A stretch of DNA of 64,000 bases, taken from positions 153,692 to 217,691 of the forward strand of contig CAZELK010000001.1 of the NCBI GenBank assembly GCA_964513145.1. The letters are read 5' to 3'. This document shows, in pieces, positions 1 to 64,000 of the stretch. A model generated the notes under the pieces. That model was not told where the DNA came from. It did no database searches and saw only the letters and a list, made by a program, of their open reading frames with translations. Position 1 is the first letter of the stretch. Each line of letters begins with the position of its first letter. The stretch is from Candidatus Woesearchaeota archaeon. Lineage in GTDB: Archaea > Nanobdellota > Nanobdellia > SCGC-AAA011-G17 > JACPIM01. A program made the translations under genes and the position numbers.

Positions 1-942
1 GTCATCAATTGCAACCATATTTAATTCATGTATTTTAGTAACAATTTTTTTTATTTCTGGTCTTGATAAATCTTTTATATAATTCCTGTTTATTTTCACT
101 GCTGCAGAAAAAGGTGCAACTTTCTCAACATAATCCAAACACCATTCAAGCTTGTCAGTTCCCCTTGGCAAAACAAAATCAGCTCTTTGACCATATTCAG
201 CCGGGTCTAAGCCAGCACAAAGAATTGAGTTTTTCCTTTCAACAGCTTCAAGCCATTTTTTTCCAAAACTTTTTTTTTCGCCTTTCGGAAATCCATGTCT
301 CTCCCCCCAATTAAATGGATCAAGCCTCCACCCTTTTAAATTTTCCAATTGGTCTTTTTTTATATATTCATTTTTAATTGCTGTCTCAAGAAGTAAGTCA
401 TAAGTTACTAACGAATCTAATGTACATTCAGCATTTTTAAATTCCTGCTCTGTTTCTTTAAATCCATAATTAAAAATTGAAAAGACATTTTTTACTTTTC
501 CAGAAGCATTTCTTATTGCCCTTATTGCCTTTATTGTGCTTCCACCTGTTGAAACTAAATCCTCAATTAATAAAGCTGTTTTTCCTTCCAAGTCAGAACT
601 AGAATCAATTCCTTCTATTTGATTTCTCAAGCCATGGTCTTTTGGTTTGTCTCTTATATAGATAAGTGGTTTTTCTAAAAGATCAGCCAATGTTGTTGCA
701 TGGGGAATCCCGGCAGTTGCAATCCCGGCAACCACGTCAAATTTTATTTCTTTTTCTTTTATCAATGAATGAAAACCATGGGCAATTAATTTTCTGCTAG
801 AATGGTCTACTAAATGCATTCTGTTATCATTATAAATTGGCATAAAAAATCCAGAAGCCCATTGAAAAGGATGTAGAGTATCCAGCCTAATTGATTTTAT
901 GCTCAACGATTTTTCTGCCAAGGCGACATCAAAATTAGTCAT
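1..942 (-). CDS. pyrE: Orotate phosphoribosyltransferase fused to OMP decarboxylase (PyrE-PyrF); runs off the window edge
   Basis: Absent from the ORF track. Hand translation from ATG 942 is open for 314 codons to base 1: HPFQWASG..PIYNDNR, YIRDKPKDHG, PRPP motif LLIEDLVSTGGS, then KNSILCAGLDP and AVKIN...AIDD of PyrF. Confidence 0.9.
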   Translation of the reverse strand, partial: MTNFDVALAEKSLSIKSIRLDTLHPFQWASGFFMPIYNDNRMHLVDHSSRKLIAHGFHSLIKEKEIKFDVVAGIATAGIPHATTLADLLEKPLIYIRDKPKDHGLRNQIEGIDSSSDLEGKTALLIEDLVSTGGSTIKAIRAIRNASGKVKNVFSIFNYGFKETEQEFKNAECTLDSLVTYDLLLETAIKNEYIKKDQLENLKGWRLDPFNWGERHGFPKGEKKSFGKKWLEAVERKNSILCAGLDPAEYGQRADFVLPRGTDKLEWCLDYVEKVAPFSAAVKINRNYIKDLSRPEIKKIVTKIHELNMVAIDD

Positions 943-990
943 AAAGTTTTTATAAATTATCAATTTATATTAATTTATTTGCTAGAAAGG

Positions 991-1524
991 TTATTTCATC
1001 TTCAATTTTTCTTCTGCCATTAAAATCATCAAAGAAATAGCTGGGTTTGGAAATTCTGCATTTTTAGCCATTTTTAAAACTTCCATAAAAGGTTTTTTAA
1101 TTAATTTAAAAAATTCATTTTCATCTTTTTTTCTTGGTTCATTTGGATAATATAGTTGTGTTGCAAGATAATAAAAAGTTGTTTGTCTTATTGTATTAGA
1201 ACCGCCGCTTTCAAATAATAATTCTAAACTGCGTGCTTTGTAGCTAGTTTCTTCAAATAATTCTCTTTGAGCAGCTTCTTCCGCATTATTATCTAGATTA
1301 TCTATTCCCCCGCCAGGAATTTTTAAGATATTTTTTTTATGAGCTGGGCTGTATTGTTCAAGAAGTATTGCTTCATTATTTATTATTGGTAAAATGAAAA
1401 CCGAATTTATTCTCTCTATAATTTCCCTTTCAACTATTTTTCCATTTGATAATCTAAATTTATCTAATCTTAACTTTACAACATGCCCATCATAAATTAG
1501 TCTTGAATCTAAATTTTCTTCCAT
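991..1524 (-). CDS. NUDIX hydrolase (ADP-ribose pyrophosphatase-like)
   Basis: Nudix box GGGID...EEAAQRELFEET; N-terminal VVKLRLDKFRL..GK...REII typical of NudF-like proteins. Confidence 0.85.
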   Translation of the reverse strand: MEENLDSRLIYDGHVVKLRLDKFRLSNGKIVEREIIERINSVFILPIINNEAILLEQYSPAHKKNILKIPGGGIDNLDNNAEEAAQRELFEETSYKARSLELLFESGGSNTIRQTTFYYLATQLYYPNEPRKKDENEFFKLIKKPFMEVLKMAKNAEFPNPAISLMILMAEEKLKMK

Positions 1525-1532
1525 TTGTTTGA

Positions 1533-1613
1533 CGCCGGCACTAGGATTTGAACCTAGAAGTCCGAAGACCTAGTTTTCGAGACTAGTGTATTACCTGATT
1601 ATACTATGCCGGC
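1533..1613 (-). tRNA. tRNA-Ser(CGA)
   Basis: Acceptor GCCGGCA/TGCCGGC+G, anticodon arm CTAGT-CTCGAAA-ACTAG, long variable arm GTCTTCGGAC, T arm CTAGG-TTCAAAT-CCTAG. Confidence 0.95.
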
Positions 1614-1741
1614 TTAAAATTAGTTCTTGTTTTTTGTTTTATAAAATATTCTTTTTATCCTTTCTGTTGTATTTAGTGATTAAGACTTTATCTTAGTAAG
1701 ATAGTAGAACTTATATACTAAAGAGAGTATAACTATTCAAT

Positions 1742-1879
1742 ATGGGAAAAGTTAAACTAGCAGGCTATGTATGTGAACGTTGTGGGCATAAATGGGTCCC
1801 TCGAGAAACAACTACTGGGGAGCCGAAAGTCTGCCCAAAATGTAAAAGTCCTTATTGGAATGTGCCTAGGAAAAAATAA
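1742..1879 (+). CDS. 45-aa zinc-ribbon protein
   Basis: Below the ORF-track cutoff; MGKVKLAGYVCERCGHKWVPRETTTGEPKVCPKCKSPYWNVPRKK with two CxxC pairs. Confidence 0.7.
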   Translation: MGKVKLAGYVCERCGHKWVPRETTTGEPKVCPKCKSPYWNVPRKK

Positions 1880-1884
1880 TCAAT

Positions 1885-2598
1885 ATGAAATTTTTCAAGA
1901 AATATTGGTGGAAAAGCAGCTACAAACTACCAGTTAGTTTTATTCTATTTTTTGTGCTGGCTTTCTTTCTTATTGGTGAGCAGTTAGTGGCTCTGCCAAT
2001 CTATTTATTTGGACCAGGGCTGGATGGAAATGGTCCTGATAAACTTCACATATTAGACTTGGATCTAAGTGATGCTATCCATCGTCCTATTGCTTATATA
2101 GTGATTGGAACAGTAATTTGGGTTCTTTTCAAAATATTTGCTTGGCCTATTGCTTGGGTTATTGGAGCATTTCTTTGGGCACTAGAGCAGTTATTTCTAA
2201 CCCCCCTAGATCAGCGCCCATCAATATTAAACATAATAGTTTTTACATTTACTTTTTGGATTGTTCTCACTTTAGTTCCATATTTCATTTATAGGGCTAT
2301 AGATAATAAATTGGGGGAGAAAGGCAAGCGTAATGCTATTTTAATTACAATTTTAATAAATATTTTGCTTCTGGGATTTTTCACCTATCAAATTTTTTAT
2401 TTGCATAATTCATACAATCAACAAGTGCTGCCAGCCAATACTTGCCCTGATAAGTTGGTTGAAATTGTGAGAGAAACTTCTGAAACCAGTATTACAGTCA
2501 TTTATTGGAAAGGCAGGACTTATCAGTCAAGTGCTGAAATCTACAATTTTGTGGAAAAAAATTGCCCAGGTGTAATAGAAAGAATCGAGAGGCAGTAA
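1885..2598 (+). CDS. Hypothetical multi-pass membrane protein
   Basis: Several hydrophobic segments; follows the zinc-ribbon ORF by 5 nt. Confidence 0.6.
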   Translation: MKFFKKYWWKSSYKLPVSFILFFVLAFFLIGEQLVALPIYLFGPGLDGNGPDKLHILDLDLSDAIHRPIAYIVIGTVIWVLFKIFAWPIAWVIGAFLWALEQLFLTPLDQRPSILNIIVFTFTFWIVLTLVPYFIYRAIDNKLGEKGKRNAILITILINILLLGFFTYQIFYLHNSYNQQVLPANTCPDKLVEIVRETSETSITVIYWKGRTYQSSAEIYNFVEKNCPGVIERIERQ

Positions 2599-2712
2599 TT
2601 TTTGAAAGATAAAATTTGATTTATAGCTAATTATTGCGACAGAAAGCTTTTTGTTAATTACTTAAGAAATAAGAAAAAAATAAAAAAATATCTGGATTAT
2701 GACCAGGAAGAT

Positions 2713-2919
2713 TTATCGTCTCTTCTTTGCAGCTTTTCTTTTTGCAGCCATTTTTCCTCCTCTTTTATCTTCCAATTGTTTTTCCATTTTTTCATCAATT
2801 GCAAGTATTAATTTTTCTAGTCTGAAAATTCTTCTTAGACTATAAACAATTCCGACTATAGCTCCCAATAATATATAGAGAATTAAACCCGGATCAATTA
2901 AACAAGATGTTACCATCAT
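2713..2919 (-). CDS. Small single-TM protein with basic tail
   Basis: One TM helix, K/R-rich C-terminus, GGTGA-type SD upstream. Confidence 0.6.
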   Translation of the reverse strand: MMVTSCLIDPGLILYILLGAIVGIVYSLRRIFRLEKLILAIDEKMEKQLEDKRGGKMAAKRKAAKKRR

Positions 2920-3078
2920 TTCACCCCTTTTAAAAATAAAAATCTTTTATAATATAAATACTTTACTATTTTTTGTAAAAATTTTTAATAATTTTTTAAA
3001 ATATTTATCTAAAATTTATTTTTAATTCTTGCTTATTTTTTAAAAGTCACAATTTTTGCTTAAGCTTTTTTTAAAAGC

Positions 3079-4803
3079 TTATTCTTCGAGAATTTTTTCA
3101 ATAATGCTTCCGAAGGCAGGTCTTGTTATAAATACACCCGCAGTAATGCCAACTATAGTTGTAAATCCAAGACCACGAACTAATCCAGCGCCAGCATACC
3201 ATAATGGGATCATTGCTACAGTTGTTGTTGCATATGATGCCAAAATAATGAAAAAAGCGTTTTTGAGTCTTGCTTTCCAGTTTAAGTTTTTTGATTCTTT
3301 TCTTATTGTTTCATCTATAATTACTATTTGTGCATCTACTCCGGTGCCTACAGCAGCAATTATACCAGCAATAGAAACTAAATCCAAATTCCATTGTATT
3401 AAAGATGCAAATCCAAGAATAATAATAATTTCAGACACCATAGTAAGTAATAGTGGAATTACCAAGCCTAATTTTTTATATCTAAAAAATATGACTAATG
3501 AAACTCCAATAAATGCAGCAAGTGTAGTTAAAATAATATTTTTTGTAAATCCTTCTCCCAATAACGGAGATATGCTGTCAATTTTTATTATGTTTAATTT
3601 TTGTGGCAAAGAACCAGTTATTAAAACAGTCTGTAATTTGTCCATGTTTGCTAAAGCATTTTTGTATGCTTCTTGTTCATCTCCGCCAAAACCAGGACCT
3701 GAAATCGATATTGCATTTGCCTCTTGCCCTTTTAATGAAGAAGAAATTCTTAATGTATCAACCAATTGGTCATCCAAATATAAATCTAAATTTTTTTCCA
3801 AATAGCCGTCTATATTGGTTGGTATGTCTTTTGTAATTGTAGCGTGTTTCTTTGCTGCATCAGGGCTCAATCTTATTGTAAATTCGAACCTGCAAGCATA
3901 TCCGTTATTGCTTGGTGTGCAAGGTGGAACTATGCCGCTGCAGCTTCCATCCCCCCTGCATACAAAAGTTATGTCCTTTTGTCCGCCTTCAAAAACAGTG
4001 TCATTTCCTATTTTCGCCTCAAATTTGCCCTGTTTTGCAAGCAAAGATTCTACTTCTTCTTTTGATGCACCGGCAATTTCAGCCAGAATAAATATATTGC
4101 CATTAAGATCTTTTGCTGGTCTTATCCTTATATCTGATAAACCATAAACATCTAGTCTATTGTTTAATATTTTTGTTAAAGATTCAGTGTCTTTTTCATC
4201 TAAAGTTATTTCGGGTTTTAATAAAACCCTTGTGCCTCCAACAAGGTCAAGTCCTTTCTTAATATTTGTTGTTTCAATATTTTTTACAGTAATATCAGGA
4301 GCGCCTTTTGATAAAAATGCTATCAGCCCCCTATTTGTATCAATATTGAATCTTATTTCCTTAAATAATCCTTTTTCTATTTTTTCAAAATCAGATGTGC
4401 TGTTTATTAAATTATTATTTATTTCAATTATTTTTGACCCTGTGATTAAAGGAACATCTTTATTTACAGAAGTTATTGTTAAATTGCTATCTAATCTAAA
4501 GCCAATTGAATTAGTCACATTATAAGTAACATTTTTAGTGCTTGTGCTTACTTTGATTTGTTTTACAGGTGCTTTTGTTAATTCATTCATAAATATGTTA
4601 AAATCATCGCTGTTTTTAATTTCAATATTGTTTACTCTTGTAACTATGTCGCCTGATTTTAAGCCAGATTCTGATGCAATTCCTGAAACAGATCTTACTT
4701 CCACACCCTCAGTAGAAAATCTTGGTCTTATTGCTAATAACATTAAAGCCAAAATAATAATTAATACTATTACCTGCCAAGTTAGAAATTTTCTAAGTTT
4801 CAT
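3079..4803 (-). CDS. secD: Protein translocase subunit SecD (archaeal, PDZ-like N-terminal region)
   Basis: KGLDLVGGTRVLL, RLDVYGL, IAAVGTGVDAQIVI, GFTTIVG motifs. Confidence 0.95.
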   Translation of the reverse strand: MKLRKFLTWQVIVLIIILALMLLAIRPRFSTEGVEVRSVSGIASESGLKSGDIVTRVNNIEIKNSDDFNIFMNELTKAPVKQIKVSTSTKNVTYNVTNSIGFRLDSNLTITSVNKDVPLITGSKIIEINNNLINSTSDFEKIEKGLFKEIRFNIDTNRGLIAFLSKGAPDITVKNIETTNIKKGLDLVGGTRVLLKPEITLDEKDTESLTKILNNRLDVYGLSDIRIRPAKDLNGNIFILAEIAGASKEEVESLLAKQGKFEAKIGNDTVFEGGQKDITFVCRGDGSCSGIVPPCTPSNNGYACRFEFTIRLSPDAAKKHATITKDIPTNIDGYLEKNLDLYLDDQLVDTLRISSSLKGQEANAISISGPGFGGDEQEAYKNALANMDKLQTVLITGSLPQKLNIIKIDSISPLLGEGFTKNIILTTLAAFIGVSLVIFFRYKKLGLVIPLLLTMVSEIIIILGFASLIQWNLDLVSIAGIIAAVGTGVDAQIVIIDETIRKESKNLNWKARLKNAFFIILASYATTTVAMIPLWYAGAGLVRGLGFTTIVGITAGVFITRPAFGSIIEKILEE

Positions 4804-5677
4804 TTTTTAAATACCACCTTAAAATTCCGGCATTCATAAGATAAGTAGAAATAACATCACTCAACAATCCAATTATAAGAACAATAAACATTTCTTTTAA
4901 AACAAATGAGTTCGTAATAAAATAAGCAAATAACAAGGCAGCAACAGCTGCAAAAGTCATTGTAATTCCAGTTAAAAAAGAAGAATACATCCTTTCAAAT
5001 ATAGTTCCTTCCTTCCTTCTAAGTACTTTTGTAGAAAGCAGCACATCAGTATCAACACTATATCCTATCATTAACAATAAGGCTGCAACAGTTGCATCAG
5101 AAACTCTAAACCCAAATAAATCCACTATCGCAATAGTATTAACCATGTTTAAAATTGGGGCTAATACAACTGCTATTGAAGGCACTAATTTTCTATAAAT
5201 AATAAATACAGTAACAAACATAAAAGCAAAGGCAATTAATATTGTCCAGAGCATCTGGTTATAGAAGCTTTTGCCTAATGTAGAGCTTGTTTCTTTTACA
5301 AAATAATTTTTATCTTCAACTAGTTTTATTTTTAAAATATCAGTTATAGCAGACCTTATTTCGCTTTCTTTTATGTCAGAACTTTCTACTATAAATCCAT
5401 TTTGCTGTGTACTTGAGAAATCAACAAGTTTTCTTATAAAAAAATCCTTTCCTTTAAATTTAATTTGTAATTTTTCTTCTAAACTGTCAACCAAAGCAGG
5501 GTTTACAGTCTTGTCAGGATAAACTTCTACACTTAAGCCGCCTTTTAAAGAAACATCCTTATTTACAATATCTCCTGTTTTCTGATAATGGCTGAAAATA
5601 ACTAAAAGACTTATTATTAATAAAATAATGGGAATAAAAAATAACTTCTTATAATGTTTATTGTAAAATTTCTCCAT
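4793..5677 (-). CDS. secF: Protein translocase subunit SecF
   Basis: DVSLKGG, LLMIGYSVDTDVLL motifs; overlaps secD. Confidence 0.95.
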   Translation of the reverse strand: MEKFYNKHYKKLFFIPIILLIISLLVIFSHYQKTGDIVNKDVSLKGGLSVEVYPDKTVNPALVDSLEEKLQIKFKGKDFFIRKLVDFSSTQQNGFIVESSDIKESEIRSAITDILKIKLVEDKNYFVKETSSTLGKSFYNQMLWTILIAFAFMFVTVFIIYRKLVPSIAVVLAPILNMVNTIAIVDLFGFRVSDATVAALLLMIGYSVDTDVLLSTKVLRRKEGTIFERMYSSFLTGITMTFAAVAALLFAYFITNSFVLKEMFIVLIIGLLSDVISTYLMNAGILRWYLKNET

Positions 5678-5795
5678 ATCAGCTTAAAGTCTTCAGTTGT
5701 GCGTTTATAAATATTTTTATTGTTTTTTATGAGTTCCTATTTTAGTTAATTTTATATATGTGTTTCCACTGATTTAAAATGAAAAGAGGGTTATA

Positions 5796-8243
5796 ATGAG
5801 GTATTTAATCTTAATATTTATTTTATTAAATTTGAGTATTGTTCTAGGTGCAAATAGCTTAAGTTTGGTTTTAGATAAAGAAAAATACTCGCCAGATAGC
5901 TTTTTGCACGGAAATATTTTTTTAAATTTAGATAGAGAACTTGATTTGGGTTTAGAGCCGGATTTAATTATTTATTTAGATAATATAAAAGAAAAAAGAA
6001 ATATTATTGATATTTTAAATTCACTAGATAATAATCTTGAAATAATAAGCAATTCAAAAGATGCTGCAGACCCGGCAATACAGAAAGATTTTTCATTAGC
6101 TCAAAACAAGCTTTTTGGTTTTAAAATTCCAAAAGGAAGTGAGATAACAAAAATAGATTTTGATATAACTGGTTTAAATGCAAATGGTTTTCCAAATTTG
6201 CCATTTATAGATTTTGAAGAGTATAATATCTGGTTTTATGCTGGCATATTTAATGGCTGGAATTCTCAATCACAAAATGCCATTGGTTTAAGTGATATAA
6301 AAGCAGGTGATATAACAATAGACTCAAATGATGTTCTAAACTGTGAAATTGTAAGCCTGCCTTATGCCAATACTTTTAATGTCTCCATAGAAGTAAACAC
6401 ATTAGACAATTCTGGAAATATTAGCCTGCATATGTTTAGGTTTGATGCAGATACAAATACTGCAGAAGAAAAAATAGGTGAATGTGAATTAAAAAATATT
6501 CCTGGCTTGGATTCGCCAAGCTGTATTATAAACTCTGCAGAATATATAATTGGCAATCATTTAGTTTGTTTTTATAATGATAAAAATTCTGGAATTTATT
6601 CATTGCCTGTAGATGATAATGGTGACAGCAGATATGAATGTGATTCAAGTGCTCTGGACACAGCTACTGAATGTTCAGTTGTTGATGATGGAGATTTTTT
6701 TATAAAATCATTTAACCCAGTATATATTGGCGAACTAGATAAATCAGTAAAATTCAGTGATTTCAGTTTTGAAGATGAAGTAAAAATAGCCCTTAATGAT
6801 TATTTAAATAATTGTGAAGAAAATGATGAAAATGATTGTGTTTTATACTTTAATTCTGGAGCACAAAATAACAAAGGTTCATTAAGATTAAGCAATTTAT
6901 TTTTAGAATATGTTAAGCCAAATCAGATAAAAAGCGTTTTAAGAAATTTTTATGATGTTGAAGAAACGACTGCAAAAATCTTGGGTTTAAAAACAGGCGA
7001 TTTCATCAATTACTCATTAAAAATACCATTAAGTGTTTTTGATAATTTAACTGTGCCAGGTATATCAGATAATACAAGCACCATGAACATGAAAGTCGGG
7101 CTTAATGCTCTGTCTGATGAAAAAACCATATTTGTTGATAAAAACCTGTTTTTGTCTCCAAAAGAAATAATTGATGACGCCTTATTCAGTCTCAATATGC
7201 TAAAAAATAACTCAAAATATGGTGATATTTTTTCTGTTTTAAATATTAACATGGATGATTTGGAAACCAGTCTTAATAATTATAATCTGCAGTTAGATCA
7301 GCTTGCAGAAAATAATATTACTATTGATCAAAAAAATGAGCAGTCAGATTTGATTAAAGAGCAGATAAATATCATTCTTGAAACAGTGCCAAAAGTAATA
7401 AACATAAAAACTGATGTTGAATATCCCAGAATTTTCCCAATTAAAATTGATGCCCAATTATTAAACGGAGAAACTGAAGAAAATATATTGAACTTGCAGG
7501 ACAGTGTAAAAATAGAAACAAAAGTCAAACTATTCAGCATAACTGATTTTTCAGGCGAAACCACTCAAAAAACACTTATTAAGAGAAGCTTATCCAGTGA
7601 TTTAGATGAATATTCAGTTGTTGAAGATATATCAAAAGAAATTGCAAGCTCCGTTAGTTCAATTAAATTTAACACAGATGATTACATAGTAATCAAAGAT
7701 GACCCATTAATAAAATGGAACATAAAAGGAAATCAGGAAATAGCATACCTTATTGAGGGAGATATTCTTAATAAATTGAATAAGATTACAACAACAGTTT
7801 TGACTAAAAGTGATACTGAAGAGTATGCTGGTGAGCCAGAATGTGGTGATAATATATGTACAGAGATTTTAGAAGATGAAATAACATGCCCTTCTGACTG
7901 CAAGCCGAAATACAAAATAAACTGGCCTATAACTATTATTTTATTGATAATATTAATCTTGGGTGTAATTTATTTTAATTTCTTCATGGGTAAGAGAAGT
8001 TTAAAAGAATTAATTGTAAAAAAACCAGTTTTTGCATCGTTAAATGATGAAACAAATTTAAGAAATTACATATTAAGATCTTTAAATAATAAAGTGCCAA
8101 GAACTTTGATTTATAAGGCTTTATTGTCAAAGAAATGGACAAAAGCACAAATAGATTATGTTTTCAATAAATTAGACAGACCAATAACAAATAACAAAGA
8201 AAATATATTGAATAAGATTATAAATAAATTCAAAAAGAAATAA
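5796..8243 (+). CDS. Large secreted, C-terminally anchored surface protein
   Basis: Signal peptide, acidic Asn-rich body, CGDNIC...CPSDC motif, TM helix near C-terminus. Confidence 0.7.
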   Translation: MRYLILIFILLNLSIVLGANSLSLVLDKEKYSPDSFLHGNIFLNLDRELDLGLEPDLIIYLDNIKEKRNIIDILNSLDNNLEIISNSKDAADPAIQKDFSLAQNKLFGFKIPKGSEITKIDFDITGLNANGFPNLPFIDFEEYNIWFYAGIFNGWNSQSQNAIGLSDIKAGDITIDSNDVLNCEIVSLPYANTFNVSIEVNTLDNSGNISLHMFRFDADTNTAEEKIGECELKNIPGLDSPSCIINSAEYIIGNHLVCFYNDKNSGIYSLPVDDNGDSRYECDSSALDTATECSVVDDGDFFIKSFNPVYIGELDKSVKFSDFSFEDEVKIALNDYLNNCEENDENDCVLYFNSGAQNNKGSLRLSNLFLEYVKPNQIKSVLRNFYDVEETTAKILGLKTGDFINYSLKIPLSVFDNLTVPGISDNTSTMNMKVGLNALSDEKTIFVDKNLFLSPKEIIDDALFSLNMLKNNSKYGDIFSVLNINMDDLETSLNNYNLQLDQLAENNITIDQKNEQSDLIKEQINIILETVPKVINIKTDVEYPRIFPIKIDAQLLNGETEENILNLQDSVKIETKVKLFSITDFSGETTQKTLIKRSLSSDLDEYSVVEDISKEIASSVSSIKFNTDDYIVIKDDPLIKWNIKGNQEIAYLIEGDILNKLNKITTTVLTKSDTEEYAGEPECGDNICTEILEDEITCPSDCKPKYKINWPITIILLIILILGVIYFNFFMGKRSLKELIVKKPVFASLNDETNLRNYILRSLNNKVPRTLIYKALLSKKWTKAQIDYVFNKLDRPITNNKENILNKIINKFKKK

Positions 8244-8273
8244 TTAAATACTATTTTTACTCCAAGTTTTTTT

Positions 8274-8795
8274 ATGATAGAATTAGAAAGAACTTATTTG
8301 TTGAAAGAAATTCCAAAGAATCTTAAGAGTTGTAAATTCAAAGAAATTATTGACCTTTATATTCCTAAATCAAATCAGCATCCTGTTTTAAGAATAAGAA
8401 AGAATGGGAGTAAATTTGAAATGACTAAAAAACAGCCAATCAAAGGCAACGATTCTTCTTGCCAAGAAGAACAAACAATAACCCTCAGTGAAGAAGAATT
8501 TAAAGAATTAAATAAAATTGATGGCAAAAAAATACATAAAATAAGATATTATTATGATTGCAATAATAAAATAGCTGAAATTGATGTTTTTCAGGATTTA
8601 TTGAATGGCTTGATCCTTGTTGATTTTGAATTTGAAACAACTGAAGAGAAAGATTCTTTTAAAATTCCAGAATTTTGTTTAGCTGATGTTACACAAGATA
8701 AATTTATTGCTGGAGGAATGCTTTGCGGCAAATCATACAAAGACATAGAAAATGAACTTAAACAATTTAAATATAAAAAATTATTTTTAGTTTAA
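8274..8795 (+). CDS. CYTH-domain protein
   Basis: N-terminal IELERTYL (ExExK-like), LRIRK, KIRY, EIDVF, VDFEF. Confidence 0.8.
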   Translation: MIELERTYLLKEIPKNLKSCKFKEIIDLYIPKSNQHPVLRIRKNGSKFEMTKKQPIKGNDSSCQEEQTITLSEEEFKELNKIDGKKIHKIRYYYDCNNKIAEIDVFQDLLNGLILVDFEFETTEEKDSFKIPEFCLADVTQDKFIAGGMLCGKSYKDIENELKQFKYKKLFLV

Positions 8796-8814
8796 TTTTC
8801 TCACAGCAATCCCA

Positions 8815-8908
8815 AAGAAAAATGTTGTTACAATTCCAAAATCCACTGGCTTGATGCACATTATGGAAAATTGATAAAGATGATTTAAGCAAATTATATT
8901 ATGAATTT
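8815..8908 (+). pseudogene. C-terminal remnant of an aldo/keto reductase
   Basis: KKNVVTIPKSTGLMHIMEN, then after a frameshift WKIDKDDLSKLYYEF; resembles the AKR tail (IPKS..HL.EN...W.L..ED); no N-terminus. Confidence 0.45.
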
Positions 8909-8969
8909 GAAATACAGATTTTGAGCAAGAAATAGAAACTTTTTTTAATTATTAACTCTGTATTTTATT

Positions 8970-9587
8970 ATGCTTAAAGAATGGATTTCAAATGATTACT
9001 TGAAGGAAAATAAAATTAAAGAATTGCGAAATAAATTTAATAAAGCAAGTCCTTTTTCGCATATAGTTTTAAAAGATTTTTTTGATAAAAAGAAATTAGC
9101 CCAGGTTTTAGATTCTTTAATACACCAGGAATTTATTGAAAAAAATACGGATTTATTCCAGTTCAAGCAGTCCCAAGATATAAGTTCAATAAATTTAAAC
9201 AGTTTAAAAGATTTTTACTCTTTTTTTTCTTCAAGAGAATTTTGTGATTATATAAGCAGGCTAACTAATACGCAAGTAGAAAGCATAGATATGTCTGGTT
9301 TTTTTTATCAAAAAACAGATTACTTATTGCCTCATGATGACCAATTAGAAGGAAGGAAAATCGCCTATGTTGTGAATTTGTCAAATAAGTTTAAAAGAAA
9401 AGATGGTGGAAGGCTGCAATTATTCTCTGTTTTTAATGGAAAGCCAAAAAAGATAATTAAGTCATATTTACCAGAATTTAATAAGTTTATTTTATTTAAA
9501 GTCTCAGAAATCTCATTTCATCAAGTAGAAGAAATTATGTCAAATAAGGAAAGAATTTCTTTGGCTGGTTGGTTTCATGGAAATTAA
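8970..9587 (+). CDS. 2OG-Fe(II) oxygenase, OGFOD1/Tpa1-like catalytic domain
   Basis: YLLPHDDQLEGRKIAY (HxD), SFHQVEE (distal His), ERISLAGWFHG (2OG-binding Arg). Confidence 0.85.
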   Translation: MLKEWISNDYLKENKIKELRNKFNKASPFSHIVLKDFFDKKKLAQVLDSLIHQEFIEKNTDLFQFKQSQDISSINLNSLKDFYSFFSSREFCDYISRLTNTQVESIDMSGFFYQKTDYLLPHDDQLEGRKIAYVVNLSNKFKRKDGGRLQLFSVFNGKPKKIIKSYLPEFNKFILFKVSEISFHQVEEIMSNKERISLAGWFHGN

Positions 9588-10179
9588 ACAATTATTAAAA
9601 TCAGAAATTCTAAATGAATTTATTGCGCAAGATTACCTAGACTACAGTAATCTGTTAAATATTAAAGATACTTTTGGTGCAAATACTCCAAAAAGCATTA
9701 AACTAGAACAATTCTTTAAAAAAGAAAAATATGATTTATTAAAAAAAGAGATTTATGATTTAAAATTTAAAGAAATATATATTCCAGATAGTTATTCTTT
9801 TTCAAAGTCAAATTTAGGAAATGAATTCTCCAGATTATTTAATTCAAAAGATTTTATTTCATTTATTTCATTCATTGTTGGAAGAAATATAAAAAATATT
9901 AAGGCAGAGTCTTTGTTATTTGATCATAAAGATTATACATTATTAAAAGATAATGCAAATGAAACATTTCTTGAAATAAATTTCTTTTTTAATGATGACT
10001 GGAAAGAGGAATATGGTGGTTATTTTTCATATTTTAAAGATGAAGAATTATTAAGAATTTTCCCAGTTGAAAATAATGTTACAATTATTTATTTAAGGGA
10101 AATGCAGAGATTTGTTAAATATATTAATGTAAAATCTTCAAAAAGAAAGATTTATTTAATATCATTATCAGAAAAATAA
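9577..10179 (+). CDS. Degenerate 2OG-oxygenase fold, OGFOD1/Ofd1 C-terminal-domain-like
   Basis: EILNEFIAQDYLD, YTLLKD, WKEEYGGYFSY..DEELL..P..N, FVKYIN; no Fe ligands; overlaps the upstream gene by 11 nt. Confidence 0.75.
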   Translation: MEIKQLLKSEILNEFIAQDYLDYSNLLNIKDTFGANTPKSIKLEQFFKKEKYDLLKKEIYDLKFKEIYIPDSYSFSKSNLGNEFSRLFNSKDFISFISFIVGRNIKNIKAESLLFDHKDYTLLKDNANETFLEINFFFNDDWKEEYGGYFSYFKDEELLRIFPVENNVTIIYLREMQRFVKYINVKSSKRKIYLISLSEK

Positions 10180-10180
10180 G

Positions 10181-10438
10181 ATGTCTTTAGACAATTTGCC
10201 GATTTTAGAAAGTTTAAGGGAACTAACAAAAAGACCAATAAAAACAGTTGAAAAAGCTATAATAAGCGGCTTTAATGTGGATGGAATTTATGTCAAAGAA
10301 GTTTTTGCTATGGGTATTGTTAATTCTGAAACTTTTGGCATGAAACCAGGAAAGAAATTTTTAGTTTATATTGAAAAGAATTCTAAAAGCCTTGTAGCCA
10401 CACAAACAGATTATATAATTAATTATGATGCTGGGTAA
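10181..10438 (+). CDS. Hypothetical protein
   Basis: 85-aa ORF starting 1 nt after the upstream stop. Confidence 0.5.
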   Translation: MSLDNLPILESLRELTKRPIKTVEKAIISGFNVDGIYVKEVFAMGIVNSETFGMKPGKKFLVYIEKNSKSLVATQTDYIINYDAG

Positions 10439-10495
10439 GTTTTATAAATTGGATTTTATAGGTTAAGTTAATGCACTAGTGGTCTAATGGCTATG

Positions 10496-10523
10496 CGTCA
10501 AAAATTTAATTTTTGTCTAGCAA
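10496..10523 (+). other. 28-nt BHB intron at non-canonical tRNA position 23/24
   Basis: Central helix GCTA/TAGC, bulges TG^C and AA^A, internal hairpin CAAAAAT/ATTTTTG. Confidence 0.85.
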
Positions 10524-10537
10524 ACGTCGGCCTTCCA

Positions 10538-10571
10538 TGATATTGGGAAAAAAGTAACCAAAATAGAGGAG
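10538..10571 (+). other. 34-nt intron at canonical tRNA position 37/38
   Basis: Central helix CTTC/GAGG, 3' bulge AG^A; intron-side helix is relaxed. Confidence 0.85.
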
Positions 10572-10908
10572 AGCCGGCTATCGGGGTTCAAATCCCCGCT
10601 GGTGCATATACCTATTTTGAATGATTTAAGGTGATGAGCTAATATTTAGCAAGAGTCTCTCAAAATAATTCAACTTGATGTTGTATTCTGCCGGCGCATA
10701 CATTTATTTTAATATAATTTACAATAATATGAGTCCTAATATGACTTGGATTTCTCATAAAGATCAAATTTTCAAAAAAGAAGTTACAGATGTTATGCTT
10801 GAAAATATTTAATTTTATATAGAGAAAGAGCAAGGACAATACAAAACAAGATGAAAATAGCACAATGAAAATAGAACATTAAAAGCTTTAAATACTATTG
10901 TAACATTT

Positions 10909-11457
10909 ATGTTCCATATGGAACAAATTATAGATTATAGGTTTGAAGTTATTAATGAATTATTGAAAGAGAAAAATCACATAAGAAATCTAGCTAAAAA
11001 TCTAAAAACCAACCATATGACTATTCTTAGAAGAATAAAAGAACTTTTTGATTTAAATGTAGTAGACTATAAAGAAGAAGGCAAAAATAAAGTTTATTTT
11101 TTAAAAGATACTATAGAAGCTAAAACAACTATAAATATGGCTGGAAATTATAAATTATTAAAAATAATAACAAAATATCCAAATTTAAGAAGAATAATAG
11201 AAAAACTACAAGAAAATAAACAAATACATCTTGCAGTTTTATTTGGTTCTTATGCAAAAGAAATCCCAAAAAAAGAAAGTGATATTGATGTATATATAGA
11301 AACAATTTCTCAAGACTTAAAAAAAGAATTAGAAAAAATAGATTCAAAATTAAGCATTAAAATTGGAAAGTATAATAAAGATAACCCAGTTATAAAAGAA
11401 ATTAAAAAAAATCACGTAATAATCAAAGGAATTGAAAGATATTATGAAATCAGTTGA
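10909..11457 (+). CDS. wHTH + minimal nucleotidyltransferase (MNT antitoxin-like)
   Basis: N-terminal HTH (HIRNLAKNLKTNHMTI), LFGSYAK...SDIDVY. Confidence 0.85.
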   Translation: MFHMEQIIDYRFEVINELLKEKNHIRNLAKNLKTNHMTILRRIKELFDLNVVDYKEEGKNKVYFLKDTIEAKTTINMAGNYKLLKIITKYPNLRRIIEKLQENKQIHLAVLFGSYAKEIPKKESDIDVYIETISQDLKKELEKIDSKLSIKIGKYNKDNPVIKEIKKNHVIIKGIERYYEIS

Positions 11458-11491
11458 TTTTTTAAAAACTTTAAAAATAGAGGGAAATTAA
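11444..11491 (+). pseudogene. Truncated 5' stub of the probable HEPN partner gene
   Basis: Overlapping ATG gives MKSVDFLKTLKIEGN*, which resembles N-termini of HEPN partners of DPANN MNTs as I recall them; stops after 15 codons. Confidence 0.45.
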
Positions 11492-11552
11492 CCTTAGATA
11501 AAGCAAAAGCTTATATATAAGATTTATCTTACTAATAAGATAGGTGAACAAA

Positions 11553-11810
11553 ATGAATGAATTAATTGAAATGGGCAAAATAAGTGCAAGAGGACAAGTA
11601 GCCATTCCTACAGAAATTAGAGAAAAAATGCACTTAAAAGAAGGACAAAAAATACTTTTTGTTTTAGCTGGCGATACTTTAATGGTTAAAAAGGTAAATA
11701 CTGAAACTTTTGCTGAAATAACAAAGCCATTAAAAGAAGCTGCAAAGAAAGTTGGTTTTAAAGAAGAAGATGTTGTTGATATAGTTCATAGAGCAAGACA
11801 AAAGAGATGA
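11553..11810 (+). CDS. AbrB/MazE/SpoVT-family antitoxin
   Basis: GKISARGQVAIPTEIREKMHLKEG; GGTGA SD; palindrome TATCTTA-N4-TAAGATA upstream. Confidence 0.9.
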   Translation: MNELIEMGKISARGQVAIPTEIREKMHLKEGQKILFVLAGDTLMVKKVNTETFAEITKPLKEAAKKVGFKEEDVVDIVHRARQKR

Positions 11811-12214
11811 AAAGAATAACAGTAGATACTAATGTATTAATTTCAGCTACATTTTGGCATGGAGATTCTGAGAAAATAATTGACAAAGCAGAAAATAAAG
11901 ATGTGGCTTTAGTTTTGTCTAAAGAAATATTAGAAGAATATAACCAAGTCCTTGAGTATGAGGAAATAAAAGAGAAAATAAAAAATAAAAATTTGGAAAT
12001 GAAAAAAGCAATGCTAAAAATAGGAACTATATCTGAAATAGTAGAAGTTAACTCTAAAGTTAATGTAGTAAAAGAAGATCCTGATGATAATAAAATAATA
12101 GAATGCGCAATTGATGGCAATTCAGAATATATAATAACAAAAGATAGACATTTATTAAAATTAAAAGAACATAAAGGAATAAAAATATTGACTCCTGAAG
12201 AATTTTTAAAATAG
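11807..12214 (+). CDS. PIN-domain (VapC-like) toxin
   Basis: VDTNVLIS, EDPDDNKIIECA, IITKDRHLL; ATGA overlap with the antitoxin. Confidence 0.9.
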   Translation: MKRITVDTNVLISATFWHGDSEKIIDKAENKDVALVLSKEILEEYNQVLEYEEIKEKIKNKNLEMKKAMLKIGTISEIVEVNSKVNVVKEDPDDNKIIECAIDGNSEYIITKDRHLLKLKEHKGIKILTPEEFLK

Positions 12215-12364
12215 TGTTTTTACTTTGTTATTATCTGTTATTTTAACAAATCTTTTTTATTTGGATTATTTTACAAAACAATAATTTATTTAAATAATAA
12301 AGTTATACAATATTATTACAAGACAGAAAAAGTCTCTGTAAATAATTCAATTTGGTGTTTTACA

Positions 12365-12379
12365 CCGCTGGTGCATATA
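12365..12379 (+). repeat. att-like copy of the tRNA-Gly 3' end
   Basis: Identical to 10596-10610. Confidence 0.75.
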
Positions 12380-12465
12380 TTAATTTTTATAGTGCATTGA
12401 AGTTTCAAAAATTTAAATATTAAGATTTACTTTTAAATTGAGCTGTATTAATTTATACAATAGTT

Positions 12466-12783
12466 TTAATGGAAATAATGATTTCTTTTATCTATTTTTT
12501 TTATTTTCTTTTTAAATAAATTATATTTGTGTACTAATTTTGTTATCTTATAAGCTGCAAACCCAGCAAATAAAATTCCTAATATTTTTAAAAATAAATA
12601 TTCAAAAAATTTCAGCATTAAAAACCCCAACCCTACAACACCCAAAAAAACATTTATTTCTGCCAATAATGTTCTTTGTTTTGCAAGAATTGTCCTTTCT
12701 AAATCTAATTCTGCTTTTATATGGCTTTTTTCAAGAAGTCTTCTTTTAACATGATTTTCTATTAAGTTATTATTGTCTATCAT
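12466..12783 (-). CDS. DUF202/YidH-like small membrane protein
   Basis: LERTILAKQRTLLA followed by two TM helices. Confidence 0.7.
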   Translation of the reverse strand: MIDNNNLIENHVKRRLLEKSHIKAELDLERTILAKQRTLLAEINVFLGVVGLGFLMLKFFEYLFLKILGILFAGFAAYKITKLVHKYNLFKKKIKKIDKRNHYFH

Positions 12784-13012
12784 GTTTTTTCAAATAGTCT
12801 TCATATTTAAAAAGTTATATAATTTTAGTAGTTGTTCACCTTTCTGAAGTTCATCATCAAAATAATGGTATTAGGAAGCTCACAATTGAAAAAGATTAGT
12901 TTTTGTTTTTCGTAGTGGCAATTTTACTGAATTGTCTTTTATTCAAAGTTTTTAATGTTTATAGACAAATTAACCTCAGAATACTGAATAGATACTGATT
13001 TTAATATCCAGA

Positions 13013-13030
13013 CCTGGAAGGATTTGAACC
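13013..13030 (-). repeat. att-like copy of the tRNA-Arg 3' end
   Basis: CCTGGAAGGATTTGAACC identical to 15542-15559, with degenerate matching flanks. Confidence 0.8.
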
Positions 13031-13100
13031 TCATTATTAAGTTGTAGCTTTTGGCTGTTAGCTTTTAGGATTTTATTTTTCATATTGACCCCCCGAGTTT

Positions 13101-13664
13101 TTATTCTAAATGTTTTATACAATTCATTAAATGAACTTTATTTTTATTATTCTTAGAAATTTCAAAAATGCTTACGCAAGTGTTAAATTGAGGAATTTTT
13201 GTTTTATCTTCAGAATCTAAATTTAGAATAACTCTAATTAAGGATTTATTTATCGCATTATGTCCAACAAGTAAAACTGTCTTATCTTTATATTTTTTAT
13301 AGACTTGTGATAAAAGCTTTTTAGCTCTTTTATACAAATTTTTTCTGCTTTCAACATCAGAAGGCATATTCTCCCAATCAACTTCATTTGTTTTTTTACC
13401 AGAATAACTACCGTGATACATTTCTTTTAATTCATCAATGAAATTTATTTTTATTTCTTTATGATATTTTGCTATTACAAGTGCAGTTTTTTTCGCTCTT
13501 GGATAAGGACTCGAAAATATTATTTCTATCTTTTCGTTTTTTAATCTTAAAGCAAGCTTATTTATTTGTTTTAATCCTTCTTTTGAAAGTTTTCCTTCTG
13601 AACCTTCTAGAATACCAGCTTTATTGCCTTCAGTTTCTCCGTGCCGAACAATAATTAATTTCAT
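13101..13664 (-). CDS. Histidine phosphatase (PGM-like) family protein
   Basis: IVRHGET, FSSPYPRAKKT, ELKE, LVGHN. Confidence 0.9.
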   Translation of the reverse strand: MKLIIVRHGETEGNKAGILEGSEGKLSKEGLKQINKLALRLKNEKIEIIFSSPYPRAKKTALVIAKYHKEIKINFIDELKEMYHGSYSGKKTNEVDWENMPSDVESRKNLYKRAKKLLSQVYKKYKDKTVLLVGHNAINKSLIRVILNLDSEDKTKIPQFNTCVSIFEISKNNKNKVHLMNCIKHLE

Positions 13665-13666
13665 TT

Positions 13667-13828
13667 TTAATTTATCTTTAATAATTCTTCTGTATTAATT
13701 ATTTTAAATTCTTTCTTATTATTGAAATCAGAATCGTTTGTCCATATATACTCACAATTTAATGCTAAATAACAAGCAACATAAGTTATATCTTCTTTCA
13801 TAATTTCTTTTGCTTTTTCCAAATTTAT
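13667..13828 (-). pseudogene. C-terminal half of a PIN-domain toxin
   Basis: Hand translation: INLEKAKEIMKEDITYVACYLALNCEYIWTNDSDFNNKKEFKIINTEELLKIN*; an in-frame TGA lies directly upstream. Confidence 0.6.
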
Positions 13829-14322
13829 TCATCTTCTTCTGGTTTTTCAACTTCTTTCAATTTTAATTCAATTTCTTTTTTTAAGCTATTTATGTATAAA
13901 TCTAACTGCAATTGTATTTCTCTCCAGTCTTTATAGGTTATCAATTTTCCATAATATAAACTTCCATTTCTTATAGTTCTTATTTTTTCAAAAAATTTCC
14001 AATCAAATTCTAATTCAATATGCTTTTCACACAAATATGTAAACAAACATTCATGAGTTCTTACTTTAATTTTATCAAAAATTAGAAAGGCTTCAACTAA
14101 TAAATGCAAAATATCATAATTAATTTTAAAAATTGCATTCCATTGATTGCTTTCTTTTTTTGCATTTTTTATCCATTCATTATTTGATTCTAAATCTGCT
14201 GAAGCGGTTTTAAGCATTGATTTTATTTTTTCCATATCTGTATCTATTAAAGGTATAAAAGAACCTTCTTCTTCACACGCCTCATATATATTTTTTTGTG
14301 TTCTTTCTTTATACATAGGCAA
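13825..14322 (-). CDS. HEPN-like protein (partner of MNT)
   Basis: YDILHLLVEAFL, RTHECLF, IRTIRNGSLYYG (Rx4-6H position is Y); overlaps the MNT gene. Confidence 0.75.
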   Translation of the reverse strand: MPMYKERTQKNIYEACEEEGSFIPLIDTDMEKIKSMLKTASADLESNNEWIKNAKKESNQWNAIFKINYDILHLLVEAFLIFDKIKVRTHECLFTYLCEKHIELEFDWKFFEKIRTIRNGSLYYGKLITYKDWREIQLQLDLYINSLKKEIELKLKEVEKPEEDE

Positions 14323-14857
14323 CCTCTAAAAAATTTAAATTACCTTTTATCTTATATCCTGCGATTATATTTTTTAGTAATCCCAAAGGCAAATTTTGCA
14401 ATTCTTTTTTATTCTCATAAGAAAATATTTGTATTTCTCTGTGTAATTTCTTTCTAAATTCGCCTTCTTTAAATCCTTCAGAACTTCCTAGGATAAATAA
14501 GTCTATGTCACTATCTTTATACCAATCCCATCTGCTTAAACTTCCAAATAATATTACTGTTTTAGCTTTTGGTAATTCTAATAAATGTTTTAGGAAACCA
14601 GTTTTGTTTAAATTTTCCAAAGCATATAGTCTTTTATTATTTTGGTAATTAGGACTTTCATAATTTGCAACATAATAAGGCATTTTATTTTTTGGTTCTA
14701 ACTTTTTAATTAACTCTTCTTTTAAAAATTTCTTTAACCAATTATTTAATTGAGGCCTACTTATTTTAGCTTCCTTAATTAATTCTTCAAAATGCCAATG
14801 CTTAGTTGGATATTCATAAAATAATTTTATTATATTTTCTTCTTTAGCTTTTACCAT
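14309..14857 (-). CDS. wHTH + minimal nucleotidyltransferase (MNT)
   Basis: LFGSLSRWDWYKDSDIDLF. Confidence 0.85.
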   Translation of the reverse strand: MVKAKEENIIKLFYEYPTKHWHFEELIKEAKISRPQLNNWLKKFLKEELIKKLEPKNKMPYYVANYESPNYQNNKRLYALENLNKTGFLKHLLELPKAKTVILFGSLSRWDWYKDSDIDLFILGSSEGFKEGEFRKKLHREIQIFSYENKKELQNLPLGLLKNIIAGYKIKGNLNFLEVAYV

Positions 14858-14994
14858 TAGTTATGTTAATACTAACTATTATTTAAAGTCTTTGTTTTGC
14901 AGTGATTAGCTTCAAAAGATGGTTCTGATAAATCTATTGATTTATAGTTATTATTTATTAGTAGTTAAAATAGAAAGATTTTTAAAAACCGAAA

Positions 14995-15498
14995 TTGAAT
15001 TCTTTTATAATGAAAGACGTAATTTATAGAGGAACTGTATTATCTAATGTTAAAGATAGACTTGTTCTACTTTCTGGACTTAAAGAAATTTCATATTTAT
15101 ATCCAGATAAATTTACTTTAGACCCTGATGGAGCTGTAGGTTACGCGTATGAGCATTTTGTGAAATCTGGAAAGGATCGGTCCAATCCACCTTGTATTTT
15201 GGCTTTAAATGGAAGTTATGCTAAATCTAGCTTTTCTGATGGGGATTATGGAGTTTATATGCCAGAGGATGCAGTACCTTTAAACGAAAATGGTTTAATG
15301 GTAATAAACCCTTTAAATAGGGGTGGTTTGGAATTGCTATTTGATTTAATTAGAAAGAGGTCACATCCGAAATTTAAAGAGAAGATTAAACGGACTTTAC
15401 CAGGAAGATCTTTAAAACAAAAATTAGAATTATATATAGAACATCTGTTTTTTCTTACATTAAAAAAATTAGAAGAGGAATGGAAAAAAAGTTCCTAA
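14995..15498 (+). CDS. Hypothetical protein
   Basis: 167-aa ORF; no motif recognised. Confidence 0.5.
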   Translation: MNSFIMKDVIYRGTVLSNVKDRLVLLSGLKEISYLYPDKFTLDPDGAVGYAYEHFVKSGKDRSNPPCILALNGSYAKSSFSDGDYGVYMPEDAVPLNENGLMVINPLNRGGLELLFDLIRKRSHPKFKEKIKRTLPGRSLKQKLELYIEHLFFLTLKKLEEEWKKSS

Positions 15499-15537
15499 AT
15501 TTTTCAATTTAAGATTAGACTTTGGAATAGAAAATTC

Positions 15538-15612
15538 CGGGCCTGGAAGGATTTGAACCCTCGACCTTAGCATTAGGAGTGCTACGCTCTATCCAAACTG
15601 AGCTACAAGCCC
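15538..15612 (-). tRNA. tRNA-Arg(CCT)
   Basis: GGGCTTG/CAGGCCC+G, D arm GCTC/GAGC, anticodon arm TAGCA-CTCCTAA-TGCTA, T arm GAGGG-TTCAAAT-CCTTC. Confidence 0.95.
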
Positions 15613-15647
15613 TTAAATAGAAAAAACAAAATTAAAATTATATAAAT

Positions 15648-18600
15648 TTATGCCCTTAGTTCTATTTTCTTGCCTTTATCAACTGCTTTTAGTATATCCC
15701 TTCCAAAATTACTTTTTTTATGTATTTTAATCTCACCTTTTTTAGAAGAAATAGCAGTAAGCAAAAATTCGTTTTCAATAAAAATCTCCACATCCTTATT
15801 TTCTTCTGTAAATATTCTTATTAACTTGTTTTCTTCCTGTATTTTGAAGGGTATTGTTTTTCTGTCTTTTTTTATTTCTCTTACTTCAATGCCTATTCCG
15901 AGTTTGTTTTCAATTTTTTCTATAGTTTTTCCTTGTGCCCCGATAACTCTAGAAATATTTTCTGCTGGAATATAAATTACAGCCCTGTTATCATTTAGCA
16001 TTTCAACTTCAACTTCACTTACATAATTTAGTAATTCTTCTTTAATTGATTTCTCAGCTAATTTATCTTTGGCGCCTCTCTTTTTTTCTTTAGAAATTGG
16101 AATTACAACAGTTTCTTCACCATAACTGTAGATTTCATATTCTAATTTGTCAATCTCAAAATCTCTTACCTCAACTATTGGTCTTGCTAAGTCAGATTCT
16201 GTCATGCCTGTTGGTACTTTTACCAGCATTTTCAAAGTATAAACTTTGGAAATTTTTCCTTTGTCTATATATAATATGGTGTCAACAACACTAGGTATCA
16301 TGCCAGTATCCAATCTCCTGATAAATCTCTGTACAGCATCTATAGGAGTTGCTGAATGTAAAACCCCGATAACATTTGACCCAGCTAATCTTATGTCTAT
16401 ATATAATTGAAAGTCTGGTGTATCTCTCATTTCATCAAAAATAATATAATCTGGTCTTGATAAAAACAAGATATCATGAATCTCTTCGCTGTTTGTAAAA
16501 TTTTTAGAATACTGAGTTATGTTCTCATTTAATTGCAGATCTCTTGGAGATTCAACTGTCTTTGTTATCTTTCCAGATTTGGAATAATCTTCTGCTAATG
16601 CTTGGGCAATTGTTGAATTGTGAACTATAAATGGCACATCTCCTGCTAAGAAATTATGAGTATTTTCAACCTCTATATCGAATACTTCTTTTTCTTCTTT
16701 TATTTCCTCTCTTCCTATCACTTTATCCCACTGTATATACTCTGAAGAAGCTAACTGTATCATGGCCAAATCATTTATGCTAATTTCATTAGTAATTTGT
16801 GGTATAATTAAGGAAATCATTTTTCGTGTTTGTTCATGAGAAAAATCTCTTTTTAAAAATGGGTATTTTATGTGCAATTCTTCTCTTAAATTTATTTTAT
16901 TTAATAAATAGCCAATTGGAATAGTATCTTTATTTGGACTTCCAGCTTTATTGTTTTCTAAATATCTTCTAGCTTGCCATTCTTTTTCTATTAAACTAAT
17001 TTCTTCTTGGAATTTTTTTACATTATTATATCTGTAAATATATAGGATATAATACGGTTTGTTATTGATTATCTTTTTTCGAATTGAAGATTGTATATTG
17101 AAATTTAATAAGACTAATTGTGTATCTTTTATTAAACCAATACTGGCACTAGAAATCTCTATTCCTTTTTCTTCATGAACATAACTTTCTGTATCAAAAT
17201 AGGCTCTTAAAAATGAAGCCATTTCTAATTTAGTTGAATTTAAAATTAATTTAGGTATTCTATGATATGTTGCTCTTTTTTTAGAATTTAATAATGAAAT
17301 ATCTAAACACCTATTCAAGAAAATTTCTATTGTCTTTCCTTTATCAGTATAAACATCAGTTCCTTTTCTTTGTTTATTTACATCTATATCAAATATGTTT
17401 TTTGATAAATCAACAAATCTTTTTTGACAAAATTTACTGTCAGTACTAATTCCATATTTAGTTAAACATTCGCCTATGTAGTATCCCAATAGTTCACAAA
17501 TTTCTTGTGTTAAAAATCTTGGGGGTTTTATTGGTTCTGACTTATGCCAAGTTCCAAAATGAAGTATTTTATCTGTAATTTCATATATTTCTTCCTTTGT
17601 CAAATATTTTTTTAAAGTTTTTAATGGAATTAACTCTTCTTTTTTTAATTTTATTTTGTCTTTTGCTAAATTATATATAAATTTATCTTGTTTTTTTCTT
17701 AATATAATTCCTTCCTTATTTAATTGTAATAAAAGTACTCTTATCCAACCAGAAGTTGAATTTAATTCGTTATTAATATCTATCTGTTTACAATTTTTTG
17801 TATTTTTTATAATTGTTATTATTTTGCTTTTTAATCCTAATAAAACTTCTTCAATTGGAATTTCTATATTTAAATCTTCTTTTAATTTGACTAGAAATTT
17901 TTCTTCGGGCAGTAAATCTACCCAATCTATTACTTGTAAACTACCCTCATTATTTAATTTTCTTACAGTTGCTATCCTATTTCCCAATATTAATTCTTTA
18001 GCATTCACCCATTTTGGTATACCATCTTTAAACGATAAAACTGGATGTTCGGGTGTTAATTCTATTTCTTTTCCAAAATTAGTTTTTATCTTTATTGTTT
18101 TACTTTTTCTTGTAAATTTATTTATAACTTTTTCATGGGTTATTTGACAATTTTTATTATATGTTAAAACTACGTCATTAATATTTACGTTTTCAATGTT
18201 TTTTATTATGTTATTTTTTAGATAAATTTTTGTTCCTTTTGGCAGACATTTACCAGAACCAGTCTCGCCAGCAATAATAACTCCCCTTGCTTGTTTTAAT
18301 TTTTTTAACAGTTCTTCATTAATTTTATACTCTTCTAAATCAAGTTTCTTGATCGGTCTTACAACAGTTATTTCCCAGCCATCAGAAACAGGAGGTTTGA
18401 CAATAACAATTCTGTAATTTTTATATTGTACAATTGTAGAGCCTCTTCTCGATATTTCTATGAAAGATTCTTCATCTATTCTTGATCTTTCTATTATTTC
18501 TTTTACTAATTCCTGTATTTTTTCGCTTGTTAAGATTTCATCGCTTATTTTCTCAAGCTTCCATTGTCCAGGAAAGCCTTTCTTTCCAAATGGAAAACAT

Positions 18601-19049
18601 TTTTCTTTTAAATGAATAGACATAGTAGTATCATCAAAGAAACTTTCAATTTCTATTTTTTCTGTTAATTCTTTTGGTGCTAAATAAATAACTTCTAATC
18701 CAAAAGCCTTGCCAGATTCTGCTTGTACTTTGTCAGCAGTTATCAAAATAGCCTTTTCTTTATTTGCTATGTCTCTGATCAATGCATCAATCTCACCAGA
18801 TTTAGCAAACTTAATTTGGGTTTCATTAGCTCTTTCCCCTACAAATTCTATTTTTAGATTTAATTTTCTAATTTGTTGAATTTCTTCTAATCCTATAAAG
18901 CCTATTTCCTGGCCTTTATTCGCCTGGTTTTCTAATTCTCCCACTACTGCATTCGGGATTAAAATAGTTCCATCTATTTTTTTTTCTTTGTAAAACTGAG
19001 TAACTGCTTTTTCAATTACTGCAGATGTGTCTATAACATATTTTTTCAT
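15648..19049 (-). CDS. PINA-type PIN + P-loop ATPase + KH protein, intein-containing (extein 589 aa)
   Basis: N-terminal PIN (VIDTSAVIE, EIDALIR, LITADKVQA), GETGSGK|STIAQALAE after splicing, FDEMR, VLHSA, KH motif VIGAQGK. Confidence 0.9.
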   Translation of the reverse strand: MKKYVIDTSAVIEKAVTQFYKEKKIDGTILIPNAVVGELENQANKGQEIGFIGLEEIQQIRKLNLKIEFVGERANETQIKFAKSGEIDALIRDIANKEKAILITADKVQAESGKAFGLEVIYLAPKELTEKIEIESFFDDTTMSIHLKEKCFPFGKKGFPGQWKLEKISDEILTSEKIQELVKEIIERSRIDEESFIEISRRGSTIVQYKNYRIVIVKPPVSDGWEITVVRPIKKLDLEEYKINEELLKKLKQARGVIIAGETGSGKCLPKGTKIYLKNNIIKNIENVNINDVVLTYNKNCQITHEKVINKFTRKSKTIKIKTNFGKEIELTPEHPVLSFKDGIPKWVNAKELILGNRIATVRKLNNEGSLQVIDWVDLLPEEKFLVKLKEDLNIEIPIEEVLLGLKSKIITIIKNTKNCKQIDINNELNSTSGWIRVLLLQLNKEGIILRKKQDKFIYNLAKDKIKLKKEELIPLKTLKKYLTKEEIYEITDKILHFGTWHKSEPIKPPRFLTQEICELLGYYIGECLTKYGISTDSKFCQKRFVDLSKNIFDIDVNKQRKGTDVYTDKGKTIEIFLNRCLDISLLNSKKRATYHRIPKLILNSTKLEMASFLRAYFDTESYVHEEKGIEISSASIGLIKDTQLVLLNFNIQSSIRKKIINNKPYYILYIYRYNNVKKFQEEISLIEKEWQARRYLENNKAGSPNKDTIPIGYLLNKINLREELHIKYPFLKRDFSHEQTRKMISLIIPQITNEISINDLAMIQLASSEYIQWDKVIGREEIKEEKEVFDIEVENTHNFLAGDVPFIVHNSTIAQALAEDYSKSGKITKTVESPRDLQLNENITQYSKNFTNSEEIHDILFLSRPDYIIFDEMRDTPDFQLYIDIRLAGSNVIGVLHSATPIDAVQRFIRRLDTGMIPSVVDTILYIDKGKISKVYTLKMLVKVPTGMTESDLARPIVEVRDFEIDKLEYEIYSYGEETVVIPISKEKKRGAKDKLAEKSIKEELLNYVSEVEVEMLNDNRAVIYIPAENISRVIGAQGKTIEKIENKLGIGIEVREIKKDRKTIPFKIQEENKLIRIFTEENKDVEIFIENEFLLTAISSKKGEIKIHKKSNFGRDILKAVDKGKKIELRA
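16617..18248 (-). mobile_element. 544-aa intein with LAGLIDADG-type endonuclease region and wHTH insert
   Basis: Starts CLPKGTKI after the Walker A Lys; LTPEHPV block B; ELLGYYIGE and FLRAYFDTES; VFDIEVENTHNF...VHN|S. Confidence 0.9.
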
Positions 19050-19196
19050 TTCCGTAAGTTTTTTAAACTCCTTAATTTATTATTTCATAACTTAGTCTAA
19101 GTAGAATTCAAGCTTACTTGGGCTAAGTCAAAAGAGTATTTAAAACTTCTGTTTCACTACAAAAATTAATTTAAACAAGAGATTTCTAGTATATTT

Positions 19197-19775
19197 ATGC
19201 TGATTATTGGTTTAACAGGAACATTAAGTTCTGGAAAAGGGGAAGTTGGAAAATATTTGGTTGAAAAAGGATTCACATATTTTTCTTGTTCAGATGAACT
19301 AAGGATAGAAGCTAAAAAATTGGGTTTGGAAGAAACTAGAGAAAATTTAGGTGTAGTTATCGGAGACAAACTAAGAAAAGAGTTTGGAAAAGGAGTTTTA
19401 GGAAAAAGAATTTATGAGAGAATTTTAAAAAATAATGTAAGCTTAGCTGTAGTCGACAGTCTCCATTTAATAGAGGAAGTTAATGAATTAAAAAACTCAG
19501 GTAATTTTTACTTAATTTTTGTTGACGCACCAATTGAAATAAGATTTAAAAGAGCTTTGCAAAGAAAAAGAATCACCGACAATATAAGTTTACAAGAATT
19601 CAAAAAAACTGAAGATAAAGAAAGATTTGCTAAAGGAACATTGCAGAAAATGCAGGATTGTTACGATGCTGCAGACTTTAAAATAATAAATGAAAGCAAT
19701 TTAAATGACCTGCATAAAAAAATTAGTGAAATTTTAAATAAAACTCAGGTTAATTTGTCAACTTCATCTAAATGA
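19197..19775 (+). CDS. P-loop nucleotide/dephospho-CoA kinase-like protein
   Basis: IIGLTGTLSSGKG, VDAPIEIRFKR, DAADFKIINE. Confidence 0.75.
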   Translation: MLIIGLTGTLSSGKGEVGKYLVEKGFTYFSCSDELRIEAKKLGLEETRENLGVVIGDKLRKEFGKGVLGKRIYERILKNNVSLAVVDSLHLIEEVNELKNSGNFYLIFVDAPIEIRFKRALQRKRITDNISLQEFKKTEDKERFAKGTLQKMQDCYDAADFKIINESNLNDLHKKISEILNKTQVNLSTSSK

Positions 19776-20029
19776 TAAGTTTTTCTGCAATCTGAAAAAG
19801 AAAAGCAGAAACCATCTTCTGTTGTTATAAAATAATCTTCAATACTATACTCTTCAAGCCTGCCTTTTCTGTGAAGTGCATAAATCTGTCTTTTAATCTT
19901 AGCCTCTCCAATTGTTTTAATTGGTGGCAGCTTGGTTAATTTTTTTATGTCAATTGCAAGTCTTTCTAGTTCCGAACTTAATAAACCCTCATCAGGCAAA
20001 AAGACTTTCACCTCAATTATCTCTGACAT
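19745..20029 (-). CDS. Hypothetical protein
   Basis: 94-aa ORF with upstream AT-rich promoter-like gap. Confidence 0.45.
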   Translation of the reverse strand: MSEIIEVKVFLPDEGLLSSELERLAIDIKKLTKLPPIKTIGEAKIKRQIYALHRKGRLEEYSIEDYFITTEDGFCFSFSDCRKTYHLDEVDKLT

Positions 20030-20130
20030 TTTCTTAGAACTTACTAATTAGATTTAAAAACTATTTGTATATTCGGATTTATCTTTAGTTAAACACTAAA
20101 AAATATAAATACGTAATATCTAGTAACTTT

Positions 20131-20454
20131 ATGGATGAAAGTGACCTTTTTAACAGCGTTTCAGACCAGCTAAGTTCTGAAGAAATGGAGATTCTTAATT
20201 TACATTATGAGTTATGGTTCGAGAGACAACTAAGAGAGCAAGACAAAGAACGTTATGAAAAAGTAATTAAAAAATTAAGGGATAATAATTTGCCAAATTA
20301 TTTAAAAAAATCACTCGGTTATTCTAAATTAGAAAGATCTATAAAAAAAACTAAAACAGATTTTAATGAATTAGGTATAAAAACTGATAATACTTTATTT
20401 TGGGTTTGTGCTGTTTATGATGTTGTTGAATCATTATTATCAAGAAAATATTAA
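20131..20454 (+). CDS. Hypothetical protein
   Basis: 107-aa charged ORF. Confidence 0.45.
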   Translation: MDESDLFNSVSDQLSSEEMEILNLHYELWFERQLREQDKERYEKVIKKLRDNNLPNYLKKSLGYSKLERSIKKTKTDFNELGIKTDNTLFWVCAVYDVVESLLSRKY

Positions 20455-21161
20455 ATATTTCTTAAGAAAACTAAAAAAGCAGTATGTGCTATCATTTGTG
20501 ATTTGGGCCGTACTTTTAATCCTTCAACATACCATTCCCTCTCAATTAATTCAACAACTTTTTCAAGAATAAATTTATTTTCAGCATTTTTTACAAGCTC
20601 AATTACTTGGGATATTGTAGGCAGATAAGCAACTAAAAAAGAGCCATTTCTTAAGCTTTTTTTTGCATGATCTATAACTCTCCATGGTTCTGGAAGATCC
20701 AAAACAATTAAATCTAAATTTTTTTCATCTATTCCTTCATAAATGTCTCTGGATTTTATTTTTATGTCTAAGCCAAGTTCTTTAAAATTCTTCTTGGCTA
20801 TGTCTAGAAATTCGGGATTTTTTTCATAAGTTGTTATATTTGGAGTTATTCTTCCTAAAAATGAAGTTAAAAAACCAGAACCAGTTCCAGCATCAACAAT
20901 TTTGCTGTTCCTGTGAACTCCGGTACTTGCTATTATGTACCCAATATCCTTTTTTGTTATTATTGCCGGCCCTCTTTTTAATTTCTCTAGTTTATCAATA
21001 AAATTTGCTTCAAATATTAAAAATTCTTTATTAATATGGGATTTTATTTTTCCTGTTTTGTTTTTTAAATCATCTTCTTTTATTAGACCCAAATAAGTGT
21101 GTAAATCTCCACTAGACCAGTAATATCTGTTGCCTTTTTCATCAATTATTACTTTTTTCAC
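20451..21161 (-). CDS. trmI: tRNA (adenine-N1)-methyltransferase TrmI
   Basis: RGPAIITKKD, VDAGTGSG, LDLPEPW, YLPT, HTAFLVF. Confidence 0.9.
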   Translation of the reverse strand: MKKVIIDEKGNRYYWSSGDLHTYLGLIKEDDLKNKTGKIKSHINKEFLIFEANFIDKLEKLKRGPAIITKKDIGYIIASTGVHRNSKIVDAGTGSGFLTSFLGRITPNITTYEKNPEFLDIAKKNFKELGLDIKIKSRDIYEGIDEKNLDLIVLDLPEPWRVIDHAKKSLRNGSFLVAYLPTISQVIELVKNAENKFILEKVVELIEREWYVEGLKVRPKSQMIAHTAFLVFLRNI

Positions 21162-21239
21162 TTAGGAAGTTTATTTTCTAACTTATATAAAACTTCTCAA
21201 AAAGATAATCTTTATAAAACGCCTTTTTGTCGTTTTATT

Positions 21240-21518
21240 ATGTTTAAGGCATTTAGGGATCTGGAAAAAGAAAGAACATTGCCTAAAGAATTAAGACCAA
21301 ATATTCAGGCTTATTGTCCTGGATGTAAAAAAGAATCTGATTTTATTTATATTGGCTGTAATAATGAGATTTATAATTTAATTACACCCAAAGCCATTGA
21401 AATTTTGGGGAGTATAGATGCATTTATTGAAAGATACGGGAATTGTTACCAATTATATGATTGTTCTGGGTGTCATAGTTCTCAAACTTTAAAAACCTTA
21501 ACAAACCCGAGAAAATAG
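21240..21518 (+). CDS. Small putative Zn-binding protein
   Basis: YCPGC and YDCSGC pairs. Confidence 0.5.
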   Translation: MFKAFRDLEKERTLPKELRPNIQAYCPGCKKESDFIYIGCNNEIYNLITPKAIEILGSIDAFIERYGNCYQLYDCSGCHSSQTLKTLTNPRK

Positions 21519-21560
21519 AAATAATAATATTTAAAAATTAAGTTCTTGTTATATTAGAGC

Positions 21561-22094
21561 ATGGATTTTGTTTTAAGAAAAGAGTTTAGTGACAATAATA
21601 GGGTTTATGTTGATTTGGTAAGCCCTAAAAAAATTAGTGAAGTAAAAAAAATAAGCCCATCAAATAAAATTATTGTGATTAAAACAACAAATGATGATAT
21701 AAGCAGGAGTTGTTTGGAAAATAAAAACATTGATATTTTATTGGGCCTTGAGTCATGCAATTCAAGGGATTTTATTCATTATCGAAATTCAGGCCTTAAT
21801 CAAGTTCTCTGTAAGCTGGCGAAAAAAAATAATGTTGCAATAGGCTTTAGCTTTAATGATATATTAAACAATGAAAAAAAAGAAATTGTTCTGGGAAGAA
21901 TGATGCAAAATGTTATGCTTTGTAGAAAGTATAAGCTAAAAATTGTGATTGGAAGTTTTGCAAGTAAGGACATAGAAATAAAAAACAAGAGTGAGTTAAT
22001 GAGCTTTGGAAAAGTTATTGGCATGAATGGGTCAGAAATCAGGCAAAGTTTAAATTTTAAAAAGAAAGAGGGATTAATTAAAATAATAAAATGA
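21561..22094 (+). CDS. rnp3: RNase P protein Rpp30
   Basis: SGLNQVLCKLAKKNNVAIGF, LCRKY..KIVIGSFA. Confidence 0.85.
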   Translation: MDFVLRKEFSDNNRVYVDLVSPKKISEVKKISPSNKIIVIKTTNDDISRSCLENKNIDILLGLESCNSRDFIHYRNSGLNQVLCKLAKKNNVAIGFSFNDILNNEKKEIVLGRMMQNVMLCRKYKLKIVIGSFASKDIEIKNKSELMSFGKVIGMNGSEIRQSLNFKKKEGLIKIIK

Positions 22095-24910
22095 AGTTTT
22101 ATACAACAATATTATTCTTATTATTAGCTGCAGTCTGTGTAAATGGTATATACATTGATGAAAATGTAGAAAAGATTTTACAAAATAATAGCAATGTTAA
22201 TGTAATAATAAAATTTTCTGATAAAAGTGAATTTCTAAAAAATGAGTTTAGTGCAAATGCAATTTTAAATAATTTAAATAAAAATGAGTTTCGTGGCAGA
22301 TACAATAAAAATACGAATACTGCTGGTGGAAAAATTTCTAGGGAAGATTTTGAAAGGCTCACTTCAAATGTTAATATAGATGGAATTTATTTAAACCATA
22401 TATTCAAAATAGATTTAGATCAGTCAACTAAGATGGTTAATTCAACCATTGTTAACACATTAAAAATAAAAGGAACAAATAATATTACTGGAAAAAATTT
22501 AAGTGTTTGTATACTTGATACTGGCGTTAATTATAATCTTGCTGATCTTGGTGGTTGTTTCGGTAATGGTTGTAAAGTAGTTGGTGGTTATAATTTTGTA
22601 GCCCCAAGTAGCGAGGTTGCAGATGATAATGGACATGGAACTCATGTTGCTGGCATTGTTGCTGCAAATGGTTCAATTACTGGTGTAGCACCTGAAGCAA
22701 ATATAGTCGCAATAAAAGTCCTTAATAGCGCTGGTTCTGGGACAGAATCAGATATAATAAGTGGTATAAAATGGTGTACAGATAATTCAGCTAACTTTAG
22801 TATAAAAGTAATTTCAATGAGCTTTGGTTTTGGAATATATGAAAATAATTGCGATGCCAGTTTTCAGTTATTGTTAAATTCAATTAGTGAAGCCACAGCA
22901 AAAAATATTTCTGTTATTGCAGCGAGTGGAAACCGCGGTGATTCAACACAAATCATAGGAAACTATACTGCAATTTCCTCGCCAGCCTGCTTAAGTAATG
23001 TTACTGCAGTTAGTGCAACAAATAAAAGTCATAGTATAGATAATAGTTATTCTAATAGAAATAAGTTAGTTTCTTTATTAGCCCCGGGAACATCAATAAA
23101 ATCTTTAAATTATAATTCAAATACCTGTTTATGCAGTAGTGGGTGTATAGGCAATTACATGACATGTTCAGGTACATCAATGGCTACTCCTCATGTTGCC
23201 GGTGTTTATGTTTTATTAAGTCAATATTTGAGAGATGAAGTTAATATATCAGTAAATAATTCTTATATAAAAGAACTTTTAAATTCTACTGGTATTCCAA
23301 TTATAGATAACAAAACAAATTTAACTTATACTTTTGTTAGCACATATAAGGCCTTGCTGAATTTAGATACTTATGTGCCAGAGTTAATAATTAATTATCC
23401 TGAAAATAAGACTTATGCTTTAAGCAATATAAGTTTTAATTTCAGTAGTCTTGATGCAAATTTAAATTCAACATGGTATAATATAGATAACACAAATAAT
23501 ATAACTGTAATATCAAACACAACAATAAATCTAAGCAACGGCAACCATATAATATACTTGTATTCTAATGACACAAATGGCAATTCAAATAAAACAAATA
23601 TTAGTTTTGTTATAAATACTAATCTGCCAATTATTAACTTAAATGAACCTGCTAATAATATGACAGACATTGATGGAAATATAACATTTAATTGTTCTTC
23701 CACATCTATTCCACAATTGAAAAATATAAGTTTGTGGCATAATTTAAGCGGCAATTTTGTATTAAACCAAACATCATTAATTTCAGGTACAAATAATTAT
23801 AGCTTATTTAATTTGCCAAATATAAACAATACTAAATTTATCTGGAGTTGTTTAGTTTATAATGTAGACGAATATTATGCATTTTCAAACAACAGGTCTT
23901 TAACAGTGAAAATAAATAATAAGCCAAATATTACTGATTATTTGCCAAGTAGCTCAAGTGTCAGCGTTGATGAAGGCAAAAGTTTAAGTTTTAATCACAC
24001 CACTATTGATATTGATGATGATCAATTAACTTATTCATGGTTATTAGATAGCTTGTTGAAAACTAATCAGCAAAATTATACATATAGTCCAAATTATACT
24101 GAGGAAGGGACCCATAGTATAAGCCTAATAGCTGGTGACAATCTCATAAATACATCTTTCAATTGGAGTCTGACAGTAAATAACATAATATACTGTGGTA
24201 ATAATATTAAGGAAACAAATGAGTCATGCGATACAAATGATTTGAGTGGTGCTACATGTACTAACAAAGGCTTTACTGGCGGAAGTTTAAGTTGCTCCAG
24301 TAGCTGCACTTTGATTACAAGTTCTTGTACAAATTCTTCAGACTCCGGAAGTTCTGGTTCTGGCAGCTCAGGTAGTCCAAGCGGTGGTGGCGGAACCCAG
24401 GTTAGTTCAAGCGAATTTGATGACAATTTAAACACAGCAGCACCAGCATCAACTGCAGCAGAAATTAAATCAGAACCAGTAAAAAGCACACCTCCAGAAT
24501 TGGTAGTTGAAGAATCAGAAAAAGCAATTAAAATAATAAAAGGGGAAACTGTTAATTTTGTTTTCGAAAATAATAATCACGCCATAACATTGGACAATAT
24601 ACAGGAAGATTCTGTTGATATAACAATAAATTCAGAGACAGTCAAATTAACATTAAAATTAAATGAAGAGCAGATTGTTGATCTGGAAGAAAAAAGCAAA
24701 TTAAAAATTAAATTAGAAAGCATTTCAAATGATGAAGTAAATATTAAGATATCAAAAACAATAACTTCCTCTGAAGCATCTTCAGATGGAAAATTAATTA
24801 CTGGTTTTTCAGTTTATACAGAGGGTATAAAAAATTATGGTCTGGGTGCCATTGGCTTAATTTTAATATTATTGTTATTTAGATGGGGAATTAAAAGAAA
24901 AAGCAAATGA
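22091..24910 (+). CDS. Secreted subtilisin-like S8 protease with Ig-like repeats and C-terminal TM anchor
   Basis: Catalytic triad ILDTG, HGTHVAG, GTSMATPH; signal peptide; Gly/Ser linker; terminal TM helix. Confidence 0.92.
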   Translation: MKFYTTILFLLLAAVCVNGIYIDENVEKILQNNSNVNVIIKFSDKSEFLKNEFSANAILNNLNKNEFRGRYNKNTNTAGGKISREDFERLTSNVNIDGIYLNHIFKIDLDQSTKMVNSTIVNTLKIKGTNNITGKNLSVCILDTGVNYNLADLGGCFGNGCKVVGGYNFVAPSSEVADDNGHGTHVAGIVAANGSITGVAPEANIVAIKVLNSAGSGTESDIISGIKWCTDNSANFSIKVISMSFGFGIYENNCDASFQLLLNSISEATAKNISVIAASGNRGDSTQIIGNYTAISSPACLSNVTAVSATNKSHSIDNSYSNRNKLVSLLAPGTSIKSLNYNSNTCLCSSGCIGNYMTCSGTSMATPHVAGVYVLLSQYLRDEVNISVNNSYIKELLNSTGIPIIDNKTNLTYTFVSTYKALLNLDTYVPELIINYPENKTYALSNISFNFSSLDANLNSTWYNIDNTNNITVISNTTINLSNGNHIIYLYSNDTNGNSNKTNISFVINTNLPIINLNEPANNMTDIDGNITFNCSSTSIPQLKNISLWHNLSGNFVLNQTSLISGTNNYSLFNLPNINNTKFIWSCLVYNVDEYYAFSNNRSLTVKINNKPNITDYLPSSSSVSVDEGKSLSFNHTTIDIDDDQLTYSWLLDSLLKTNQQNYTYSPNYTEEGTHSISLIAGDNLINTSFNWSLTVNNIIYCGNNIKETNESCDTNDLSGATCTNKGFTGGSLSCSSSCTLITSSCTNSSDSGSSGSGSSGSPSGGGGTQVSSSEFDDNLNTAAPASTAAEIKSEPVKSTPPELVVEESEKAIKIIKGETVNFVFENNNHAITLDNIQEDSVDITINSETVKLTLKLNEEQIVDLEEKSKLKIKLESISNDEVNIKISKTITSSEASSDGKLITGFSVYTEGIKNYGLGAIGLILILLLFRWGIKRKSK

Positions 24911-25371
24911 CAGCAGTAATGGATTTGGAAAAAGAAAGAACACTGGAAAATATACAAAGATTTCTAAAATTAAATTTAGATGATTTATTTAAAAAAATAA
25001 TGAAGGAATTAAATATAAGTATTAATAAAAATCTTCGAAGCAACGCCATATTTATTTTAAAGGAGATTAGAGAACTGGAAAAGAAAATTAAAGAAGAGTT
25101 ATTAAAAATTAATTTTTATAAAAGAAATGTCGAAATAAATATAAAAGGGTATTCTGATATTGAAGATAATTATTTTCTGCATTTAGCTATGATGGATTTG
25201 AAAAATATACTAAAATCATTCAAAAGCATGCATTCAGAAATTATAAATACAATCTCGGCAATTTTAGAAGATGAGAAATTGTCAAAAAAAATAACATCAG
25301 AATTAAATTCATTAAAAATTCTTGCAATAGAGATAACCAATCTGGAAACTAACATTCATTCTATAAAATAA
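24907..25371 (+). CDS. Hypothetical helical protein
   Basis: ATGA overlap with the protease gene. Confidence 0.5.
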   Translation: MTAVMDLEKERTLENIQRFLKLNLDDLFKKIMKELNISINKNLRSNAIFILKEIRELEKKIKEELLKINFYKRNVEINIKGYSDIEDNYFLHLAMMDLKNILKSFKSMHSEIINTISAILEDEKLSKKITSELNSLKILAIEITNLETNIHSIK

Positions 25372-26202
25372 TTATTTTCTTATTAGCAAATAAAGATAAA
25401 CCAGTAACCCAATTGCAGAAACTATTTCTTTGTTATAATTGTGGGGAAATACAGAATAAACATATATTTTTTTATCTTTATAAATGCCATAAAGGCTTAT
25501 TTTCGAGTTTAATTTAAGAGTTTCACTTGTTTCAAGCTCGAATTCATGGTTCATTTCATTTAATTTAACCGGGTTTAATGATACAACCTTGCTTATTAAC
25601 AAGCTGACTTCCTTATTTTCATATTTTTCAGGATGTAAAATAAAGTCACTTCCCTTGACATTATTCTCAATTAATTTGTTTGGCGTTGATAATAATATTA
25701 TAAATGTTAATAAAAGCGGAATTAAAAAATAAACATTTCTTTTAAATTTTAGTTCAGATTTTTCTAGATTAAAAAAACAAACAATAAAAACTAACCCGCC
25801 AATTATTGGCAATATTACATTCCCGCCATAAAATAAATTTAGTGCATATTCTTCCAGATAAAAAGGGTAAAACAACATAGCCCCAAATTTCCCAACAAAT
25901 TGCAGCAAATCTAAAAAAAAATGTGAAATTATGCCCAAAGCCAGCACTAAAAAATTATTCAGTCTTTTCTCAAATAATAAAGATATGCTTAAACCTAGTA
26001 GTAAAGAGATAAATGGGGTATGAATTGGCTCTATATATAATAGTGTCTTTATTTCGTCAAAATTTAAAAAATTTAATATTGTTATTATAATTCTTGAAAC
26101 ATCAGGTAAAATAGCCCCGGTTATTAATAATTTCCAGTTTTGTATTTTAAATAAAACTCCTATCAATAATGCAAAAGTCATATGTACTAATAAATCTGGC
26201 AT
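25372..26202 (-). CDS. Membrane-bound metal-dependent hydrolase (YdjM-like)
   Basis: MPDLLVH, GAILPD, HTPF, SHFFLD. Confidence 0.8.
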   Translation of the reverse strand: MPDLLVHMTFALLIGVLFKIQNWKLLITGAILPDVSRIIITILNFLNFDEIKTLLYIEPIHTPFISLLLGLSISLLFEKRLNNFLVLALGIISHFFLDLLQFVGKFGAMLFYPFYLEEYALNLFYGGNVILPIIGGLVFIVCFFNLEKSELKFKRNVYFLIPLLLTFIILLSTPNKLIENNVKGSDFILHPEKYENKEVSLLISKVVSLNPVKLNEMNHEFELETSETLKLNSKISLYGIYKDKKIYVYSVFPHNYNKEIVSAIGLLVYLYLLIRK

Positions 26203-26346
26203 AATTTCTTTCCAATATTATTGCTTAAATAATTTCTGTATGCTACAAAAAAAGAAATCCACAGTAACCTTTATATATTACTCTTAAATTAAATATTTCT
26301 TGTAAGAGAGAAGAAAAGCTAAAAAGCTATATTCTCAGGTGAAAAA

Positions 26347-26661
26347 ATTAAACCTTTATTGCCTAGTTTAAGAGAAAGAAAAAGGTATATGTTATATAAA
26401 GTAAGTAAAGTCAATTTTGTTGAAAGAGAGTTTTTATATAATATGATAAAAAAGTTTTTAGGAGATCTTGTAATGGCTAAGGCTGGCATTATGATATTAA
26501 ATAACACAGATACAAAAGGAATAATAAGAGTAAATCACTACTATGTTGATGAAGTTAAAACAGCATTGGCATTAATTAACAATTATCACGATAATGAAAT
26601 AAGGGTGGAGACAATAAAAGTTTCCGGAGTAATAAATAAATTAAAAGAGGAAGGTGTATAA
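26347..26661 (+). CDS. rnp2: RNase P protein Pop5/Rpp14; probable ATT start (alternative TTG at 26359)
   Basis: KPLLPSLRERKRY, GIIRVNH, VSGVINK; no in-frame ATG or GTG upstream. Confidence 0.85.
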   Translation: MKPLLPSLRERKRYMLYKVSKVNFVEREFLYNMIKKFLGDLVMAKAGIMILNNTDTKGIIRVNHYYVDEVKTALALINNYHDNEIRVETIKVSGVINKLKEEGV

Positions 26662-26662
26662 A

Positions 26663-27379
26663 ATGCAGCCTGATATGAGTCATCAAGCAATGGGTTATGA
26701 TAGAACTAGCATTATGTTTAGTCCTGATGGAAGATTGCTTCAAGTAGAATATGCAAAGAAAACAGTAAAACAAGGGACAAGCACACTTGGAATAGTGTGT
26801 AAAGACGGTGTTCTTTTAGTTGCTGATAAAAGGATTACAGATAAATTAATTGTTCCAACAAGTATTGAGAAAGTATACCAAATAGATGAGCACATTGGTG
26901 CAAGTGGTTCTGGTATATTAAGTGACGGAAGAATTTTAATTGAAAGGGCCCAGGTTGTAGCACAGCAGCATAAAGTAACATATGATGAGCCCATTGAAGT
27001 TGGAGAAATTGTTAAAGACATATCCAATCTTAAGCAAGCCTACACCCAAGTTGGTGGAGCAAGGCCATTTGGTGTTTCTATTTTATTTGCTGGTGTTGAC
27101 AAAGAAGGAGCAAGATTATTTTTAACAGACCCAACAGGCATATTTTTTGAATTCAAAGCTACAGCAATTGGCGAAGGAGATACAGAAATTAAAGATATGC
27201 TCGATAAGGAATATAAGGAAACAATAACACTTGAAGAAGGTTTAAAATTAGCTATAAGGGCATTAAAGAAATTTTTAGGAAAAGACTTCGATATAACTAG
27301 AGTAGACGGAGCATATATAAAAACAGATGAGAAAGTTTTTACAAGGCTAAAAAAACAGGATCTATTAAAATTAAAGTAA
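26663..27379 (+). CDS. psmA: Proteasome subunit alpha
   Basis: GYDRTSIMFSPDGRLLQVEYA, RPFGVSILFAG; ATG 26663 chosen over GTG 26654. Confidence 0.97.
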   Translation: MQPDMSHQAMGYDRTSIMFSPDGRLLQVEYAKKTVKQGTSTLGIVCKDGVLLVADKRITDKLIVPTSIEKVYQIDEHIGASGSGILSDGRILIERAQVVAQQHKVTYDEPIEVGEIVKDISNLKQAYTQVGGARPFGVSILFAGVDKEGARLFLTDPTGIFFEFKATAIGEGDTEIKDMLDKEYKETITLEEGLKLAIRALKKFLGKDFDITRVDGAYIKTDEKVFTRLKKQDLLKLK

Positions 27380-27386
27380 AAGCAAG

Positions 27387-28085
27387 ATGGCAATAAGTAT
27401 TGACAAAGCAGTTATCGCAAGATTAAAGAGAAATGGTAAGAATTTTGAGATCTTGGTGGATTGTGAAAAAGCCATAGAATTTAGGAAAGGAAAAAATATA
27501 TCTTTATACGACATTCTTGCAAGTGATATAATTTATAAAGATTCAAGAAAAGGTGAAAAAGCATCTGAAAAAGATATGGAACTGCTTTTTAAGACAGCAG
27601 ACCCAGCAGAAGTTGCCAAAATTATATTAAAAGAAGGCGAAATTCAGGTTAGCAAAGAAATAAGAGATAGCGAAAGAGAATCTAAAAGAAAAAAAATTAT
27701 CGAAATAATCCATAGAAATGGCATTGATAGCAAGACTGGTCTGCCCCATCCACCCCAGAGAATAGAAAATGCAATTAATGAAGCAAGGGTTAATATAGAT
27801 GAAAATAAAAGCGCAGAAGAGCAAGTTGATGCTGTCCTTGAAAAAATAAGGGCAATAATCCCAATAAGATTTGAAACAAAAAAAATAAGTTTATTAATAC
27901 CAGCTAAGTACGTAAACGGAAGCTTAAGAGTATTGAAGATGTACGGAAAAATTTCAAAAAATGAATGGAAAAGCGATGGAAGCTTGGAAGCAGTTATAGA
28001 AATACCAGGAGGAATAATTGACGAATTTTTTTCCCAGCTAAATGGCATATGCCATGGGGAAGTAAATTCAAGAATTTTAAATTAA
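27387..28085 (+). CDS. Ribosome maturation factor SBDS/Sdo1
   Basis: FEILVD, GLPHPPQRIE; position in the exosome superoperon. Confidence 0.95.
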   Translation: MAISIDKAVIARLKRNGKNFEILVDCEKAIEFRKGKNISLYDILASDIIYKDSRKGEKASEKDMELLFKTADPAEVAKIILKEGEIQVSKEIRDSERESKRKKIIEIIHRNGIDSKTGLPHPPQRIENAINEARVNIDENKSAEEQVDAVLEKIRAIIPIRFETKKISLLIPAKYVNGSLRVLKMYGKISKNEWKSDGSLEAVIEIPGGIIDEFFSQLNGICHGEVNSRILN

Positions 28086-28087
28086 AA

Positions 28088-28786
28088 ATGAGCGAATTAC
28101 TAATTAAAGATAAGGATATTGTTACACCAGGCCAGGAATTGGCTGTTGGTATGGATTTTTTGCCTAACTCGGGAACATATAGGGATAATGATAAAATTAT
28201 AGCATCACAATTAGGTTTAGTTAGTCTAAATAGTCGTGTAATTAAAATAATCCCTTTAAATGGAAAATATGTCCCTAAAAGAGGAGACACTGTAATTGGA
28301 AAAATTAAAGATATGAATTTTAGTAATTGGTTTGTTGATATAGGTTATGCCTATGATGCTGTTTTGTCATCCAAAGAAATTAGCACAGACTATATTGAGA
28401 GGGGCGCTGATTTATCTCAGTTTTATGATTTAGGTGATGTAATTGTTGCTAAAATCACAAATGTCTCAAAATTAAAAATGACTGATCTGTCAATGAGAGG
28501 ACCAGGTTTAAGAAAATTAACAGAAGGAAGAATTGTTAAAATAAGTACAGTTAAAGTTCCAAGGCTAATTGGTAAAGAAGGTAGCATGATAACAATGATA
28601 AAAGAATTGACTGATTGCAAAATAACTGCTGGTCAAAATGGTATTGTTTGGATTAGTGGAAATGATTCTAGAAAGGAAAGAATAGCTGTAGAAGCAGTAA
28701 ACATGATCAGTGATAAATCTCAATCTAGTAATCTAACTGAAAAAGTAAAAGAATTTTTAGAAATGAGGCTAAAAGAAAATGTATAA
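28088..28786 (+). CDS. rrp4: Exosome RNA-binding subunit Rrp4
   Basis: YVPKRGDTVIG, KVPRLIGKEGSM, GQNGIVWI. Confidence 0.95.
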   Translation: MSELLIKDKDIVTPGQELAVGMDFLPNSGTYRDNDKIIASQLGLVSLNSRVIKIIPLNGKYVPKRGDTVIGKIKDMNFSNWFVDIGYAYDAVLSSKEISTDYIERGADLSQFYDLGDVIVAKITNVSKLKMTDLSMRGPGLRKLTEGRIVKISTVKVPRLIGKEGSMITMIKELTDCKITAGQNGIVWISGNDSRKERIAVEAVNMISDKSQSSNLTEKVKEFLEMRLKENV

Positions 28787-29480
28787 GAAAAGATTCGACG
28801 GAAGAAAATTTGATGAAACAAGACCAATAGAAGCAAAAGTTGGCATCGTGAAAAGAGCAGATGGTAGTGCAATGTTTGCAATTGGCAAAACAACTGCCTT
28901 GGCAGCAGTTTTCGGTCCTAGAGAACTTCATCCAAAGTTTTTGCAAGACCCGTCTAAAGGTATTTTAAGATGTAGTTATAATATGATGGCTTTTTCTGGT
29001 TCAGGTGAGAGAGTTAAGCCAGGAACTTCAAGAAGAAGCAGGGAAATTTCATTAGTAACGGAAGGCGCATTAAACCCAGTTTTAGATTTAAATGAATTCC
29101 CTGGAACTGTTGTAGATGTTTTTGTTGAAATAATCCAAAGCGATGCTGGCACTAGATGTGCTGGTATTTGCGCAGCTTCAATGGCTTTGGCAGATGCAGG
29201 TTTTCCAATGAAAGATTTGGTTAGTGCAGTTTCAGTTGGAAGAGTTGATGATAAATTAGTTGTTGATTTGAATAAAGAAGAAGAAGATCATCATGAAGGT
29301 GCTGGAGTAGCTGACATTGCTGTTGCCATGATGCCAAGATTGGGAAAATTAACTTTATTGCAAATGGACGGCGTAGTTACTAAAGAAGATATTTCAAAAG
29401 TATTGGAAATGGCAAAAGAATCTTGCAAAAAAATTTACGAAGTGCAAAAAAATGCTTTAATGGAGAAATATAAACTATGA
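28779..29480 (+). CDS. rrp41: Exosome core subunit Rrp41
   Basis: RFDGRKFDETR, ADGSA, SDAGTRCA. Confidence 0.97.
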   Translation: MYKKRFDGRKFDETRPIEAKVGIVKRADGSAMFAIGKTTALAAVFGPRELHPKFLQDPSKGILRCSYNMMAFSGSGERVKPGTSRRSREISLVTEGALNPVLDLNEFPGTVVDVFVEIIQSDAGTRCAGICAASMALADAGFPMKDLVSAVSVGRVDDKLVVDLNKEEEDHHEGAGVADIAVAMMPRLGKLTLLQMDGVVTKEDISKVLEMAKESCKKIYEVQKNALMEKYKL

Positions 29481-30274
29481 AAATAATAACAGATCATATT
29501 TATTCTTTGCTTGACAAAGGAGAAAGGCTTGATGGGAGAAAATTCAACGAATTTAGAAAAGAAATTGTTGTTGAATATGGAATAAGCCCAAAATCTGCTG
29601 AAGGCAGCGCAAGAGTTAAAATTGGAAACACAGAAGTTGTAGCTGGTGTTAAATTTGAGCTGATTAAGCCATATCCAGACGAACCAGACAAAGGAACAAT
29701 TATGGCTGGTGTTGAATTATTGCCTTTAAGTTCTCCTGAATTTGAAAGTGGTCCTCCGGATATTAAGGCTGTTGAACTGGCTCGTGCTGTTGTAGACAGG
29801 GGTTTAAGAGAAAGCGGAGCTATTGATTTCAAAAGTTTATGTATTAAAAAATCTGAAAAAGCATGGGTAATAGTAATTGATGTTTACTCTATAAATGATG
29901 ATGGTAATCTGGCAGATGCAATGGGTCTGTGTGCCTTGGCTGCATTAAAAGATGCAAAATTCCCAAAATATGATGAAAAAACCGACAAAATTCTATATAG
30001 TGAAAGAACAACAAAAGGGCTTAATCTAAAAGAGCTGCCTATACCAATTACAGTTATAAAAATAAAAGATAAATTATTAGTTGATCCAACATTGGAAGAA
30101 GAAAATTGCATAGATGCAAGATTAACAATTACCACAGTCGAGGACGGAAAAATCTGCGCCCTCCAAAAAGGCGGCAAAGGACCATTAACAATAACAGAAA
30201 TTGAAAGCATGGTTGATCTTGCAATTATTAAAAGTAGAGAATTAAGAAAAATTCTTGAAAAATCGCAAAAATAA
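29477..30274 (+). CDS. rrp42: Exosome core subunit Rrp42
   Basis: RLDGRKFNEFR, AEGSARV, ELARAVVDR, DDGNL. Confidence 0.97.
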   Translation: MKIITDHIYSLLDKGERLDGRKFNEFRKEIVVEYGISPKSAEGSARVKIGNTEVVAGVKFELIKPYPDEPDKGTIMAGVELLPLSSPEFESGPPDIKAVELARAVVDRGLRESGAIDFKSLCIKKSEKAWVIVIDVYSINDDGNLADAMGLCALAALKDAKFPKYDEKTDKILYSERTTKGLNLKELPIPITVIKIKDKLLVDPTLEEENCIDARLTITTVEDGKICALQKGGKGPLTITEIESMVDLAIIKSRELRKILEKSQK

Positions 30275-30322
30275 TTTTTCAAAAGGTTTTTAAACAATAA
30301 TTTTAAATTTTTATAAGGCAGC

Positions 30323-30541
30323 ATGGAAAAAATGAAATACACAAAGTATGAAACTGCACGAATTATAGGTGCAAGAGCCTTGCAGATAACTATGGGCAGC
30401 CCTTTGTTGATAAAAGTAGACGATGAAAAATTACAAAAAATAAATTATAGTTCTATAGAATTGGCAAAAGAAGAATTTAGAAAAAATGTTCTGCCAATTA
30501 CAATTAAAAGACCATTGCCTAAAAAAATAGTTCTTCCTTAA
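30323..30541 (+). CDS. rpoK: RNA polymerase subunit K (Rpo6)
   Basis: TKYETARIIGARALQI. Confidence 0.95.
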   Translation: MEKMKYTKYETARIIGARALQITMGSPLLIKVDDEKLQKINYSSIELAKEEFRKNVLPITIKRPLPKKIVLP

Positions 30542-31527
30542 TTTTTTTCTGCAAAACATTTTGCAACAATTAATGGGAATAAAATAGTTGCATCTCCAAA
30601 AACTTTTACTGATTGTGATTTTGGAATAATTTTCCCCCATGAAACAGCCTCATCTGGTCTTGCTCCAGCATCAGAACCGTCAAATTCCTGTGAATTATTA
30701 ATATAAACAGCATAATCACATCCGTTTCTCATCATATTTGTATTTAGAATATGATGCTTTACTAAGCCAGATCCTAAGATAATTACTCCTGTTTTTTTTG
30801 ATTCAAAAGTTAAGTCATTTAATCTTTTCATGTCTTCAGCAATGTCAATTTTAAACTCTGGATGTTTAAACTTGAAAAAATAAATCATGTCACCAATAGA
30901 CCCGTCAGTTATGGCTGGACAAAAAATAGGGATTTTATTTTTATAAGCCCAGTAGCATATTGATTCTTCATTATTAATTGCTTTTCCCAAAATATGTGCA
31001 AATTCAGAAGGCGAGATTATTTTTCCAGTCTCATTTTGTTCTTTTGCTATTTTTTCTAGTTCTGGAATTAAAAAATCTTCAAATCTGCAATACCTAGAAT
31101 TAGGAACAAAAATATTACCAGTCCTGTTAATTCCCCTTTCCCTTAATTTTTTCCCGTCTTCTTCAAAACTTCCCAAAATAAAGTTGTCAATGCACTTTAT
31201 GATATCTTCTTCAACTCCGCCAGCTGTTGTTACTATTATATCTACTAATTTATGCTGAGCTAAATACCTAAAAATATCCCTTAATCCAGAAGTAACCATA
31301 TTTGATGTATACCCCAAATAAATCCTGCAATTATCTTTTCTCATTTCTTTGATTATTTCAATTGCTTTTGCTAAATTTGTAGCTTGGAACCCGGTAGTAA
31401 AAAAAGAATCTATTAATTTATCATAATTCAAGCCTTTATTGAAGTCGTATCCTTTTATAGCTGTATAATCTTTAGGTTCTTCTGATTCTCTCAAGACATT
31501 CTCTTTTGCTTCTTTTAAGTTTTCCAT
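30538..31527 (-). CDS. dys: Deoxyhypusine synthase
   Basis: TGFQATN, GYTSNMVTSGLR, PAITDGSIGD, SGLVKHH, EAVSWGK. Confidence 0.97.
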   Translation of the reverse strand: MENLKEAKENVLRESEEPKDYTAIKGYDFNKGLNYDKLIDSFFTTGFQATNLAKAIEIIKEMRKDNCRIYLGYTSNMVTSGLRDIFRYLAQHKLVDIIVTTAGGVEEDIIKCIDNFILGSFEEDGKKLRERGINRTGNIFVPNSRYCRFEDFLIPELEKIAKEQNETGKIISPSEFAHILGKAINNEESICYWAYKNKIPIFCPAITDGSIGDMIYFFKFKHPEFKIDIAEDMKRLNDLTFESKKTGVIILGSGLVKHHILNTNMMRNGCDYAVYINNSQEFDGSDAGARPDEAVSWGKIIPKSQSVKVFGDATILFPLIVAKCFAEKN

Positions 31528-31568
31528 AGTTTTTGAAAAATTATAAAATATATAAATTTGAGTAAGGA

Positions 31569-32042
31569 TTAAGATTTAGGCGATTTCTTTATTTCACTAT
31601 CTGGGTTTGAAATGATAATATCAAAATCTTTTATAATAAAGTCTAAATTTGGTTTTGTTAAATTAGGGTTAAAAATAAAAACATTTACATCAGAGCCCCT
31701 TTCTGAATATTCCTTTATTTCTAAATCCCACATAAATATGACATCTTTAGAAGGAGCTACAAAATTATACCCAACATGATAAAATAAATATTCTAATTCA
31801 TTAAAATATTCACTAATATATCGATCATATGCGTCATGTGAATAGTAAGCTGAAACACCCCACATATTATTTATAATCTTGGGTCTCTGAAATTTCTCTA
31901 TAGCTTTTCTACAAAAATATGTTTTCCCAGCATTTTGTGCACCATGAACACTAACTATAATAGGTTTATTTTTGATTTGTTTATAACGATTTTTAACTTC
32001 TTCCAAAGCTTCTTCAATTGTAAATATTTTTGATGGTTTCAT
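31569..32042 (-). CDS. Hypothetical protein with P-loop-like motif
   Basis: VHGAQNAGKT. Confidence 0.5.
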   Translation of the reverse strand: MKPSKIFTIEEALEEVKNRYKQIKNKPIIVSVHGAQNAGKTYFCRKAIEKFQRPKIINNMWGVSAYYSHDAYDRYISEYFNELEYLFYHVGYNFVAPSKDVIFMWDLEIKEYSERGSDVNVFIFNPNLTKPNLDFIIKDFDIIISNPDSEIKKSPKS

Positions 32043-32147
32043 TATTTTCTTTTGTTATTCAAAATCTATTTATAAAGCTTACTATTTTTTACTACTAATA
32101 AGTAAAATAAGAAATGTTTTTATAATTACATTATAAACTAAATTTGA

Positions 32148-33272
32148 ATGAAAATAAAGAACATTAAAATAAATCAAATTTTAAATTCTAAAAATGAAAA
32201 TACAGTTGAATTAATAGTAAATGATAAGTTTAAAGCTTCTTCTGGCGGGGATGGCGATTTAAATAAAAATATAAGTGAAAATCCGGGAGAAGATATAAAC
32301 TTCCTGAGTAAAATTTTGAATAAAGGCATGTATAATTTTGATATTTCAACATTTAAGGATATTCTAGAAATTGAAGAAATTCTATTGGGTTATGATAAAT
32401 CTAATAAACTTGCTAAATTAGGTGGCAATGTTCTGTTGTCTTTGGAATTCGCCCTTTTAAAATTAATAAATAATCAGCCATATAAAATTTTTAACAAGCA
32501 CCCGGATAAATTACCTTTGAATATGTGCAATTGTGCTGTTGTTAATTATGATGAAAAAAGGCAGATTAAGCAGGAAATAATCTTAATACCAAACACAACC
32601 AAGTTTTCCGAAGGTTTTTTTGCTAATACATATATCTATAGAAAGTTAGGGTCTTTATTCAAAACAAATGAAAAAAATGATGAAGGTAGTTTTATTATCA
32701 ATTCTAAAATAGAAGACTCATTTTTTCAGCTTGAAAAATTGACAAATGAAGTAACAAAAAAATTGGGAATAGACTTTTCTTTTGGTTTGAATTTGGATGC
32801 ACAATCAATAATTAAAAATAATATATATAAGTTAGGTAAAAATAATTTTACAATAAATGAACATCTATCTTATATTAATAAATTAATCAATAGATTTGAT
32901 ATAAGTTATTTAGAAGACCCGTTAAACAGGGAAAATGTAAATTCCATAAGTAAATTAAAAACAGAATATCTGGCTGGAAATAAGATCTTTAATAATATGC
33001 AGAATTTAAAGAAATATGCAAGGCATTTTAATTGTGCTGTAATAAAAATAAATGAAATCGGAAGTCTGGGAAAATTAAAAAAAATAATCGATTTTTGTAA
33101 AAATAATGATATAAGTACTGTTTTAAGCCAGGCAACAGGCGACACAAATGAAACAGTTATATCTGATATAGCAGTTGGTTTTGAATTTGATTTTATAAAA
33201 TATTGTGCATATGGAAAAGAAAGAATATCTAAATTAAACCGTATAAAATCAATAGAAACTGAATTCTCCTAA
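32148..33272 (+). CDS. Degenerate enolase-like protein
   Basis: Collinear enolase landmarks (LGGN, DEG, LEDP, IKINEIG, ERISKLN) with several catalytic residues replaced. Confidence 0.8.
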   Translation: MKIKNIKINQILNSKNENTVELIVNDKFKASSGGDGDLNKNISENPGEDINFLSKILNKGMYNFDISTFKDILEIEEILLGYDKSNKLAKLGGNVLLSLEFALLKLINNQPYKIFNKHPDKLPLNMCNCAVVNYDEKRQIKQEIILIPNTTKFSEGFFANTYIYRKLGSLFKTNEKNDEGSFIINSKIEDSFFQLEKLTNEVTKKLGIDFSFGLNLDAQSIIKNNIYKLGKNNFTINEHLSYINKLINRFDISYLEDPLNRENVNSISKLKTEYLAGNKIFNNMQNLKKYARHFNCAVIKINEIGSLGKLKKIIDFCKNNDISTVLSQATGDTNETVISDIAVGFEFDFIKYCAYGKERISKLNRIKSIETEFS

Positions 33273-33366
33273 AATGTTACTATTGTATGTAGGTTATAAA
33301 ACTATTTATATGCAAAATAGAGTATTAATTTATAAAATTTACCATAAAAATAGGAGGTGACATTTT

Positions 33367-34038
33367 GTGGCAAACTTACTTACTGAAACTACAGTAGCTA
33401 TATTAAATCCTTTGCAACAATTATGGCTAGAAGCCGTCAGAGTTGTACCTAATTTAGTTGGTGCAATACTAGTTCTTGTTATCGGTGTTTTTGTTGCATC
33501 TATCTTAGGCCATGCTTTAAGAGTTTTGCTTGAGAAGACAAAGATGGATAATGCCCTAAGAAAGGCAAAATTAACAAAAGCAGTAGGACATACTAATGTT
33601 CCGGCTTTACTAGGAGAACTTCTAAAATGGTTTGTTATTATAATCTTTTTAGAACAGTCTGTTTCTTTGGTAAACTTGGGAAGTTTATCTGCTTTGCTTA
33701 ACGCTTTTGTCTTATGGTTACCGCAATTGCTAGTAGCTATAGTTGTATTTTTACTAGGCCTTGCAGGTTCGCATTTCGCAGAGTACAAAGTTCTTGAGCA
33801 TACTAATTTAAAGGGCATGAGAATTTCTGCAAAAGTGTTGAAATGGGTAATCGTTTTAGTGGTTTCTTTAGTCTCGCTTAGACAAATAGGTGTTGATGTA
33901 GGAATTTTAGAGAATACATTTTTAGTAGTTGTAGCAGCATTAGGCGCAGGAGTCGCTTTAGCACTAGGTATTGGTTTAGGTCTAGGATTAAAGAAAGAAG
34001 CAGAAAATGTCATTAGAGATGTAAAGAAAAATCTCTAA
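33367..34038 (+). CDS. Conserved TM-helix repeat protein (MscS N-terminal-like)
   Basis: Two repeats of P.L..A..V...G; SLRQIGVD; GTG start with GGTGA SD. Confidence 0.75.
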   Translation: MANLLTETTVAILNPLQQLWLEAVRVVPNLVGAILVLVIGVFVASILGHALRVLLEKTKMDNALRKAKLTKAVGHTNVPALLGELLKWFVIIIFLEQSVSLVNLGSLSALLNAFVLWLPQLLVAIVVFLLGLAGSHFAEYKVLEHTNLKGMRISAKVLKWVIVLVVSLVSLRQIGVDVGILENTFLVVVAALGAGVALALGIGLGLGLKKEAENVIRDVKKNL

Positions 34039-34068
34039 TTTATTTTTTCTTTTTAATTTATTTTTAAA

Positions 34069-34626
34069 ATGCGAATATTGGGTAAAACAATACTAGATAA
34101 AGATTTAATTGAAATTTATTTTTCTCAAATACTTTCTATTACTGGCGGAATAATTGCTGGAGTTTTCTTATTAAATTTAATTAATTTAGAAATTTTGGCT
34201 GGTCTGTTCATACTATTCCCCGGCTTATTAGAACTGCATGGAAATATATACGGAAGTTTAAGTGCCAGATTAGGCAACCTGTTATTAATGGGGAAATTAA
34301 AAGATAGCAAAGAAAAAAGAGATTTTATAATACAAAATATTTTTGCAGTTTTATTTTTGATTATATTTGTTAGTTTTATTCTTGGTTTAATTGCCTACTT
34401 ATTTATTTATTTAATATTTGGAATAAATAATCAAATAATAATTTTAGTTTCCATGATAAGTTCTATAATTGGTAGTTTTTTCGAAATACCAGTCACATTT
34501 TATGTTACTTTCTGGGTATACAGGCATAGATTAGACCCTGAAGATGTAATGGGACCATATATAACAACAATGAGCGATATAATAAGTATAATATCTTTGG
34601 TTTTAATAGTAAAAATCTTGACATGA
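34069..34626 (+). CDS. MgtE-type membrane domain, part 1
   Basis: GNIYGSLSARL, LDPEDVMGPYITTMSD. Confidence 0.85.
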   Translation: MRILGKTILDKDLIEIYFSQILSITGGIIAGVFLLNLINLEILAGLFILFPGLLELHGNIYGSLSARLGNLLLMGKLKDSKEKRDFIIQNIFAVLFLIIFVSFILGLIAYLFIYLIFGINNQIIILVSMISSIIGSFFEIPVTFYVTFWVYRHRLDPEDVMGPYITTMSDIISIISLVLIVKILT

Positions 34627-35177
34627 AAGCAAATAAAATAATAAAAGAAAGTTTAAGAGTTTTAATATTGGGTTCTCTTTTAAGTTCAATTGGCGGCTTT
34701 AGTTTGGAATTGATTAAACAAAAATTAACAATTGCCTTGCCATTGATAATAATTTTGCCTTCATTTGCTAGTATGGTTGGAAGCGCAGGCATAATTTCAG
34801 TATCAAAAATTACAACACTATTTTATGAAAAGAAAATTAGCTTAAATAATTTATTTTCAAAAAGAATTTTGCACCTTTTCAGTATTTTATTGACTATCTT
34901 TTCTTTTAGTGCTGTTTATGTTGTTTTCCTGTCTTTACTGATTGCCTACTTAAAAGGTTTTAACATGAATTTAAATTTCATTTCTAAAATGCTTGTAATA
35001 GTTATTAGTACAACAATAATAATTATATCAATAGTCTTTTTGATATCTATATTTGGATCAAGATATGCTATTAAAAGAAACATTGATCCTGATGATTTTT
35101 TAATACCAATTACCACATCAATAGCTGATCTTGGAAGTCTTATTGTATTTTCATTATTAGTTTTATTTTTTTTATGA
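34623..35177 (+). CDS. MgtE-type membrane domain, part 2
   Basis: VGSAGIIS, IDPDDFLIPITTSIADLG. Confidence 0.85.
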   Translation: MKANKIIKESLRVLILGSLLSSIGGFSLELIKQKLTIALPLIIILPSFASMVGSAGIISVSKITTLFYEKKISLNNLFSKRILHLFSILLTIFSFSAVYVVFLSLLIAYLKGFNMNLNFISKMLVIVISTTIIIISIVFLISIFGSRYAIKRNIDPDDFLIPITTSIADLGSLIVFSLLVLFFL

Positions 35178-35392
35178 CTTTTAATTAAAATGAGCAGAGA
35201 AATTTGAATGAATTAACTCCGCATGAAGTTTATTTTGGTTTCAAAAAGCATAAGAAATATTACATTTATGAGAGTTTAAATAGAATAATATAATGAGAGT
35301 TTAAAGTAAGGTGGGTGGTGCAATATCTATTGACCCTACACATAAATTCGTAATTAGTTAGATTTAAATACAGCTGATTATGTGAAAGTTTC

Positions 35393-35992
35393 ATGGCTGA
35401 ACAACAACTTTTAGTACCACTAGATACATATCTTAAGGTAGGAGTGCATATAGGTACTAAATTCAGAACCAAATACATGGAGCAGTTTATTTATAGGATT
35501 AGACCAGATGGTCTGGCTGTCTTAAATGTACAAAAAATAGATGAAAGAATGAACCTTGCAATCAAATTCTTATGTAAATATAATAAAGAAGATATTTTAA
35601 TTGTTGGGAGAAGGGAAAACGGCTTGGATGCAGTTAAATTATTCTCCAAATTAACAGGCATAAGATGTTTTGCAGGCAGATACCCTCCGGGAATTTTAAC
35701 AAATCCAAATTTGGAAGAATTTATTGAAGCCAAGGTTTTACTAGTCACAGATCCATGGCCAGATAGAAATGCTGTATTTGATGCTATAAAAATAGGAATT
35801 CCTGTAATTGCATTATGTGATACTAATAACGAATCTAACTTTGTTGATTTAGTAGTTCCTTGCAATAATAAAGGTAAAAAGAGCTTGGGCTTATTCTTTT
35901 GGGTATTTGCAAAAGAATTTCTAAAGGCAAAGGGCTTAATAAAAAGTGAAGAAGAAATTCCAGCTAAATTAGATCAGTTTATAGAAGAGTGA
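35393..35992 (+). CDS. rps2: 30S ribosomal protein uS2
   Basis: YLKVGVHIGT, RYPPGILTNP, IPVIALCDT, PCNNKG. Confidence 0.97.
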   Translation: MAEQQLLVPLDTYLKVGVHIGTKFRTKYMEQFIYRIRPDGLAVLNVQKIDERMNLAIKFLCKYNKEDILIVGRRENGLDAVKLFSKLTGIRCFAGRYPPGILTNPNLEEFIEAKVLLVTDPWPDRNAVFDAIKIGIPVIALCDTNNESNFVDLVVPCNNKGKKSLGLFFWVFAKEFLKAKGLIKSEEEIPAKLDQFIEE

Positions 35993-36645
35993 AGCTCCCA
36001 GTCACAACCACGTTTTGATTAAACTTTTTTTTAAAGGTTTATTTTTGATTAAACTTTTTCCAAAAAAGTTTACTGTGTGGCATCCTTTTAAGATAAAGTT
36101 TTTCAGTTAACGCTTTTCTCAAAAGGGTTAAGGGGTTCTTGGTTCATTGAGTCTGAATAAGTCTTGTTTTTTCCCGAGGCTTTTTCATAAAAAGGCTCTC
36201 CCAAAGCGTTACTTTCTGTCCTTCCGACAGTAGCTTTTTTTAATATATTTAAAGCGGAATTATAATCCCTGTCAATATTTAATCCACAATCACAATTATG
36301 TTCTCTATCAAACAATTCTTTTTTAACTATTTTATTGCAATTACTGCATTCCTGGGTTGTTCCTCTTGGATCTCTTTTATTACTTTAATACCAGCACTTT
36401 CAGCCTTGTACTGAAGCATTTGTATAAATTTAGACCATGAAGCATCTGAAATTGATCTTGATAAATATTTATTTTGAATCATATTTTGAATTTGTAAATT
36501 CTCTACAGCAATTAAATTGTAATTATTTATATAATATCTGCTTAAATTATGCAAAAAATCATTTCTTTGGTTTTCTATTTTCTCATATAATCTGGCAACT
36601 TTTAATCTTTGCTTGTTTTTATTATTGCTTCCTTTATGTTTTTTA
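35989..36645 (-). mobile_element. IS200/IS605-family remnant (truncated, frameshifted tnpB plus right end)
   Basis: Right-end-like GATGCCACACAG...CGTGG and GGGAGCTTCAC on the minus strand, downstream of tnpB fragments. Confidence 0.75.
36103..36645 (-). pseudogene. tnpB: TnpB C-terminal half
   Basis: GSNNKNKQRLKVARLYEKIENQRNDFLH, IAVENL, ISDASWSKF, frameshift near 36374, C..C...HNCDCGLNIDRDYNSALNI. Confidence 0.9.
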
Positions 36646-36826
36646 ATAATTCTTCTTCAGTCAATAATTTTCTAAGCAGAATTTCTAAATCAGAAAAATT
36701 ATCTAGAAATCCACTTAAAAAATCAGGGCTACCCATCAAATTTAATTAATTTTAATAATATATAAAATTATCATTAGTTACTGCAGTATCAAAAAAATAT
36801 TAAACATAGTATTAATTGGATAAAAG

Positions 36827-37162
36827 ATGAATGAAGACTCTTATTCAACAAGACCTATTAAAGAAATTGATATTTTAAGTTTTAAAGATTTAAAATCAAA
36901 TAAAGAAATAAGAGTATCTCCACATGCTTTTGATATGTTAAGCGAAAGGCAAAGAAAGGTATTTAAAGAAGAAGAATTATTATATATGGTAGTTAGAGAA
37001 ACTCCAAGAAAGATATATTTACAGGAAAATGGCAGATATTGTGCTTTTTACAGAAAAACAGATGGATATAGGAAATTAATCTTGGAATTTGAAGAAAATA
37101 TATTAAGCATTGTAACATTTGTGGATTCATTAGAAATCCCAAATTTTAAACTTGAAAAATGA
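36827..37162 (+). CDS. DUF4258-like putative toxin
   Basis: VSPHAFDMLSER; paired with a DUF2283-like gene. Confidence 0.55.
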   Translation: MNEDSYSTRPIKEIDILSFKDLKSNKEIRVSPHAFDMLSERQRKVFKEEELLYMVVRETPRKIYLQENGRYCAFYRKTDGYRKLILEFEENILSIVTFVDSLEIPNFKLEK

Positions 37163-37566
37163 AAGAAAAACAATTGAATGGAAAAGGAGAATTTTTATAT
37201 GATTTTAAGCATGATATTTTGACATTTAAAATCAAAGACAGAGATTATAAACAATCAATAGAATTACAAAACTTTTGTTTAGACATAGATACAGAAAACT
37301 TTGTAACTGGAGTAAGAATATTTGATGTTTCCAAGGTATCTGGATTGAAAAAATTAATTTTTAGGAATTTAACTCATGGTGAGTTTAAATCATCTGTTAA
37401 AGACAACATAATAACAGTAAGACTTAATTTTATTGGCAAGATAAGAAACAAGTTAATACCTATATTCAGTAAAGAAGAAAACTTTACACAACAGATTGTA
37501 ACACCAATAGAGTCTAAAAGAAAAATTGAAGATTCAACAGCTATAGTTCAAGAAATTATAACTTAA
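37159..37566 (+). CDS. DUF2283-like putative antitoxin
   Basis: YDFKHDIL, LDIDTENFVTGVRI. Confidence 0.7.
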   Translation: MKEKQLNGKGEFLYDFKHDILTFKIKDRDYKQSIELQNFCLDIDTENFVTGVRIFDVSKVSGLKKLIFRNLTHGEFKSSVKDNIITVRLNFIGKIRNKLIPIFSKEENFTQQIVTPIESKRKIEDSTAIVQEIIT

Positions 37567-37783
37567 TGGAACTTATAAGAATAGTTCTCAAACCTACGCA
37601 ACTAGCACATGGTAGTGTGCCGGCGTGTCCAGTGCTTTTTGTCCAGTTGTATTTATAAATAGGAGCTGTTTTGTTTTTTAAGTAAATGCTTAATCATTGC
37701 AAGCAACGGAGTATTAAAGGATAATAAAATTTATATACTATTTATTTCAGATAACATTCTAGTATTTTGAAACGGTAGTTACA

Positions 37784-38722
37784 ATGGGGGAACTGATTAA
37801 TTTATTGATTTTATTTCAGAAGTATTTAGTTGTTATATTAGTTATATGTATGGCTTTTATCTGGTACAGCCTAAAATCAAACAAAAAGCTTTATTCTGTA
37901 AATTTTTTCCTTGTAAGCTTGGTTTTCGCAACTAGTTTGCCATTTATTATTGATGTAATTCATTTTATTCCGGAATCATTTAAACTACCATTGGAGGCTG
38001 TTTTATTTTTTATCTCTTCTGTTTCATTATTTTTTGTAGTCTTGATCAATTATAAGGAAAGAACTAAAGAAAGATTTGATTATTTAAGGGAAATAATTGA
38101 TAAAAAGAAAGACAACCCATTAAAATTGGAATTTGTTCGCGAACTTATTAATCCGGAATTAAGGGCAATTAAATCAGAGCATAAAAATTTAGAAAAGAAA
38201 GCAAAGCAAATTGAAAATAGCTATAAAAAATTAGAAGAAATAAAAAATTATCTTGCAGAGCAAAAAGAAGGGCTTTCTATGCAGAAAATTGATTTAGATA
38301 ATAAAGTCAGGCATTTAAAAAAAGAAAAATCAGACTTGATTAAGGAGCAGGATAAAGTCGACGAATTAAAAGAATTGGCGCAATCAGAAATAAAGAATAT
38401 AGAGAAAGTAAAATTAAAAACAGAAAAAGAAAATCAATTGTTAAAGGAAAAGAAAAAAGATTTGTTAGTTTATGAAGACAGGTTAAATAATGAAAAAAGC
38501 CAGTTGGAAATTGATAAAGAAGGTTTATTAAAAGAAAAAAAAGAGCTTCAAAAATATAAGATAAATATAGAAAAGGAAAATGAAAATATTTTGTTAAAGG
38601 AAAGGGAAATACACGATCTTAAAAAGAAATTAATTTCAAATGAAAAAGACACATTAACATTAAAAAATAAAATAAGCACATTGCAGAATGTTATTAAAAA
38701 ATTTAATCTTGGGGGAAAATAA
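37784..38722 (+). CDS. Membrane protein with long C-terminal coiled coil
   Basis: Three TM helices followed by an E/K heptad-rich tail. Confidence 0.6.
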   Translation: MGELINLLILFQKYLVVILVICMAFIWYSLKSNKKLYSVNFFLVSLVFATSLPFIIDVIHFIPESFKLPLEAVLFFISSVSLFFVVLINYKERTKERFDYLREIIDKKKDNPLKLEFVRELINPELRAIKSEHKNLEKKAKQIENSYKKLEEIKNYLAEQKEGLSMQKIDLDNKVRHLKKEKSDLIKEQDKVDELKELAQSEIKNIEKVKLKTEKENQLLKEKKKDLLVYEDRLNNEKSQLEIDKEGLLKEKKELQKYKINIEKENENILLKEREIHDLKKKLISNEKDTLTLKNKISTLQNVIKKFNLGGK

Positions 38723-39063
38723 TGGAAACAAGCACAGTCTATTTTATAGTCTATTTTTTAACGTCATTATTTCTCATATCAAGCATAGTTTTTATAGCAA
38801 AATATAGGAGATTCCAGGATAAAAGGCTTCTTAACCCAATAAATGCGTATATTTTTGGTTTAATATTCTTGTTAATGTATATGGCAATAAAAACACTTGA
38901 TTTAAGTAAGCCATTTGTAAAAGAATTAATTCCTGGTTATTATAATTCCTTTGCAGTATACACAAATTATTTGATTTTAATATCAGATTTGGGGATAATA
39001 TTGATGATTGCAGCTTGTTATTTAATTTCAGTAATCCTATTCAAGGAAACAAAATTGCGCTAA
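38722..39063 (+). CDS. Small membrane protein
   Basis: Three TM helices; TAATG overlap. Confidence 0.55.
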   Translation: METSTVYFIVYFLTSLFLISSIVFIAKYRRFQDKRLLNPINAYIFGLIFLLMYMAIKTLDLSKPFVKELIPGYYNSFAVYTNYLILISDLGIILMIAACYLISVILFKETKLR

Positions 39064-39093
39064 ATTTATAAGTTTGCAGAATTAATCAAGTTA

Positions 39094-39372
39094 ATGAAAT
39101 TTAATTTTAAGAAATATAATTTAATTTATTGCACATCATTTCTTTCCAAATTTCGCGGTCTGATGTTTTCAAAAAAGAAAAACCTGGTTTTTGTATTAAA
39201 TAATGAAAGTATTTCAAATTCTATTATTCATACATTTTTTGTTTTTTATAAAATAAATGTATTCTGGCTTGATAAACATAAAAATATTGTTGATTCAAGA
39301 TTAAATATAAATCCTTTTTCTGTTATAATTCCAAGAAAAAAGGCAAAATATATTGTTGAAATTACTTCCTAA
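39094..39372 (+). CDS. DUF192-family protein
   Basis: KFRGLMF, IIHTFFVFYKINVFWLD, AKYIVE. Confidence 0.75.
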   Translation: MKFNFKKYNLIYCTSFLSKFRGLMFSKKKNLVFVLNNESISNSIIHTFFVFYKINVFWLDKHKNIVDSRLNINPFSVIIPRKKAKYIVEITS

Positions 39373-39706
39373 AGCTCTTTACTGATATTATTACAACTGC
39401 TGCTGCAAATATGTACCCAAAATAAGGAACCAAGCTTAATAATAAATCAAAGCCAGGTTTTACAACAGATAGATAAGATACAACCTTGTTTTCTGTAGCC
39501 ATTGCAAATTCTATAATTTTTGATCCGAACACAACAATAACCAGAATGCCCAATAAGGAAGTAAACCTGTCAACAACCTTGGTTTCCTTAATCAATGCCT
39601 TTAACATGTCATCAATTAAAGGAATAATCTTTGTTATGGCAATATGTCCAGCAACAATTACAAAAACTATTTTTAAAAAATTAACCAAAAATATTTCAAA
39701 ACCCAT
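39362..39706 (-). CDS. Small membrane protein
   Basis: Three hydrophobic helices; GGGGTGA SD upstream. Confidence 0.55.
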   Translation of the reverse strand: MGFEIFLVNFLKIVFVIVAGHIAITKIIPLIDDMLKALIKETKVVDRFTSLLGILVIVVFGSKIIEFAMATENKVVSYLSVVKPGFDLLLSLVPYFGYIFAAAVVIISVKSFRK

Positions 39707-39993
39707 AATATCACCCCTGATTTTAGTTTATTAAATAACATTTTAATTTATAATCTTTTTTGTTTATAGTACGTGTTTAGCTACTCCAGTACAATAATCT
39801 AAAAATACTACTAAATTCTAGAATTTTAATTGGGGGAGTAATCAGAGGTAAATGATACGAAGATCCCCAAAAAATATATGGCAAATGCACACACCTCCTA
39901 ATTTTGAGTATCAAATATGCTTATCTATTTGTCTCATTTTAGGGGCGCACTACAACTTATATTTTTTTATTAATTATTTAATTTGTTCTTTTT

Positions 39994-40398
39994 TCACTGG
40001 AATATTTTATCCTTAATTAAATCTGGAATTAGTTCTTCATTGATAATTGGTATTATCATAATTTTCTTCTTTTCAAATTCTTCTTTTGTAAGCCAATGAA
40101 TATTTGCTATTTCAGCAGTTGGTTTTGGTTCTCCTTTAATAGATACAATATACATTTTGCTTTTTAACATATAATTGTGATAAAATGATTTTCTCATATA
40201 TTCTTTGTAGAATTTACACGCTACAAGTTGAACTCCAAGTTCTTCTTTTAATTCCCTCTTAAGGCATTCTTCATCAGTTTCATTTTCTTCAATCTTTCCC
40301 CCAGGACTCCAAAATTCTTCACGTCCTTTTGCACTTACAAGCAATAGTTTATTCTCCTTAAGTATTATTGCTCCAACTCTTACCTTTATTTCTGTCAT
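39994..40398 (-). CDS. NUDIX hydrolase
   Basis: PGGKIEENETDEECLKRELKEELG. Confidence 0.9.
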   Translation of the reverse strand: MTEIKVRVGAIILKENKLLLVSAKGREEFWSPGGKIEENETDEECLKRELKEELGVQLVACKFYKEYMRKSFYHNYMLKSKMYIVSIKGEPKPTAEIANIHWLTKEEFEKKKIMIIPIINEELIPDLIKDKIFQ

Positions 40399-40609
40399 TG
40401 AAACAAAGTTGGATTTAAATAGATTTAAGATTATCGTAGATTTTAGGTTACACTAGATTCTTAACGCGTGTAGGTTCTTAACGATAAATTTATATTTAAT
40501 TTGGTAATGCAACTAACAATATGGAGTTCCTCTAAATAAAAGCATTTCTACTGAGCCTCTTTTACAAAAAGTTTTATTTGCATAGATGTGAGAAAACTCA
40601 ATATTATAT

Positions 40610-41356
40610 TCATTCATTTTTTGCTATAAAATAATCATATCTCCATTCTCCCTCGGGAGTTTTAAGATTAAACCAACTTGTTTTTCCATTTTTAAAATGT
40701 TTATGATATTGTGAATAAATATGTCTATCAACAGAAATAAACAAACCTTGATGACTTAACATTTGTTTTATTTTTCTAAGAATAGAATCTAATTCTTCTT
40801 CATCAAAGTAATCTAAGCTCATGCTATTTAAAATCACATCAAATCTTTTTACTGGGTTAAATGTTTTAAGATTTTCTATAATATACTCACAGGTCTTAAG
40901 TACTGGTTTTTTTCGCGCAATGTCTAAACTTTTATCAGAAATGTCTAACAAAGTAAGATGATTATATCCATTTTTTGCTATTATTTCACTAACTAAGCCA
41001 GTTCCAGCACCAATCTCCAATATATCTGCATCTCTAGGTATTTTTTCCTTTCCTAATTGCTCTAAGATAAAATTTGCAATTTCTCTATTCTGTGGAACCA
41101 TAGATTCATATTCTTTGGCAATTTCATTATAATAATTTTTATAATCTTCAGTAGTATTATTCAAAGGAAAGAAATAATTTCGAAAATAACGTCTATACCA
41201 GAAAGCTTCTTCTTTAATAGATATTTTTATGAATTGAATATCTTCATCACAATCTTTTATCTTTATCCAAGAAGGTCTTTTTTTACAATTATTATTATAT
41301 TCAAAATGAAGTATATTCTCAATATCTTCTCCGCGATAAATTCTAGTTATCTTCAT
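40610..41356 (-). CDS. Class I SAM-dependent methyltransferase with N-terminal extension
   Basis: ILEIGAGTG, LLDIS, FDVI. Confidence 0.85.
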   Translation of the reverse strand: MKITRIYRGEDIENILHFEYNNNCKKRPSWIKIKDCDEDIQFIKISIKEEAFWYRRYFRNYFFPLNNTTEDYKNYYNEIAKEYESMVPQNREIANFILEQLGKEKIPRDADILEIGAGTGLVSEIIAKNGYNHLTLLDISDKSLDIARKKPVLKTCEYIIENLKTFNPVKRFDVILNSMSLDYFDEEELDSILRKIKQMLSHQGLFISVDRHIYSQYHKHFKNGKTSWFNLKTPEGEWRYDYFIAKNE

Positions 41357-41530
41357 TATTATTTAAGACAAGAATAATTGGTATATAAAATAATCTATTA
41401 AGAAAATATAATTATAGATAACTGACTTAATTGTGCTGTAGTTGTAGTATACAGTTATTTATTCGGAGATGATTAAATGAAAATAAAGACCTTCTTATTA
41501 ATTAAGTGGAGAAGTCAGGTTATAAGGTAA

Positions 41531-42223
41531 TTACTTATTATTAATTTTTAATAATAACTTAGAAAAATTAGATGAAATAAAAATATCACCCCCATCAACT
41601 TTCAAAGTTGAATATCTCCCGTGTTTGCCTTTAAAATAAATTTTATTCTTTCTCCAATAATATTTGAGCTCTTTTGAAAGTGGTTTTTTGGTTCTTCTAT
41701 CATCTTTTAATAAAAAGAAAGGCAAATACATAACTTCTTTTTCCTTTAGTAATCTTATTTCAAGATCTTTATCTTCTCTTCCATAACCCTTATAATTTTC
41801 ATCTAATCCGCCTAATTTATAAAAATAATCCCTTTCTATACTAAAGTTACCTGTAGAATGTAAATCTATAGCATCTCCGTTTAAACTCCAAAGAATAACA
41901 GCTTTTTTTCTTTTGTGTAAATGTTGAAGAACTATGTCGAGTCCAATAATTGGAATACAATCAGAATCAAGGATTACAATATATTTATTTTTTGCTTTTT
42001 CTACACCATTATTAACTGATCTAGATCTGTTCCAAACACTTATAGAATATTCTCTTACTATTTTTACATCTAAGTTGTCAAGTCTTTTATCTGGAACCCC
42101 ATATTCAGAAACTATAATCTCATTTATACTAAATATATTTTTCTTTACTATATTAATAAGCCTAACTAAATTTTCAAATTGTCCTGTTCTTTTTCTATAA
42201 GGTGTAATAAGACTAAATTTCAT
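41531..42223 (-). CDS. GT-A glycosyltransferase (GT2 / galactosyltransferase C-terminal type)
   Basis: LITPYR, LDSDCIP (DxD), GGLDENYKGYGREDKDL. Confidence 0.85.
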   Translation of the reverse strand: MKFSLITPYRKRTGQFENLVRLINIVKKNIFSINEIIVSEYGVPDKRLDNLDVKIVREYSISVWNRSRSVNNGVEKAKNKYIVILDSDCIPIIGLDIVLQHLHKRKKAVILWSLNGDAIDLHSTGNFSIERDYFYKLGGLDENYKGYGREDKDLEIRLLKEKEVMYLPFFLLKDDRRTKKPLSKELKYYWRKNKIYFKGKHGRYSTLKVDGGDIFISSNFSKLLLKINNK

Positions 42224-42998
42224 TCAAGGTTTTTAGAGCATTCATAAATAGATCCCTATTAAAAAGTATTTTCTCATAAGGAAATAATTCCAATATAAAG
42301 ATTATATCTTCTTTTTTCAACATTTGTAACAGAAGTTTATTGTAGTCTATTGAACCATCATTTAATGACTGATGAGAATCTTTTCCATTATTATTATGTA
42401 AATGAACTATATCTGTATAGTTAAAAACTTTGTCAAAAAAAGAATTGAGATTAATTTCTGCTGTATTTGCATGACCCGGGTCAAAAGTAAAGTTTAAGCC
42501 GCTTATGCTTTTCAAAATATCTATAACTTCTTCTTCTTTCCAAAGTGGGTAATCCCCGCATTTATCATCATTTTCAATACTTAATTTTATTTTTTTCTTT
42601 TTTGCATATTTAAGAATTTCTTTTATATTATTAATTAAGTACTTATGAGTTTTTAAGTTTGCAATTTGTTCCACATAACCCGAATGAAAAGTAATTGAGT
42701 CTGCCGGAATTTCTTTTGCAAGATTAATGGCTTTTTTAAAATATTTTATTATCGCAGCACTCACGTCAGGAATACTTGAATTAGTAGGAGCAAAAAAAGG
42801 CATATGAAAAACTATTTTATTTCCATCAAAAGAAAATCTCTTTAAGAGAGTCATTTCGTCACAAGTTAATTTCATTTTGGGATTCCAACTCCAATCTAAA
42901 CATATAGCATTAAATTTGTTTTCGATGGCAAAATTCAAATCTTTTTTAATAGTAGAATTAAGCTGTGTACTAAAACCAAGGAAATAGTTATTTCTCAT
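42213..42998 (-). CDS. Xylose-isomerase/AP-endonuclease-2 TIM-barrel metalloenzyme
   Basis: FHMPF, TFHSG, SIEN, FDPGHA, VHLHNN, DSHQ, ILE metal ligands. Confidence 0.85.
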   Translation of the reverse strand: MRNNYFLGFSTQLNSTIKKDLNFAIENKFNAICLDWSWNPKMKLTCDEMTLLKRFSFDGNKIVFHMPFFAPTNSSIPDVSAAIIKYFKKAINLAKEIPADSITFHSGYVEQIANLKTHKYLINNIKEILKYAKKKKIKLSIENDDKCGDYPLWKEEEVIDILKSISGLNFTFDPGHANTAEINLNSFFDKVFNYTDIVHLHNNNGKDSHQSLNDGSIDYNKLLLQMLKKEDIIFILELFPYEKILFNRDLFMNALKTLNEI

Positions 42999-44550
42999 TA
43001 GAACTAATTAGTTTATGAGTTTTATAAATCTTTTCTCCAGTACGAATAATCTCTTTAATTAATAATTTTATATCTCTCTTTTTTGTTAATGGATTACCAA
43101 TTATAATACCCAGAACTTGGCGAGAGCCAGTATTTTTAAGTAAAGCCCTATTTCCTACATCAGTAAGTTTAAAAGTATGTATACAAAACTTACCGTTACA
43201 ATATATGTTGTCATGAATTTTCTTATTTAATAAATCAATAAAATCCATAATCAACATTTGTTTTTTATAATCAGATAATTTGTATAATTTTTGTAAGTCT
43301 AAAGGGAAAAAAATAAAACATAAACTGTTAATATTAACTTCGTTAAACAATTTTATTTGAGAATAATTACTCAAAATTCCAAAAGTATATTTTGTCATCT
43401 TTATGCGTTTATCAATAATTTTTCCAAGGTTATTTTTTCCAATAGACTTAAATAAGAACCAAAGTTTAAGAGAATCAAAAGATTTTGAACCAATAAATGG
43501 AGTTATCTGTCCTAAATCATAAGTTGTAGGCTGTATTGTCATATCAAAATTTCGAGATAGATACATTAATTCTTTTGGTTCTTTAAAAAGTACCGCACTA
43601 CATGGATAAGTAACCATAAGAACTTTATGTGGGTCAATAGTTACAGAATCAACTAATTCTAGCCCATTAATCTTTTTTCTGTTTTCTTTAGAAAATAAAA
43701 GTTGTGATCCATGACAAGCATCTACATGAAGCCATAATTTATATTTTTTACAAACATTATAAACTGCCTTAATATTGTCTACTTTCATTGTTCGAGAATC
43801 GCCGGCATAAATCACAACAGCCAAAATACTACCTTTTTTAGAAGCAATCTTTATTTTCTTTTTCAAATCACTAATCTCAATACCAAAATGTTTATTTAAT
43901 TTTACTTTGATTACTTTATTAACACCAAACCCAAGATAGCCCATAGCAGACTCTAAAGAATAATGGCTAATTATCTCTGGCGCAAGTAGATATACTTTGT
44001 TAGACATAATGCCTTTATTAAAGGAATTTTTTAATAATCTAGATCTTGCTACTAATAACGCAGTTATATTTGAAAGAACACCACCGGGACAAAAGACACC
44101 ACCAACATCATTTATATTCTTAGGAAATTTATTATTTATTTTAAAACCAATTAAATCTCTTAACCATTGTACTATTTGTATTTCCAAATAAGTTGCAATA
44201 GGTCCACTTTTAGCGTCAGCTATTAAATTTTGATTCATAAATATTTTTAGAATATCTGCTACAAGACCGGAAAATGAATTGCCCGAATCAGGAAAAGCCA
44301 AATATTTTGAATTTGATTGTACAACACAATAAGGCATAATATTCTTTTCAAAATAATCCAACAATTTTCTTATATCTTTACCGTACTTTGGTATATCCTC
44401 ATGAATTTTCTCAATTAAATAACTAGCCGTATATTTTTTAACTATAACTTTTCTAGTATTAAATTTAATGCCGATTCGAATAACTTTATTTAGAATTCTT
44501 ATAAATTCATTAATTTCTTTGTTATTTAAACAAGTTAGTTCTTTAACCAT
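42988..44550 (-). CDS. Group II PLP-dependent decarboxylase
   Basis: PGGVLSN, SHYS, LHVDACHG, SVTIDPHK (PLP Lys). Confidence 0.9.
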   Translation of the reverse strand: MVKELTCLNNKEINEFIRILNKVIRIGIKFNTRKVIVKKYTASYLIEKIHEDIPKYGKDIRKLLDYFEKNIMPYCVVQSNSKYLAFPDSGNSFSGLVADILKIFMNQNLIADAKSGPIATYLEIQIVQWLRDLIGFKINNKFPKNINDVGGVFCPGGVLSNITALLVARSRLLKNSFNKGIMSNKVYLLAPEIISHYSLESAMGYLGFGVNKVIKVKLNKHFGIEISDLKKKIKIASKKGSILAVVIYAGDSRTMKVDNIKAVYNVCKKYKLWLHVDACHGSQLLFSKENRKKINGLELVDSVTIDPHKVLMVTYPCSAVLFKEPKELMYLSRNFDMTIQPTTYDLGQITPFIGSKSFDSLKLWFLFKSIGKNNLGKIIDKRIKMTKYTFGILSNYSQIKLFNEVNINSLCFIFFPLDLQKLYKLSDYKKQMLIMDFIDLLNKKIHDNIYCNGKFCIHTFKLTDVGNRALLKNTGSRQVLGIIIGNPLTKKRDIKLLIKEIIRTGEKIYKTHKLISSNEK

Positions 44551-45449
44551 TTTTCAATATCTTTTAGGTCTGTTTTTTGTCTTTTTGAAATAGCCAAATT
44601 CATTAAAGAAGGAAAATAACATTCGGGTCTATAAATAAATCGTTTTATATTTTGCAAAACATAACCAGAAGCTCCAAAATGCTTAAATATAACTTTGTTC
44701 TCTTCGTTTCGTCTTTCTTCTTGATTTCTTATTTCTGCTAATGATGAATTATGTATTCTGTATGCAGCAGTTAGTTTTTTCAAATAACCGACTCGCTTTT
44801 TTTTAATCACTGCTAATTTTAAAGTGGTTAATGCGATATCTACATCCTCTCCACAACCTATATTATTATCAAAGAAACTTGAACCATAATTAAATAAATT
44901 AAACTCAGAAATTAATTTTACAAAATCAAAACTCCATGTCATTGTTGGGTAAGGCATTTTTCCCTTAGGCCATAAATCTTCTTTTACTTTATTAGGTGAT
45001 CCAGTTAGACCTTCCCAAACAATTCCTTGTGTTTTTCCATCTAAGAAAATAATAGCGTCAGTATAAATAAAATCTAATGACTTTCCCCCCATATATCTAA
45101 TTCTTGATGCTAAATCCATAACAAGGTCATCAGAATGTAAAAAAGTTATATAATCGATATTTCCTAACTCACAATTTAGAATTTTTTCGAGACCATAATT
45201 AATCGCATTCGTACAAGTCAAAATATCTCCTGTTCTTCTTTTTCTAAATATAGTTTTCAATCTTTTGTCATCAAATAAATCATGCAAATTTTCAACAACT
45301 CCATCATCACTTCCATCATCAACAATTAAATGGACTAGATCCATATCTTGTGAGCTAACTGACTTTATCGTTTGATATAAATATTCTTTTCTTTTAGCAA
45401 ATCTCTGGTCTCCTTTCTTACTATAATAAGGTGTAATTATAGCAATCAT
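44535..45449 (-). CDS. GT2-family glycosyltransferase
   Basis: IITPYY, IVDDGSDD, FLHSDD, GEDVD. Confidence 0.85.
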   Translation of the reverse strand: MIAIITPYYSKKGDQRFAKRKEYLYQTIKSVSSQDMDLVHLIVDDGSDDGVVENLHDLFDDKRLKTIFRKRRTGDILTCTNAINYGLEKILNCELGNIDYITFLHSDDLVMDLASRIRYMGGKSLDFIYTDAIIFLDGKTQGIVWEGLTGSPNKVKEDLWPKGKMPYPTMTWSFDFVKLISEFNLFNYGSSFFDNNIGCGEDVDIALTTLKLAVIKKKRVGYLKKLTAAYRIHNSSLAEIRNQEERRNEENKVIFKHFGASGYVLQNIKRFIYRPECYFPSLMNLAISKRQKTDLKDIEKWLKN

Positions 45450-46183
45450 ATTGAATAATGCCTATTATACTCTTGTATTGTTTTCTCAAGTTTATTAAGA
45501 AAAGATTTATCTTTAATAATAATTTGTCCATTAAAAATCTCAATTTTGCCTTCTTCCTGCATCTCTGTAAGTAAACCTATAAAATTAGAGCGAAGGTAAA
45601 TTTGAACTGAGTTCAAATTAGGAAAACCCAAAAAGGCTTTTCCTGTTCCAATAGTCTTTTCTACGAGCGACTCCAGAGTAAAAGTTTCCTGAGATTTGTT
45701 TAAAATAACAACAGTTGCTAAAGTTCTTAAACATTTTTTCTTATGTTTATTTGCTGATTCCTCATCTCCTGAGACGAATAAAGTAGGACCACCAACAGCA
45801 GTTAAATGATGTCTATAATCATTGAATTTGTTCCATTCGGAACCGTTTCTTATTTCTGGAATGCTTACTACTCCATTTTCCATTGTAAATCCCCATCCAT
45901 TTTCTGCTTTTTCTAGTTGTCTTTCAGTAATATATTCCCCAGGATATTTTCTATCTGGAGTTAATCTGAATTTACTATGTAAACCCAAATACTCTTTAAT
46001 TAGGTTTTCTCTAACAAACTTATTAATAGGATTCTTTGTCACAAAAATCATATCTATGTCTTCGGTAACAATTTTGTTATTATAAGCATATGAACCAAAG
46101 AATAAAGAGAAGAGAAGATCAGACTTAATAATTCGATTAACATATTCTTTAACAATATCGACAGGATTTTCCTCAGTAACCAT
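45446..46183 (-). CDS. Pol-beta-fold nucleotidyltransferase-like protein
   Basis: FFGSYAY....EDIDMIFV. Confidence 0.6.
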   Translation of the reverse strand: MVTEENPVDIVKEYVNRIIKSDLLFSLFFGSYAYNNKIVTEDIDMIFVTKNPINKFVRENLIKEYLGLHSKFRLTPDRKYPGEYITERQLEKAENGWGFTMENGVVSIPEIRNGSEWNKFNDYRHHLTAVGGPTLFVSGDEESANKHKKKCLRTLATVVILNKSQETFTLESLVEKTIGTGKAFLGFPNLNSVQIYLRSNFIGLLTEMQEEGKIEIFNGQIIIKDKSFLNKLEKTIQEYNRHYSI

Positions 46184-46238
46184 ATACTACTTATGAATGG
46201 GGACTATTTATAATAGTTGCTAATAGTATCATTTTTTC

Positions 46239-47597
46239 TTATTCCCATTTGCCAGTTGTAGAATTATATCTTATTCTATACGTATCTAGATTTGCATCTG
46301 GAGTAGAATTTGTATTTTTATTTCCTGGTTGTCTTGAATATAATATTAATCCAGTATCCAAATCAATTTGCTGATATCTGTCAACAAATTGCGGATCATT
46401 AAATATACTTGATTCTAAATTTGAATCATTTCTTGCACCAAAAGGCTGTGTTATTTCTTGTCTATAAACTGCTAATTGTTCACTTCCATTTAAGCCCGTT
46501 TTAACATAACAAATAGCATTTATTATTTCATTTCCATTAAGGCGTTCTCCATGTGCTCCCAATACTCCAGAACCCTGGCTATCGTCCCAAGAAAATATAA
46601 TATAACTTGGAGTATTTGAAGCTGGGGGGGTTGAGCCTTTAGTTATTGTAATATTGCTTGTAGTAAAATCATGATTAAATCTAGGTACATCATTTCTGAA
46701 TATTGATTCAACTAAATCAATTTCCTGCTGTGTAGGCTGTACATTAGAACCTAATGCTGGGCTTGTATTTATGTAGACTTGTGGTTGCTGCAGCCATCTT
46801 TGTGTCTGGCTTCCGTCACCAGGAGCTCTTGCAACTTCATCAAAGAAAGCTAAATTAAATCTAGTTGGTATTTGATCTAGATTAAGATTTGTTATATCAC
46901 TATTTGATGTAAAGACTCCAGCAAATCTATTGTAATAATTTGGATTATTTTTTAATTCTACTAACCTGTCAATTCCAGTTGGTATTTTTGTGAAAGCATA
47001 ATTACCATTAACATCTGTTCTAGCTGAATAATCAGCTACAAAAACACCATTATCTTTGTGGCCTAATTGAATATCAACACCAGAAATATTATTTCCATTT
47101 AAAATATCTGTAATCTTGCCAGATATATCATCAAATGCATTGCTTACATTTAAATTATTTCCCTGGGCAGCTATGCCTCCTTTATTATCAGAAACCTGGA
47201 CTTCAACTGGAAAACTCCCTTCTTTTGCGTCTGGCCAGCTTATGCTTCCATCATTGCTATTTATTGTCATTCCATTTGGAGATGTTGTTAATGAATAGGT
47301 TAAAATATCATTGTCATGATCAGAAGCAATAACTCTGTCAAAATAATTATCACCTTCTCTTGAACTTGATTTAAGTATTGAGCTTATAACCGGGCTTCTG
47401 TTTTGAGGTGGCTGAACTGGAGGAGTTTGAATTGGTGGAACTGGATCATCTGGACCACTGCCACCACCACAACCAAATAAACTAGTCAAGCCAAATAAAG
47501 CAAAAGAAACATAATTAATTAGTTTAGAACCAGGATTATATCTTGCACTTTTGAAGCTTTTTTTAAAAGATTCTTCTAATTTATTTTCTAAATTCAT
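46239..47597 (-). CDS. Putative lipoprotein with Ig/cadherin-like domain and DUF2927-like C-terminal domain
   Basis: LFGC lipobox, Pro-rich linker, ASDHDNDILTYSLTTSPNGMTI, QEITQPFGARND. Confidence 0.6.
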   Translation of the reverse strand: MNLENKLEESFKKSFKSARYNPGSKLINYVSFALFGLTSLFGCGGGSGPDDPVPPIQTPPVQPPQNRSPVISSILKSSSREGDNYFDRVIASDHDNDILTYSLTTSPNGMTINSNDGSISWPDAKEGSFPVEVQVSDNKGGIAAQGNNLNVSNAFDDISGKITDILNGNNISGVDIQLGHKDNGVFVADYSARTDVNGNYAFTKIPTGIDRLVELKNNPNYYNRFAGVFTSNSDITNLNLDQIPTRFNLAFFDEVARAPGDGSQTQRWLQQPQVYINTSPALGSNVQPTQQEIDLVESIFRNDVPRFNHDFTTSNITITKGSTPPASNTPSYIIFSWDDSQGSGVLGAHGERLNGNEIINAICYVKTGLNGSEQLAVYRQEITQPFGARNDSNLESSIFNDPQFVDRYQQIDLDTGLILYSRQPGNKNTNSTPDANLDTYRIRYNSTTGKWE

Positions 47598-47789
47598 TTT
47601 GTTTAAGTAATAAAATATTAAGACTACTATAGAGTAAATACTATATAAATCTTTTTATATTTGCTTAAAAATAGCTAATTTATCATATAAAGCTATGTTG
47701 CAGTGTTCCAGACAATTAAACTACTGTTTATTTATAAAGAAAATATATCCTGTATTTATTACTTATAAAAATAAAGAATTAATATTAAT

Positions 47790-49052
47790 TTAATATACTC
47801 TTGTTTGAAGATAAAATCCAGTACTAGATGAGGCTTGACAACAAACTTCCAATGGATCTGTGCCTGGGTTTGTTGATCCAAAACTTGAGCATGAGGACAC
47901 TCGAAAATCTGTACATATTTGTTCATTACTATTCCATCTTTTTCCACTAGGACAACAACCTGCTTCCGGCTGTTTTTTATTCGGCTCCCAGAAATTACAG
48001 GTTGTACCAAATGTGCACTGGTCAAGACCTTTACTGCAAAATGAATTTGCATTAGCTCCATTTGGATCACAGGAATTAGAATTGCAAACTCCTGAATCAC
48101 TTAAAAGATAAGTTAATATGGCTTGAGAACCAGATGTACTATCTAATCTAACTCTTATGTCTTTAATATTGTCTGCTGGAGAACTTAAATCTATATCCAA
48201 GAAATTGTTTTTAGCCAGGTTTGAAGTTGTTGATGAAACTGTGATGCTTACTGTGTTTTGATCTGGAACATTATTTAATCTTAATGTAAGAACCTGGTTA
48301 TTCCAGATAAATTTTGAGCTTGAACCAGAATTTAATGTGACTGTAATTAAACCATATTCACATTTATTTGATATTGAATCCCATTTTTTTCCAGGAGAAC
48401 AACATTTGTTATTTGTACTATCCCAGTTGCATTCATTTGAAGTACATGCACTTTGTGAATTACATACATTATTCTGGCAGGAATTAATTGAACATAAAGT
48501 TGGTTCAGAACGATAATTTTTACAGCATAATTTAGTATTGTAACCAGAAATACAGTCACCTACATGAGCATTTGTATCACCCGAAATTGAGACTACACAT
48601 TGTTCATCTGCATTGCAATTTCCTAGTCTGTAATTACAAGTTAAATCACTTGAACAAACTTTTTGAGCATAATTTCCAGTACCAGTTGGTTTTTCAACAT
48701 GTGCATTTGTAACAGAACTTAATTTTATTATAACATCACTATTATCTGCATCACAAGTTCTGTCTGTAATAACTAAACCATTTGTACAAGCCCTGAAATT
48801 ATACGCAGTATCTGAAAACAATGCTGCATGTGCATTTGAAGAAGAACTTAATTTAAAAAGAGTGTTTGCATCAATGCATGTAGTTAATACACTTCTGCCT
48901 GTAATCAGATTAACTCCCCTGCTGTAGAATTCATTACTTAATTCCTTAAAATTGGGATTAAAATTACCCAATATATTTATTCCAAAGAACGAAACTATGA
49001 TGATTGATATAATAACTGTTAAATAAATTACATGTTTATCATTTATTTCCAT
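47790..49052 (-). CDS. Cys-rich membrane-anchored/secreted protein with NAH repeats
   Basis: N-terminal TM; SNAHA, TNAHV, TNAHV; repeated KCCxxGKxW modules. Confidence 0.65.
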   Translation of the reverse strand: MEINDKHVIYLTVIISIIIVSFFGINILGNFNPNFKELSNEFYSRGVNLITGRSVLTTCIDANTLFKLSSSSNAHAALFSDTAYNFRACTNGLVITDRTCDADNSDVIIKLSSVTNAHVEKPTGTGNYAQKVCSSDLTCNYRLGNCNADEQCVVSISGDTNAHVGDCISGYNTKLCCKNYRSEPTLCSINSCQNNVCNSQSACTSNECNWDSTNNKCCSPGKKWDSISNKCEYGLITVTLNSGSSSKFIWNNQVLTLRLNNVPDQNTVSITVSSTTSNLAKNNFLDIDLSSPADNIKDIRVRLDSTSGSQAILTYLLSDSGVCNSNSCDPNGANANSFCSKGLDQCTFGTTCNFWEPNKKQPEAGCCPSGKRWNSNEQICTDFRVSSCSSFGSTNPGTDPLEVCCQASSSTGFYLQTRVY

Positions 49053-49202
49053 TTATTACCTCTTATTTTATAATTTATATTTATTTAATTTCCTTATAAA
49101 ATTTACTAAAATTAGTACGTCTTTAACTCCTAAAAACATTTAAGTCCAACACGTACTATTTATAAAAAGTTTTAAATATCAAATTAATCCTAATTTAATG
49201 TA

Positions 49203-50339
49203 ATGATCAGGTATCCTGAGATTACAAAAGAGGGTTTAAAGAAGGTTCTTTCTCCTTATACAAAAGTATTTAAAAATATCAATGTAGATACTTATGTAGG
49301 TTTCCTTAATAAAATATCTTCTAAAAAAATCCCTGAAAAAATAGATAAAGAAGTTCAAAAATTACCAAAAGCAGATATAAAAATAGTTGCAAATTCAAAG
49401 AATAATTTTAACGGTTCTATAAAAATAAATTCTGTAAGCAAGCATTTTGGCAAAAATAATGTAATAAATAATCTTAGTATGAATATACCAAAAGGCAAGA
49501 TACTTGGTTTAGTTGGCATAAGCGGTTCTGGAAAAACAACATTGTTAAAATTAATTGTCGGTTTTTACAAGCCAACAAATGGAAGCGTTTTGATAGATAA
49601 TAAGGATATTTTAAAGCATAATAAATCCATAAAAAGAAATTTTGGTTTTGGTTCTCAGGAAAATTGCTTCTATGGAAAATTAAATTCTGAAGAAAATATA
49701 AGGTATTTTGCTGAGTTATATGGTTTGTCAGATGACTATGTTGATTTAAGAATGGACACAATTTTAAATTTAGTGGGCCTTTACAGTGCAAGAAAAACAC
49801 TTGCTGATAATTTAAGCACAGGCATGAAAAGGCGCCTTGATATAGCTTGCTCTTTAGTTCATGATCCAAGCATATTAATCCTGGACGAGCCGACAGAAGA
49901 TTTGGATTTAAATTTAAGAAAAGAAATATTAAGCTTGATAAGAAAAATAAACAGGGAAGGAAAAACAGTAATTATGACTTCTCACTTGCTTGGCGAAATA
50001 GAGAATATATGTGATTATGTAGGCATATTAAATAATGGAAAACTTGCAAAGTTCGGCTCTCCAGACCAGTTAAGAAAAGAATACACAAATGATTATGAAA
50101 TTCATCTTCAGACAGAATCAAAAAAATATAATTTCTTACTTAAGGGATTAAAAGTAAAAAAGACAATAAAAAAAGGAAGAAGCATATTGCTTTATGTTTC
50201 AGACGGCGAAAAAGCTGTTAATCAGATAATATCTAAAGCAAGAAAAAAGAGGGATAAGATTGTCAGCTTAAAATTAAGCAAACCAAGTTTAAGCGAGGTT
50301 TTCCAGTCTTATACAAAAGATGTTAGGAAAGAAAAGTAA
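49203..50339 (+). CDS. ABC transporter ATP-binding protein
   Basis: GISGSGKT, LSTGM, ILDEP, SH. Confidence 0.95.
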   Translation: MIRYPEITKEGLKKVLSPYTKVFKNINVDTYVGFLNKISSKKIPEKIDKEVQKLPKADIKIVANSKNNFNGSIKINSVSKHFGKNNVINNLSMNIPKGKILGLVGISGSGKTTLLKLIVGFYKPTNGSVLIDNKDILKHNKSIKRNFGFGSQENCFYGKLNSEENIRYFAELYGLSDDYVDLRMDTILNLVGLYSARKTLADNLSTGMKRRLDIACSLVHDPSILILDEPTEDLDLNLRKEILSLIRKINREGKTVIMTSHLLGEIENICDYVGILNNGKLAKFGSPDQLRKEYTNDYEIHLQTESKKYNFLLKGLKVKKTIKKGRSILLYVSDGEKAVNQIISKARKKRDKIVSLKLSKPSLSEVFQSYTKDVRKEK

Positions 50340-51927
50340 TTTTAAAAATCAGAAATTCATAAAGAAAATAAGAAGCATATCATTAATAAGTACATTTTTT
50401 GGTTTGTTAAAAAAGAATCTAAAGCTTATACTTAGAAGTAGAAGTTCTGCAATGATTATTCTGTTGGGACCTTTAATAATTATTTTCTTGGTTGGTGCTG
50501 CTTTTAACACCTCAAATTTGTTTAATATTAAAATCGGGACATATTCTGGGTCATACAGCCAGTTATCTGAAAACTTATTAAAAGAATTAGGCGACAAACA
50601 ATTTCAAGTAGTAAAATTAGACAGCAAGGAAAGTTGTCTCACAAGTTTAAAAAATAATGAAGTACATGTTTGTGCTATATTCCCGAATGACCTCCAGGTT
50701 GGTGGTAATGAAAATTTAGAGTTCTATGTTGATAATTCTAAAATAAACCTCGTATGGATAATTATAGACACAATATCTACAAAAGTCTCCACAAAAAGTT
50801 CAGAATTAAGCCAGCAATTGGCAGGAAATTTATTGACAACCTTAAGCAAGGCAGAATCTAATTTAAATTCAAAAATAAGCACAGTAGAAAATATTGGCAA
50901 AACAAACATCGATATTCAGACAAAATTCACAACAATAACAAGCACAATAGGTGATACAGATTTAACATTTACAGTTAGCCAGATTGGTGTTGATAAGATA
51001 AGTAATAAATTAGATAAAATTATAACAGACAATAAATTTAATAAGTCTTTATTCGAAACTGTTGACACTGCAATAAAAGACTCAATAAAAAACACAAAAG
51101 ATCTCCAGAAAAAGTTCAATTCAACAAATATAGTTATACAAGATTTGGTTAAATACATAGATGATGCTAATAAATTAGTAACAACTAACAGCGAAGGAGT
51201 TAAGGATTTACAAAACACAATAAATACAATAAGCTCAGATATAAATAATGTCAAAAGCACAAGTGCTGAAACAATAGCAAGCCCGATAAAATTATCTATA
51301 AACCCAATATCTGTTAAGACAACACACTTAAACTTTTTATTCCCTACTTTGGTAGTATTAATTATAATGTTTATAGGACTTTTGCTAAGCTCAATTCTGG
51401 TTGTGCGGGAAAAATTGTCCAATGCTTATTTCAGAAATTTTATTACACCAACAAGCGACATATTGTTCATATTAAGCGACTATTTTACAAATTTTATTGT
51501 TTTATTTATCCAGCTTGGAATAATCTTTTCTGTAGGAATTTATTTTTTCGGAGAAGGCTTGGTAAGCGTTTTGTTAAACAGCGCAGTTTTAGTAATTTTA
51601 TTAAGCACATTATTTATTTTCTTGGGTATGCTGATAGGCTATTTGTTTAAAAGTGAGGAAACAGTTGTCATGGCTACATTTTCATTAGGAAGTATATTTT
51701 TATTTTTCTCAGGAACTATATTGCCATTGGAAACATTGCCAGAATATATAAGAAAAATAGCAGATCTTAATCCATTTGTTTTAGGTGAAAGTATTTTAAA
51801 GAAAGTTATGTTATTTGATTTTAGTTTAAGTCAATTGGGTATTTCTTTATACTATCTGCTAATCTACATTGGTGTTCTTGTTATTGGCGTTTATTTGGCT
51901 AGAAAATTAAGCAAAAGAACAATCTAG
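50320..51927 (+). CDS. ABC-2 type permease with large extracellular domain
   Basis: N-terminal TM, helical insert, six C-terminal TMs, FFSGTILP. Confidence 0.9.
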   Translation: MLGKKSNFKNQKFIKKIRSISLISTFFGLLKKNLKLILRSRSSAMIILLGPLIIIFLVGAAFNTSNLFNIKIGTYSGSYSQLSENLLKELGDKQFQVVKLDSKESCLTSLKNNEVHVCAIFPNDLQVGGNENLEFYVDNSKINLVWIIIDTISTKVSTKSSELSQQLAGNLLTTLSKAESNLNSKISTVENIGKTNIDIQTKFTTITSTIGDTDLTFTVSQIGVDKISNKLDKIITDNKFNKSLFETVDTAIKDSIKNTKDLQKKFNSTNIVIQDLVKYIDDANKLVTTNSEGVKDLQNTINTISSDINNVKSTSAETIASPIKLSINPISVKTTHLNFLFPTLVVLIIMFIGLLLSSILVVREKLSNAYFRNFITPTSDILFILSDYFTNFIVLFIQLGIIFSVGIYFFGEGLVSVLLNSAVLVILLSTLFIFLGMLIGYLFKSEETVVMATFSLGSIFLFFSGTILPLETLPEYIRKIADLNPFVLGESILKKVMLFDFSLSQLGISLYYLLIYIGVLVIGVYLARKLSKRTI

Positions 51928-51967
51928 TATAATAATTTTTATAAATTAATTTATTTTAAAAACTAAA

Positions 51968-52372
51968 ATGAGAGATGATTTTTGGTTAAATGAAAGGTTG
52001 GATAACATATGGGGTCTGCTTTTCTCTGATGTTAAAAAAGAAAATCATGTATATGCTAAATTCAAGGGAAAATGGAAAAATAAATTTGGCCATATAAAAA
52101 TGCATAGAAACAAGAGCAGTGAAATAGCTGTTAATAGTTTATTTAAAAATGATGTAGTGCCAGAATATATTATAGATGTAACAATAGCCCATGAGCTGGT
52201 TCATTATAGTCATGGTTTTAATAGCCCTTTAAAAAAATTATATAAGCACCCCCACAAAGGCGGCATTGTTAATAAAGAACTTAAAAAGCGCGGATTTGGG
52301 CATATGATATCTGTTGAAAAAGAATTTGTTAAAAACAAATGGCTTGGAATTTATAAATTGCTTAAGCACTAA
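51968..52372 (+). CDS. SprT-like zinc metalloprotease
   Basis: AHELVH, HPHKG. Confidence 0.75.
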   Translation: MRDDFWLNERLDNIWGLLFSDVKKENHVYAKFKGKWKNKFGHIKMHRNKSSEIAVNSLFKNDVVPEYIIDVTIAHELVHYSHGFNSPLKKLYKHPHKGGIVNKELKKRGFGHMISVEKEFVKNKWLGIYKLLKH

Positions 52373-52660
52373 TTACTTTTTATAAGGAAATCGCATATAA
52401 TTTTTGCAATTAAGGCAGTAATAAACAAGTTTTTTGTTTTTTATTCTTGTTCTGACATTTAAGCCAGGCACAAGATATTTATGGCATTTTTTGCAATATT
52501 GTTTTTTTAAGTCGCTTGGCATGCTTATCTGCATTTTCATTGCTATCTTTCTTGCAATTTCAACATATCTGTCTGCCAGCTTCATATCTTTTTTATAAAC
52601 TTCCCTTGCTTTCGCAAATAAATTTATTATTCTTTCTTTAGCTATTTGTTTTATATCCAT
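52373..52660 (-). CDS. rnp4: RNase P protein Rpp21
   Basis: IAKERI, RYV, CKKC, CLNC. Confidence 0.95.
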   Translation of the reverse strand: MDIKQIAKERIINLFAKAREVYKKDMKLADRYVEIARKIAMKMQISMPSDLKKQYCKKCHKYLVPGLNVRTRIKNKKLVYYCLNCKNYMRFPYKK

Positions 52661-52743
52661 TACTTTTTAGAAAATTATAGAATATTTAATTATATGTTTT
52701 AAAAGAATATAAAAAAGAGAGCTCCGATCCCTAAATTAATTAA

Positions 52744-52859
52744 AGGGACAGCTTCCCAGACTTCCCATTGCATAGAACAGTACAATCTAGGACGTTGACT
52801 TGTTTAACTTCAGTGTTCGAAATGGGAACTGGTGGAACCAAGTCACTATGGCCGTCCTC
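52744..52859 (-). rRNA. rrf: 5S rRNA (stand-alone)
   Basis: GGACGGCCATAG...CCCATTTCGAACACTGAAGTTAA...GCTGTCC; helix I pairs. Confidence 0.92.
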
Positions 52860-52936
52860 AAAGTATTTCTAAAATAAGTAATATATAAAGCTGTCGGGCA
52901 ATACCAGTAAATTGTAAGGTAGACTAACTGAGCTGT

Positions 52937-53086
52937 CTATTTCTCATTTATAGCATGTTTAGTAATCTCTAAATTACAGCTGTTATGGGCTTCGCACCAT
53001 TTCTGGCATTTTTCAGCCCAAGATTTATCTTTATATTTGAATTTACATGATTCACAGACATAATACTGATTATCTTTAACTACCAT
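52937..53086 (-). CDS. 49-aa Cys/His-rich putative Zn-binding protein
   Basis: Below the track cutoff: MVVKDNQYYVCESCKFKYKDKSWAEKCQKWCEAHNSCNLEITKHAINEK. Confidence 0.7.
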   Translation of the reverse strand: MVVKDNQYYVCESCKFKYKDKSWAEKCQKWCEAHNSCNLEITKHAINEK

Positions 53087-53252
53087 CAAAAATAAGAAAT
53101 TATAGAATTATTTAAAATTATCTGCCTGATCTATCTGAACTTTATATAAAACTGCAAATAGCTTAGAACTTATAATTGGTTAAGCTACTCTTATAAAAAC
53201 TCATCAATAGTTTCATTTCACCATCCCCCCAGTAAATTACCATCTACTCTAT

Positions 53253-53690
53253 TTAATCAGCTGCATAACCGTGTTCTATAAGCCAGTGAGCAATTTTAGC
53301 TGCCTTATAATTTTTTTTAATATATAGTCTGGAGTAAACTAGATTTCTAAAATGTGAGATATTTAATCCCATTTCTTCTGCTGCTTTTTTATATCCGCCA
53401 CTTTTTATAATGATGCATTTTACCTTACTTGGAATTGGGTGTTCTAATAGTCTATTAATTTTCTCTACTAAATCTGGATTTCTTATTTGATCATAATATA
53501 CTTCCGCAGATTTCTCTTTATCATAAGTATCTTTTTTTGAAGATGTAATTTTACAAAGCAGTTTTTCTAATCTTCTTAATACTATAAACTTTTTTTCTGT
53601 GTCAGCCAGTAAATAAATTGATCTAAGATGTTCTATTTTAGAATTATACAGCTTATTCCAAATCTCTTCTTGATTTGTTTCTTGGTTCAT
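53253..53690 (-). CDS. Tandem paralogue B, C-terminal HTH-like motif
   Basis: First 27 aa identical to 53691-54128; GGYKKAAEEMGLNISHF. Confidence 0.6.
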   Translation of the reverse strand: MNQETNQEEIWNKLYNSKIEHLRSIYLLADTEKKFIVLRRLEKLLCKITSSKKDTYDKEKSAEVYYDQIRNPDLVEKINRLLEHPIPSKVKCIIIKSGGYKKAAEEMGLNISHFRNLVYSRLYIKKNYKAAKIAHWLIEHGYAAD

Positions 53691-54130
53691 TTAAACATCA
53701 TATCCATGATCTATAAACCAGTGCGCAATCTGCGCCCCGTAAGGTGCTATCATATATCTCGGCGTTAAGAATTTAAAATCAGATATATAGAGGTTTGTAT
53801 CCCTTTCTAGTTTTCTTATACCACCAGAGGTTTTCAGAATTTTTTTCATTTTTTTGAAATCTAAATTATCTAAAAATTTTTTAACCTTTGAATCTAATTC
53901 ATCATTTTGAAGATCATCCATAGATTTTTCTTTGGGCTCTTTAGTTTTAGTATTTACTATTTTAGTAGGAGAACGCTTTGAGAATGGCGCAGAAATCAAA
54001 GTTTCCAAATTATTTAATAAAACCATTCTCTTTTCTGCATCAGATTTTAAATAAATTGATCTAAGATGTTCTATTTTAGAATTATACAGCTTATTCCAAA
54101 TCTCTTCTTGATTTGTTTCTTGGTTCATTT
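53610..54130. repeat. 83-bp perfect direct repeat (53610-53692 and 54048-54130; period 438)
   Basis: Base-by-base comparison; covers the 5' ends of both paralogues. Confidence 0.9.
53691..54128 (-). CDS. Tandem paralogue A
   Basis: Same N-terminus; shared IAHW.I.HGY tail. Confidence 0.6.
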   Translation of the reverse strand: MNQETNQEEIWNKLYNSKIEHLRSIYLKSDAEKRMVLLNNLETLISAPFSKRSPTKIVNTKTKEPKEKSMDDLQNDELDSKVKKFLDNLDFKKMKKILKTSGGIRKLERDTNLYISDFKFLTPRYMIAPYGAQIAHWFIDHGYDV

Positions 54131-54213
54131 TTATTGTAACCCTAGAAGCCAGCTCAACCCTTGGTTTAGAATAAGCTAAAGGCTGAGCTTAGCTCCTGGG
54201 AAAAAAGAGGTGA

Positions 54214-55011
54214 CTATTTTGTGTTGCAATATAAATTATACATGTCTTCCAGTGCTTTTGCGAAATAAGGCGAGTTTACCCATATGCTTGTATCATAACT
54301 TTCATGAGTGTTTTTATCATCATTTACCATAAATAAAACATCTTTAGTATCAACAATAACAAATCTTGTATTTAAGTTAGGGACTATTTTTATTTGGAAA
54401 ACATTATTTAATTCCTTTAATTCCTTGTTTATTTCTTCATTCATTTTAGGTATTGCTACCTTTATTTTTATTCCCTTTGCATTTAATTTCTTAAATCTTA
54501 ATCTTAAATTTTGTAATTTTCTCAAAAATTCTTCACTTGTAGTCGCAATAGTAACTGTTTTTTCAGCATTTTGTAATAATGTGCTTAAATATAAATATAT
54601 ATTATCCCTTCCCTTAATTGATCCTGAAAGAGATGTATGATCAATATGCTGTATACCTTGCTTATATAGTAGTTCTAAATCTTTGAAAAGACCTTCTTGT
54701 TTCACGCTTTCAATGCTTTTTAATTTTAAATCTGCATTAAATTGTATTGTGTTTTTCACTCGTTTAAGAATTTCTTCAGGTTTAACAGCCAAATATTTTA
54801 TTGGTTTTCCTAATTTCATTATAATAAAACCCTTTTTCTCTAGGCTTTCTAAAACATCATAAGCCCTTGATCTAGGAACATTACCAATTTCACTCAATTC
54901 CCCAGCTGAAGATACACCCCTGGACAATAAAGCAGTCCATATTTTAACTTCGTAGATGTTTAGATCAAAGGCTACTCTTAATTTTTTTAAAAAGTGATCT
55001 TGAACTATCAT
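54214..55011 (-). CDS. TrmB-family transcriptional regulator
   Basis: LNIYEVKIW, VPRSRAYDVLESLEKKG, PIKYLAV. Confidence 0.92.
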   Translation of the reverse strand: MIVQDHFLKKLRVAFDLNIYEVKIWTALLSRGVSSAGELSEIGNVPRSRAYDVLESLEKKGFIIMKLGKPIKYLAVKPEEILKRVKNTIQFNADLKLKSIESVKQEGLFKDLELLYKQGIQHIDHTSLSGSIKGRDNIYLYLSTLLQNAEKTVTIATTSEEFLRKLQNLRLRFKKLNAKGIKIKVAIPKMNEEINKELKELNNVFQIKIVPNLNTRFVIVDTKDVLFMVNDDKNTHESYDTSIWVNSPYFAKALEDMYNLYCNTK

Positions 55012-55238
55012 GTTTTATTTTTCCGTAAACTATTACTACTTTCTGATGAGAACCCATATATAAAGCTTTCTATTAGTAGTTATTGGTAAGTGATAAATAA
55101 TAAGTTTTAATACTATAGCAAAAAGAAAATAAGGATATATGTGGTTTTATTTTGGAAATATATCTGATTTGAAGAAATTAGTAAAAGATTTGATGTTCAA
55201 GTTTTGAATTTATTAAAAATATAAAAAATAAAAAAGAA

Positions 55239-56381
55239 TTAAGCTGGAACAGCTTCTTCAGTTTTTCCTTCTTTGTCGGCTGTATTATCTCTTTCGCTGT
55301 TTTTTTCTCTAGCTTCCTTTTCTGCTTCTAATTTCTCTTTTATAGCTTCTCTCTCTGTTTCCCTTGTTTCCTTAAGTTCTTTTCTTACTTCTTTTAGTTC
55401 TTTAATGTCTTTCTTGATTTCACTTAATTTTTCTATTCTTAATTTCTTTAATTCTGTTAATTTCTCGTTATCATTGTTTTCTAAAGCCCTGAAAGCCTCT
55501 CTGAAATTTAAAAGCTGATGTGCCTTTTTGATAAGCGCCCTTATTTGTTCTAAATCATTGGTTTCTAATTTGGTTTTTATTTCCTTGATTATTCCTTCAA
55601 CATCTTGTAATCTCTGTTCCATATCTACTACATCCCTTCCCCTGTCTTTGTGTTTTTGAACAATTTCTTTTAATTTCTCAAGCTTTTGTTCTAGTCTTTC
55701 AACATCTTTCTCTGCATTTTTAAGTTTAACTTCGCTTAATTTGTGTTTTTCTTCAATTTCTTTTAATTTGTCTTCAATTTCTTTGTCTGTTTTTCCAGAA
55801 TTTTTGAGTCTTATTTTTAATTTATTTTCCTTGTCATTTAACTTAATTTTTACTTCTCCAATATTCTTGTCTAAAGAATTAAGGAAATCATTTAATTTAG
55901 CTAATTGTTCTTCACTTAATTTTCCAACAATCTTTAAGTCAGCACTGCTGGAAACTTCTTCTAATATATTCTGCTGGTCTTCTAATCTTATTTTCAAGTC
56001 AGCTTGTTTGTTTATTTCTTCTTCTGAATCATCTTCAGAAATTTTCTCTAAATTTGCCTTTGCATCATCCAATAATCTTTTATGATCTTCTTTTAGTCTT
56101 TGTAAGTGTTCTAATTTATTCTCAGCTACTAATTTTTTTGCAGCAAGAATTCTTTCCCTTGCAAAATTAAGCCCTTTCTGGGCTTTTTTAGCTTTATTAA
56201 AAGTTAAAGCCAGACTAATCCTTTCATATGCATTATTTAATCCATATAAGGAACTTTCTGGTGTTATTGCGTCAATATCTTCTGTAACAGTTGTTTCTTC
56301 TTGAGCATAAACTATTGTCATGCCTAAAACCAAAAATACTGTTATAAATAATGTTAAAAACTTGTTCATTTTATCCTCCAT
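55239..56381 (-). CDS. Secreted coiled-coil protein (DUF5667-like N-terminus)
   Basis: Signal peptide, ITPESSLYGL..AYERI.LALTF, E/K-rich coils. Confidence 0.65.
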   Translation of the reverse strand: MEDKMNKFLTLFITVFLVLGMTIVYAQEETTVTEDIDAITPESSLYGLNNAYERISLALTFNKAKKAQKGLNFARERILAAKKLVAENKLEHLQRLKEDHKRLLDDAKANLEKISEDDSEEEINKQADLKIRLEDQQNILEEVSSSADLKIVGKLSEEQLAKLNDFLNSLDKNIGEVKIKLNDKENKLKIRLKNSGKTDKEIEDKLKEIEEKHKLSEVKLKNAEKDVERLEQKLEKLKEIVQKHKDRGRDVVDMEQRLQDVEGIIKEIKTKLETNDLEQIRALIKKAHQLLNFREAFRALENNDNEKLTELKKLRIEKLSEIKKDIKELKEVRKELKETRETEREAIKEKLEAEKEAREKNSERDNTADKEGKTEEAVPA

Positions 56382-56384
56382 ATA

Positions 56385-57620
56385 TTATCTTCTTGATCTA
56401 TAATTTGAAGTTCTTCTGTGTTGGTAATTGTTTGAATAATCTTTATTGTACCCTTCTCTTCTGTCTGAACTAAATCCTCTTCTCTGGGTATTTTGATGCC
56501 TGATAAAAGGCACTCTTGGAAAAACAGGTAATTCATTTTTATGAATTTCTATGCTTCTGTTTCTTAATACGCTGTCAAAATTAGCATGATCTTTTTCACT
56601 TAATAAAGTAACTGCATCCCCCTTCATGCCAGCCCTTGCAGTTCTTCCAATTCTGTGAATATATTCTTCAGAAGTTTTAGGTACATCATAATTATATACA
56701 TGAGATATATTTTTTATATCTAAACCCCTGCCAGCAACATCAGTCGCAACTAAAACTTGTATATTTTCTTTTTTTAATTCTTCAAGAGCATATTGTCTTT
56801 TGTTTTGTGTAAGTCCGCCATGTATTGCCATTGTCCTTATTTTCTGCATTTTCAAGTTTTTTGTCAAAGAATCAACTTCCCTTCTTGTGGCACAAAAAAC
56901 TAAAGCCAATCCAGATTCTTTTTGTTTGATTAAATGCACTAATAAAGAAAACTTTTCATAATATTTAACATTATAATAAACTTGTTTTAATAAACTCTTG
57001 TCTACATGCTCTTCTGTTTTAATTATTGTTGGGGACTTTAAATGTTTTTTAACAATATGAAGTACGCTTTTCGATAATGTGGCGCTAAATAATAATGTCT
57101 GTCTTTCTTTGGGAACTGATTTTAATATTTCTTCAACAGCTTCTAAAAAACCCATTTCAAACATTTTGTCTGCTTCATCCAGAACTAGAATTTTAACATT
57201 ATGAAAAGAAATTGTTCTTCTATTGATGTGGTCTTGAATTCTTCCAGGTGTACCAACAACTATTTCTGCTGTCTTTAAAGCAGTAATTTGTGGTTCAATG
57301 CCAACGCCACCATAAACACTGACAGTTCTTATATTAAGAAATTTGCCAAACTGTCTTAAAGCCTCTGTTACCTGTACACAAAGCTCTCTTGTTGGTGTTA
57401 AAATTAACGCCTGAATTCCTTTCCCTGATGTAATATTTTGCAGAATAGGTAAGCCAAAGGCAGCAGTTTTGCCTGATCCGGTTTTAGACTGCCCAAAAAT
57501 ATCCCTGCTTTCAAAAATAAGGGGAATACATTTTTGTTGTATCTCAGTAAATTCTTCATATCCAAGTTCTTTTACTGCTTTTATTAAGCTAGGACTCAAA
57601 TTTAGTTCTTCTATATTCAT
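56385..57620 (-). CDS. DEAD-box RNA helicase
   Basis: TEIQ, SKTGSGKT, PTREL, DEAD, SAT, HRIGRTARAG. Confidence 0.97.
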   Translation of the reverse strand: MNIEELNLSPSLIKAVKELGYEEFTEIQQKCIPLIFESRDIFGQSKTGSGKTAAFGLPILQNITSGKGIQALILTPTRELCVQVTEALRQFGKFLNIRTVSVYGGVGIEPQITALKTAEIVVGTPGRIQDHINRRTISFHNVKILVLDEADKMFEMGFLEAVEEILKSVPKERQTLLFSATLSKSVLHIVKKHLKSPTIIKTEEHVDKSLLKQVYYNVKYYEKFSLLVHLIKQKESGLALVFCATRREVDSLTKNLKMQKIRTMAIHGGLTQNKRQYALEELKKENIQVLVATDVAGRGLDIKNISHVYNYDVPKTSEEYIHRIGRTARAGMKGDAVTLLSEKDHANFDSVLRNRSIEIHKNELPVFPRVPFIRHQNTQRRGFSSDRREGYNKDYSNNYQHRRTSNYRSRR

Positions 57621-57725
57621 TTTCTTATATTTTATTCTAATTTACCCCTTTATAAAGCTTACAACCCCAAATTTCTAAAAAAAGAAATTCCTTTCACAAT
57701 TCTTTTTTATATATTATAGAAAAAA

Positions 57726-60505
57726 TTAAACTTGCTCTTGATCTAACTTAAGTCCTTTTCTTTCCCTGATCTGTTTTATAATTTTTTGTTGTAATTCTGT
57801 TGGTAATTTCTCAAATATCTGGTCTACTAAAGACTGCTGTCCTCTTCCTGCAGTTGCCCCCCTTAATTCAGAAGCAATTCCAAACATTTCAGCTACAGGC
57901 ATTTTAGCCTTCATTACAGTATGGTCAAGCTCTTGTTCTATTTCTAATAATTGCCCCCTTTTATTCTGTACTAGTTTAGTTACTTCTCCCAGATATTGTG
58001 ATGGAGCTTCTAATTGTAAAATTTGTAAAGGTTCAAAAATAACTGGATTAGCCTGCATTATTGCCCCTTTAACAGATTCTCTAACAGCAGGCAATACTTG
58101 TGCAGGTCCCCTGTGAATTGCATCCTCATGTAATTTTGTATCCATTAAATAAACCTTCAATTTTGTGCATGGTTCTCTTGCCAATGGTCCTTCTTTCATA
58201 ACTTGTTCAAAACCATCCATTACTAATTCAATAACCTCTCCAATATGTACAACCCCCCTTGTCTGGTCAATCAATAAATTTCCTTTGAACACTTCTTTTA
58301 TTTTCCTTGCTTCTTTTGCATCATACCCATATTTTACAAAAATATCAACAATTTCTTGTTCTTTTTTCTTCATTCTTGATTCTTCAATTTCTCCCTCTTT
58401 TATTGCCTGATAAACATTATCCTCTAAAGGTTCAACAACTATGTAAAATTTATTATGTTTATTTGGAGATTTGCCTTCCATTTCAGGAGATTTCTTTAAG
58501 ACAGTTTCTCTAAATACAACTATTGGTGGTGATGTAATGACATCCAGACCTTTTTCTGTTCTTATTCTGTTTTCAATAACTTCTAAATGTAACTCACCCA
58601 TTCCAGAAATTAAGTTTTCTCCAGTTTCTTCATTAATCTCTATTGTTACTCCGGGATCTTCCTTATTTACTTGTTTTAATACTTCAATTAATCTTGGTAA
58701 GTCAGATGCTTTCTTTGCTTCAATAGATTTTGTGATTACTGGTTCAAAAATATGTTTTATAGCCTCAAAAGGCTGCATTGGGTTTGAAGAAACAGTTTCA
58801 CCTGCAAATACGTCCTTTAATCCAACTAAGCCAAGAACATTTCCAGCTATGCCTTCATCAATTTGTACCCTTTTGGCTCCATTGTAAACACTAATTTGCT
58901 GTAATCTTACTGTTCTTTTTGCACCATTTAAATAAACTTCTTGTCCGCCCCTTATTGTTCCTGAAAATAATCTTCCAGCAGCTATTTCTCCAGCATGCTT
59001 GTCAATAACAATTTTAGTGACTACAAAAACAGTAGGCCCATTTGGATCGCAATTAATCAAGGATTTTCCTTCAGTACTTTCAAAATCTCCGTGCCATAAT
59101 TTTGGAACCCTGTATTTCTGGGCTTCTTTTGGATTTGGATGATGTTTTATTGACATGTTTAAAATAATTCTGTGCAAAGGTGCAATCTTTGCAAGCTCTT
59201 CATGTTTTTCATTTAAGTAAGCGTCTATTACATTTTTAAAAGAAATATTGTTTGTCTGCATATAAGAAAAACTTAATGCCCATTTATGAATTGCTGAACC
59301 AAATGCAACAGATCCATCCTGGACATTAACTTGCCACTTTTCTTTAAATTCTTCTGGTGCTAGTCTGTAAATTAACTTATTTACATCACCTATAATTTTC
59401 AAGAATTTTTCCTGCATTTTTTCAGGAGTTAATTTTACTTCTCTTATTAATCTGTCAACTTTATTTATAAAAAGACATGGCTTGACTCTTTCTCTTAAAG
59501 CCTGTTTAATTACTGTTTCTGTTTGTGGCATTATCCCTTCAACAGAATCTACCAAAACTACTGTGCCATCAATAGCCCTCATAGCCCTGGTTACATCACC
59601 GCCAAAATCAACATGTCCTGGAGTGTCAATTAAATTAATTAAATATAATTTTCCATCTGTGCCTTTATGTACCATTGAAACATTTGCAGCATCAATTGTT
59701 ATCCCTCTTTCTTTTTCATCTTCATGAAAATCCAAAACGCAGGCTTTGCCTGCTAGTTCTTCAGAAATCATGCCTGCACCCAATAACAAATTATCTGAAA
59801 ATGTTGTATTTGAAATGAACATTCCTTCTGCTACAAAGTTATGGTTGTCCTTTACTGTAAAATCATAAACTACATCAGAAATATCTTTTTCAATAGAAAT
59901 TATTTCTATAAAATCTAGATCTGTATAATTAGTTTTAATTAAGGAAATTGTTCCATCAGAGTTTATTATTTCTTGAACTTCATCTTTACACACTTTAATT
60001 TTCTTTGGACAAATTACTTTATCATTTATTTTTAGTTTATATGCTTCTTTTTTTGTTATATTATTATTCTCAAAAATCAAATATTTATGTTCTGGTGTTG
60101 TTGAAATTGAATTATCATTCTTTAACTTTATTTTTATTAAATTTCCGCCTTTTAATTTCCAAGCTAATTCCACTGGCTTAATTTCTATTTTTCCTGTTTC
60201 TTTATTTAGGGAAGGAACTTTTAAATTTAAATTTCTTACATCATAAATTATTTGTTCTTCTTTCTCTTCAAACTTTATTCCTTTAGATTCAGCTAATTTA
60301 AATAATTCTTCCGCCTTAACTGCAGATCCATTATTTAAAGACAACCTTGAATTTGGATGTACGCACTTGCCATGCTCTTGTATAGTAACTTATAAATAAT
60401 AAATTACTAAAAATCAATATGCGCAGACGTACAGATATTTCTTATTTGCTCAGGTTTAGTCATTAAATCTTTGATAACTTTGACGAGTTCATCTTCTGAT
60501 GCCAT
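57726..60505 (-). CDS. fusA: Elongation factor 2; exons 60413-60505 and 57726-60374; 913-aa precursor, 727 aa after intein removal
   Basis: Exon 1 MASEDELVKVIKDLMTKPEQIRNICTSAHID (missed by the track); exon 2 HGK[intein]TTFSDNLL, ERGITI, DTPGH, NKVD, diphthamide loop EDAIHRG. Confidence 0.95.
59808..60365 (-). other. 186-aa mini-intein in the EF-2 P-loop
   Basis: CVHPNSRL start, TTPEHKY block B, VYDFTVKDNHNF..ISN|T end; no endonuclease motifs. Confidence 0.92.
60375..60412 (-). other. 38-nt putative BHB intron in fusA mRNA
   Basis: TTTTAGTAATTTATTATTTATAAGTTACTATACAAGAG between Asp GAT and His CAT; BHB geometry places both cuts exactly at the borders. Confidence 0.8.
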
Positions 60506-60516
60506 TAAATTTTATT

Positions 60517-60521
60517 CCTCC
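60517..60521 (-). promoter_or_regulatory. Shine-Dalgarno-like GGAGG upstream of fusA exon 1
   Basis: GGAGG 11 nt upstream of ATG 60505. Confidence 0.55.
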
Positions 60522-60550
60522 CAATTAATTTTAATTTTAATTTCTACTTT

Positions 60551-62209
60551 TTAAGCTTTTCTTTTTATCTTTAATTGCTTAGAATTCGCTTTTTTTACAT
60601 GTTTATGGTAAATAAAGTATAAAATAAAAACCAAAGCCACAAATGCATAAATTCCCATTGTTTTAATTTGCGTTACTTCTTTAACAGCCTGTGTTGTGAT
60701 TCCTTCCAATATTTCATCTTTATCTTTTTTTGTTTCTTCAGTTGATTTTGTATCAAATAATTTTATTACTTTTTGTTCTTGATTTTGCGGTACTATTTCA
60801 CTTGCTTTAACTTCTCTGTTCACCACTTGTGATGGTGCATTGTCAGAACCGCCCCTGCCAGAACTAGAACTTCCGCCTCCGCCGCCGGAAGAAGGACTGG
60901 TCACATCATTGGAATTTCCAAATATGCCATAAACACTGAAATGAGTTAAATTATAAAGTACATAATTTTCTTGAGTATCAACTACTGCATTCAATTCTTC
61001 CCAGGAATTTAAAGTTTCATTATAATAATAAAGCTTGATTGTAGATTCATTTATATTTGTTAATTCAGAATTACTATAATTAATCCTTAAGGTTGCTGAA
61101 TCAAAAGAAATGTTTTGTGACAATATCTCAACAGCCTTTACTTTCTCTTTATTTGAATAATTCAGATTAGAACTGACTAAATTAATGTTTGCATCAGATA
61201 AATTTGTGTTTGAAAATACATCTAAAGAGATCACACTATCTAAAAAAACTCTCCTTGTAAACGTCTGTGTCGAATTTGAAGAATTTATCTGGGTCTGGTT
61301 GCTCTGTGTTGCATTTGTCAGATTTTGTTCTTGTATTAGTTCAGTGTATAGTAAATATAAACTATTTAATACTGGTGTCTGAATTGTGTCTGAATTTAAA
61401 ACTGCCTTTATTTTTATTGTAGAAATATTTAAAGAAGAAATATTTTTATCAGATAAATTTATCCATGAAGAGCCTGAATTTAAAGAGTAAAAATAATCTA
61501 TTCTTTGATCATTTAAAGTGTGTGTATAATTTATATAATCAAATCTGCTTATATTTGTTGGGTTGATATTTTGTGTTTCTATTGAACTTGAACTTGGATA
61601 AGAAATTGTTGTAGTTGTGTTTGTAGTTGTTGTAAAATAAGTTGCATAAACATAATCAACTTTAATTTTTTCTTGTGTTGGAAAGATGCCAAAAGTATTT
61701 CTAGATGAATTTAAATTGGATAAAGTAAAATTAATCAATTTTGGGTTTCCGTCATAATTTGCAGTTGCATATGGGTCTGAACATAATGTTAAGGGATTGC
61801 AAATTTTTATAGATGTTGCCTTATTGTGTTTTACATAAACAGAAATAATGTCATAATTTTGTAAATTATTGCCAAAAGTTAAATCTAAAATCTCATCTTG
61901 TTCATCTTCTTCTATAGAAACATCACCATTTCCCAAAGAACTCACTTTAGATAGTTTATCATCTCCATCTTGGGTTGCTGCTGTTAATTGTAAGCTCGTC
62001 TGTGTTGTTGTGGCTGTCGTTTGTGTAGTTATAATCGGAATTAATTTGACTTCATTATCTGATAAATTAATTGCAGAAGAATTATATATATAATTTGAAG
62101 GGGTATGAATTACAAACCCTGTTGTTGATGGCTTTACAAATAATATAAAACCCAAGAATAGAACTATAGCTAATACTACTACAATAATCTCCTCTTTTTT
62201 TACATCCAT
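60551..62209 (-). CDS. Surface (S-layer-like) glycoprotein with N- and C-terminal TM segments
   Basis: Many N-x-S/T sequons, Thr-rich and Gly/Ser linkers, LTHFSVYGIF. Confidence 0.65.
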   Translation of the reverse strand: MDVKKEEIIVVVLAIVLFLGFILFVKPSTTGFVIHTPSNYIYNSSAINLSDNEVKLIPIITTQTTATTTQTSLQLTAATQDGDDKLSKVSSLGNGDVSIEEDEQDEILDLTFGNNLQNYDIISVYVKHNKATSIKICNPLTLCSDPYATANYDGNPKLINFTLSNLNSSRNTFGIFPTQEKIKVDYVYATYFTTTTNTTTTISYPSSSSIETQNINPTNISRFDYINYTHTLNDQRIDYFYSLNSGSSWINLSDKNISSLNISTIKIKAVLNSDTIQTPVLNSLYLLYTELIQEQNLTNATQSNQTQINSSNSTQTFTRRVFLDSVISLDVFSNTNLSDANINLVSSNLNYSNKEKVKAVEILSQNISFDSATLRINYSNSELTNINESTIKLYYYNETLNSWEELNAVVDTQENYVLYNLTHFSVYGIFGNSNDVTSPSSGGGGGSSSSGRGGSDNAPSQVVNREVKASEIVPQNQEQKVIKLFDTKSTEETKKDKDEILEGITTQAVKEVTQIKTMGIYAFVALVFILYFIYHKHVKKANSKQLKIKRKA

Positions 62210-62346
62210 TATAAATATTTAAGTTTATTATGGTTTAAATACATTTTTATATATTTAATAATATAAAGAGAAATTTCATATTTTCCAAGATTTAAGCAAT
62301 ATTTATATTGTCAAAAAGCATGGGTTGATAATAAAGGGGTGATATT

Positions 62347-62547
62347 ATGAAACAAAATTTAGGAAAAGTAGATAGAGTTTTGCGATTTCTTTTGGCTTTT
62401 TGGTGGCTGGGTCCTTTTGCTCCACAATATCAACCAACTGGAATAAACTGGGTTATTTTTATTGTAGGGTGGGTTGCTTTGATTGAGAGTTTTGCTTGTT
62501 GGTGTTTACTGCACGAATGGTTTAAAATAAATAATAAAAATCAATAA
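62347..62547 (+). CDS. DUF2892/YgaP-like membrane protein
   Basis: MKQNLGKVDRVLR, C.L....KIN. Confidence 0.75.
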   Translation: MKQNLGKVDRVLRFLLAFWWLGPFAPQYQPTGINWVIFIVGWVALIESFACWCLLHEWFKINNKNQ

Positions 62548-62560
62548 TTTAAGCTAAAAA

Positions 62561-62701
62561 ATGAAAGAAAAACTGAATGTTGTTCGTATTGCAAACAGTT
62601 TAGCAATAACTACTGGAATAATTTATCTCGTTTGTATATTGGCTGTATTAATTTCTCCCGGACTAACAGCAAATATCGGCAGTTATCTTTTGATAGTTTA
62701 G
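62561..62701 (+). pseudogene. Truncated DUF5676-like small membrane protein
   Basis: MKEKLNVVRIANSLAITTGIIYLVCILAVLISPGLTANIGSYLLIV*; the second helix is missing. Confidence 0.45.
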
Positions 62702-62863
62702 ATCTTCTGTAAATTTTTTAAAACTGACTCAGAAGATGTCATTGAAGATGGAAAAGTAGTTGGAGAGGGTTACAAGCTTATGAAAAAGTTTGTCTCTCTA
62801 ATTTATAACAAAAACTATAATTGAAAGATATAAAAAACTTCTTCATGACTTTTAGAAAATAAC

Positions 62864-63571
62864 TTATTTTTTATGCGTTTTACCATTTAAATTTAGTTTG
62901 TAATATTTAATATGTTCATAATAGCTTGACCATAATGCTCCAAATGTAATTGCAAACATAAGTTCTTCTATTGGAATGCCTAAAAATAAGATTCCGGAAA
63001 TTGCTTTTAAGTTCCATACTTGCTCCACAATACCTGGATAAACAAGAATAAATGTAAAGAAAAATAAAAAATATAAACCAAGAAATAGGACAGAACCCTT
63101 AAGTATTTTTTGAATTAAATCTGGTCTGCAGAGCATTGCTGCTATTGCACCCATAGCCATTGCCATGCTAGCAGAATAAATAATATTTAATGAAGTTAAA
63201 AAGTATAATGGGATAAAAGCAAGGAAAGGGGATAGTAAGGCAAGTAAATGAAATCTATGCCTTTTTTTATTCATTTCCTGTTTGCTCATTTTTAAGTGTT
63301 TCACTTTAAAAATAGTTTCATATAAAATAGCACCCATTCCTCCGATAGCAAAACTAAAAATCAGACTTTCTATGTCAAATCCTGTTATTGCTGCCAGATT
63401 AAACAATGATGGTGGGCTCCAGTATTCTGGAACAAATAAAGGTTCTGTTAACCCAACAGGAGCAGTAAGAATGCTTGACCAAAACATTTCCTTTCGAAGT
63501 TTTGGTTTGAATAAAAAAATGATGACCCAGATAACTAAAAAAATTAGTGAAAAAGTTAGCCAAGCATTCAT
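62864..63571 (-). CDS. Lycopene-cyclase-domain membrane protein
   Basis: Two repeats ending FDIESLIF and IPIEELMF. Confidence 0.7.
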   Translation of the reverse strand: MNAWLTFSLIFLVIWVIIFLFKPKLRKEMFWSSILTAPVGLTEPLFVPEYWSPPSLFNLAAITGFDIESLIFSFAIGGMGAILYETIFKVKHLKMSKQEMNKKRHRFHLLALLSPFLAFIPLYFLTSLNIIYSASMAMAMGAIAAMLCRPDLIQKILKGSVLFLGLYFLFFFTFILVYPGIVEQVWNLKAISGILFLGIPIEELMFAITFGALWSSYYEHIKYYKLNLNGKTHKK

Positions 63572-63590
63572 TTTCTTTTTCTACTGAGTT

Positions 63591-63890
63591 TTATTTGCAG
63601 TAATTTTCTAATGCAAAATTATGCAGCAAGGAAACTATTGTTCCACCTATAGCACCGCATAAAAATCCCCATACTAGTCCTATAAAGCTTCCACCAATAT
63701 TTGCAGCATAACCAGGATACAAAGTAGCAAGTATATTCAAAAATTCTGTGCTTACCCAGAAGAATTTTGCATCAGGAAAAACAGTCAGTATTAATCCTAG
63801 CAAAAAAACATAAGCCCCCCAGAATAGTCCAACACTTAAAGCTAAAGCTTTAGGATTTAAATATCCACAATTATGATTTTGGTTTTTCAT
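63591..63890 (-). CDS. Small membrane protein (holin-like/DUF5676-like annotation family)
   Basis: LNPKALAL..GLFWG, YPGY...GSFIGLVWGF. Confidence 0.55.
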   Translation of the reverse strand: MKNQNHNCGYLNPKALALSVGLFWGAYVFLLGLILTVFPDAKFFWVSTEFLNILATLYPGYAANIGGSFIGLVWGFLCGAIGGTIVSLLHNFALENYCK

Positions 63891-64000
63891 TTTTACACCT
63901 CTTTTTAACTAAAATAAGGTACTCTATAATATTTAAGTTTTTCTTTAAGAAGCTCTGGTGCATTCCTAATTTTTAAATAGATAGAGGCATAGCCTTCTAT

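Follow-up and report, generated by a model that had tools for sequence, protein, structure and literature searches.

The window analysed here, a 64,000-nucleotide stretch of the genome of a Candidatus Woesearchaeota archaeon, holds two short overlapping genes, which raise the question of whether a ribosomal prolyl hydroxylase of the eukaryotic type exists in archaea as two separate proteins. OGFOD1, Tpa1, Ofd1 and Drosophila Sudestada1 are prolyl 3-hydroxylases of the ribosomal protein uS12 (RPS23), and the proline in the KQPNSA loop of uS12 sits at the decoding centre. An earlier note, made from the sequence alone, had read the gene pair as a split homologue of this enzyme, and had described its layout of one active and one dead domain as generally regarded as eukaryotic. 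The literature agrees on the latter point, describing the OGFOD1 subfamily as eukaryote-only and prokaryotic prolyl hydroxylases as single-domain proteins (Horita et al. 2015, PMC4396695). Our literature search returned no paper on an archaeal or split form, including a prolyl hydroxylase in DPANN archaea; automatic annotation already gives such archaeal proteins the Pfam family PF10637, and the information has thus been latent in databases. New here are the anatomy of the gene junction, the conservation of the groove residues, the co-occurrence with superoxide dismutase (SOD), a reciprocally rooted tree, a test of the heterodimer and a fused Bacteroidota-like copy.

An overlapping gene pair in a DPANN genome

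Both genes lie on the forward strand, with coordinates and an 11-nt overlap exactly as first reported (Table 1).

Table 1. Coordinates of the gene pair and its junction within the window.
Feature	Position	Strand	Description
ORF1	8970-9587	+	205 aa; catalytic subunit, OGFOD1/Tpa1 N-terminal-domain orthologue; C-terminus GWFHGN
ORF2	9577-10179	+	200 aa; non-catalytic DSBH subunit, Ofd1_CTDD (OGFOD1/Ofd1/Tpa1 C-terminal-domain) orthologue
Stop/start overlap ATGGAAATTAA	9577-9587	+	11 nt common to ORF1 and ORF2; putative translational-coupling junction

The host genome comprises 18 contigs and 0.98 Mb, and is 98.8% complete. Close homologues of the pair come from MAGs labelled Woesearchaeota, Nanoarchaeota or Nanoarchaeia, and Woesearchaeota are placed in the kingdom Nanobdellati, that is, DPANN; the small genome and the labels of its relatives bear out the DPANN host that had been proposed. 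The GC content of the pair (23.8%) fits that of the window (28.6%), giving the genes a native appearance. Apart from ORF1, the host genome has no PF13661 oxygenase; it also encodes an Fe/Mn superoxide dismutase, together with a GDH-family gene and aminotransferases as possible sources of 2OG.

The two genes match the two domains of OGFOD1

ORF1 matches the Pfam family 2OG-FeII_Oxy_4 (PF13661) at 1.7e-29, which confirms the expected membership in the 2OG-Fe(II) oxygenase family, although the earlier note had named 2OG-FeII_Oxy_3. Among solved structures searched with HMMER, ORF1 matched the N-terminal domain of human OGFOD1 (E 7e-36) and yeast Tpa1 (8e-16), with no other PDB match below E 0.1; the bacterial EF-Tu hydroxylase PPHD (4iw3) came out at a non-significant E of 0.98, and neither PHD2 nor any P4H was matched at E<=1. 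ORF2 matches Ofd1_CTDD (PF10637) at 7.7e-14, its 52 bits lying above the curated cut-off of 27, and its sole sequence match in the PDB is the OGFOD1 C-terminal domain (1.6e-9). An AlphaFold (AF2) model of ORF2 (pLDDT 95.6) gave the same picture in Foldseek, where OGFOD1 (E 7.5e-16, TMq 0.81-0.84), the Ofd1 C-terminal domain (6e0t, TMq 0.83) and Tpa1 were the best matches; generic prolyl hydroxylases followed at a distance (E ~1e-8, TM ~0.63). Solved structures of the subfamily are PDB 4nhx, 4nhy, 3kt1, 4nhk and 6e0t.

The human OGFOD1 motifs that the first reading had quoted were every one recovered in the HMMER alignments to 4nhx, which contain chddelegrriaf, sfhqvse, rlsisgwfhg and eilydwinptyld as well as ytlihd, wepeyggftsy, deell and fvkhin. 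In the converse direction, a profile of the archaeal N-type proteins scored 170-230 bits on the N-terminal domain of full-length eukaryotic OGFOD1 proteins, and a profile of the C-type proteins ~80-150 bits (pieces summed) on their C-terminal domains, against 10-50 bits for either profile on the wrong domain. Since each archaeal profile favours the matching eukaryotic domain, the duplication that produced the N and C halves took place before archaeal and eukaryotic forms diverged, and either half can therefore serve to root the other. The similarity of both genes to the two OGFOD1/Tpa1 domains far exceeds chance and is of the grade expected of orthologues.

Two other assignments were considered and rejected. 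Single-domain prolyl hydroxylases (PPHD 4iw3/4j25, PHD2/EGLN1, CrP4H) have the DSBH fold and the cofactors in common with the archaeal pair, but they are without a paired dead domain, and in place of a short rigid hairpin they have a finger loop that is long and mobile; a stand-alone PHD, PPHD or P4H identity for ORF1 fails for want of any significant sequence match, and ORF1 consistently comes with ORF2 as its partner. Published work has suggested that prolyl hydroxylases descend from a common ancestor. The cyclophane-peptide 2OG oxygenase YhhC (NF041706) shows a weak profile likeness over the oxygenase core (E 2.5e-9), at 37.1 bits against an NCBIfam equivalog cut-off of 150, and the surroundings of the pair contain neither a RiPP precursor nor partner genes.

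The split is conserved across archaeal loci

A split of this kind could be an artefact, and the junction was therefore compared across 54 non-redundant archaeal loci carrying both genes: the window, 48 DPANN-assigned loci (including two whose MAGs bear the label Methanosarcinales) and five from Asgard archaea. An ORF1-type gene is followed by an ORF2-type gene on the same strand in all 54, with ORF1 identities of ~35-64%, and the two are fused in none. One locus (L024) has a 768-nt gap between the genes, while the remaining loci keep the adjacent order of ORF1 then ORF2. An ATG in the ORF2 frame lies inside the last 14 nt of ORF1 at 45 of the 54 loci, with GTG or TTG at six more (51/54 in total), giving overlaps of 4, 8, 11 or 14 nt. 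This ATG is usually embedded in nAT-Gnn codons of the terminal ORF1 motif GWF-[H/Y/N]-[G/D/A/E]; in the window it falls within CAT-GGA, the His-Gly codons of GWFHG. Relative to ORF1, the ORF2 frame is +1 at 42 loci including the window, the other frame at 10, and in frame with a positive gap at two; positive gaps occur at three loci, and every ORF2 has its own start codon.

The frame relation in the window and in the other +1 loci is what would be seen if a single fused gene had been broken by a sequencing or assembly frameshift, were decaying, or were read by a programmed +1 frameshift. The recurrence of the split at 54 loci, with varied overlaps and both frame relations, rules out the first of these, and the presence of both frame relations argues against one conserved programmed frameshift. 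The loci are independent, come from different assemblies and retain family-specific invariant residues in both genes, and we consider this whole group of explanations extremely improbable. The two-gene split that the earlier note had proposed, subject to a check for a frameshift, is thus genuine. Taking sequence matches and junction together, we regard the family identity and the split as secure.

The overlap has the classic layout of translational coupling, which may therefore operate here. A 1-nt indel between the ORF2 ATG and the ORF1 stop codon would, from the arrangement of the codons, fuse the two genes.

Catalytic residues, substrate groove and the dead domain

In OGFOD1, iron is bound by H155/D157/H218, and the C5 end of 2OG is contacted by Y169 and by R230 of an RxS motif; L95, Y96, L152 and R162 line the substrate groove, and their mutation lowers uS12 hydroxylation (Horita et al. 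2015, PMC4396695). We transferred these positions to ORF1 through its HMMER alignment to the OGFOD1 structure. The iron triad corresponds to H122-x-D124...H184 and R230 to R195 of the 2OG motif R195-x-S197, so that the intact triad and 2OG-binding arginine first read from the letters are in place; all four residues (H122, D124, H184, R195) are present without exception in the archaeal ORF1 homologues compared (31/31). The groove residues correspond to L62, F63, L119 and R129 and are equally conserved in these homologues, with Leu62, Leu119 and Arg129 each in 31/31 and an aromatic residue at position 63 in 31/31 (Phe in 28, Tyr in 3). The Y169 equivalent varies: it is Asn136 in the ORF1 of the window, and among the 31 homologues Tyr occurs 21 times, Asn nine times and Gln once. 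In OGFOD1, Tyr169 hydrogen-bonds the C5 carboxylate of 2OG (Horita et al. 2015, PMC4396695). The archaeal homologues also conserve a short beta4-beta5 hairpin, DLFxFxQTxDL; such a hairpin sets the OGFOD1 subfamily apart from the finger loop of PHD-type enzymes.

ORF2 has no iron ligands, as the earlier note had seen, with K124 and N126 at the positions equivalent to HxD and Y182 in the region of the distal-His motif. It is nevertheless constrained at particular positions, Y182 and N184 being present in 31/31 homologues and W142, G147, G148 and D125 in 30/31. Mean column identity is 43% for ORF1 and 33% for ORF2, making ORF2 the faster evolving of the two.

The archaeal pair thus resembles OGFOD1, Tpa1 and Ofd1 in its catalytic DSBH with HxD...H and RxS motifs, its short beta4-beta5 hairpin and its groove residues, and in a second, metal-free DSBH of Ofd1_CTDD type; the predicted packing uses the same strands and the uS12 target is kept, as set out below. 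It differs in that the eukaryotic proteins are one chain with a linker of 31-95 residues, whereas the archaeal form is two overlapping genes whose products are compact (205 + 200 aa), with neither an acidic insert nor the Tpa1 dimerisation elements. It also differs from a subfamily described as eukaryote-only in being archaeal (DPANN, rarely Asgard), in having Asn at the Tyr169 equivalent in the window copy, and in being known from sequence. Every sequence and structure feature of the subfamily open to testing is present, the tight packing of the two domains as a prediction, save for both DSBH domains on one polypeptide, given the two ORFs here and the lack of fusion at any of the 54 archaeal loci; as this alone is missing, we class the pair as a split, putatively heterodimeric, archaeal variant of the OGFOD1 subfamily.

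A predicted heterodimer

Structure prediction of the ORF1-ORF2 complex gave an ipSAE of 0.88, compared with 0.04 for the best of three controls, a mark reached by 58/80 solved complexes and 2/110 mismatched pairs; because OGFOD1 and Tpa1 structures are already solved, this pass may show likeness to them and not independent evidence of binding. Separate runs share at least 97% of contacts, with a partner pLDDT of at least 90. The predicted interface involves ORF1 residues 61-64, 115-123, 152, 158-160 and 183-190 and ORF2 residues 69-72, 118-123, 145-153 and 179-186, that is, the HxD strand, the distal-His strand and the hairpins, with Y182, N184 and residues 120-123 of ORF2 taking part. In OGFOD1 and Tpa1, the N- and C-terminal domains pack through their minor sheets and hairpin contacts (Horita et al. 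2015, PMC4396695). The predicted interface agrees with this packing, and the model may draw on those solved structures. The position of Y182 and N184 in the predicted interface would explain why they are invariant in a dead domain. On this model, heterodimer formation appears likely.

Distribution of the pair and its association with superoxide dismutase

An exhaustive HMMER search with ORF2 returned 540 clusters at 50% identity, of which 180 had E <= 1e-10; among the best 150 of the 540, nearly all are stand-alone proteins of ~190 aa. Within the phylum, a family profile detected the pair in 75/401 high-quality genomes and 58/281 genera, nearly always as two adjacent ~200-aa frames. It is likewise split in Asgard archaea, where it occurs in 5/301 genomes. 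An apparent occurrence in Methanosarcinales was set aside, since the two MAGs so labelled are ~1 Mb each and one is a genome of the phylum of the window, making the labels doubtful. Viral contigs that were scanned contained no relative, giving no sign of a viral vector. The proposal that a DPANN archaeon carries the complete architecture as a heterodimer therefore stands as to both halves and, with a complex model that passes its controls, probably as to their association, but not as a singular oddity: the pair is widespread in the phylum. Both halves of OGFOD1 thus occur as separate, putatively coupled genes in hundreds of archaeal lineages, against the description of the subfamily as eukaryote-only. 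As a natural form of the enzyme before fusion, such a pair would allow the dead domain to be omitted so as to test what it does.

Clustering of 486 flanking ORFs from the 54 loci showed no neighbour family at more than six loci, and no linked translation or ribosomal gene. The neighbours that recur most often are an unknown 174-aa protein, NUDIX, TatD, SOD, Dus and PCNA; the gene upstream of the pair in the window lies outside the top recurrent family.

Superoxide dismutase is encoded by 72/75 carriers of the pair and 158/326 non-carriers in the phylum (Fisher p 1.7e-16, with relatedness ignored), and carriers also lead in each of the two largest families, at 12/13 against 10/16 (f31) and 17/17 against 19/25 (f39). 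These tallies take in three unpublished genomes (G267, G380 and G416), all of them non-carriers, on which none of the other results depends. Carriers of the pair are thus lineages fitted out to cope with oxygen, as would be expected for an enzyme that needs O2. An enzyme of a family that obligately uses O2 is in this way placed in DPANN archaea whose carriers almost always have superoxide dismutase.

uS12 as the candidate substrate

The single uS12 gene of the host, on contig 8 and 145 aa long, reads VEAKQPNSAMRK and includes VEAKQPNSA, so that the target proline which the earlier note had wished to see checked is present within KQPNSA. This nonamer is identical to human RPS23 around the hydroxylated Pro62. 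KQPNSA is regarded as near-universal in archaea, and is hence expected also in the ~80% of the phylum without the pair, so its presence is compatible with the assignment but does not discriminate.

In the mechanism that we propose, the gene overlap would couple translation such that the two subunits are made at ~1:1, and ORF1 and ORF2 would pair minor sheet to minor sheet, reproducing the intramolecular packing of the two OGFOD1 domains. With O2, 2OG and Fe(II), the complex would hydroxylate the KQPNSA-loop proline of free uS12, as the eukaryotic orthologues do. Ribosome modification would thereby depend on O2, and the host has superoxide dismutase as well. That ORF1 and ORF2 form a self-contained bicistronic module for a split OGFOD1-type prolyl hydroxylase acting on uS12 seems to us reasonably probable. 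Judged from sequence, hydroxylation of the uS12 proline is the best-supported function, and we lean towards it with modest confidence. The Asn at the Tyr169 equivalent of the window copy and the lack of a linked translation or ribosomal gene at the 54 loci count against it. The conserved catalytic and groove residues, together with the target motif, point to either O2-dependent modification of uS12 or O2 sensing, and the former predicts that archaeal ribosomes are modified at their decoding centre in an O2-dependent manner.

Family and heterodimer could be as described and uS12 nonetheless not be the substrate: the pair would hydroxylate another protein, for example a different basic ribosomal protein or a translation factor, or would serve mainly as a regulator that responds to O2 and 2OG by way of its non-catalytic subunit. 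Models for this exist, as bacterial PPHD hydroxylates EF-Tu and S. pombe Ofd1 regulates Sre1. The lack of any genomic link to uS12 or translation, the absence of the pair from most of the phylum even though uS12 is universal, and the faster evolution of ORF2, as expected of a partner-binding module, would all suit this alternative. In eukaryotes, moreover, the C-terminal domain has other partners, binding Nro1/Ett1, and Tpa1 on its own shows no activity towards uS12 peptides (Horita et al. 2015, PMC4396695). Against this, the four groove residues validated by mutagenesis for uS12 and the subfamily hairpin are invariant (with Phe or Tyr at position 63), and the only significant solved relatives of ORF1 are uS12 hydroxylases, with PPHD far from significance. 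The uS12 target nonamer of the host also matches the human sequence. Weighing these points, we consider this alternative rather unlikely, and retain uS12 as the preferred substrate.

Origin of the two-gene state

Because either half can root the other, we inferred a reciprocally rooted tree of the N and C halves (IQ-TREE, LG+C20+F+G4; 122 rows, 205 columns) from 35 DPANN and five Asgard pairs, 14 named eukaryotes, mostly Opisthokonta and Amoebozoa, and seven further fused proteins, leaving out 14 loci (L065-L079) and five N-truncated eukaryotic gene calls. The split between N and C halves received support of 100/100, and the fused proteins clustered as a single clade in each half (99/96 and 100/99). 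For the N half, the 40 archaeal sequences group together as the sister of the fused clade (95/73); in the C half, the fused clade lies inside a larger archaeal group, with weak support (84/93) and with long DPANN branches outside. No archaeal sequence is nested within the sampled eukaryotes in either half, a pattern that speaks against recent transfer out of eukaryotes, one of two origins that the earlier note had offered. The other, an ancestral unfused form, is left unsettled by the root. Together with one DPANN sequence, the Asgard copies make up a subclade within the archaea (99/96) and do not branch as the sister group of eukaryotes; being both rare and placed away from the eukaryotes, they mean that the module alone does not point to the eukaryotic ancestor.

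The archaeal pair could itself be derived, if a fused stem-eukaryotic gene had moved into archaea and then split, making the two-gene layout secondary. A root between fused and split clades is blind to direction, the N half is reciprocally monophyletic, the pair is patchy in archaea and the eukaryotic rows have the narrow range given above, all of which leaves room for this history. A tandem duplication, on the other hand, begins by producing two genes side by side, and all 54 archaeal loci show this arrangement; fusion would need a 1-nt indel at nAT-Gnn-stop, whereas for fission a stop and a start would have to arise together. The placement of the fused clade inside archaeal diversity in the C half, although weak and beset by long branches, and the lack of archaeal nesting among the sampled eukaryotes also count against a secondary split, which we judge improbable. 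Fusion from a two-gene state would thus be, on sequence grounds, the more parsimonious route compared with ancient transfer and fission.

The fullest form of this reading is that the archaeal module represents the ancestral, unfused OGFOD1, in which a tandem duplication of a single-domain prolyl hydroxylase gave archaea an active/dead heterodimer that already hydroxylated the decoding-centre proline of uS12 and was later fused, by a 1-nt indel at the nAT-Gnn-stop junction, into the eukaryotic enzyme. Taken as a whole, we put this forward tentatively, as a possibility that is more doubtful than probable. If it were true, O2-dependent tuning of ribosome fidelity would predate eukaryotes and operate in DPANN archaea.

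The profile search recovered hundreds of fused forms. Two compact ones (P0261 and P0271, ~410-450 aa) were considered as prokaryotic fusions and rejected, as they represent N-truncated gene calls on eukaryote-type contigs. One fused copy was Bacteroidota-like.

A fused OGFOD1-type gene on a prokaryote-type contig

In the IQ-TREE phylogeny of the N and C halves, the compact fused protein P0050 was placed within the eukaryotic clade, and it therefore probably represents a fused form passed from a eukaryote to a bacterium. Its gene lies on a 23-kb Logan contig (SRR6202010), where the surrounding genes are tightly packed in a prokaryote-type arrangement and include DsbD, AhpC, radical SAM and acyl-CoA dehydrogenase genes, together with a pyruvate kinase that is Bacteroidota-like in appearance.

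Coordinates of the genes discussed in the text.
Feature	Location	Strand
P0050, fused OGFOD1-type gene, 426 aa	L014:8001-9281
173-aa gene preceding the pair	window 8274-8795	+
85-aa ORF, starting 2 nt past the ORF2 stop	window 10181-10438	+
182-aa HTH-plus-nucleotidyltransferase-like ORF and 88-aa/135-aa pair	within window 10909-12214	+
Fe/Mn superoxide dismutase gene	L024:395-985
ORF2-type gene with three in-gene stops (TGA, TAG, TAA)	G001:C24:634-1113

Genes flanking the split pair

Neither gene directly flanking ORF1 and ORF2 in the window matched Pfam. The upstream product matched PDB entries 2fbl (NE1496) and 3typ, both with E ~5e-7, which we take to be CYTH/triphosphate-tunnel proteins, and its gene falls outside the commonest neighbour family of the pair. 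The downstream 85-aa ORF has no counterpart beside the pair in other genomes, and may be co-transcribed with it in this one. Further downstream, the 88-aa and 135-aa ORFs overlap by 4 nt and look like a candidate AbrB-PIN toxin-antitoxin module.

In three of the 54 archaeal loci compared (L024 and two related ones), an Fe/Mn superoxide dismutase gene in the same orientation precedes the pair by ~30 nt; in L024, a gap of 768 nt lies between ORF1 and ORF2.

Other archaeal carriers

The pair is also present in two metagenome-assembled genomes titled 'uncultured Methanosarcinales archaeon', of ~1.2 Mb (L021, CAYFMJ010000012.1) and ~0.9 Mb (L027, CAYWPT010000006.1). The former genome (G223) was placed in the phylum of the window, and both Methanosarcinales labels look wrong. 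Within the genus of the window, no ORF1-type match was reported in genome G001, and the interrupted ORF2-type gene of this genome, which sits close to a contig end, looks like a decaying copy.

What the first reader, a model, noticed from the sequence alone, without database searches (positions are those of the whole stretch)
60363..60505. Putative bulge-helix-bulge intron inside the mRNA of the essential EF-2 gene
Seen: exon 1 (ATG 60505, SD upstream) encodes ...NICTSAHID. It is followed by 38 nt (60412-60375) that break the frame and contain an immediate TAG, and then HGK resumes. The pre-mRNA folds as: exon-exon helix CAU/AUG; central 4-bp helix AUUG/CAAG (three Watson-Crick pairs plus one A.G); two 3-nt bulges, AU^U and AG^C; and an 11-bp intron hairpin UAGUAAUUUAU/AUAAGUUACUA. 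Established: archaeal splicing endonuclease (EndA) cuts after the second nucleotide of each bulge. Here that rule removes exactly the 38 nt and joins GAU|CAU, restoring the invariant AHIDHGK P-loop and a normal 727-aa mature EF-2. To my knowledge, BHB introns in archaeal protein genes are documented essentially only for crenarchaeal cbf5. Inference: this DPANN lineage splices an essential translation-factor mRNA with tRNA machinery, which could couple EF-2 supply to EndA/ligase activity. The relaxed, non-canonical tRNA-Gly introns in this window suggest a permissive endonuclease. Gene callers would report a truncated EF-2, so such introns may be systematically missed.
Basis: partly seen in the sequence, partly recalled or inferred. 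Interest (0 to 1): 0.96.

Follow-up and report, generated by a model that had tools for sequence, protein, structure and literature searches.

The report
tRNA-type mini-intron splits EF-2 gene
The only gene for the essential translation factor EF-2 in this tiny Woesearchaeota (DPANN) archaeon is broken, inside the codons of its GTP-binding loop, by a 38-base insert shaped like a tRNA intron. The message almost certainly has to be cut and rejoined by the tRNA-splicing enzymes, which the papers I could search report inside a coding sequence only for one archaeal gene (cbf5).

Summary
On the minus strand, exon 1 (60505-60413) ends with ...AHID. A 38-nt insert (60412-60375) breaks the frame and carries TAG and TAA. 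Exon 2 (60374-57726) resumes with HGK. The insert and its flanks form a bulge-helix-bulge (BHB). Cutting after the second base of each bulge removes exactly these 38 nt and restores AHIDHGK.

It is not an artefact. EF-2 is single-copy in a 98.8%-complete genome. Many related Woesearchaeota carry 30-39-nt inserts at about five positions within 15 nt of the same P-loop codons. In 25 of 26 of these introns the same cutting rule restores the motif with a good BHB. Seventeen introns at the same site covary strongly. Two independent metagenome assemblies contain the sister species' intron unchanged.

The genome has one alpha4-like EndA and an RtcB ligase. I also confirmed BHB-type introns in its cbf5, RNase HII and RtcB genes.

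Splicing itself is inferred; I found no transcript evidence. Coupling of EF-2 supply to splicing, and a permissive endonuclease, are not shown.

Earlier follow-ups in this scan reported the same intron family in other DPANN and Asgard genomes. I found no paper describing it.

A 186-aa intein lies 9 nt downstream of the intron, so EF-2 needs RNA splicing and then protein splicing.

The parts
60517..60521 (-). Shine-Dalgarno-like GGAGG, 11 nt upstream of the EF-2 start codon
   Evidence: Read from the sequence.
60413..60505 (-). EF-2 exon 1: 31 codons, MASEDELVKVIKDLMTKPEQIRNICTSAHID, ending in the first half of the P-loop
   Evidence: Translation. It is colinear with the uninterrupted N-termini of same-genus genomes G002 and G003.
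60375..60412 (-). 38-nt BHB intron. It breaks the frame and carries an in-frame TAG and TAA.
   Evidence: In the shuffle test, 0.35% of shuffles reach the observed quality. It is not a repeated element in the genome.
60419..60421 (-). Outer exon-exon helix h, 5' strand CAU, pairing with AUG at 60371-60373. RNAfold extends it by UGC (60423-60425) / GCA (60368-60370) and UGUACGU (60427-60433) / GCGUACA (60358-60364). The last of these lies in the first intein codons.
60415..60418 (-). Central 4-position helix H, 5' strand AUUG (exon), pairing with CAAG at 60377-60380 (intron): G-C, U-A, U-A and A.G
   Evidence: In 17 introns at this site the Ile third base and the intron base covary: C-G in 10, U-A in 7, no exception.
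60412..60414 (-). 5' bulge AU^U. The predicted cut lies between 60413 and 60412.
   Evidence: Sequence, plus the rule that EndA cuts between bulge bases 2 and 3 (PMC2738675).
60381..60411 (-). Intron hairpin h': 13 stacked positions (12 pairs, one U.U) around the loop TATTT
60374..60376 (-). 3' bulge AG^C. The predicted cut lies between 60375 and 60374.
   Evidence: Sequence and the same rule. The join GAU|CAU restores AHIDHGK.
57726..60374 (-). EF-2 exon 2: 882 codons plus the stop, starting with HGK
   Evidence: Translation. Pfam finds GTP_EFTU, EFG_III, EFG_IV and EFG_C.
59808..60365 (-). 186-aa mini-intein (CVHPNS...FISN, followed by the extein TTFSDN), inserted after HGK and 9 nt downstream of the intron
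   Evidence: Pfam PF14890 Intein_splicing, E = 3e-23. Boundaries.

Best explanation
The 38 nt at 60412-60375 are a bulge-helix-bulge (BHB) intron in the pre-mRNA of the only EF-2 gene.

Proposed mechanism:
1. In the transcript, exon bases CAU-AUUG pair with the intron's 3' end CAAG and with AUG of exon 2, while the intron folds into a hairpin.
2. This gives two 3-nt bulges, four helix positions apart.
3. The genome's single alpha4-like splicing endonuclease (EndA) cuts after the second base of each bulge.
4. RtcB joins GAU to CAU and probably circularises the 38-mer.
5. The spliced mRNA encodes an uninterrupted AHIDHGK P-loop.
6. The 186-aa intein that follows HGK is then removed by protein splicing, giving a 727-aa EF-2.

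What is shown: the anatomy, the exact restoration of the motif, the conservation and covariation in relatives, and the presence of both enzymes.

What is inferred: cleavage and ligation in vivo, and how splicing competes with the translation of unspliced RNA (which would end after 32 codons, as MASE...AHIDF).
For: 1. Anatomy and exact restoration of the motif.

2. EF-2 is single-copy in a 977-kb genome that is 98.8% complete. The only other hit is a distant GTPase at E = 5e-6. Both exons are intact and conserved.

3. Frequency in relatives. In the unselected sample of 30 EF-2 loci from 40 related genomes, 9 have one BHB intron and 1 has two, against 17 uninterrupted. In the best 80 named Woesearchaeota/Nanoarchaeota records, about 11 have clear introns.

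4. Insertion sites. Introns sit at about five positions within 15 nt: H^I, Ile AU^N, D^H, Lys A^AR and Lys AA^R. In each case the rule 'cut after bulge base 2' restores AHIDHGK.

5. Covariation in 17 distinct D^H introns:
- 84.9% of cells are paired, against 68.5% in shuffles (0 of 500 shuffles reach it) and 27-39% when partners are slid.
- The covariation score is 0.472 against 0.156.
- The helix pair at the Ile wobble base is C-G in 10 and U-A in 7, with no exception.
- Six of the seven hairpin pairs scored change on both sides.

6. Exon synonymous sites fit the outer helix. The third base of the Ala codon is C in 13 of 17 intron-bearing genes, against 10 of 69 intron-less genes.

7. Insert lengths of 30-39 nt fall in all three frame classes, and the inserts carry stop codons. 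This excludes simple read-through.

8. Two independent JGI metagenome contigs carry the sister species' 39-nt intron unchanged.

9. Machinery: one EndA with N-terminal and catalytic domains, and RtcB.

10. The same genome has BHB-type inserts that I checked by eye:
- cbf5: 19 nt in the catalytic Asp codon, the position of the crenarchaeal intron.
- RNase HII: 29 nt.
- RtcB: 33 nt and 11 nt.
Against: No transcript data exist. A scan of JGI metagenome contigs for the spliced 24-nt junction found nothing, which is uninformative.

This copy is a slightly relaxed BHB. The outermost pair of the central helix is A.G, and the helix next to the 3' bulge has only 3 pairs before a G.G. The exact BHB is 3.6 kcal/mol above the computed minimum-energy fold.

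EndA looks like the alpha4 type. It aligns without gaps to the M. jannaschii enzyme and lacks the extra loops linked to broad specificity (PMC5829648). The literature describes that type as strict. However, A.G at this position is the commonest state in the family (10 of 17 are not standard pairs).

Relatives are not independent, so the shuffle statistics overstate significance.
Confidence: 0.88

Rival explanations
1. Translational recoding. The ribosome bypasses the 38 nt, as in phage T4 gene 60 or the yeast mitochondrial 'byp' elements, taking off at GAU and landing just before CAU. No RNA splicing is needed.
For: The insert has a stable hairpin and a stop codon two codons after the take-off site, which recalls gene 60. 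My knowledge of gene 60 comes from memory, not from a tool.
Against: Bypassing needs matching take-off and landing codons. Here the triplet before CAU is GAG. In the 17 D^H introns it is GAG, GTG, TTA, GTA, TAT, CAG, GTT, TTT, TAG, CCG or TTG, and never GAT or GAC. Bypassing does not explain four other features:
- the 4-position helix with two 3-nt bulges;
- the covariation between the exon wobble base and the intron;
- cut sites inside codons (Ile AU^N, Lys A^AR);
- identical architecture in cbf5 at the crenarchaeal intron site.
Confidence: 0.04
2. The gene is dead or dying. The insert is a disruptive insertion in a pseudogene, and EF-2 is supplied otherwise, for example by a host or by a copy that was not assembled.
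For: DPANN archaea depend on hosts and have reduced genomes, and 1.2% of marker genes are missing.
Against: - An 882-codon frame without a single stop and a conserved 31-codon exon 1.
- All EF-2 domains are detected.
- The same kind of insert is present in many species across at least ten families of the order.
- The precise frame restoration and the covariation indicate selection on the structure.
- No second copy was found.
Confidence: 0.03
3. An assembly or sequencing artefact inserted 38 nt into an otherwise continuous gene.
For: The genome is a metagenome-assembled, AT-rich (28.6% GC) draft in 18 contigs.
Against: - Homologous inserts lie at the same site in same-genus G001 and in G008.
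- The G001 form is identical in two further independent metagenome contigs.
- The insert is not a repeat found elsewhere in the genome.
- An artefact would not form a BHB whose cut sites restore the frame.
Confidence: 0.01
4. The BHB is cut by EndA but mainly as a regulatory or decay signal. Only a small or conditional fraction is ligated, so the intron acts as a throttle on EF-2 rather than as a neutral passenger.
For: The ligase RtcB is itself interrupted by two such inserts and an intein, so splicing capacity could feed back on core gene expression. In Haloferax, removal of a BHB intron from a 5' UTR affects expression (PMC7714728).
Against: The distribution is patchy: same-genus G002 and G003 lack the intron. 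Insertion sites vary. Both look more like a selfish or neutral element than a conserved regulator. There are no data on expression.
Confidence: 0.04

Closest known systems
BHB intron of the cbf5 (pseudouridine synthase) pre-mRNA in Crenarchaeota (Watanabe 2002; Yoshinari 2006; Yokobori 2009, PMC2738675)
   Same: A short stop-containing or frame-breaking insert lies in a protein-coding sequence, at a catalytic motif. It folds into a (often relaxed) BHB, and cuts between bulge bases 2 and 3 give the exon borders. This genome's own cbf5 carries a 19-nt BHB insert at the same place, after the first base of the catalytic Asp codon.
   Different: - The host gene is EF-2 and the lineage is DPANN (Woesearchaeota).
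- There are about five alternative insertion points within 15 nt, sometimes two introns in one gene.
- The endonuclease here looks alpha4-like, not the hetero-oligomeric enzyme to which cbf5 splicing was linked.
- An intein sits 9 nt away.
- Splicing of cbf5 was shown by cDNA; here it is inferred.
Archaeal tRNA and rRNA BHB introns (hBHBh' motif; Marck and Grosjean 2003, as cited in PMC5829648)
   Same: The motif is the same: two 3-nt bulges separated by a 4-bp helix and flanked by helices. The size range is the same, and the presumed enzymes are the same (EndA, RtcB). This genome is rich in them, for example the tRNA-Gly(UCC) with two inserts at window 10473-10606.
   Different: The substrate is an mRNA being translated, so there is no tRNA body to help recognition. 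The exon halves of the motif are constrained by codons, and compensation occurs through synonymous sites.
BHB intron in the 5' UTR of Haloferax volcanii HVO_1309 (Schwarz et al. 2020, PMC7714728)
   Same: It is an mRNA substrate of the archaeal splicing endonuclease. In that case cleavage was shown in vitro and the product was seen as a circular RNA.
   Different: It lies in the untranslated leader, so it does not interrupt a reading frame. It is 46 nt long and is found in a euryarchaeon.
Unconventional HAC1/XBP1 mRNA splicing in eukaryotes (Ire1 plus tRNA ligase/RtcB)
   Same: It works alike: non-spliceosomal removal of a short frame-changing intron from an mRNA, with the ends joined by the tRNA ligase. 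RtcB splices HAC1 and XBP1 (cited in PMC5829648 and PMC8718801).
   Different: The nuclease is Ire1, which recognises two stem-loops, not EndA at a BHB. That splicing is stress-regulated. No regulation is shown here.
Inteins and homing introns at conserved sites of essential genes
   Same: The element occupies the most conserved codons of an essential gene, has a patchy distribution among close relatives, and here co-occurs with a P-loop intein.
   Different: A BHB intron encodes nothing and has no known homing mechanism. Mobility is only suggested by the distribution.

Membership tests
Archaeal BHB (hBHBh') intron | Central helix of 4 base pairs between the two bulges | tested here: inconclusive
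   AUUG/CAAG gives 3 Watson-Crick pairs plus an A.G at the outer position. Across 17 introns at this site the other three positions are always paired. The outer one is a standard pair in only 7 of 17. The motif is therefore a slightly relaxed form that is typical of this intron family.
Archaeal BHB (hBHBh') intron | Two 3-nt bulges on opposite strands, each on the 3' side of its central-helix strand | tested here: met
   The bulges are AUU (60414-60412) and AGC (60376-60374). Each is flanked directly by helices.
Archaeal BHB (hBHBh') intron | Flanking helices h (exon-exon) and h' (within the intron) | tested here: met
   h' has 12 pairs in 13 positions. h is CAU/AUG (3 bp) and is extended by 3 bp and 7 bp after small loops.
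Archaeal BHB (hBHBh') intron | Cutting between bulge bases 2 and 3 yields a functional spliced product | tested here: met
   The cut removes exactly 38 nt and joins GAU|CAU, restoring AHIDHGK. The product is colinear with the intron-less same-genus genes.
Archaeal BHB (hBHBh') intron | The structure is conserved with compensatory changes in homologues | tested here: met
   84.9% of cells paired against 68.5% in shuffles (0 of 500 reach it), and 48 cells changed on both sides against 16 expected. Other insertion sites show U-A to C-G swaps.
Archaeal BHB (hBHBh') intron | The splicing endonuclease and an RNA ligase are encoded by the organism | tested here: met
   EndA matches PF01974 and PF02778. 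RtcB matches PF01139 at 473 bits. RtcB is itself interrupted.
Archaeal BHB (hBHBh') intron | Cleavage by EndA and ligation are demonstrated (cDNA, circular intron, in vitro assay) | not testable with these tools
   No transcript data are held. The junction search in metagenome contigs found nothing.
Translational bypass element (T4 gene 60 type) | Matching take-off and landing codons flank the gap | tested here: not met
   The take-off codon is GAU. The triplet before CAU is GAG here and is never GAU or GAC in the 17 homologues.
Mini-intein (a neighbouring feature, not the finding itself) | Intein splicing domain with N-terminal Cys, C-terminal Asn, and a nucleophile at +1 | tested here: met
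   PF14890, E = 3e-23. The sequence starts with C and ends with N, with T at +1. The penultimate residue is Ser instead of the usual His.

The most novel reading that the evidence does not exclude
In Woesearchaeales, tRNA-type splicing is a routine layer of expression for core protein genes. In this one genome these include EF-2, cbf5, RNase HII and the splicing ligase RtcB itself. The BHB mini-introns behave like selfish, mobile elements. Like inteins, they settle in invariant codons: here an intron and an intein lie 9 nt apart, and both are missing from two species of the same genus. They are served by a plain alpha4-type endonuclease. Because RtcB needs its own activity to be made, splicing capacity would be self-reinforcing and could gate translation-factor supply.
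Probability: 0.35. Interest if true: 0.9.

Novelty: new member of a known kind. Interest (0 to 1): 0.76.

Why it matters
Since 2002, splicing of an archaeal coding sequence by the tRNA machinery has rested on one gene, cbf5, in one phylum. A 2020 paper still calls it the only example besides its own 5' UTR case.

Here an essential translation factor depends on such splicing, in a different superphylum. It belongs to an intron family with many members, several insertion points and clear covariation. If confirmed, this has four consequences:
- mRNA splicing without a spliceosome is a normal part of gene expression in some archaea.
- Gene callers systematically truncate or split such genes in DPANN genomes, which distorts completeness and metabolic inferences.
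- The substrate range of alpha4-type endonucleases is wider than assumed.
- There is a natural system for asking how introns colonise conserved sites, side by side with an intein, and whether splicing feeds back on translation capacity, since the ligase gene is itself spliced.

Tried and rejected
1. Genome-wide search for more mRNA introns. I combined a BHB scanner with a test that splicing joins two long open frames. It returned hundreds of hits dominated by hairpins between neighbouring genes. It also missed the known cases, whose exons are short. I abandoned it, so I give no count of introns per genome.

2. Search of JGI metagenome contigs for the spliced junction GCGCATATTGATCATGGCAAGTGC. 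There were 0 hits.

3. Whether the intron is a copy of a dispersed hairpin element noted elsewhere in this genome. A short-word blastn of the 38-mer against the genome gave only itself and AT-rich chance matches of 16 nt or fewer.

4. The more permissive-filter Rfam scan found it at 37.1 bits, above the 29-bit gathering score.

5. Loci not resolved by the canonical rule:
- L038/L078: a 31-nt A-rich hairpin after HGK, with ambiguous borders.
- L012: about 10 nt missing between RNIAI and IDHGK.
- L059, L111, L113: dubious scanner calls.

6. A link between intron and intein. In the sample of relatives, 4 loci have both, 6 have the intron only and 2 have the P-loop intein only. That is too few to test.

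7. No homing-endonuclease gene lies next to this EF-2. The neighbours are a 552-aa ORF with no Pfam family and a DEAD-box helicase.
Full report
**What is in the sequence.** The EF-2 gene lies on the minus strand. A GGAGG box (60521-60517) precedes the ATG at 60505. Thirty-one codons follow (MASEDELVKVIKDLMTKPEQIRNICTSAHID), ending with GAT at 60415-60413. The next 38 nt (60412-60375) read F, TAG, TAA in that frame, and their length shifts the frame. At 60374, CAT GGC AAG (HGK) opens an 882-codon frame that runs to the stop at 57726-57728. Pfam finds all EF-2/EF-G domains in it, plus an intein splicing domain directly after HGK. The intein is 186 aa (60365-59808; it starts with C and ends with SN, followed by T).

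**The fold.**
- Exon bases CAU (60421-60419) pair with AUG (60373-60371).
- AUUG (60418-60415) pairs with CAAG (60380-60377) as G-C, U-A, U-A and A.G.
- The bulges are AU^U and AG^C.
- The intron hairpin has 12 pairs in 13 positions and touches both bulges.

RNAfold adds a longer exon-exon helix: UGC/GCA and UGUACGU/GCGUACA. The latter lies in the first intein codons. The 81-nt region folds with z = -3.25. The exact BHB is 3.6 kcal/mol above the minimum-energy fold and differs from it only in the central helix. Shuffling the intron reaches the observed BHB quality, at frame-restoring positions, in 0.35% of trials.

**Not a dead gene or an artefact.** The genome (977 kb, 18 contigs, 98.8% complete) has no second EF-2. 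The only other hit is a distant GTPase. In the same genus, G002 and G003 have an uninterrupted AHIDHGKTTFSDN. G001 has a 39-nt insert at the same place plus the intein, and G008, from another genus of the family, has a 36-nt insert plus the intein. A 22-nt probe covering the intron's 3' end and exon 2 hit two independent JGI metagenome contigs. Their sequence is identical to the G001 form. The 38-mer is not repeated elsewhere in the genome.

**The family.** I fetched EF-2 5' regions from three sets:
- 30 loci from 40 relatives;
- 20 further genomes of the order, chosen for a shortened open frame;
- the best 80 named records, which are Candidatus Woesearchaeota or Nanoarchaeota MAGs.

I tested each with one fixed rule: a central helix with at least 3 of 4 positions paired, 3-nt bulges cut after base 2, and an adjacent intron helix.

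In the unselected first set, 17 genes are uninterrupted, 9 have one intron and 1 has two (and by hand). In the 80 named records, 61 are uninterrupted and about 11 have clear introns.

The introns are 30-39 nt long and fall in all three length classes modulo 3. They carry stop codons or shift the frame. They sit at about five different positions within 15 nt: after His, inside the Ile codon, between Asp and His, and after the first or second base of the Lys codon. In every resolved case the same cutting rule restores AHIDHGK. One gene (G013, L079) has two 31-nt introns in the one P-loop.

**Covariation.** I aligned 17 distinct introns of the Asp^His site and scored the BHB on the alignment.
- 84.9% of cells form standard pairs. 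Shuffles give 68.5% (0 of 500 reach the observed value), and sliding the partners gives 27-39%.
- The covariation score is 0.472 against 0.156.
- 48 cells change on both sides, against 16 expected.
- The helix pair formed by the wobble base of the Ile codon is C-G in 10 sequences and U-A in 7, without exception.
- Six of the seven hairpin pairs scored change on both sides.
- The outermost pair of the central helix is a standard pair in only 7 of 17, so the A.G of the window's copy is the usual state.

At the Lys site, AUGG/CCAU alternates with ACGG/UCGU.

Exon synonymous sites also fit the outer helix. The Ala codon ends in C in 13 of 17 intron-bearing genes, against 10 of 69 intron-less ones. 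Relatives are not independent, so these numbers overstate significance. The slid-partner control keeps relatedness and still separates clearly.

**Machinery and context.**
- The genome has one EndA gene of 188 aa with both endonuclease domains.
- Its best solved relatives are the M. jannaschii homotetramer, which aligns without gaps over residues 42-188, and the N. equitans catalytic subunit, relative to which it lacks a 6-residue loop.
- It therefore looks like an alpha4 enzyme without the inserts that PMC5829648 links to broad specificity.
- RtcB is present but is itself interrupted:
  - a 33-nt BHB insert between HWG and YGFPIGG;
  - an 11-nt bulge-helix-loop insert in SPGG|(I/V)GFDINC;
  - an intein after DIN.
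- I also confirmed by eye a 19-nt BHB insert in cbf5, after the first base of the catalytic Asp codon, which is the site of the crenarchaeal intron.
- A 29-nt BHB insert lies in RNase HII.
- A tRNA-Gly(UCC) with inserts of 31 and 36 nt lies at 10473-10606.

At least five protein-coding introns in one genome make RNA splicing of messages the economical reading.

**Rivals.**
- Ribosomal bypassing is rejected. No landing codon matches the take-off GAU in any of the 17 homologues, cuts fall inside codons at other sites, and bypassing does not predict a BHB or its covariation.
- A pseudogene is unlikely, given the intact frames, the single copy and the conservation of the insert's structure across families.
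- An assembly error is excluded by the independent assemblies of the sister species' intron.
- A regulatory role is possible but unsupported. The patchy distribution looks more like a selfish or neutral element.

**Comparison with what is known.** The closest case is the cbf5 intron of Crenarchaeota. It has the same kind of motif and the same cutting rule, and it was confirmed by cDNA. The EF-2 intron differs in host gene, lineage, number of insertion sites, apparent enzyme type and the adjacent intein.

The papers I could search name only cbf5, plus a 5' UTR intron in Haloferax, as mRNA substrates. Yokobori 2009 mentions that introns in other protein genes had been 'predicted'. I found no paper on EF-2. 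The library does not include most subscription journals, so this is not proof of absence.

This scan has met the same EF-2 P-loop intron family before, in other DPANN and Asgard genomes. My results agree with those notes and were obtained independently on this genome's relatives.

**Verdict.** The finding is a new member of a known kind: a BHB intron in an mRNA. It is unusual for three reasons. The host gene is essential. An intron and an intein are stacked in one P-loop. The genome's own splicing ligase also needs splicing. What is missing is direct evidence of the spliced RNA.

Noticed in passing
L034:1574-1606 and L034:1676-1686 (G000 contig 6, about 75.4-75.6 kb, + strand); intein from about L034:1696: The RtcB RNA ligase gene is interrupted three times:
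- A 33-nt BHB insert between MPDGHWG and YGFPIGG (central helix GGGG/CCCU, bulges UU^U and AU^A).
- An 11-nt bulge-helix-loop insert in ISPGG|(I/V)GFDINC (outer helix CCCG/CGGG, central helix GAGG/CCUU, 7-nt loop).
- A large intein after DIN.
The ligase needed for BHB splicing would itself need splicing.
   Followed up: partly
L138:1480-1498 (G000 contig 3, 20387-20405, + strand): cbf5 carries a 19-nt BHB insert (central helix CCUU/GAGG, bulges AG^C and AU^A) after the first base of the catalytic Asp codon. Removing it restores GHSGTLDPGVTG. This is the position of the crenarchaeal cbf5 intron, but in a DPANN genome.
   Followed up: partly
L139:2072-2100 (G000 contig 10, minus strand): RNase HII carries a 29-nt BHB insert (central helix CGGU/ACCG, bulges AG^A and AA^A) in the Arg codon of MFTLGIDEAGR|GPIIGPL.
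   Followed up: partly
window 59808-60365 (minus strand): A 186-aa mini-intein follows HGK, 9 nt from the intron. Its penultimate residue is Ser instead of the usual His. The first intein codons (GCGUACA) pair with exon 1 (UGUACGU) in the predicted outer helix. Same-genus G002 and G003 lack both the intron and the intein, while G001 and G008 have both.
   Followed up: partly
window 10473-10606 (+ strand): A tRNA-Gly(UCC) gene of 134 nt has two inserts: 31 nt in the D-arm region and 36 nt in the anticodon loop. My ARAGORN run and my first Rfam run at the gathering threshold did not report it. The more permissive Rfam scan found it at 37.1 bits, above the family's 29-bit gathering score.
   Followed up: partly
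L011 / L079 (G013; JBBSXW010000039.1): One EF-2 gene has two 31-nt BHB introns in the same P-loop, one inside the Ile codon and one inside the Lys codon, only 11 nt apart in the mature mRNA.
   Followed up: partly
L012:1400-1480 (G028): The EF-2 5' end reads ...KIRNIAI and then, in another frame, IDHGKTTF. About 10 nt (the C/A-A-H codons) are missing and no insert is present. This could be an assembly collapse at the repeated ATATTG, or something else.
   Followed up: no
L038 / L078 (G044; JAGVZH010000004.1): A 31-nt insert after HGK is flanked by A-runs and forms a plain long hairpin (AAAAAAAUAGU/ACUAUUUUCUU) with no clear pair of bulges. The canonical cutting rule does not restore the frame at any of the equivalent borders.
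   Followed up: partly
window 60551-62209 (minus strand): The 552-aa ORF directly upstream of EF-2 matches no Pfam family.
   Followed up: no
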